Assembly (NCBI RefSeq): GCF_003334355.1 | Contig: NZ_QOWP01000089.1 | Origin: Escherichia coli | Lineage (GTDB): Bacteria > Pseudomonadota > Gammaproteobacteria > Enterobacterales > Enterobacteriaceae | Strand: one strand, 5' to 3' | DNA: 1,309 nucleotides | Shown here: positions 1 to 1,309 of the stretch, piece by piece | How positions within the stretch are numbered: the stretch's first letter is position 1 | Layout of the letters: each line of letters opens with the position of its first letter | Position numbers and translations under genes: made by a program | The notes under the pieces: model-generated | What the model was told of the DNA's origin: nothing | Databases searched by the model: none | Seen by the model: the letters and a program-made list of their open reading frames with translations, nothing else

Positions 1-25
1 TGAACCGCCCCGGGTTTCCTGGAGA
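1..25. repeat. Terminal inverted repeat, IRR relative to transposase orientation
   Basis: Seen in sequence: positions 2-13 (GAACCGCCCCGG) are the exact reverse complement of 1298-1309, and positions 17-25 (TCCTGGAGA) are the exact reverse complement of 1286-1294. Positions 14-16 (GTT) mismatch the partner (AAA). Overall about 21 of 24 paired positions match. Position 1 (T) has no partner inside the window. Confidence 0.85.
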
Positions 26-42
26 GTGTTTTATCTGTGAAC

Positions 43-933
43 TCAGGCTGCCAGATCATCGTTTCCGATGGAAGCATAATAAGCTTTTTCTGCTTCTGCC
101 GGAGGAGTATGGCCCAGCCTTCCCAGCAATCGTCGATTGTTATACCAGTCCACCCACGTTAGTGTGGCCAGTTCCACTTCTGCACGGTTTTTCCAGCTCT
201 TACGGTGTATTACCTCCGCTTTGTAAAGACCATTGATGCTCTCAGCCATCGCGTTGTCATACGAGTCGCCTGTACTCCCTGTTGATGCCAGTAATCCGGC
301 TTCTTTTAGTCGCTCCGTATAGGCCAGTGACACATACTGAGAGCCTTTATCGCTGTGATGGATGGTGCCAGACGGACGACGGGCCCACAACGCCTGCTCC
401 AGCGCATCCAGCACGAATGTCGTTTCCATAGACGATGAGACCCGCCACCCCACGATGTATCCGGCAAACACATCAATGATAAACGCCACATAGACGAAGC
501 CCTGCCATGTGCTGACGTAAGTAAAATCAGCCACCCACAGCTGGTCAGGTCGTTCTGCCACGAACTGACGGTTTACGCGGTCGCCTGCGGCAACGGCTTT
601 CCGGCTGATGGTCGTACGGACCTTTTTACCCCGGAGAACACCGGCAAGTCCCATAACCGCCATGAGACGTGCCACTGTACATCTGGCCACCCTGATTCCT
701 TCCCGTAACAACTGACGCCAGACTTTACGCACACCGTACACCTGATGATTTTCATCGTATACGCGCTGTATCTCTCTCTTCAGCCAGTCGTCGTGCTGCG
801 CACGGGCACTGCGTTTATCCGGATGATGTCGCTGTTGCTGACAGTGGTAATACGTTGACGGGGCAATATGCAGTTCGCTGCATACCGGTCCGACCCCGTA
901 CTGCTCACGCAGCTTATCCAGCAGTGGCATCAT
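43..933 (-). CDS. IS3-family transposase OrfB (DDE / integrase-like catalytic domain; C-terminal part of OrfAB)
   Basis: Seen in sequence: 296-aa ORF, ATG at 933..931 (a second ATG follows at 930..928), TGA stop at 45..43. It lies in the -1 frame relative to orfA. Catalytic triad by motif inspection: D136 in LWVADFTYV (nt 526-528), D195 in HHSDKGSQY (nt 349-351), E231 in [15 protein letters not shown] (nt 241-243). D195 to E231 leaves 35 intervening residues, i.e. the DD(35)E arrangement of retroviral-integrase-like transposases. No internal stops or obvious truncation. Confidence 0.9.
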
Positions 934-941
934 TTTTTCCA
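928..941 (-). other. Putative programmed -1 ribosomal frameshift window (A6 slippery run) overlapping the orfA stop and orfB start (ATGA overlap)
   Basis: Seen in sequence: minus-strand 5'-TGG AAA AAA TGA TG-3', with the A6 run at + coordinates 933..938. In the orfA frame this reads W-K-K-stop; in the -1 frame it reads E-K-M-M and continues into OrfB. Established knowledge: IS3-family elements make the OrfAB transposase by -1 frameshifting on A-rich heptamers (A AAA AAG and similar) near the end of orfA. Inference: this A6 run is the shift site. The exact heptamer here (G AAA AAA, followed by a UGA stop) is not the canonical A AAA AAG. Confidence 0.6.
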
Positions 942-1256
942 GAGGCGGTCGAACTCCGCCTTCGCAAAATAAGCGGAAGCCTGGCGAAGGATATCGTTAC
1001 TGCGGCGCAGTTCACGATTTTCACGTTCCAGCTCTTTCAGACGCTGACGTTCAGCGCTGGTGAGCCCACCATCACCGCCCCCGGTATCCCGCTCATGCTG
1101 GCGAACCCAGACACGCAGAGTCTCCGGCGTACAGCCAATCTTTGGGGCAATGGAACAAATTGCCGCCCACTGTGAGTCATATTCATCCTGACTTTCCAGA
1201 ACCATACGAATCGCCCGCTGACGGACTTCGGGGGAAAAACGAGTATTTTTAGTCAT
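930..1256 (-). CDS. IS3-family transposase OrfA (DNA-binding / regulatory subunit; N-terminal part of the OrfAB fusion transposase)
   Basis: Seen in sequence: 108-aa ORF with ATG at 1256..1254 and TGA stop at 932..930, preceded by a Shine-Dalgarno-like AAGAGG 8 nt upstream. Protein features: a likely helix-turn-helix region around residues 28-52 ([25 protein letters not shown], about nt 1101..1175), a Gly-rich linker (DTGGGDGGL), and a heptad series L76-L83-L90-F97 (about nt 966..1031) consistent with the leucine zipper known for IS3-family OrfA proteins such as IS911 OrfA. Family assignment rests on recalled similarity. Confidence 0.9.
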
Positions 1257-1264
1257 CCTGTTTA

Positions 1265-1270
1265 CCTCTT
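1265..1270 (-). promoter_or_regulatory. Shine-Dalgarno sequence for orfA
   Basis: Seen in sequence: minus-strand AAGAGG (+ strand CCTCTT at 1265..1270), with 8 nt between the GAGG and the orfA ATG at 1256. Confidence 0.6.
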
Positions 1271-1285
1271 TCTCAGGGAGTTTAG

Positions 1286-1309
1286 TCTCCAGGATTTCCG
1301 GGGCGGTTC
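1286..1309. repeat. Terminal inverted repeat, IRL (upstream of orfA)
   Basis: Seen in sequence: reverse-complement partner of positions 2-25 as described for the IRR. The window ends ...CGGGGCGGTTC; a terminal A to pair with T1 (giving the usual IS3-family TG...CA termini) would lie at position 1310, just outside the window. Confidence 0.85.

Follow-up and report, generated by a model that had tools for sequence, protein, structure and literature searches.

Gene content of the window

The window (the whole 1,309-bp stretch of DNA analyzed here) carries two overlapping genes on its minus strand, orfA and orfB, both of them intact reading frames, between a pair of terminal inverted repeats. The upstream gene, orfA (930..1256, minus strand), encodes a protein of 108 aa with a helix-turn-helix domain (Pfam HTH_Tnp_1, PF01527, E = 8e-12), and this exact OrfA sequence is on record in at least 1000 contigs. 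It is preceded on the same strand by a leader (1257..1285) that runs from the inverted repeat IRL to orfA and contains a Shine-Dalgarno-like AGAGG (1269..1265), a putative ribosome-binding site 8 nt before the ATG. OrfA is probably both a regulator and the N-terminal part of the transposase, to judge from other IS3-family elements.

The downstream gene, orfB (43..933, minus strand), lies in the -1 phase relative to orfA, which it overlaps at an ATGA, and encodes a protein of 296 aa with a DDE integrase core. OrfB matches the Pfam families rve (PF00665, E = 3.5e-26), HTH_21 and rve_3, and the motifs located by eye give D136, D195 and E231 (OrfB numbering) as a candidate DDE triad, in which 35 residues separate the second Asp from the Glu. 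A programmed -1 frameshift would join the two products into OrfAB (43..1256, minus strand), a transposase of 404 aa. OrfB alone scores 316 bits against the NCBIfam profile NF033516 ('IS3 family transposase' equivalog), and the -1 fusion scores 366 bits (cut-off 160) and covers the profile in full (positions 1-369 of 369). The rve match and the NF033516 score thus identify a DDE transposase with an rve catalytic domain, as expected of the IS3 family, and all copies retrieved from the E. coli collection are annotated with a 'programmed frameshift'. For this particular copy, the transposase function is a predicted one.

An open reading frame on the plus strand (855-1175, 106 aa), antisense to orfA, was considered as a further gene and is open in all nine sequences compared. 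It was rejected because 14 of 16 substitutions are nonsynonymous in this frame, as against 4 of 16 in orfA. Its presence is a by-product of the orfA reading frame.

Frameshift signals

Two candidate -1 slip sites were found on the minus strand, U_UUU_G and a run of six A residues. The first of these (965..969) reads UUU (Phe) in the orfA frame, falls inside the first 15 positions of the Rfam ALIL (apical loop-internal loop) model and lies 4 nt upstream of stem 1 of a predicted ALIL pseudoknot. The second (AAA AAA, 933..938) is located directly before the orfA stop codon TGA. The pseudoknot, which would stimulate -1 frameshifting, occupies 859..975 on the minus strand and matches Rfam RF01497 at 121.5 bits (gathering score 50, E = 9e-33) from the first to the last of the 117 model positions. 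Its stem-loop 1 (960..944, minus strand; apical loop 955..949) is positioned upstream of the A run, and its stem-loop 2 (898..859, minus strand) has an internal loop at 893..888. Pairing between the two loops is possible, with the apical GUUCGA able to form six of six pairs, including one G-U, with UCGGAC in the internal loop of stem-loop 2. The element therefore combines a score above the gathering threshold over the full model with the apical-internal loop pairing that is expected of an ALIL structure. Overlapping frames in phases 0 and -1, accompanied by signals for a predicted frameshift, are likewise a feature of the IS3 family.

The fusion proteins that slippage at U_UUU_G or at the A run would yield differ at residues 98-107 only. 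The U_UUU_G fusion is identical to the protein that NCBI names 'IS3-like element IS1203 family transposase', on record for 394 contigs; the exact sequence of the A-run fusion has also been deposited, as the rarer annotation (158 contigs). Two frameshift products of IS629 were reportedly described by Chen and Hu in 2006 (cited in PMC5771124). Frameshifting in IS3411 relies on a pseudoknot of the ALIL type (review, PMC5009743).

Ends of the element and target duplications

The window starts with TGAACCGCCCCGGG and ends with CCGGGGCGGTTC; positions 1-2 are TG and the last bases are ...GGTTC. A repeat finder paired positions 2-25 with 1286-1309 as the arms of an inverted repeat with 21 of 24 complementary bases (88%). 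When an A is added at the right end, the repeat becomes 25 bp long and matches at 22 of its positions; the three mismatches are confined to repeat positions 14-16. Past 25 bp the two ends are unrelated, and the inverted repeat is no longer than this. The best of 200,000 random draws had 16 of 24 matches and so fell short of the observed 21; with a binomial p of ~2e-10, chance is excluded as an explanation for the terminal inverted repeat.

The limits of the element were examined in 16 independent insertions with flanks, 8 of them at 99.9-100% identity to the window and 8 of them isoforms at 95-97.5%. Similarity to the window begins at exactly base 1 in all 16 copies, and the sequence immediately before it is unrelated. 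At the other end, the base next to position 1309 is A in every one of the 16, including the sole copy that is 100% identical, and the flanks diverge thereafter. This invariant A and the divergent flanks indicate that the true element is 1310 bp long, with ends 5'-TG...CA-3', and that the window lacks its last A. The imperfect terminal repeats ending in TG...CA that are expected of the IS3 family are therefore present, with the final A taken from the 16 related copies.

Because the transposase genes lie on the minus strand, base 1 belongs, by IS convention, to the IRR end and the cut end to IRL. IRR thus occupies 1..25 at the left edge of the window, begins 5'-TG and matches the other end at 22 of 25 positions, and IRL occupies 1286..1309 at the right edge, with 24 of its 25 bases inside the window and the terminal A of ...CA just outside; neither repeat is assigned to a strand.

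Direct repeats adjoin the 1310-bp unit, and not the 1309-bp unit, in 11 of the 16 copies. Ten of them are 3 bp long (ctt, gta, cag, gaa, gag, tta, ggt, cat, aat and cac) and one is 4 bp long (ggag). Target duplications of 3-4 bp, a further feature of the IS3 family, are thus seen in related copies, outside the reach of the window itself. In the remaining five full-length copies (L001, L004, L012, L013 and L017), a target duplication is absent, which suggests that copies later recombined with one another or that neighboring DNA was deleted. Such a proportion agrees with a published survey of IS629, where duplications of 3-4 bp were found at 21 of 47 sites (PMC3271280).

An earlier note on this DNA had placed terminal inverted repeats flush with both edges of the window, with TG at position 1, had put the right edge one base short of the CA terminus, and had expected target duplications of 3-4 bp and repeats that do not continue beyond the window. 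These expectations were borne out by the 22/25 repeat, by the common start at base 1, by the A that follows position 1309, by the mostly 3-bp duplications in related copies and by the unrelated sequence outside base 1 and outside that A in all 16 copies. What our analysis refines is the orientation, as base 1 of the window is the conventional right end (IRR).

Other readings of the two edges were weighed against an intact 1310-bp element. First, the copy could really be truncated, with the terminal A lost in the source genome and the end defective as a result. The window does stop at ...GGTTC, where the next base is not visible; however, the A is present in 16 of 16 copies, including the only one that is 100% identical, and a window that begins at exactly base 1 and ends at 1309, a single base before the end of the 1310-bp element, resembles the outcome of an off-by-one error in the coordinates. 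We regard a true truncation as highly improbable. Second, the window could belong to a larger mobile unit, for example a composite transposon or a longer element, as one of its arms or an inner portion, with the true ends outside. This is less probable still and already largely refuted. Nothing in the window speaks for it, although IS629-type copies often lie beside other IS fragments (the IS30 and IS91 remnants near L001 are an example). The flanks directly outside base 1 and after the A are mutually unrelated in 16 independent copies, the duplications adjoin the 1310-bp unit in 11 of them, and the inverted repeat stops at 25 bp.

Identity and abundance of the element

The whole window is almost certainly one intact copy of the IS3-family element IS629, in its IS1203 isoform, minus the final base; the putative isoform name follows NCBI naming and the literature. 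In a megablast search of 5,426 complete E. coli genomes, an E. coli plasmid (NZ_CP045828.1, positions 38609-39917) matched at 100% identity over the full length, and thousands of chromosomal and plasmid copies matched at 99.9%. The copies at 99.9-100% identity are annotated as 'IS3-like element IS1203 family transposase' together with an 'AL1L pseudoknot' feature. Since an annotated IS copy spans the window from end to end at 100%, nothing in the window lies outside the element; no passenger genes or cargo were seen within the 1309 bases, which hold no flanking DNA.

The sole difference between the window and the common O157-type copies is at position 844, where the window has G and those copies have A. 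The change is synonymous (OrfB His30, CAC instead of CAT), and among the best matches listed, the G is common only to the plasmid NZ_CP045828.1.

The element is thus already known, ordinary and very abundant. Matches occur in 4253 of the 5426 complete E. coli genomes (median 4 places in each, 53 at most) and in 3373 plasmids of PLSDB, mainly from Escherichia, Shigella and Salmonella. E. coli O157:H7 and F-like plasmids carry elements of the IS629/IS1203 type in abundance. It is well documented that these elements drive much of the genome diversification, gene inactivation and deletion seen in E. coli O157:H7 and on plasmids for virulence or resistance. The locus that any given copy interrupts can be read from its flanks only, and these are absent from the window. 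For the present stretch of DNA, the most useful course is to label or mask it as IS629/IS1203, as it is not a place to mine for novel systems.

The same searches speak to the remaining claims of the earlier note, which had read everything in the window as a single intact IS3-family element of the IS629/IS1203/IS3411 type, had seen no novel system, and had named a full-length IS3-family match by BLAST as its check. That match exists (100%, NZ_CP045828.1) and an annotated IS copy accounts for 100% of the window. Both reading frames are intact, with HTH_Tnp_1, HTH_21 and rve domains and a fusion that spans positions 1-369 of NF033516 at 366 bits. The type also stands, on 99.9-100% DNA identity to IS1203-family copies and an exact match of the fusion protein, with the three names belonging to isoforms of one element (PMC3271280).

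Relation to known elements

According to Rump et al. (PMC3271280), IS1203 and IS3411 are isoforms of IS629, and the 'sub-type I' copies of E. coli O157:H7 are closest to IS1203. The closest relative of the window is IS1203 of E. coli O111:H-, which in E. coli O157:H7 is IS1203v or 'IS629 sub-type I'. IS1203-family copies share 99.9-100% of their DNA sequence and the exact OrfAB protein with the window, and are alike in length, ends, duplications and pseudoknot; the window differs by the synonymous base at 844 and the absent terminal A. The IS629 prototype of Shigella sonnei and IS3411 of the citrate transposon Tn3411 have the same organization as the window. Among the copies fetched at 95-97.5% identity, the ends, both ORFs, U_UUU_G and stem 1 of the pseudoknot are common with the window. 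In the copies examined, these isoforms diverge by ~3-5% of nucleotides, mostly at third codon positions, with small differences at repeat positions (window 14, 22 and 1297), in the A run and at the start of orfB.

IS911, IS2 and IS3 are more distant: they resemble the window in having orfA and orfB in phases 0 and -1, an OrfAB transposase of the DDE type, TG...CA ends and duplications of 3-4 bp, but they are distinct elements whose sequences are not close to it. In contrast to these three, the IS629 type has an ALIL pseudoknot and two candidate slip sites, and no junction promoter was recognized by a consensus scan of the simulated circle of the window. The copy-out, paste-in route via a circle is assumed for IS629-type elements by analogy with IS911, IS2 and IS3.

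Conservation across isoforms

The 8 diverged copies (95-97.5% identity, 33-65 mismatches relative to the window) allow the coding and regulatory parts of the element to be compared. Both ORFs are intact in all eight. There are 119 variable sites, of which 111 could be assigned to a single ORF, and 76 of these 111 fall at third codon positions; of 116 distinct substitutions across the 8 isoforms, 38 are nonsynonymous. Judged from these sequences, both minus-strand ORFs are under purifying selection across the isoforms.

The slip site U_UUU_G and stem-loop 1 are invariant in 8 of 8 isoforms, and the A run is down to five A in one of them (L018). The pseudoknot region (859-975) contains 8 variable sites in the isoforms fetched and no compensatory pair, which is little variation for a covariation test; the pseudoknot call therefore relies on the Rfam score.

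Predicted transposition pathway

The pathway outlined here is drawn from the IS3 family (IS911, IS2 and IS3) and from published work on IS629/IS1203v. A fraction of the ribosomes translating orfA would slip back one base and so make OrfAB, the transposase, whose activity would be damped by OrfA alone and possibly also by OrfB. The transposase would bind the inverted repeats, cut one strand at the 3' CA end and join it near the other end to create a figure-of-eight, which replication could then resolve into a circular copy of the IS with abutted ends. Finally, integration of the circle at a new target (copy-out, paste-in) would leave a short duplication of 3 bp. For IS1203v/IS629, the -1 arrangement of orfA and orfB, the role of OrfAB as the transposase and circle intermediates have been described (bioRxiv 10.1101/2023.06.07.543989).

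A scan of the whole window for a sigma-70 consensus promoter gave 0 sites. A relaxed sigma-70 scan (threshold 8/12) of the leader and IRL (1257-1309) and of a simulated circle junction (IRR + NNN + IRL) gave none either.

Internal repeat-like sequence, rearrangement junction and truncated copies

A 16-mer inside orfA (ACCGCCCCCGGTATCC; 1074-1089, plus strand) resembles the terminal repeat, agreeing with its core (window 4-19) at 14 of 16 positions. By chance, 0.01 matches of this quality would be expected, and the resemblance is unlikely to be accidental. The 16-mer corresponds to the residues DTGGGD in OrfA, and wobble-position changes have eroded it in 3 of the 8 isoforms. Because it is not kept in those three, a function is doubtful, and we consider it very unlikely that the 16-mer is a binding site for OrfA or OrfAB. 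If it were, this putative site might be an operator for autoregulation, or a surrogate end from which truncated derivatives arise. We know of no internal repeat-like binding site described for IS629.

The only copy that is 100% identical to the window (L001, on NZ_CP045828.1) has no target duplication. Its flanks were taken as L001 positions 2689-3003 and 4310-4480. The left flank is a truncated gene, called 'hypothetical protein' elsewhere and 'transposase' here, whose TGA stop is supplied by the opening bases of the IS, and the right flank is the interior of traH. The two flanks were found adjacent to each other in no plasmid record. The hexamer ATGTAC is present on both sides of this copy (offset by one base) and was considered as a 6-bp duplication. 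It was rejected because ATGTAC is native to both of the unrelated flanks and no plasmid record has these flanks adjacent; the shared hexamer is a coincidence at a rearrangement junction. The L001 copy therefore sits at an IS-associated rearrangement junction that joins two unrelated sequences, hence the missing duplication. The surrounding context also holds the remnants of IS30 and IS91.

Truncated copies of the element occur in many E. coli records. Among the records sampled down the ranking of matches, five start at window position 516 (516-1309), and three cover positions 1-174 only. Such recurrent breakpoints suggest either that a few truncated derivatives arose long ago and spread or that some positions are hot spots of interruption.

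Follow-up and report, generated by a model that had tools for sequence, protein, structure and literature searches.

A three-base mismatch block in the terminal inverted repeats of an IS1203/IS629 copy is a common, inherited and variable trait

A stretch of Escherichia coli DNA of 1,309 nucleotides (contig NZ_QOWP01000089.1; hereafter the window) ends in inverted repeats that match each other except at three adjacent bases, raising the question of whether the mismatch is a private mutation of this copy, a device for distinguishing the two ends, or a difference that the element tolerates. Direct reading of the window confirmed the bases and positions reported in an earlier sequence-only reading. 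Window 2–13 (GAACCGCCCCGG) is the exact reverse complement of 1298–1309, window 17–25 (TCCTGGAGA) is the exact reverse complement of 1286–1294, and between these blocks GTT at 14–16 lies opposite AAA, which is TTT at 1295–1297 on the + strand. A repeat finder returned the same arms, 2–25 and 1286–1309, as 24-nt repeats with 88% complementarity. With the ends fixed, 21 or more matches out of 24 have a probability of ~2e-10, so chance cannot account for the repeat. Three mismatches placed randomly among 24 positions would fall into one contiguous block with a probability of about 1%; the clustering is thus real and reflects a locally variable segment.

The window contains 1309 of the 1310 bases of the element, the last base being absent. 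All related copies fetched continue past the right edge with an A, which pairs with T1, so the tip match is 13 bp, correcting the 12 bp counted earlier, and the complete repeat is 25 bp with 22 matches. Both transposase genes lie on the minus strand, and therefore the GTT end on the left of the window is IRR and the AAA end on its right is IRL; in what follows, left and right ends are those of the element, IRL and IRR, respectively. IRR (1–25, + strand), downstream of orfB, reads from the tip inward TGAACCGCCCCGG-GTT-TCCTGGAGA, and IRL (1286–1309, − strand), upstream of orfA, reads (T)GAACCGCCCCGG-AAA-TCCTGGAGA, with 24 of its 25 bp inside the window. The mismatch block thus consists of GTT at 14–16 on the + strand and of AAA on the transposase-sense strand at 1295–1297. 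On its outer side the tip block (1–13, paired with 1298–1309 plus the missing A) is identical at the two ends. On its inner side lies the second matching block (17–25, paired with 1286–1294).

DNA identity, profile matches and a frameshift pseudoknot identify the window as a copy of IS1203, which is an IS629 isoform and belongs to the IS3 family, in line with the sequence-only reading, which took it for an IS629-type element with imperfect repeats. Over positions 1–1309 it is 100% identical to an E. coli plasmid copy (NZ_CP045828.1) whose annotation reads 'IS3-like element IS1203 family transposase', and it is 95–97.5% (about 96%) identical to IS629-type copies. Similar sequence is widespread, with 4253 of 5426 complete E. 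coli genomes matching the window at roughly 31,000 places. The commonest IS1203 allele is represented by one copy (L015) and nine others identical to it; the sole interior difference of the window from this allele is at position 844 (sense position 467), where the window has G on the + strand, that is C in the sense direction, and the commonest allele has T. In the O157 literature the element also goes by the name IS1203v, and IS1203/IS629 are known from E. coli and Shigella. One OrfB match with 97% identity came from a Terrisporobacter mayombei contig (L131; 1110 bp, coverage 1.35) in the assembly of a Gram-positive anaerobe, where it probably reflects contamination and not true carriage of the element.

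This copy, together with its close relatives in the case of target duplications, shows every testable feature that defines the IS3 family. The terminal inverted repeats are imperfect and have 5'-TG...CA-3' ends, with TG at window 1–2 and a right edge that reads ...GGTTC plus the final A of related copies. Two consecutive frames match the IS3 transposase profile NCBIfam NF033516: orfA (930–1256, − strand; 108 aa), the N-terminal part, matches profile positions 1–86 (E 3e-11), and orfB (43–933, − strand; 296 aa), the catalytic part, matches positions 93–369 with 316 bits against a cut-off of 160. At the sequence level there is also a −1 frameshift signal, comprising an A-rich slippery run followed by a downstream RNA structure. 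The run is the A6 stretch GGAAAAAATGATG at the orfA/orfB overlap (933–938, − strand), which is likely the site of a predicted −1 frameshift, and the structure is an ALIL pseudoknot, a frameshift-stimulating RNA (859–975, − strand; Rfam RF01497, 121.5 bits, gathering score 50). RefSeq annotates copies of the element with 'programmed frameshift'. Short target duplications of 3–4 bp were found in related copies, the window itself being without flanks. For IS629 and its relatives, copy-out-paste-in transposition via a circular intermediate has been stated (bioRxiv 10.1101/2023.06.07.543989).

To place the mismatch among other copies, viral and metagenome contigs were scanned with a repeat pattern in which these three bases could vary, and the ends were sorted into left and right by the sequence just inside. 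The left-end triplets in viral contigs were GAA (56), AAA (34), GTT (3) and TAA (1), and the right-end triplets were GTT (78), TTT (8), GGT (1) and GAA (1). Metagenome contigs gave GAA (86), AAA (39) and TAA (1) on the left, and GTT (34), TTT (3) and GGT (1) on the right. Among complete elements (left/right), GAA/GTT was found 24 times and AAA/GTT, the type of the window, 17 times, followed by GAA/TTT (5), GTT/GTT (2), AAA/TTT (1) and GAA/GGT (1). The results showed that the difference at positions 15–16, left AA versus right TT, is common to most IS629/IS1203 copies, AA-type left ends making up ~97% of those sampled, while position 14 is polymorphic and A is the predominant left-end allele on the IS1203 backbone. 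In the viral-contig sample a 3-bp target duplication was intact at 25 of 48 distinct insertion sites, including 12 of 23 GAA/GTT sites. Each of the 17 AAA/GTT elements had a site of its own, and at 11 of these the 3-bp duplication was intact; elements with exactly this mismatch therefore move.

A private mutation or sequencing error of this copy is, on these data, a virtually impossible source of the mismatch. The AAA-type left end, searched as an exact 60-mer, occurs in about 1901 records among complete E. coli genomes, the whole window is 100% identical to another copy, and the 17 insertion sites in viral contigs are independent. The sequence-only reading had proposed a comparison with other copies that would class the mismatch as conserved or as private. 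It turned out to be neither: thousands of copies carry it, and the triplet is polymorphic; what stood is that the mismatch is shared. The triplet is also no clean lineage marker, a use that we ruled out because the left-end alleles AAA, GAA and GTT are scattered over backbone clades in a tree built from element interiors.

Some copies have no mismatch at all. A left-end GTT, which makes the 25-bp repeats perfect when the right end is also GTT, was found as an exact 60-mer in up to 234 records. Five of the seven left-GTT copies fetched had GTT at both ends, and a pO157 copy (L335) and a chromosomal copy (L337) had GTT on the left and TTT on the right. Copies recorded with perfect 25-bp repeats were L090, L123, L331, L332 and L336, together with L333 and L334. 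They lie at distinct sites, with target duplications such as TGC (L331) and GTAG (L334), and their backbones are either IS1203 or IS629-like, the latter with 59 differences from the window. Since perfect-repeat copies carry target duplications at several sites, the mismatch is not needed for movement. On the IS1203 backbone, the change of AAA to GTT is the sole difference from the commonest allele in 1310 bp. The pattern suggests a single templated event in which the right end was copied into the left, because the three adjacent changes match the other end exactly and nothing else is altered. An origin of the mismatch by micro-inversion of an AAAT core was rejected on inspection, as it reproduces neither allele exactly.

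The variability of these positions extends far beyond IS629/IS1203. We collected 80 loci from diverse genomes (58–77% OrfB identity) and combined them with plasmid relatives from Serratia, Edwardsiella, Iodobacter and Psychrobacter (65–79% DNA identity), yielding 55 distinct end pairs whose OrfB identity spans 58–79%. All relatives have a common template, namely TGAAYCGCNCCGG at 1–13, a variable segment at 14–20 and GGAGRC at 21–26; the GGAGA part of the inner matching block of the window belongs to this family-wide GGAGRC. Across the 55 relatives, the left and right ends disagreed at 0.275 per position within 14–20 and at 0.024 per position within 1–13 plus 21–26, a difference of ~11-fold. 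A mismatch within 14–16 was found in 25 of the 55, and many relatives have perfect repeats, in agreement with the earlier remark that asymmetry between IRL and IRR is common in the family. The variation is nevertheless restricted in kind, A or T being present at position 15 in 108 of 110 ends and at position 16 in 109 of 110. Of the 13 mismatches at position 15, 12 were A/T swaps, as were six of the seven at position 16. As for direction, at position 15 seven relatives have left T/right A and five the reverse, and at position 16 five have left T/right A and one the reverse, the IS629 arrangement being the minority. No end consistently carrying A was found across the 55 relatives.

The closest outgroups, of the Serratia and Edwardsiella type, have (G/T)TT at both ends, and the left-end AA is therefore derived. 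GTT at the IRR side of the window is the ancestral-type state, common to both ends of most relatives. The sister element L258, 81% identical, has TAA/TTT, and the AA/TT arrangement thus persists across ~19% sequence divergence.

Taken together, we regard the block as probably a tolerated, inherited polymorphism in a variable linker and not a device for distinguishing the ends. According to this reading, the two conserved blocks, the 13-bp tip TGAAYCGCNCCGG and the inner GGAGRC, would presumably be read base by base by the transposase, while the 7-bp segment between them (14–20) would be free to vary, with positions 15–16 needing only A or T. The left-end TT would have changed to AA in an ancestor of IS629/IS1203, and A for G at left-end position 14 would be a further substitution at a position that varies family-wide. 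A-T and T-A pairs are nearly alike in their minor-groove pattern. Because G and C are excluded at positions 15–16 and A and T are freely exchanged, we infer that the transposase may read this stretch by shape or minor-groove contact, in which case the two ends would be functionally equivalent despite their differing sequence. The A/T restriction itself shows that these positions are under constraint, and 'neutral' is valid only for A-to-T swaps. A literature search for binding or transposition data on these alleles, or for mutational data on IS629/IS1203 repeats, found none.

The lack of direction bears on the idea that the mismatch alters transposase affinity or geometry and thereby makes one end the preferred donor, cleaved first, and the other the recipient of the attack when figure-of-eights and circles form, as the sequence-only reading had suggested in terms of differential binding or donor-versus-target end choice. 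The precedent is IS2, in which IRL and IRR differ in sequence and length such that only IRR can serve as donor, and IRL must bend (PMC3299598). Oppositely directed A-tracts at the two ends could, moreover, change local bending, and AA-type left ends dominate the population. The decisive differences in IS2, however, are those in the outer cleavage domain and in end length. In the present element the counterpart of that domain, judged by the IS2 model (PMC3299598), is the 13-bp tip, whose sequence does not differ between IRL and IRR, and each repeat is 25 bp long. For the IS3 family at large, the same paper describes either end as a possible donor. Related elements do not share a direction of asymmetry, as the above counts for positions 15 and 16 show, and perfect-repeat GTT/GTT copies, with target duplications at new sites, are mobile. 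We thus consider a role in end choice decidedly unlikely, and this part of the earlier interpretation was not upheld.

Divergence of the ends could also be forced by transcription, if the left-end bases formed part of the element's own weak promoter or of a strong promoter assembled at the circle junction, as in IS2 and IS911. The IS2 left end has been described with promoter elements, and its junction promoter is essential (PMC3299598). However, scanning with position weights, both across the left end alone and across the right end joined to it through NNN, returned the same best candidates for AAA, GAA and GTT. These candidates were weak: none exceeded 7.2 bits, where the consensus scores 18.1, and all lay within the background of 5.3 +/- 1.6. 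The triplet always fell in the spacer and never in a hexamer, and this heuristic scan gave no left-end-specific bases acting as a promoter hexamer. A consensus scan found no sigma-70-like site in the window. A promoter role was rejected on these grounds, the candidates being unaffected by the allele, and we hold it to be highly improbable.

Several other structures at or near the repeats were inspected. A terminator-like hairpin, CCGGGTTTCCTGG followed by AGAGTGTTTT, lies at window 10–32 on the + strand and reads in from the right end, antisense to the transposase. Its stem at 10–22 with the T-run includes GTT, and a role as terminator was rejected since two such sites were found against 1.1 +/- 1.2 in shuffled sequences, which is not significant. 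A hairpin within each repeat, seen as CCGG...CCGG in many relatives, was likewise rejected: positions 12–13 are invariant and 19–20 vary freely, with no covariation. The internal 16-mer ACCGCCCCCGGTATCC (window 1074–1089, inside orfA) matches the terminal repeat core of the right end at 14 of 16 positions. It was dismissed as an internal transposase site, being absent from relatives and equalled by shuffles that reach 14/16, and is probably a chance match, or else specific to the lineage.

What stands against a tolerated swap is that the perfect-repeat allele is rare although mobile, AA-type left ends making up ~97% of sampled copies, and that AA/TT has been retained over the divergence separating L258. 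The predominance of AA could reflect an advantage of the mismatch; equally, it could reflect clonal sampling of O157-type strains. A separate reading concerns the leader RNA. In transcripts reading through the left end from outside, AUCCUG would fold back onto the start of orfA and dampen its translation; the left-specific A at position 16 would add a sixth base pair, the right end, with no such role, would keep T, and the mismatch would be a by-product of selection on the RNA. The predicted 5' arm (AUCCUG, sense positions 16–21; window 1290–1295, − strand) begins with the third base of the mismatch block, and the 3' arm (CAGGAU, sense positions 51–56; window 1255–1260, − strand) includes the A and U of the orfA AUG (1256–1254).

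RNA folding predictions gave this stem a pair probability of ~0.9 in IS1203, IS629 and the sister element L258, whereas the Serratia relative, with T at position 16, would form only five pairs, with a pairing probability of 0.65 for the start-codon A. Edwardsiella-type relatives are predicted to pair left-end positions 11–24 with the ribosome-binding region through different sequences. In distant relatives a stem joins left-end positions 24–35 to the ribosome-binding region, with 8 of its 10 pairs changed on both sides; its score was reached by 0 of 500 shuffles, and shifted registers scored much lower. In the alignment of these distant relatives (A2, L126–L210) the stem occupies columns 24–35 with 42–52, pairing the inner end of the left repeat, GGCUCCA, with the ribosome-binding region immediately upstream of the orfA AUG. 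When the alleles were swapped on 40 natural upstream flanks, the predicted energy for opening the start region rose over that of GTT by +0.67 kcal/mol for AAA and +0.57 kcal/mol for GAA, with increases in 35 of 40 and 33 of 40 flanks, respectively.

However, an effect of about 0.6 kcal/mol is small, and position 16 alone of the three takes part. The A at position 15 would face the G of AUG and pair worse than the ancestral U, and a GTA allele is predicted to do better; position 14 is not involved. The start-codon U is invariant, so covariation cannot test that pair, and T at position 16 has not kept perfect-repeat copies from spreading. At the left end, a small effect at the RNA level is possible, with one extra predicted base pair helping to hide the orfA start codon, while selection on the RNA as the origin of the mismatch appears unlikely. 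We judge quite unlikely the combined scenario in which the left-end AA is maintained by the start-codon fold-back while the right-end triplet is occasionally copied into the left by a one-step templated event. If true, the ends of IS629/IS1203 would be shaped by a tug-of-war between an RNA constraint on one end and concerted evolution between the two.

The mismatch itself matters little. It is a common, inherited, variable and ordinary trait of IS1203/IS629 and is already known. Much of the genome change in Shiga-toxin-producing E. coli is driven by IS629/IS1203, and knowing which end positions are tolerant helps in telling copies apart by type and in mini-transposon design. The family picture of two conserved blocks, a variable linker restricted to A/T at positions 15–16 and apparent occasional one-step homogenisation is a modest refinement, not a discovery; its small additions are the linker profile of the clade, the perfect-repeat copies resembling one-step conversions and the covarying leader stem.

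Compared with known systems, the window agrees with IS1203/IS629 in its 1310-bp length, TG...CA ends, 25-bp imperfect repeats, orfA/orfB frameshift and 3-bp target duplications, and there is no substantive difference apart from the missing last base and one interior base. The imperfect repeats are themselves a long-recorded property of IS1203/IS629. In quasipalindrome template-switch mutation, imperfect inverted repeats are 'corrected' in one step. The perfect-repeat copies resemble this process in that AAA has changed to the right-end state GTT with no other change; unlike in the classic cases, the IS1203 arms are ~1.3 kb apart, a much greater distance, and such an origin would be putative. 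Fold-back inhibition of transposase translation in read-through transcripts has been described for IS10 and IS50. Like these, IS1203 has a left end complementary to the translation start, and distant relatives have a covarying stem, but in IS629/IS1203 only one of the three mismatch bases participates and the predicted effect is small. With IS2 the element shares membership of the IS3 family, imperfect repeats, a two-part end with an outer cleavage and an inner binding portion, and a circle intermediate (PMC3299598; bioRxiv 10.1101/2023.06.07.543989). The two differ in that the ends of IS2 are unequal in length and in the outer cleavage domain, while those of IS1203 are equal in length and identical over the outer 13 bp, and in that the IS2 left end carries promoter elements, while the IS1203 mismatch touches no predicted promoter hexamer.

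Follow-up and report, generated by a model that had tools for sequence, protein, structure and literature searches.

Recoding at the orfA/orfB junction of an IS1203-type insertion sequence in Escherichia coli: a U-run with an ALIL pseudoknot and an A-run at the orfA stop

Where, and by which means, ribosomes pass from orfA into orfB is the question raised by the insertion sequence analyzed here, in which a run of six A residues (A6) leads directly into an ATGA overlap of the orfA stop and the orfB start. The original prediction, made for a 1,309-nt stretch of Escherichia coli DNA (the window, meaning the whole stretch analyzed), held two routes to OrfB expression to be plausible, namely -1 frameshifting on the A-run, giving the OrfAB fusion that is the canonical transposase of the IS3 family, and termination-reinitiation at the overlap, giving free OrfB. 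Our analysis separates the two: the ATGA overlap could couple OrfB initiation, as in IS3, but the A-run is not the canonical slip site, and a U-run upstream of it, together with a pseudoknot, takes that place in our preferred reading.

Identity of the element and anatomy of the junction

By sequence search, the window matches an annotated IS1203 copy on an E. coli plasmid at 100% identity, and thousands of further copies match it over its whole length at 95%–99.9%. PGAP labels the matching copies as 'IS3-like element IS1203 family transposase' with a 'programmed frameshift', and adds an 'ALIL pseudoknot' feature. Copies in Shigella sonnei 53G and APEC O1 are 96% identical to the window and have an identical A6-TGA junction. 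The organization is that of the IS3 family, with two consecutive open reading frames, the second in the -1 frame, and imperfect terminal inverted repeats starting with TG at the window ends. Based on the list of open reading frames and a domain search, orfA (minus strand, 930..1256) encodes a 108-aa DNA-binding protein with a helix-turn-helix (HTH_Tnp_1) domain and ends in Lys-Lys-stop (AAA AAA TGA), while orfB (minus strand, 43..933) comprises 296 codons plus a stop and encodes HTH_21 and rve, the DDE integrase core. The OrfAB fusion scored 370.7 bits against the NCBIfam IS3 transposase model NF033516, for which the cut-off is 160. Open reading frames, NF033516 and Pfam domains thus agree with the earlier reading, by which orfA and orfB of an IS3-family element meet here and orfB occupies the -1 frame.

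The ends of the element were read from the window, which holds element DNA only. Comparison of the two ends identified a right terminal inverted repeat (plus strand, 1..26; TGAACCGCCCCGGGTTTCCTGGAGAG as read on that strand) and a left one (minus strand, 1285..1309; GAACCGCCCCGGAAATCCTGGAGAC...) that lacks its first base, T, the two being imperfect inverted copies of each other. One end begins TGAACCGCCCCGG..., and the other begins with the same letters minus the first T, where the window was cut. Window position 1309 lies one base inside the element, which with its first T probably measures 1310 bp as against the 1309 nt of the window. The window is a copy of IS1203/IS629/IS3411, a member of the IS3 family of the ALIL-pseudoknot type, and is complete except for one terminal base.

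Re-read on the minus strand, the junction is CTC TGG AAA AAA TGA TGC, exactly as the original prediction had described it. The orfB ATG (933..931) overlaps the orfA TGA (932..930) and is followed by a second in-frame ATG (930..928), so that the sequence at 928..933 on the minus strand reads ATGATG; these letters are internal Met-Met codons of an OrfAB fusion and also a possible coupled start for free OrfB. The A6 run (minus strand, 933..938) contains the tetramer A_AAA and lies between the two hairpins of the ALIL structure described below, 5 nt past stem 1 and 34 nt before stem-loop 2. It codes for Lys-Lys in the orfA frame and is read as GAA AAA A(TG) in the -1 frame. Ahead of the orfB ATG, the -1 (orfB) frame is open for 21 codons (minus strand, 934..996), bounded by a TAA at 999..997, and because it is open for about 65 nt upstream of the ATG, a -1 shift anywhere in that interval yields an OrfAB fusion.

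Taken singly, neither feature is unusual by count: the window has one AAAAAA where 0.72 would be expected, and 81 of 200 shuffles contain at least one, while ATGA is found 13 times for an expected 10.75. Moreover, a TGA stop combined with a downstream gene in the -1 frame forces the overlapping codon to be NTG, which resembles a start codon with any of three of the four bases in first position. Whatever meaning A6 and ATGA have comes only from comparison with relatives.

A conserved U-run upstream of an ALIL pseudoknot

The Rfam model ALIL (RF01497) matched the window at 975..859 on the minus strand over its full length (model positions 1–117) with 121.5 bits (E = 9e-33), the gathering threshold being 50 bits. 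The model and the alignment of relatives place stem-loop 1 (GGCGG-AGUUCGA-CCGCC) at 944..960 on the minus strand, with its apical loop at 955..949, and stem-loop 2 at 859..898 on the same strand, with an internal loop, UCGGAC, at 893..888 that is complementary to the apical loop of stem-loop 1. Between stem 1 and stem-loop 2 lies a spacer of 45 nt, and A6 is inside it. The motif U_UUU_G (minus strand, 965..969; TAT TTT GCG in the orfA frame) stands 5 nt upstream of stem 1 and about 30 bases upstream of the A6 run.

Two sets of relatives were surveyed. The first consisted of ten diverged plasmid copies found by tblastn at 40%–79% protein identity, in all of which ALIL was detected, nine of them exceeding the Rfam gathering score. 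The second came from a genome-wide scan with the 17-mer of stem 1 alone, a pattern independent of both candidate slip sites, which returned 120 matches; 69 fell within related IS3-type elements, and the other 51, having no tblastn match to the OrfA or OrfB of the window, were dropped as probable chance matches. Counts were then taken over 59 distinct junctions, the sequences of which are not phylogenetically independent. An in-frame U_UUY (U_UUU, U_UUC or U_UUU_UUC) was present in 51 of these, nearly always exactly 5 nt ahead of stem 1, and the eight junctions without it are mostly decayed or indel-bearing copies. A6 was present in four, those of the window, Klebsiella michiganensis, Edwardsiella tarda and an ETEC strain, all Enterobacterales, and among enterobacterial relatives it persists to a protein identity as low as about 74%. 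Since each base change in A6 alters one of two reading frames, this retention cannot separate function from coding constraint. The U-run is conserved across the family, and A6 is not.

The pseudoknot itself is borne out by covariation. When 34 relatives were aligned without gaps, the helix between the two loops showed six pairs, with 99% of cells paired, and two compensatory double substitutions, one from G-C to A-U and one from C-G to U-A, the latter in the window's own lineage. Because the internal-loop partner strand lay outside the search pattern, this covariation constitutes independent support for the pseudoknot. All 34 relatives also keep exactly 45 nt between stem 1 and stem-loop 2, while the position of the orfA stop varies within that spacer.

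Some copies depart from this arrangement in single details. In Shigella sonnei 53G plasmid A, the apical loop reads GUUUGA instead of GUUCGA at the site equivalent to window position 951, which changes a C-G pair of the loop-loop helix to U-G and may weaken the stimulator. The 17-mer of stem 1 is common to elements in Proteobacteria, Actinomycetota, Gemmatimonadota and Armatimonadetes, and one distant relative, in an Actinomycetes MAG (JAJZLP010000319.1, motif at 4011), has orfA and orfB in a single frame, with 4 nt rather than 5 between the UUC slip codon and stem 1. The single-frame copy could be a natural fusion or an assembly error.

The same arrangement was described for IS3411 and at least 27 other insertion sequences in the 2016 review by Atkins and colleagues, and an ALIL-type structure stimulates -1 frameshifting in IS3411 according to Mazauric et al. 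2008, as cited in PMC5009743. Conservation and placement suggest that U_UUU_G at 969..965 is a family-conserved programmed -1 site for which ALIL would serve as the stimulus. That the transposase is an OrfAB fusion made by -1 frameshifting, as originally predicted, agrees with the 'programmed frameshift' annotated by PGAP and with a fusion protein named in RefSeq. The assignment of this shift to the A-run did not hold: it is U_UUU_G that is conserved (51 of 59 junctions, against four for A6) and that precedes ALIL stem 1 by 5 nt, A6 has no stimulator in position, and the transposase named in RefSeq is the fusion made at the U-run.

The last point follows from both possible OrfAB fusions, which were built from the window and then looked up in protein databases. 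The database name of the U-run fusion (with ...AYF before the joint) is 'MULTISPECIES: IS3-like element IS1203 family transposase'; the protein belongs to a cluster of 442 members and was found on 394 contigs, a RefSeq name being a matter of curation and not of measurement. The A-run fusion (...LWKK before the joint and MMPLL... after it) has been deposited too, from 158 contigs. Both fusions are 404 aa long and differ in 11 residues, so a western blot, or the 46-kDa band by which the original prediction proposed to detect the fusion, cannot tell the two slip sites apart. The reporter experiment proposed with it would likewise be confounded, as replacing AAAAAA with AAGAAG is silent for orfA alone; the -1 frame then reads Glu-Glu-Val where it had Glu-Lys-Met, and the orfB ATG is lost.

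The A-run and the stop-start overlap

The A-run does not form a textbook heptamer, a point on which the original prediction was correct. In the orfA frame it reads G_AAA_AAA, which fails the X_XXZ_ZZN form, and only the in-phase tetramer A_AAA is available. When Sharma et al. compared all tetramers in E. coli, those without a stimulator shifted at about background (0.147% vs 0.112%); with a strong pseudoknot, the order was A_AAG >> U_UUC > U_UUU > C_CCU = C_CCC > A_AAA, which makes A_AAA the weakest of the six pseudoknot-responsive tetramers (PMC4066793). We found no stimulator at 5–9 nt downstream of A6, the next structure being stem-loop 2, 34 nt away, and no suitably spaced Shine-Dalgarno-like element, the nearest GGAG ending 15 nt upstream, within stem 1. 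A local hairpin after A6 was considered as a stimulator and rejected: it folds only weakly in the window (z = -0.45), the ETEC relative lacks it, and no covariation supports it (covariation term +0.52). Going by the size of the ribosome footprint, stem 1 has to be open by the time a ribosome reaches A6, which leaves the pseudoknot unable to act at that point. Among relatives with the same gene arrangement A6 is not conserved, being present at only four of 59 junctions. Together, these observations suggest that the A-run would be at most a secondary frameshift site.

Alleles of the run bear on how the deposited A-run fusion is to be understood. One extra A (A7) occurs in nine complete E. coli records, and in UMNK88 (NC_017641.1 1018264-1019478) it produces a continuous open reading frame of 404 codons that encodes the exact A-run fusion and is annotated without a frameshift; provided that the additional A is genuine and no artifact of sequencing through a homopolymer, this copy would be a constitutive transposase gene. 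The copy in PNUSAE019785 has A7 as well, but its reading frame is broken at codon 227. We rejected the deposited A-run fusion as evidence for annotated slippage on A6, because A7 alleles encode the same protein continuously. The run has a second allele, A5G (AAA AAG TGA); 56 E. coli records match its 61-mer exactly, compared with 3255 for A6-TGA, and copies are present in NZ_CP021289.1 and NZ_BBMY01000230.1 (Escherichia albertii). With this allele the tetramer becomes A_AAG, which is highly slippery, in place of A_AAA, and the orfB start becomes GTG in place of ATG. The notion that IS629 proper is A5G was rejected, since the 96%-identical copies of Shigella sonnei 53G and APEC O1 keep A6 and A5G is a minority allele.

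A7 and A5G suggest a further idea, which we consider unlikely: the enterobacterial lineage may have gained a second control point of its own, located at the orfA stop and toggled by single-base alleles. Under such a scheme, A6-ATGA would combine a weak A_AAA slip with a strong AUG start for the inhibitor OrfB, and A5G-GTGA would combine the most slippery tetramer, A_AAG, with a weaker GUG start. The toggle would then shift the OrfAB/OrfB ratio at the second site, and hence rates of transposition and excision, and A7 insertion alleles would be constitutive transposase copies.

Four other explanations of the junction were weighed. That A6 is the main or only frameshift site for the canonical transposase is very improbable: A-rich motifs dominate the IS3 family, in which 72% of the heptamers in use are A_AAA_AAG or A_AAA_AAA (PMC4066793), and the A-run fusion is found in public databases, yet G_AAA_AAA is no X_XXZ_ZZN heptamer, the U-run and not A6 is conserved across the family, the pseudoknot is placed for the U-run and would, on the footprint argument, be unwound with the ribosome on A6, and the product curated by RefSeq is the U-run fusion. 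We give still less credence, close to none, to slippage of RNA polymerase on the A6 template, by which A7 transcripts would encode OrfAB in a single frame. Some members of the IS3 family do use such transcriptional realignment (PMC3711429, PMC4066793), and the A7 alleles show that the run is slippage-prone at the DNA level, but most relatives lack A6. Moreover, the run has only six residues, and efficient transcriptional slippage in E. coli needs runs of roughly 8–9 or more.

The two remaining explanations concern the orfA stop itself and are more evenly balanced. A6 could be a second site truly programmed for -1 shifting, a 'shifty stop' with tRNA-Lys on the P-site AAA and UGA in the A site, making a second OrfAB isoform with its own role in transposition. 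In its favor, A_AAA is an in-phase Z_ZZN tetramer directly before a stop and is 'well represented' among elements of the IS3 and IS1 families (PMC4066793), a stop codon adjoining a slippery run is a known enhancer of shifting (Weiss et al. 1987, as listed in PMC5009743), the title of a paper on IS629 names two frameshift products, and A6 is kept in all four enterobacterial relatives sampled. These points are offset by the absence of A6 from 55 of 59 related junctions, by the lack of both a stimulator at 5–9 nt and a conserved hairpin past A6, by the rank of A_AAA as the weakest responsive tetramer, with unstimulated tetramers near background at about 0.15%, and by the A7 insertion alleles, which explain the deposited A-run fusion at least partly. 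On balance we regard a programmed second site with a role of its own as rather doubtful, whereas a minor second slip at A6, with its published precedent in IS629, is plausible. Chen & Hu (2006) reportedly obtained two -1 products from IS629, formed at the U-run and at the A-run respectively, and found OrfB to be inhibitory; the A-run is said to have been the second site in that study, its product being functional and stabilizing the other product. If the A-run of the window corresponds to that functional second site, it is more than a bystander.

Alternatively, the functional meaning of the junction could lie in the ATGA overlap, with ribosomes that terminate on orfA restarting at AUG 933..931 (or 930..928) to make free OrfB, a negative regulator of transposition. 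A second AUG follows the first, a weak GGA stands 5 nt upstream, and the A-rich context is unstructured in the centroid fold. According to Sekine and Ohtsubo, IS3 reportedly produces OrfB by ATGA coupling. A stop-overlapping start (ATGA, GTGA or TTGA) is present in 37 of the 59 junctions, and TAATG in three more, although this count sits on the NTG that frame geometry forces by construction and the junctions are phylogenetically non-independent; ATGA itself accounts for 27 of the 59, which is 27 of the 45 members with a TGA stop. Conversely, eight junctions have CTGA, about 11 have TAG or TAA without a nearby start, no strong Shine-Dalgarno sequence precedes the AUG, and this AUG doubles as an internal methionine of OrfAB, such that its conservation may reflect constraint on the protein. 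As for the product, OrfB of IS629 was reported to reduce transposition when supplied (PMC5771124). Coupled initiation at ATGA may thus be considered plausible, while not universal in the family and confounded by the dual role of the AUG; that it is what the junction is for seems a real possibility, toward which we lean somewhat less than not.

Proposed recoding and comparison with known systems

Taken together, we favor, with a probability of roughly 0.8, a reading in which slippage at the U-run with ALIL makes OrfAB, the unshifted majority of ribosomes makes OrfA, and minor side events take place at the stop. A small fraction of ribosomes would slip by -1 at U_UUU_G (969..965), stimulated by the ALIL pseudoknot. 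These shifted ribosomes would read the A6/ATG region as the sense codons GAA AAA AUG AUG (Glu-Lys-Met-Met) and would go on to make the 404-aa OrfAB transposase. The unshifted majority would read AAA AAA UGA (Lys-Lys-stop) and release the 108-aa OrfA. Two optional minor events may be added, namely a low-level -1 slip of tRNA-Lys on A_AAA beside the stop, which would give the second 404-aa fusion, and termination-coupled initiation at AUG 933..931 or 930..928, which would give free OrfB. Which of these recoding events occur, and at what rates, we infer from the sequence and its relatives.

In E. coli O157:H7 and Shigella, IS629/IS1203 is more active than any other insertion sequence; it drives strain diversification and gene inactivation, and its transposase output depends on this recoding region. 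The region is already known through experimental work on IS3411 and IS629 and through its curated entries in Rfam and RefSeq. The value of the present analysis is corrective: reporter and mutational designs must target the U_UUU_G/ALIL site, and the dual coding of the overlap must be allowed for, lest effects be wrongly credited to the A-run.

Among known systems, IS1203/IS629/IS3411 is the same element as the window, with the ALIL pseudoknot, the U_UUU_G site, orfA and orfB all shared and no difference of substance beyond the one absent terminal base. IS3 of E. coli also has orfB in the -1 frame, an ATGA overlap, a tetramer slip motif and a downstream pseudoknot (for the pseudoknot, PMC4066793); it differs in slipping on A_AAG by means of a compact H-type pseudoknot, whereas the window has U_UUU_G with a long-range pseudoknot between an apical and an internal loop, and the window's A-run beside ATGA is not the conserved slip site. 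IS911 is a further IS3-family member that makes OrfA, OrfAB and OrfB, and its orfA likewise has an A-rich slippery run close to its end. In contrast to the window, in which the A-run offers only a tetramer with no stimulator in position, IS911 uses a genuine A_AAA_AAG heptamer together with a Shine-Dalgarno-like stimulator upstream and a structure with a three-way junction, and its OrfB starts at AUU. In IS6110 of the Mycobacterium tuberculosis complex, which likewise belongs to the IS3 family, a GAGCUCGACC-type hairpin and pseudoknot lie directly downstream of the slip site, as at the U-run of the window, and the slip site has been placed directly upstream of this equivalent hairpin (PMC5896891), the slip motif being UUU AAA G there and U_UUU_G here.

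Follow-up and report, generated by a model that had tools for sequence, protein, structure and literature searches.

In the apical loop-internal loop (ALIL) pseudoknots the apical loop of one hairpin, stem-loop I, pairs with the internal loop of a second, stem-loop II. In Escherichia coli O157:H7, IS629/IS1203 is the most abundant insertion sequence, and it serves for typing and excision studies. IS1203 and IS3411 are both isoforms of IS629 [PMC3271280]. For IS3411, Atkins et al. (2016) [PMC5009743] cite Mazauric et al. (2008) for a pseudoknot which raises -1 frameshifting; they describe a stem 1 adjoining the shift site on its 3' side and a stem-loop 2 situated 44–104 nt further 3', and mention that the second component is reported to act partly in trans. 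According to Sharma et al. (2014) [PMC4066793] the stimulatory structures of the IS3 family begin 4–10 nt after the slippery motif, and IS3411 heads a list in which the structures are ordered by size (17 to 131 nt).

The stretch of DNA analyzed here (the window; 1,309 nt) is a near-complete copy of IS629/IS1203, a member of the IS3 family, lying on the minus strand. Megablast searches revealed copies with 100% identity among complete E. coli genomes, with a match in 4253 of 5426 genomes, and RefSeq/PGAP annotates the identical copies as [quoted passage not shown] The terminal inverted repeats (TGAACCGCCCCGG...CTGGAG), at 1..28 and 1283..1309, run to either edge of the window. On the right, where the sequence closes with ...GGCGGTTC, one more base would be needed to mirror the left end, and the window therefore appears to be without the last base of the element. 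Two overlapping genes are present, orfA (1256..930, minus strand) and orfB (933..43, minus strand), the latter in frame -1 relative to orfA. Since the -1 frame is open from about position 999 downward, several slip sites are possible in principle.

An earlier note on this DNA, made from the sequence alone, had drawn attention to a nested stem-loop downstream of the presumed frameshift window and had wondered whether it acts as a stimulator of the IS3-family type. A scan with all of Rfam gave a single strong match, to RF01497 (ALIL pseudoknot), which spans minus-strand positions 975..859 and covers the model at full length (positions 1–117 of 117) with 121.5 bits (gathering score, 50; E = 9e-33). 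A plus-strand ALIL match (10.9 bits) and matches to sR2 and PhotoRC-I (E above 5) were treated as chance. In an identical IS1203 copy RefSeq carries an “AL1L pseudoknot” feature at locus 635–751, equivalent to 975..859 of the window. The nested structure is thus real, is located on the minus-strand mRNA as supposed, and forms part of a -1 stimulator. It is not a stand-alone hairpin: it constitutes stem-loop II of a two-hairpin pseudoknot, whose other hairpin (960..944) had been missed along with the pairing between the loops. We conclude with high confidence that the IS629/IS1203/IS3411 ALIL pseudoknot, the 3' stimulator of the programmed -1 frameshift which makes OrfAB, has its stem-loop II at 899..858 (minus strand). 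By analogy with the literature on the isoform IS3411, the pseudoknot would be expected to raise frameshifting in this element as well. The feature is already known, both as an Rfam family and as an annotation on RefSeq copies of this insertion sequence. Its anatomy is given in Table 1.

Table 1. Coordinates of the ALIL pseudoknot, its parts and the adjoining slip site in the window
Feature	Position or pairs	Strand	Basis or remarks
Whole ALIL pseudoknot	859..975	-	Rfam RF01497; RefSeq feature; own model R1 (124.9 bits)
Probable slippery site U_UUU (frame-0 codons UAU UUU GCG)	966..969	-	Inferred from conservation and spacing
Spacer GCGAA, 5 nt, from slippery tetramer to stem-loop I	961..965	-	Sequence; within 4–10 nt rule
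Stem-loop I, 17 nt: GGCGG 960..956, apical loop AGUUCGA 955..949, CCGCC 948..944	944..960	-	Rfam alignment
Apical-loop bases GUUCGA	949..954	-	G954-C888, U953-A889, U952-G890, C951-G891, G950-C892, A949-U893
Linker, 44 nt: A6 run 938..933, orfA stop UGA 932..930, orfB AUGs 933..931 and 930..928	900..943	-	Sequence and ORFs
Stem-loop II (nested stem-loop of the earlier note)	858..899	-	Fold z, pairing in relatives, compensatory changes
Stem-loop II, outer stem	A899-U858, C898-G859, G897-C860, G896-C861, G895-C862, G894-C863	-	
Stem-loop II, further pairs	C887-G864, G886-U865	-	
Stem-loop II, apical stem	U884..G878 with C873..A867; loop CGAA 877..874	-	
Stem-loop II, 5'-side internal loop UCGGAC	888..893	-	Partner of stem-loop I apical loop

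Both stems described in the earlier note are present. In the minus-strand reading ACGGGG (899..894) and CCCCGT (863..858) are perfect reverse complements of each other, and the inner hairpin AUGCAG-CGAA-CUGCAU occupies 883..868, to which U884-A867 adds a seventh pair. Folded by itself, the 44-nt segment 900..857 adopts exactly the nested structure at -21.1 kcal/mol, as against a mean of -12.5 kcal/mol for shuffled sequences (z = -3.67; none of 200 shuffles was as good). When RNA folding was carried out over windows of 44 to 401 nt, as had been proposed as a check, the inner hairpin held up throughout (pair probability about 1.0), while the outer stem fell to about 0.02 once positions 850..857 were added, because the nearest-neighbor model prefers a competing outer pairing for this single sequence, namely GUACG 901..897 with CGUAU 854..850 plus CGG 892..890 with CCG 861..859. 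This competitor (850..901, minus strand), which would tie up part of the internal loop, is rejected: it is not kept in relatives, some of its pairs being formed in only 6–34% of them, whereas the outer stem in Table 1 is 87–100% paired and shows compensatory changes. The palindrome ACCGGT, formerly placed at 885..890, in fact lies at 884..889, straddling the point where the internal loop meets the lower apical stem; we found no tie between it and the pseudoknot element. Far from being a passive spacer, the segment that separates the two stems is an internal loop which pairs with the loop of the upstream hairpin.

All of the testable defining features of the ALIL family are found at this locus. 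The structure is positioned at the orfA/orfB overlap of an IS3-family element which needs a -1 frameshift; stem-loop I (from 960) begins within 4–10 nt 3' of an in-frame slippery motif; stem-loop II, with its internal loop, lies within the 44–104 nt 3' of stem-loop I, the 44-nt linker being the lower bound of the published range; and the loops of the two hairpins, apical in stem-loop I and internal in stem-loop II, are complementary to each other. At 17 nt stem-loop I is likewise at the lower end of the published size range headed by IS3411. The loop-loop helix comprises 6 bp including one G-U pair, and among shuffled loop pairs a full 6-bp match turned up in only 0.6%. In contrast to an H-type pseudoknot, where a hairpin loop pairs with single-stranded RNA further 3', the stem-loop I loop here has its partner in the internal loop of another complete hairpin.

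For comparative analysis relatives were gathered by OrfB protein similarity and not by RNA. A homology search with the OrfB protein returned near-identical E. coli copies only, and exposed inconsistent OrfA/OrfB junctions. Tblastn supplied eight plasmid relatives (47–86% identity) from the Gamma-, Alpha- and Betaproteobacteria and the Actinomycetota, and a collection with one genome per species a further 80 (59–67% identity). RF01497 matched all eight plasmid loci, seven of them above threshold. With a covariance model built from seven sequences and containing the two stem-loops only, the pseudoknot being left out, 88 of the 89 loci that code for an OrfB relative (identity as low as about 45–50%) were seen to carry the element, the exception being a truncated contig. 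Its carriers belong to the Alpha-, Beta- and Gammaproteobacteria and the Actinomycetota. The resulting alignment (A3) holds 75 distinct sequences, fitted to a model that includes the two stem-loops and not the pseudoknot; as controls the 3' partners were slid by 1–3 columns.

In these 75 distinct sequences the whole structure is 94.3% paired, compared with 29–44% for the slid controls; double-sided changes occur at eight pairs, and none of 500 shuffles reached any of five measures. Stem-loop II taken alone is 91.2% paired (34–47% in the slid controls), its score being reached by none of 500 shuffles, and it contains 62 compensatory (double-change) cells spread over six pairs. The loop-loop helix, absent from the model, is nonetheless 99.1% paired (slid controls, 17–35%). 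It contains compensatory changes at two positions, from G-C to A-U in one sequence and from C-G to U-A or A-U in three sequences including the window. The covariation which the earlier note had asked for among homologs is present in both stems and in the loop-loop helix. The pseudoknot covariation amounts to four sequences in three lineages only, stem-loop I and both loops being almost invariant. The helix of stem-loop I is 97.3% paired and nearly unchanging in the 75 relatives, a conservation which is confounded by the doubly coding stretch in which it lies.

A further hairpin with a GNRA-type loop, GCUGC-GUGA-GCAGU (913..900), had been proposed nearby. It is present in the sequence, though its probability is below 0.16 in most windows. 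As a candidate part of the element it was rejected, since its pairing among relatives, 46.7%, does not exceed the 23–50% seen in slid controls.

The loop-loop helix was picked unprompted by the RNAalifold consensus, and in ordinary nested folding of individual relatives it has a median probability of 0.99. Nested thermodynamic folding is for this reason uninformative as a test of the stems in relatives, since the algorithm cannot hold both and takes the loop-loop helix over them. RNAalifold also lengthens this helix by CCG/CGG (A3 columns 45–47 with 98–100; window 948..946 with 898..896), drawing on the 3' arm in stem-loop I and on the 5' arm in stem-loop II. So extended, the long-range helix cannot coexist with either stem; it may be an alternative conformer.

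One might suggest that the pairing is an incidental by-product of the conserved OrfB N-terminus, YGV(E/G)P(I/V)C...L.IAPS, with no role at the RNA level. The residues of the region are indeed highly conserved, the G, V, C and P columns reaching 97–100%. Stem-loop II is single-coding because it lies beyond the orfA stop, and its third-codon entropy is 0.75 bits, compared with 1.32 in the linker and 1.50 in the next 150 nt downstream. The internal-loop Val, Glu and Pro codons (model positions 82–90) show synonymous-codon entropies of only 0.11, 0.11 and 0.43 bits, whereas comparably conserved residues downstream have 1.1–2.2 bits; the four-fold degenerate Val and Pro codons are thus nearly frozen where equally conserved residues vary freely. 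Paired positions also change together, as the compensatory cells of stem-loop II attest. In the window itself the apical loop carries a C-to-U change with respect to the family which is matched by a G-to-A change in the internal loop. Both are non-synonymous (L-to-F in orfA, E-to-G in OrfB) and together they restore the loop-loop base pair; little other than selection on the RNA pair would readily account for this. We give the protein-only explanation hardly any credence.

Some relatives depart from the consensus. Two of them (among L075:847-975, L070:310-440 and L009:650-781) have 12–14 extra bases replacing, or inside, the apical loop of stem-loop I, which should change or abolish the loop-loop pairing. 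A Mycobacteroides element has 21 bases in place of six at the consensus apical end of stem-loop II. The AT-rich element of an Acinetobacter baumannii plasmid (L007:659-775) possesses a perfect stem-loop I, the internal loop UUGAAG and four of the six loop-loop pairs; its outer stem contains two mismatches and the score is still 78 bits. Its pseudoknot may be weakened.

The earlier note had put the frameshift window at the A6 run (938..933). The motif which is both conserved and correctly spaced is instead U_UUU at 969..966. An in-frame U_UUY five nucleotides before stem-loop I, sometimes extended to U_UUU_UUY, occurs in 74 of the 75 distinct relatives, and in 31 relatives it is the sole in-frame Z_ZZN motif of the overlap. 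An A_AAA run accompanies stem-loop II in only three of the 75, all of them enterobacterial. On slipping by one base tRNA-Phe would move from 968..966 to 969..967, where its pairing can again be perfect, and the codon then read in the -1 frame would be UGC (966..964). Among the tetramers that are shift-prone in E. coli U_UU.C ranks second, U_UU.U third and A_AA.A sixth, the weakest of the six active [PMC4066793]. In the relative from Sphingomonas formosensis (L046:859-975) orfA ends two codons past U_UUU (UUU GCG UAG), at a stop lying within the spacer, and its -1 frame runs on uninterrupted for 312 codons. Provided that this copy is active, no place other than the U-run is left for the slip. 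A conserved upstream Shine-Dalgarno (SD)-like stimulator of the U-run is absent, such an element being found in only 34 of 71 relatives. No explicit shift motif for IS3411 was found in the literature consulted on IS3411, IS1203 and IS629 frameshifting. From its re-pairing, spacing, conservation and tetramer rank, and from the published geometry of IS3411, U_UUU 969..966 is probably where the slip in this element occurs.

Were the nested structure a self-contained hairpin, it could be thought to promote slippage into the -1 frame on the A6 run, which immediately precedes the orfA stop. There an in-frame A_AAA is followed directly by UGA, the -1 frame is open, and A_AA.A is weakly shift-prone given a good stimulator [PMC4066793]. 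The distance of 33 nt, which had cast doubt upon stimulation, was measured correctly (A933 to A899). It is well beyond the 4–10 nt of IS3-family stimulators [PMC4066793] and so counts against a simple hairpin, yet a long distance is the defining geometry of the ALIL class; the puzzle stems from measuring the spacing from a run which is probably not where programmed slippage takes place. By the time a ribosome reaches the A-run, stem-loop I has been unwound and the pseudoknot is gone. The run is missing, moreover, from 72 of the 75 distinct relatives with an intact stem-loop II, and a stand-alone hairpin leaves unexplained both the synonymous constraint on the internal loop and its pairing with the upstream hairpin. 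We consider a self-contained hairpin acting at the A-run most improbable.

Somewhat less improbable, although still unlikely, is the use of two sites within the enterobacterial IS629/IS1203/IS3411 clade only, where U_UUU and the pseudoknot would be the main system and the A6 run with its stop an added low-level slip site, ribosomal or transcriptional, acting independently of stem-loop II. The three enterobacterial lineages sampled (including L002 and L003; model positions 38–43), with OrfB identities of 79–100%, all retain A6 followed by a stop (UGA, UAG or UAA). At each A of the run, however, a change would be non-synonymous in one or other of the overlapping frames, such that the conservation of the run needs no slippage function; the run is without a suitably spaced stimulator, and its tetramer is the lowest-ranked of the active six [PMC4066793]. 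If two sites were used there would be two OrfAB isoforms with different 11-residue junction peptides, possibly of different activity. At the same place an orfB-frame AUG overlaps the orfA stop (AUGA; window 928..933, minus strand; A3 model positions 43–46) in 63% of relatives. This stop/start overlap could allow separate synthesis of OrfB by translational coupling.

Public records of this transposase contain three different OrfA/OrfB junctions, and the annotation is inconsistent. In P0056 (442 members), the largest NCBI cluster named “IS1203 family transposase,” the frames are joined at UUUUG (..AYF/..) with G965 re-read, a junction that speaks for the U-run. The junction of P0008 (..AYF/..) is the exact product expected from a slip at U_UUU. 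Many database records, represented by P0047, are joined at the A-run (..LWKK/MMPLL..), a point in favor of slippage there. If the A-run is taken for the frameshift site, the OrfAB junction probably comes out wrong, and orfA-orfB fusion constructs joined at the wrong place would specify a transposase 11 residues off the likely natural one. The practical value of the present analysis is in correcting this junction; as a discovery it has little weight.

Based upon slippage at U_UUU with the pseudoknot as stimulator, the following sequence of events may be proposed. A ribosome translating orfA would bring the UUU (968..966) of U_UUU into the decoding site, at which point stem-loop I (960..944), a five-pair hairpin presumably weak alone, would stand at the mRNA entrance five bases downstream. 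Its GUUCGA apical loop would be paired with the UCGGAC internal loop (893..888), 44 nt further 3', and the six loop-loop pairs would lock it to the much more stable stem-loop II, giving a compact fold which resists unwinding by the ribosomal helicase. During the longer pause tRNA-Phe might re-pair one base back, whereupon the ribosome would read UGC GAA GGC... in the -1 frame, past the orfA stop (932..930), which is then out of frame, and into orfB to yield OrfAB.

The closest known system is the ALIL pseudoknot of the IS3411/IS51 group (RF01497), from which the window shows no structural difference. They agree in host element (an IS629 isoform), in position at the orfA/orfB overlap, in the 17-nt stem-loop I, the 44-nt linker and the stem-loop II with its 6-nt internal loop on the 5' side, and in the 6-bp loop-loop complementarity. 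Relative to the family consensus loops AGCUCGA/UCGAGC those of the window, AGUUCGA/UCGGAC, differ in that U-A has replaced C-G in one compensated pair and in that one U-G wobble is present. The IS3411 pseudoknot has been classed among the natural bulge/internal loop-kissing loop (bKL) motifs, with coaxial stacking predicted [Liu et al. 2021, PMC8457670], a likeness which is a structural classification only.

IS6110 of Mycobacterium tuberculosis [Gonzalo-Asensio et al. 2018, PMC5896891] resembles the window in the order of a slippery site, 5 nt, a hairpin with an AGCUCGA-type loop and a GUCGAG further 3', and the two share the architecture of an IS3-family subgroup [PMC5896891]. Unlike IS629, which has the tetramer U_UUU, IS6110 has the heptamer U_UUA_AAG and a longer linker. 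The H-type pseudoknot of IS3 and the three-way junction of IS911 likewise raise -1 frameshifting for OrfAB with a spacer of roughly 5 nt to the first stem. In IS3, however, a hairpin loop pairs with a single-stranded 3' segment, whereas the window has two complete hairpins joined through an apical and an internal loop, and IS911 combines a branched stem-loop with an upstream SD-like element, which is not conserved in the family of the window. Among plant viruses BYDV, RCNMV and PEMV RNA2 are described, in PMC5009743, as having the loop of one hairpin paired with that of a distant hairpin, which stimulates -1 frameshifting much as proposed here. There the internal loop is, according to the same text, on the hairpin proximal to the shift site and the apical loop up to about 4 kb away, while in the window the proximal hairpin gives the apical loop and its partner is 44 nt away; the two arrangements are not homologous.

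Follow-up and report, generated by a model that had tools for sequence, protein, structure and literature searches.

The window analysed here is a stretch of 1,309 nucleotides of Escherichia coli DNA, and it consists of a complete and undamaged copy, read on the minus strand, of IS1203/IS629, an insertion sequence of the IS3 family. Two overlapping open reading frames, in frames 0 and -1, lie between its terminal inverted repeats, and the features of the element are as follows.

1 to 1309, minus strand: IS1203/IS629 (IS3 family); the element is 1310 bp long, and its final A alone is missing from the window
1 to 25: right terminal inverted repeat (IRR), on the downstream side of orfB and starting with TG
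43 to 933, minus strand: orfB (296 aa), an uninterrupted open reading frame in the -1 frame relative to orfA
265 to 555, minus strand: integrase-type catalytic core, OrfB residues 127-223 (Pfam rve, E=6.3e-26)
622 to 795, minus strand: HTH_21 domain of OrfB, residues 47-104 (Pfam PF13276, E=1.3e-17)
844, minus strand: copy-specific synonymous base; His30 of OrfB is CAC here and in a plasmid match described below, and CAT in every other copy examined
930 to 1256, minus strand: orfA (108 aa), an uninterrupted open reading frame whose product has a helix-turn-helix and a leucine-zipper-like heptad of L76, L83, L90 and F97
1286 to 1309: left terminal inverted repeat (IRL), on the upstream side of orfA; the window ends just before its outermost base

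The two genes overlap in the sequence ATGA, and the orfB frame is open upstream as far as position 996. The inverted repeats begin TGAACCGCCCCGG and agree at 22 of the first 25 positions and at 29 of the first 40, a one-base offset being allowed; this offset arises because the window ends one base short of the element. The next base in matching public records is an A, so that the whole element measures 1310 bp and has 5'-TG...CA-3' ends, and with this flanking base included both the size and the ends are those of the IS3 family (about 1.2-1.55 kb, with TG...CA repeats), as is the arrangement of two overlapping genes in frames 0 and -1. The initial annotation had described both genes as neither truncated nor interrupted and both terminal repeats as present, and this description holds, one repeat being without its terminal base within the window only. 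NCBIfam model NF033516, for IS3-family transposases, scores 316.3 bits on OrfB against a cut-off of 160, which together with the Pfam rve match rules out a chance origin of the OrfB match. The helix-turn-helix of OrfA corresponds to Pfam HTH_Tnp_1 (E=1.6e-10, residues 1-87), and a Pfam search with the fused protein recovers rve, HTH_21, rve_3 and HTH_Tnp_1. Open reading frames on the plus strand, such as that at 855-1175 (106 aa), lie opposite the transposase genes, antisense to them, and were taken as mechanical.

Assignment to IS629/IS1203 rests on near-identity in both DNA and protein to copies that RefSeq names IS1203. The DNA is 99.9-100% identical over its full length to copies under that name. 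The closest known system is IS629/IS1203/IS1203v, an IS3-group element from Shigella sonnei and Shiga-toxin-producing E. coli; the literature takes IS1203v and IS629 for the same kind of element, and the window shares with them the 1310-bp length, the TG...CA ends and, in related copies, duplications of 3-4 bp. The sole 100% match to the window lies on plasmid NZ_CP045828.1 at 38609-39917, and there are thousands of matches at 99.9%, annotated 'IS3-like element IS1203 family transposase'. Comparison of copy number among complete E. coli genomes places matches to the window at 31,376 sites in 4,253 of 5,426 genomes, with up to 53 in a single genome; the RefSeq label on matching copies reads 'IS3-like element IS1203 family transposase, programmed frameshift', and it is accompanied by an 'AL1L pseudoknot' feature. 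The exact OrfA sequence is present on at least 1000 contigs, and the exact OrfB sequence on 425, where one of the source names, 'Genes for Stx2 variant A and B subunit, ORFa and ORFb', is that of a Stx2 gene record. The exact OrfAB sequence (junction ...AYF/CEGG..., the slash marking the join) is on 394 contigs under the name 'MULTISPECIES: IS3-like element IS1203 family transposase'. The element is already known and well studied, and the result is the correct annotation of one more intact copy, with nothing in it that is biologically new.

The widespread O157:H7 copies lie one synonymous base away from the window. A G on the plus strand at position 844 separates this copy from 11 other examined copies and from the 99.9% matches, and thus from all copies of IS629/IS1203 examined save the plasmid match. 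The base lies 15 nt 3' of the model of the ALIL pseudoknot described below, and so outside it, and is a possible marker of the origin of the copy.

The transposase of the IS3 family is an OrfAB fusion produced by -1 ribosomal frameshifting, and since it is this frameshifted protein that is active, an intact catalytic triad is insufficient on its own for competence. The initial annotation had left this requirement out; we checked the frameshift signal and, as far as can be predicted from its sequence and folding, it is intact, with a slippery motif and a downstream RNA structure of the kind that characterises the family. Its components, and one alternative site, are these.

859 to 975, minus strand: ALIL (apical loop-internal loop) pseudoknot, a full-length match to Rfam RF01497 (121.5 bits, gathering score 50, E=9e-33)
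859 to 897, minus strand: stem-loop II of the ALIL pseudoknot, present in the centroid fold
933 to 938, minus strand: A6 run just before the orfA stop, an alternative and less likely frameshift site adopted in some database entries
944 to 960, minus strand: stem-loop I of the ALIL pseudoknot, also present in the centroid fold
966 to 969, minus strand: U_UUU slippery tetramer, the likeliest -1 frameshift site, in frame (UAU UUU GCG) and decoding OrfA F97

Stem-loop I follows the U_UUU tetramer after a spacer of 5 nt. U_UU.U is among the shift-prone tetramers of the IS3 family, in which stimulatory structures begin 4-10 nt past the motif (PMC4066793). The tetramer falls at F97, the last position of the L76/L83/L90/F97 heptad, and this fits the description of the family, which places the shift in the zipper's last heptad. 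Only 2 of 5,705 RefSeq E. coli records depart from the T4 run. We consider U_UUU most likely to be the real shift site. The A6 run was dropped as the primary site; it lies downstream of stem-loop I and so is ill-placed for that stimulator. A shift at either junction yields an OrfAB protein of 404 aa with its triad at D244, D303 and E339. Annotation of the junction is inconsistent in the public protein databases, where the ...AYF/CEGG... form stands beside one joined at the A6 run (...LWKK/MMPL..., entry P0047, on 158 contigs) and a third, ...AYFGEGG..., in entry P0056.

An ALIL frameshift pseudoknot has been characterised in IS3411, another IS3-family element (PMC5009743), and the Rfam model that the window matches over its full length is built around IS3411-type signals. 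Judged by eye, five Watson-Crick pairs and one G-U pair can form between GUUCGA, in the apical loop of stem-loop I, and UCGGAC, in the internal loop of stem-loop II; the corresponding loops of the Rfam consensus being GCUCGA and UCGAGC, the loop-loop contact has apparently been retained through a one-sided change. The arrangement differs from that of IS2 and IS150, which use an A_AAA_AAG heptamer, whereas the element in the window most likely relies on the U_UUU tetramer with the ALIL pseudoknot.

One IS1203/IS629 copy (L009:1447-2757, in GCA_011853625.2, CP088028.1) is 1311 bp long and has T5 rather than T4 at the U_UUU run. The additional base joins orfA and orfB in a single frame, so that OrfAB would need no frameshifting there, and this copy could be a natural mutant with a constitutive transposase, or else the extra base could be a sequencing error in a homopolymer. 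Of the 5,705 RefSeq E. coli records, only 2 have the T5 stretch as their best match.

Comparison of insertion sites identified ten further loci, in ten different contexts, at which an identical OrfAB is encoded by elements that differ from the window by 1-3 synonymous bases. Seven of these ten have their own 3-4 bp target duplication, and one genome contains three identical copies with duplications of GAC, ACAC and CAG. The presence of an identical OrfAB at dispersed sites with their own duplications requires that elements encoding it transposed recently. When all 12 copies checked are counted (none with more than three synonymous differences, and the CP088028.1 copy with a 1-nt indel in addition), 3-4 bp duplications are present in eight; the window, which stops inside the element, includes no flanking DNA of its own. 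Around the O157:H7 copy in NZ_CP017446.1 the match is in two pieces spread over 2.4 kb (3054639-3057046), in an ariR-ymgC-ymgA region with ymgA listed twice, which suggests a more complex local arrangement.

We predict that this full-length IS1203/IS629, with all of its parts intact and an OrfAB mechanism like that of the rest of the IS3 family, is as transposition-competent as the canonical element, and assign this reading a probability of about 0.88. The initial annotation had proposed a copy that looks competent for transposition, and the proposal is supported, on sequence grounds, by the intactness of the parts, by identity with mobile copies and by the known activity of IS629. On this last point, the IS629 literature describes the element as mobile in E. 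coli O157:H7 with OrfAB as its transposase, and reports that OrfAB-dependent excision is abolished in DDE mutants. The same literature ranks IS629 first in abundance among the insertion sequences of O157 Sakai, reports insertion sites that vary among related strains, and describes a stx2::IS629 insertion that arose within one farm lineage.

It is improbable, in our estimation, that this copy, for all its intact sequence, is in effect unable to move from its present site and serves only as a passive repeat for homologous recombination; such immobility could come about through the level of OrfAB output, through inhibition by OrfA or OrfB, or through host factors. Published figures put excision at about 2.6e-6 with the native orfA/orfB arrangement, as opposed to about 1e-3 with a fused OrfAB, and the activity is described as strongly host-dependent (O157 versus K-12) and IEE-dependent. 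A low frequency of this kind, however, is the normal regulated state of IS3-family elements rather than inactivity. No sigma-70-like promoter was detected when the linear element was scanned, and this is in keeping with immobility; it also fits the weak native promoters of the IS3 family, and it provides no evidence of expression. The NZ_CP045828.1 copy, identical to the window, has no target duplication, yet elements encoding the identical protein, with 1-3 synonymous differences, occupy many sites with fresh duplications, three of them in one genome, and IS629 insertion sites are reported to vary among closely related farm isolates.

The surroundings of the NZ_CP045828.1 copy (L001:2689-4330) have features of their own. 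On its left flank is a truncated transposase gene, a 104-aa 'transposase' coding sequence whose stop codon is the insertion sequence's own terminal TGA, and on its right a traH truncated at the N-terminus precedes a frameshifted traG; the sequence ATGTAC is present on each side of the copy, offset by one base. These flanks suggest an IS-associated rearrangement in the plasmid transfer region, and because there is no duplication and there are truncated genes on each side, the last event of this copy may have been a rearrangement and not a simple insertion. A stronger version, in which the copy, in the transfer region of this conjugative-type plasmid, put an end to plasmid transfer by actively bringing about a deletion or rearrangement next to the IS, is speculative and rather unlikely; if true, plasmid immobilisation driven by IS629, possibly with the help of IEE, could be seen here in a live example.

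The competence we predict also depends on the catalytic residues of OrfB, which lie at the following positions.

526 to 528, minus strand: D136 (OrfAB D244), first catalytic aspartate, GAT, in strand 1 (residues 132-142); aligns with IS2 D240
349 to 351, minus strand: D195 (OrfAB D303), second catalytic aspartate, GAT, directly after strand 4 (residues 191-194); aligns with IS2 D306
241 to 243, minus strand: E231 (OrfAB E339), catalytic glutamate, GAG, in the first turn of helix 4 (residues 228-242); aligns with IS2 E342
220 to 222, minus strand: K238, a conserved basic residue seven positions past E231, identified in alignments

The assignment of D136, D195 and E231 in the initial annotation, with canonical spacing and three conserved motifs, is borne out by the minus-strand translation of 43-933: 58 residues separate D136 from D195 and 35 separate D195 from E231, and the motifs WVADFTYV (residues 133-140), HHSDKGSQY (192-200) and a third (228-240) are all located in OrfB. 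The characterised relatives aligned with it were the K-12 OrfB proteins of IS3 (InsF), IS2 (InsD) and IS150 (InsK). These elements share with the window a two-gene layout in frames 0 and -1, the architecture of OrfB and the D, D(35)E and K columns, and differ in that their OrfB identity is only 20-29%; across the four-way alignment of IS1203, IS3, IS2 and IS150, D136, D195, E231 and K238 are nonetheless invariant. The catalytic triad of IS2 OrfAB is D240, D306 and E342, and a W237R substitution three residues ahead of D240 abolished its transposition (PMC3219604). In a rebuilt IS2 OrfAB, positions 240, 306 and 342 are D, D and E and share alignment columns with D136, D195 and E231, columns also occupied by D, D and E in InsF and InsK; W133 of OrfB corresponds to IS2 W237. 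The D, D(35)E signature of the IS3 family, with K or R seven residues past the glutamate, is thus found in OrfB by alignment to characterised members. A K-12 IS911A fragment was used as the query for a full-length IS911, and the matches listed were all K-12-type copies of the same fragment.

Conservation was also examined in a broader alignment of 31 sequences, comprising OrfB, 27 diverse representatives (41-63% identity) and the three K-12 proteins. The diverse set came from a search of a representative library, a word-indexed homologue search having returned near-identical IS1203 proteins only. D136 and D195 are each conserved in 31 of 31 sequences, E231 in 30 of 31 and K238 in 28 of 31. A single-sequence search of PDB sequences with OrfB gave no match, and the profile of the 31-sequence alignment was needed to detect the core structures of avian sarcoma virus (ASV) integrase, at E about 7e-7. 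The ASV residues aligned with the triad are the aspartates in WQTD and KTDNG and the glutamate in MVER, with D/D/E spacing of 57 and 36, which fits D64, D121 and E157, the established catalytic residues of that enzyme.

An AlphaFold model of OrfB (pLDDT 90.9) has the order strand 1, strand 2, strand 3, helix 1, strand 4, helix 2, strand 5 and helix 4, an RNase H-like arrangement, and the structures that match it best are those of TnsB, IstA, MuA and retroviral integrases; no IS3-family transposase was among the PDB sequence or structure matches listed. In the RNase H-like superfamily strands 1 and 4 bear the catalytic aspartates (PMC3219604). The likeness to the retroviral integrase core (ASV/RSV and HIV) extends from the fold to the placement of the residues, with an aspartate on strand 1, an aspartate after strand 4 and a glutamate on helix 4, and to the 35 residues between the second aspartate and the glutamate. 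Retroviral integrases differ from OrfB in having about 15-20% identity and other N- and C-terminal domains, and in integrating a reverse-transcribed copy, in contrast to the IS3 family's transposition by copy-out-paste-in. There is very little chance that the triad is misassigned and that its first member is D154 (in IIDVF), itself invariant in 31 of 31 aligned sequences, since the published IS2 D240 shares a column with D136 and not with D154, the ASV WQTD aspartate aligns with D136 while D154 aligns with the non-catalytic VTVD aspartate, and the model puts D136 on strand 1, one of the two strands that bear catalytic aspartates in this fold, and D154 at the end of strand 2.

With D136, D195 and E231 as the triad, a plausible course of transposition can be set out from the literature on the IS3-family elements IS911, IS2, IS3 and IS629. 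Ribosomes translating orfA would slip back by one base, most likely at the U_UUU tetramer at 966-969, with stimulation by the downstream ALIL pseudoknot. The product of the slip would be the 404-aa OrfAB fusion, whose N-terminal helix-turn-helix and leucine zipper are expected to bind the inverted repeats. In its C-terminal RNase H-like domain, D244, D303 and E339 would coordinate the metal ions needed to cleave the 3' ends and carry out strand transfer. Transposition would then proceed by copy-out-paste-in through a circular intermediate, leaving target duplications of 3-4 bp; the route by way of a figure-of-eight and a circle bearing a junction promoter is known for the IS3 family and implied for IS629.

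IS629/IS1203 outnumbers every other insertion sequence in E. coli O157:H7. Genes, stx2 included, are inactivated by it, and it drives small deletions and the diversification of strains. An intact copy such as the one described here, whether on a plasmid or on the chromosome, can credibly be expected to go on giving rise to such events and is useful as a marker for typing.

Follow-up and report, generated by a model that had tools for sequence, protein, structure and literature searches.

A candidate weak promoter beside the left inverted repeat of IS629/IS1203 and an in silico search for a circle-junction promoter

The element and its left end

The stretch of Escherichia coli DNA analysed here (1,309 nucleotides in all; the window) is the insertion sequence IS629/IS1203 of the IS3 family, lying in reverse orientation. 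All of its 1309 bp agree (100% identity) with a RefSeq locus that bears the annotation 'IS3-like element IS1203 family transposase', and this identity together with the anatomy described below makes the assignment practically certain. Of 5426 complete E. coli genomes, 4253 contain matches to the window sequence. In E. coli O157:H7, no other insertion sequence is as abundant as IS629, which drives much of the genome diversification there. The element is already known, and the feature at its left end is an ordinary one that is known as well. The window contains 1309 of the element's 1310 bp and lacks the last base: in an identical genomic copy the base following position 1309 is A, so that the element measures 1310 bp and the window ends one base short. 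Throughout, left-end positions are numbered along the orfA strand, starting at the left tip, with position p corresponding to window coordinate 1311 - p.

The list of open reading frames shows orfA overlapping orfB, which lies in another phase (Table 1). OrfB matched the NCBIfam profile transpos_IS3 (NF033516) with 316 bits (cut-off 160) over profile positions 93-369, and an ALIL pseudoknot of the kind that stimulates frameshifting was recognized at the overlap. A programmed frameshift is annotated in RefSeq for the identical locus; OrfAB would be made via this predicted programmed -1 frameshift, and membership of the IS3 family is confirmed. The terminal inverted repeat is imperfect, its arms (2-25 and 1286-1309 of the window) being 88% complementary, and the tips of the element read 5'-TG...CA-3'. 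Target duplications measured 3 bp in the relatives L008, L010 and L011 and 4 bp in one IS629 copy (L014); an identical plasmid copy had no target duplication, and the window itself excludes the flanks.

The segment at 1257-1309 consists of the 25-bp left inverted repeat (IRL), i.e. the end to which the transposase binds and at which it cleaves, and the orfA leader, in which the Shine-Dalgarno sequence lies. On the minus strand, this end reads T(1310)GAACCGCCCCGGAAATCCTGGAGAC TAAACT CCCTGAGA AAGAGG TAAACAGG ATG, with TAAACT beginning one base past the inner edge of the 25-bp IRL and 22 nt before the ATG.

Table 1 Features of the element in window coordinates, with left-end positions given in the last column where applicable
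Feature	Window coordinates	Strand	Description
IRR	1..25	+	Right inverted repeat; read outward, ends ...CCCGGGGCGGTTCA
orfB	43..933	-	Open reading frame, 296 aa; catalytic part of the OrfAB transposase
ALIL pseudoknot	859..975	-	Stimulator of frameshifting where orfA and orfB overlap; Rfam RF01497, 121.5 bits, E = 9e-33
orfA	930..1256	-	Open reading frame, 108 aa; covers positions 1-86 of NCBIfam transpos_IS3 (NF033516), the N-terminal part
orfA start codon ATG	1254..1256	-	Start of the open reading frame
Fold-back 3' arm CAGGAT	1255..1260	-	Positions 51-56; covers A and U of the start codon
Shine-Dalgarno AAGAGG	1265..1270	-	8 nt before the orfA ATG
Putative transcription start	1271..1272	-	Positions 39-40; from -10 geometry, about 7 nt past TAAACT; between the fold-back arms
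TAAACT, candidate -10	1279..1284	-	Positions 27-32; 4/6 to TATAAT, including T1, A2 and T6
GAGACT, alternative weak -10	1284..1289	-	Positions 22-27; 3/6; potential -35 is N+TGAAC at the tip, 16 bp away
IRL	1286..1309	-	Inverted-repeat arm, positions 2-25 of 25; the tip T (position 1, base 1310) falls outside the window
Fold-back 5' arm ATCCTG	1290..1295	-	Positions 16-21, inside IRL; from the minimum-free-energy fold
-35 slot at 17-bp spacing, ACCGCC	1302..1307	-	1/6; in the outer, cleavage-proximal part of IRL

Candidate promoter upstream of orfA

Promoters were scored with a simple sigma-70 matrix derived from consensus frequencies of the Hawley-McClure and Harley-Reynolds type, any remainder at a position being shared equally by the other bases; the matrix takes no account of UP elements, extended -10 motifs or activators. 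Calibration on about 45,600 background positions from fetched E. coli loci placed the 99th percentile at 5.8 bits and the 99.9th at 9.1 bits.

The -10-like hexamer TAAACT, which a sequence-only reading of this DNA had pointed out on the minus strand, is present as claimed; it scores 5.2 bits, and the 54-nt leader contains no other good -10-like hexamer. The same reading had seen no convincing -35 at a spacing of 16-18 bp, and indeed the hexamers at 16, 17 and 18 bp (CCGCCC, ACCGCC and AACCGC) agree with TTGACA at 2, 1 and 0 of six positions, respectively. As for the TGAACC that it had placed at the extreme tip, the distance of 20 nt upstream of TAAACT is exact, but the window holds only GAACC, the T being base 1310. 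Inside the element, the best pair upstream of orfA is CCGCCC-16-TAAACT, which at 2.4 bits (~94-95th percentile of background) supports in silico the earlier suggestion of a weak or incomplete resident promoter. A consensus scan returned no sigma-70-like promoter in the entire window and no inward promoter from the flank of the identical copy, and no TGn indicative of an extended -10 precedes any IS629 hexamer ending in T. Scored with the same matrix, the left ends of other family members reached 5.4 bits in IS3 (TAGTGG-17-TAAACT), 7.6 bits in IS150 (TGGACG-18-TAATAT), 8.9 bits in IS911 (TTGGCC-16-TATGCT) and 9.6 bits in IS2 (GTGATA-17-TAGACT). In the literature searched, we found no description of a promoter, transcription start or circle junction for IS629/IS1203/IS3411.

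In a leader of the same length, at least one hexamer as good as TAAACT is expected by chance with a probability of ~0.17, and on the same strand of the whole element five such hexamers were observed against 4.9 expected. The hexamer alone is therefore not beyond chance, and its weight derives from its conservation in relatives, whose left ends were taken from plasmids and from such viral contigs as share the inverted-repeat pattern TGAACCG..CCGG..T....GGAG. TAAACT is identical in all IS629 variants, in L127 and L149, in an Edwardsiella element (L008) with an OrfA 76% identical to that of IS629, and in IS3, while the surrounding positions 14-16, 33, 35 and 38 vary. At the matching place the right inverted repeat (IRR) reads TGTTTT, which makes TAAACT specific to the left end.

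IS3 carries TAAACTC about 20 nt ahead of its orfA ATG, though its inverted repeat is unrelated, and has the 12-mer TAAACTCTCAGT in common with the Edwardsiella element; in that element and in IS629, too, the ATG follows the -10-like hexamer at a similar distance (about 20-22 nt for the three). Since BLASTP gave no alignment between the OrfA proteins of IS3 and IS629, the sharing of the 12-mer could be coincidence, and the TAAACT of IS3 is possibly a convergent case. A wider leader motif made up of TAAACTCTCAGT and the Shine-Dalgarno sequence was also considered and was dropped after a scan of viral contigs, which returned only IS3, one more Edwardsiella-type element and chance matches. More distant relatives from alpha-proteobacteria and Acinetobacter are without TAAACT and instead have TTGnnG at positions 16-21 and TGaGAnAnT at 36-44 (4-9 bits), sites at which IS629 shows the degenerate ATCCTG and GAAAGA. 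Given this loss in the distant relatives, conservation backs TAAACT only within the IS629/Edwardsiella lineage. On this evidence we lean, by a small measure, toward TAAACT being the actual -10 of an orfA promoter.

Reconstructed circle junctions

The sequence-only reading had further raised the possibility of a promoter assembled where IRR and IRL abut in a circular or tandem-dimer intermediate. Junctions were therefore built in silico from the last 60 bases of the element, every possible spacer and the first 90 bases, and scanned with the sigma-70 matrix for promoters spanning the junction. The two controls, IS911 and IS2, agreed with their published junction promoters (PMC9330008, PMC3299598): IS911 gave TTGACC-17-CACACT with any spacer (9.7 bits, 99.96th percentile) and IS2 gave TGGAAA-17-TAGACT with a 1-bp spacer (9.1 bits, 99.9th percentile). 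For IS629, the scan yielded no spacer-independent promoter, and the suggestion did not hold up in this form. The median over the 64 three-base spacers was 3.1 bits (about the 96th percentile), and the maximum, TTGAAC-16-GAGACT (6.3 bits, 99.3rd percentile), arose only with a T beside IRL, the score being 3.1 bits without it. The same outcome was obtained across 21 distinct full-length elements (IS629 variant copies and relatives), none of which had a spacer-independent junction promoter; their junction medians were at most 3.1 bits and every maximum was spacer-dependent.

The layout of the two ends is in line with these scores. IRR, the end of which reads ...CCAGGAAACCCGGGGCGGTTCA, contains neither an outward TTGACA-like -35 nor an A/T-rich tract beside the junction. 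The left end offers -10-like hexamers only at 22-27 and 27-32, with -35 slots that coincide with the spacer base or with parts of IRL; for TAAACT, the slot is inside IRL in linear and circular forms alike. An IS911/IS2-type junction promoter draws an outward-facing -35 from IRR and, at a spacing of 16-18 bp, its -10 from the outer part of IRL; IS629 has neither, whereas both controls have both. With a 3-bp target duplication, as seen in L008, L010 and L011, the duplicated bases would also be the junction spacer, so that the base beside IRL would be the same in linear and circular forms and TTGAAC would not be specific to the circle. In 114 distinct IS629 insertion contexts, the base at -1 of IRL was C in 50, G in 27, T in 23 and A in 14 cases, and an inward promoter of at least 7 bits was present in three.

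A synthetic IRR-TAC-IRL query was covered to at least 80% by 159 E. coli records, and the 30 best of these contained no abutted IRR-IRL, each consisting of two pieces 180-640 bp apart. As abutted junctions are unstable, their absence from genomes says little. With the same matrix, IS3 and IS150 likewise lacked a spacer-independent junction promoter, so that its absence may be common in the family, or the matrix may miss some such promoters. We consider it likely, judging from these scans, that IS629 has no canonical junction promoter.

Fold-back, rival readings and known systems

ATCCTG within IRL (positions 16-21) is the exact complement of CAGGAT (positions 51-56), and the resulting 6-bp stem is part of the minimum-free-energy fold of the IS629 left end (-11.3 kcal/mol), a fold that is not significant when taken alone (z = -1.16; 26 of 200 shuffles fold as well). 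Each family member examined has an analogous stem, which differs in sequence and sometimes in register: the 5' and 3' arms are TTTCGGG and CCCGAAA in the Edwardsiella element, TTGTCGG and CCGATGA in the Acinetobacter elements, GGCTCCA and TGGAGCC in the alpha-proteobacterial elements, and GTGAGT and ACTCAC in IS3, where they flank the Shine-Dalgarno sequence. Two simpler descriptions were tried and rejected. A single conserved helix was not recovered by RNAalifold, whose sole find in 27 left ends was an invariant palindrome within the inverted repeat, CCGG-N5-YYGG, and a stem in fixed register (columns 24-29 with 49-54) held in 55% of cells, with a slide by one column scoring equally.

As the fold-back consists of subgroup-specific stems and not of one helix, we used a partner-swap test. 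Pairing between the interior of IRL and the start region amounted to -12.0 kcal/mol for an element's own partners versus -8.6 kcal/mol with those of relatives, a result reached by 0 of 5000 permutations in a test that ignores kinship; for IS629 the corresponding values were -11.4 and -7.0 kcal/mol. The predicted unpaired probability of the IS629 start region was 0.42 in a read-through RNA versus 0.92 in an RNA beginning at position 39. Across the family, again ignoring kinship, its mean was 0.37 with IRL, 0.79 from position 39 and 0.48 with the upstream part shuffled. These models suggest that the fold-back could co-vary across the family and silence read-through transcripts. Under this assumption productive transcripts should start between the two arms, which fits a -10 at positions 27-32 and counts against an IS911-style junction transcript from the outer half of IRL.

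Our preferred account, which we hold with modest confidence, is that the left end of IS629/IS1203 comprises IRL, a weak promoter devoid of a -35 and a short leader, with no built-in junction promoter. OrfAB transposase would bind and cleave at the 25-bp IRL. Next to it would lie an intrinsically weak, -35-less sigma-70 promoter, the -10 of which is most likely TAAACT, followed by a leader of ~15 nt with AAGAGG and then the orfA ATG. T1, G2, A3, A4, C6, G7 and C10-G13 are invariant in the 27 left ends; as the -35 slot rests on invariant, cleavage-proximal bases of IRL, it could not move toward TTGACA without harm to end function, and promoter strength would be traded against end function. With transposase or OrfA on IRL, occlusion of RNA polymerase would be expected, as suggested by IS2 (PMC3299598). 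The fold-back would form only in RNAs begun upstream of position 16 (for instance by read-through, or from a junction as in IS911) and hide their start codon, while transcripts from the resident promoter would begin between the arms and remain translatable.

Whether orfA has a functional promoter of its own may be questioned. The best pair reaches just 2.4 bits, the consensus scan is empty, TAAACT alone is within chance, and the homologous IS3 left end showed no detectable reporter activity (PMC12095673), all of which would suit an orfA expressed from transcripts entering out of the neighbouring host DNA or from hybrid promoters arisen by chance. TAAACT could then have been kept, for example, as part of the leader RNA or as an IRL-specific operator for OrfA or transposase, in keeping with the OrfA repressor site at the inner edge of IRL in IS2 (PMC3299598). 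We nevertheless regard this as unlikely: a co-varying fold-back between IRL and the start codon makes sense only with productive starts inside the element, only 3 of the 114 insertion contexts supply an inward promoter of at least 7 bits, and the distance from the -10 to the ATG is alike in IS629, the Edwardsiella element and IS3. A resident promoter of the type predicted in distant relatives, whose -35 would occupy positions 16-21 and whose extended -10, at 36-44, would place the start at or beside the ATG and give a leaderless or near-leaderless mRNA, appears highly improbable. Those relatives do score 4-9 bits for TTGnnG-17-GAnAnT at these sites, and TGAGA is conserved at positions 36-40, but in IS629 the two hexamers are degenerate (ATCCTG, and GAAAGA with a last position other than T), four extra bases before the ATG abolish the geometry, and a good Shine-Dalgarno sequence, AAGAGG, has been kept.

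It is also conceivable, though we give it little credence, that a circle or tandem dimer of IS629 does form a junction promoter from non-canonical parts, be it N+TGAAC with GAGACT or IRR DNA in the role of an upstream activating region. The family includes documented junction promoters, namely those of IS911, IS2 and ISLC3 (PMC9330008), and TTGAAC-16-GAGACT not only scores at the 99.3rd percentile when T stands beside IRL but would also start transcription at about position 34-35, downstream of the 5' arm of the fold-back. Its -35, however, hangs on one flanking base that is identical in linear and circular forms and is T in only 20% of the 114 insertion contexts. IRR has neither a TTGACA-like hexamer nor an A/T-rich tract beside the junction; in addition, none of the 21 full-length elements offered a spacer-independent case, and no abutted IS629 ends occurred among the best E. 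coli matches listed.

We also put forward, tentatively, a further reading, which we hold to be possible but rather doubtful: the IS629 clade as a whole may be without a hard-wired junction promoter and may instead combine a -35-less promoter locked in by the cleavage end, a T+TGAAC -35 in the ~20% of insertions that provide the T, and a co-evolving, silencing fold-back. If true, there would be no transient boost of transcription after circle formation, unlike in IS911 and IS2, and expression would vary with the insertion site and not with circularisation. The presence or absence of such a boost bears on how IS629 transposase is controlled, and the result for IS629 on how far the IS911 model reaches across the IS3 family. 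The outcome itself is a negative in silico test on a long-known element and holds nothing unexpected; pending experiment, the junction-negative result and the fold-back would be modest additions to what is known of it.

IS911 belongs to the same family as IS629 and has the order predicted for it, namely IRL, weak resident promoter, orfA, frameshift and orfB; the 5'-TG...CA-3' ends are shared as well, and so, presumably, are a 3-bp target duplication and the copy-out/paste-in route via a circle. In IS911, a junction promoter about 40-fold above the resident one is formed by a -35 that faces outward in IRR together with a -10 in IRL (PMC9330008), and the review describing it names only IS911, IS2 and ISLC3 as having junction promoters within the family (PMC9330008). 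The IS911 parts, TTGACC in IRR and CACACT in IRL, stand 17 bp apart over a 3-bp spacer, whereas IS629 has neither at a usable spacing; the resident promoter of IS911 also scores far above that of IS629 (TTGGCC-16-TATGCT at 8.9 bits versus 2.4 bits). IS2 resembles IS629 as read here in that a weak resident promoter at the inner edge of IRL overlaps a protein-binding sequence, such that the bases there strike a compromise between the demands of the end and those of the promoter. It differs in that its IRL starts with TAGACT, the -10 of the junction promoter Pjunc, which is paired with TGGAAA in IRR (PMC3299598). Pjunc needs a 17-bp promoter spacer, which is supplied by the 1-bp junction spacer (PMC3299598). 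The resident IS2 promoter, PIRL, is moreover of the extended -10 type, whereas in IS629 no TGn stands before a -10-like hexamer ending in T. For the IS3 left end, a promoter was described earlier, yet this end was among the parents without detectable activity in a reporter study (PMC12095673). IS3 has TAAACTC about as far from its orfA ATG as IS629 and a fold-back of its own (GTGAGT/ACTCAC), but its inverted repeat is 39 bp long and of unrelated sequence, and its OrfA is unalignable to that of IS629 by BLASTP.

In IS10 and IS50, a fold-back reportedly inhibits read-through transcripts. Compared with these two, the IS629 fold-back is predicted only, with a short 6-bp stem that is not significant alone and a register that differs among subgroups. 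In IS200, a stem sequesters the Shine-Dalgarno sequence (PMC4513863). The likeness of IS10, IS50 and IS200 to IS629 lies in an inverted repeat that links the end of the element to the translation start and that would form only in RNAs initiated upstream of the resident start.

Conserved palindrome in the left terminal repeat

The CCGG-N5-YYGG palindrome lying within the inverted repeat was invariant in 27/27 left ends of alignment A1, and no covariation was found in it among these ends. It is probably a DNA-level recognition feature for the transposase and not an RNA structure. Within IRR, the right terminal repeat, a palindromic site resembles a terminator that would stop transcription arriving from the right flank, i.e., antisense to orfB; its copy in IRL, the left terminal repeat on the orfA side, has no T run after it. 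Two terminator-like sites were seen in the window, as compared to 1.1 expected by chance. Farther inside the element, the ALIL pseudoknot is the stimulator of frameshifting.

The window covers 1309 of the 1310 bp of the element, the terminal A at base 1310 being absent; read on the orfA strand, this base is the T that opens TGAACC. The identical plasmid copy (locus L001) lacks a target duplication, with TAC on one side and GAT on the other (298-300 and 1611-1613). Its neighbours there are a further transposase gene on one side and a truncated traH on the other, a setting that suggests a rearrangement after insertion.

Features of the element and its relatives (window coordinates unless a locus or the left tip is named)
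Feature	Position	Strand	Details
CCGG-N5-YYGG palindrome	1289-1301	-	alignment A1 columns 10-13 and 19-22
Terminator-like site	10-22, tail to 32	+	within IRR; CCGGGTTTCCTGG then AGAGTGTTTT
ALIL pseudoknot	859-975	-	Rfam RF01497, 121.5 bits; orfA/orfB overlap
Fold-back 5' arm	1290-1295	-	ATCCTG, inside IRL
Fold-back 3' arm	1255-1260	-	CAGGAT, spans orfA start codon
Predicted promoter, distant relatives	16-21 and 36-44 from left tip		TTGnnG-17-(TGa)GAnAnT
12-mer TAAACTCTCAGT	L003 ~1769-1780 (IS3); L008 ~1256-1267 (Edwardsiella element)

Fold-back onto the orfA start codon

IRL contains a hexamer exactly complementary to one lying across the orfA start codon. Relatives carry analogous stems of differing sequence, and in each element its own pair of arms was better than swapped pairs (0/5000 permutations, kinship ignored). 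Such a predicted fold-back may serve to silence read-through transcripts. Positions 14-16 of the terminal repeats read AAA in IRL versus GTT in IRR (window 1295-1297, minus strand, versus 14-16, plus strand), and this trinucleotide is polymorphic across IS629 copies (GAA in 72, AAA in 39, GTT in 2 and TAA in 1 of 114 distinct insertion contexts); an A at position 16 adds to the fold-back an A:U pair with the start codon.

Promoter and leader in related elements

Distant relatives (loci L059, L079, L011, L107 and others) have a predicted promoter scoring 4-9 bits, which is degenerate in IS629. Since the start expected from it falls at or adjoining the orfA ATG, this prediction hints at a leaderless or near-leaderless mRNA in these relatives. 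IS3 and the Edwardsiella relative of IS629 have a 12-mer in common, located immediately ahead of the Shine-Dalgarno sequence. BLASTP of IS629 OrfA against IS3 OrfA returned no alignment. The inverted repeats of IS3 and the Edwardsiella element are unrelated, and the common 12-mer could be due to convergence, to chance or to exchange of a leader segment.
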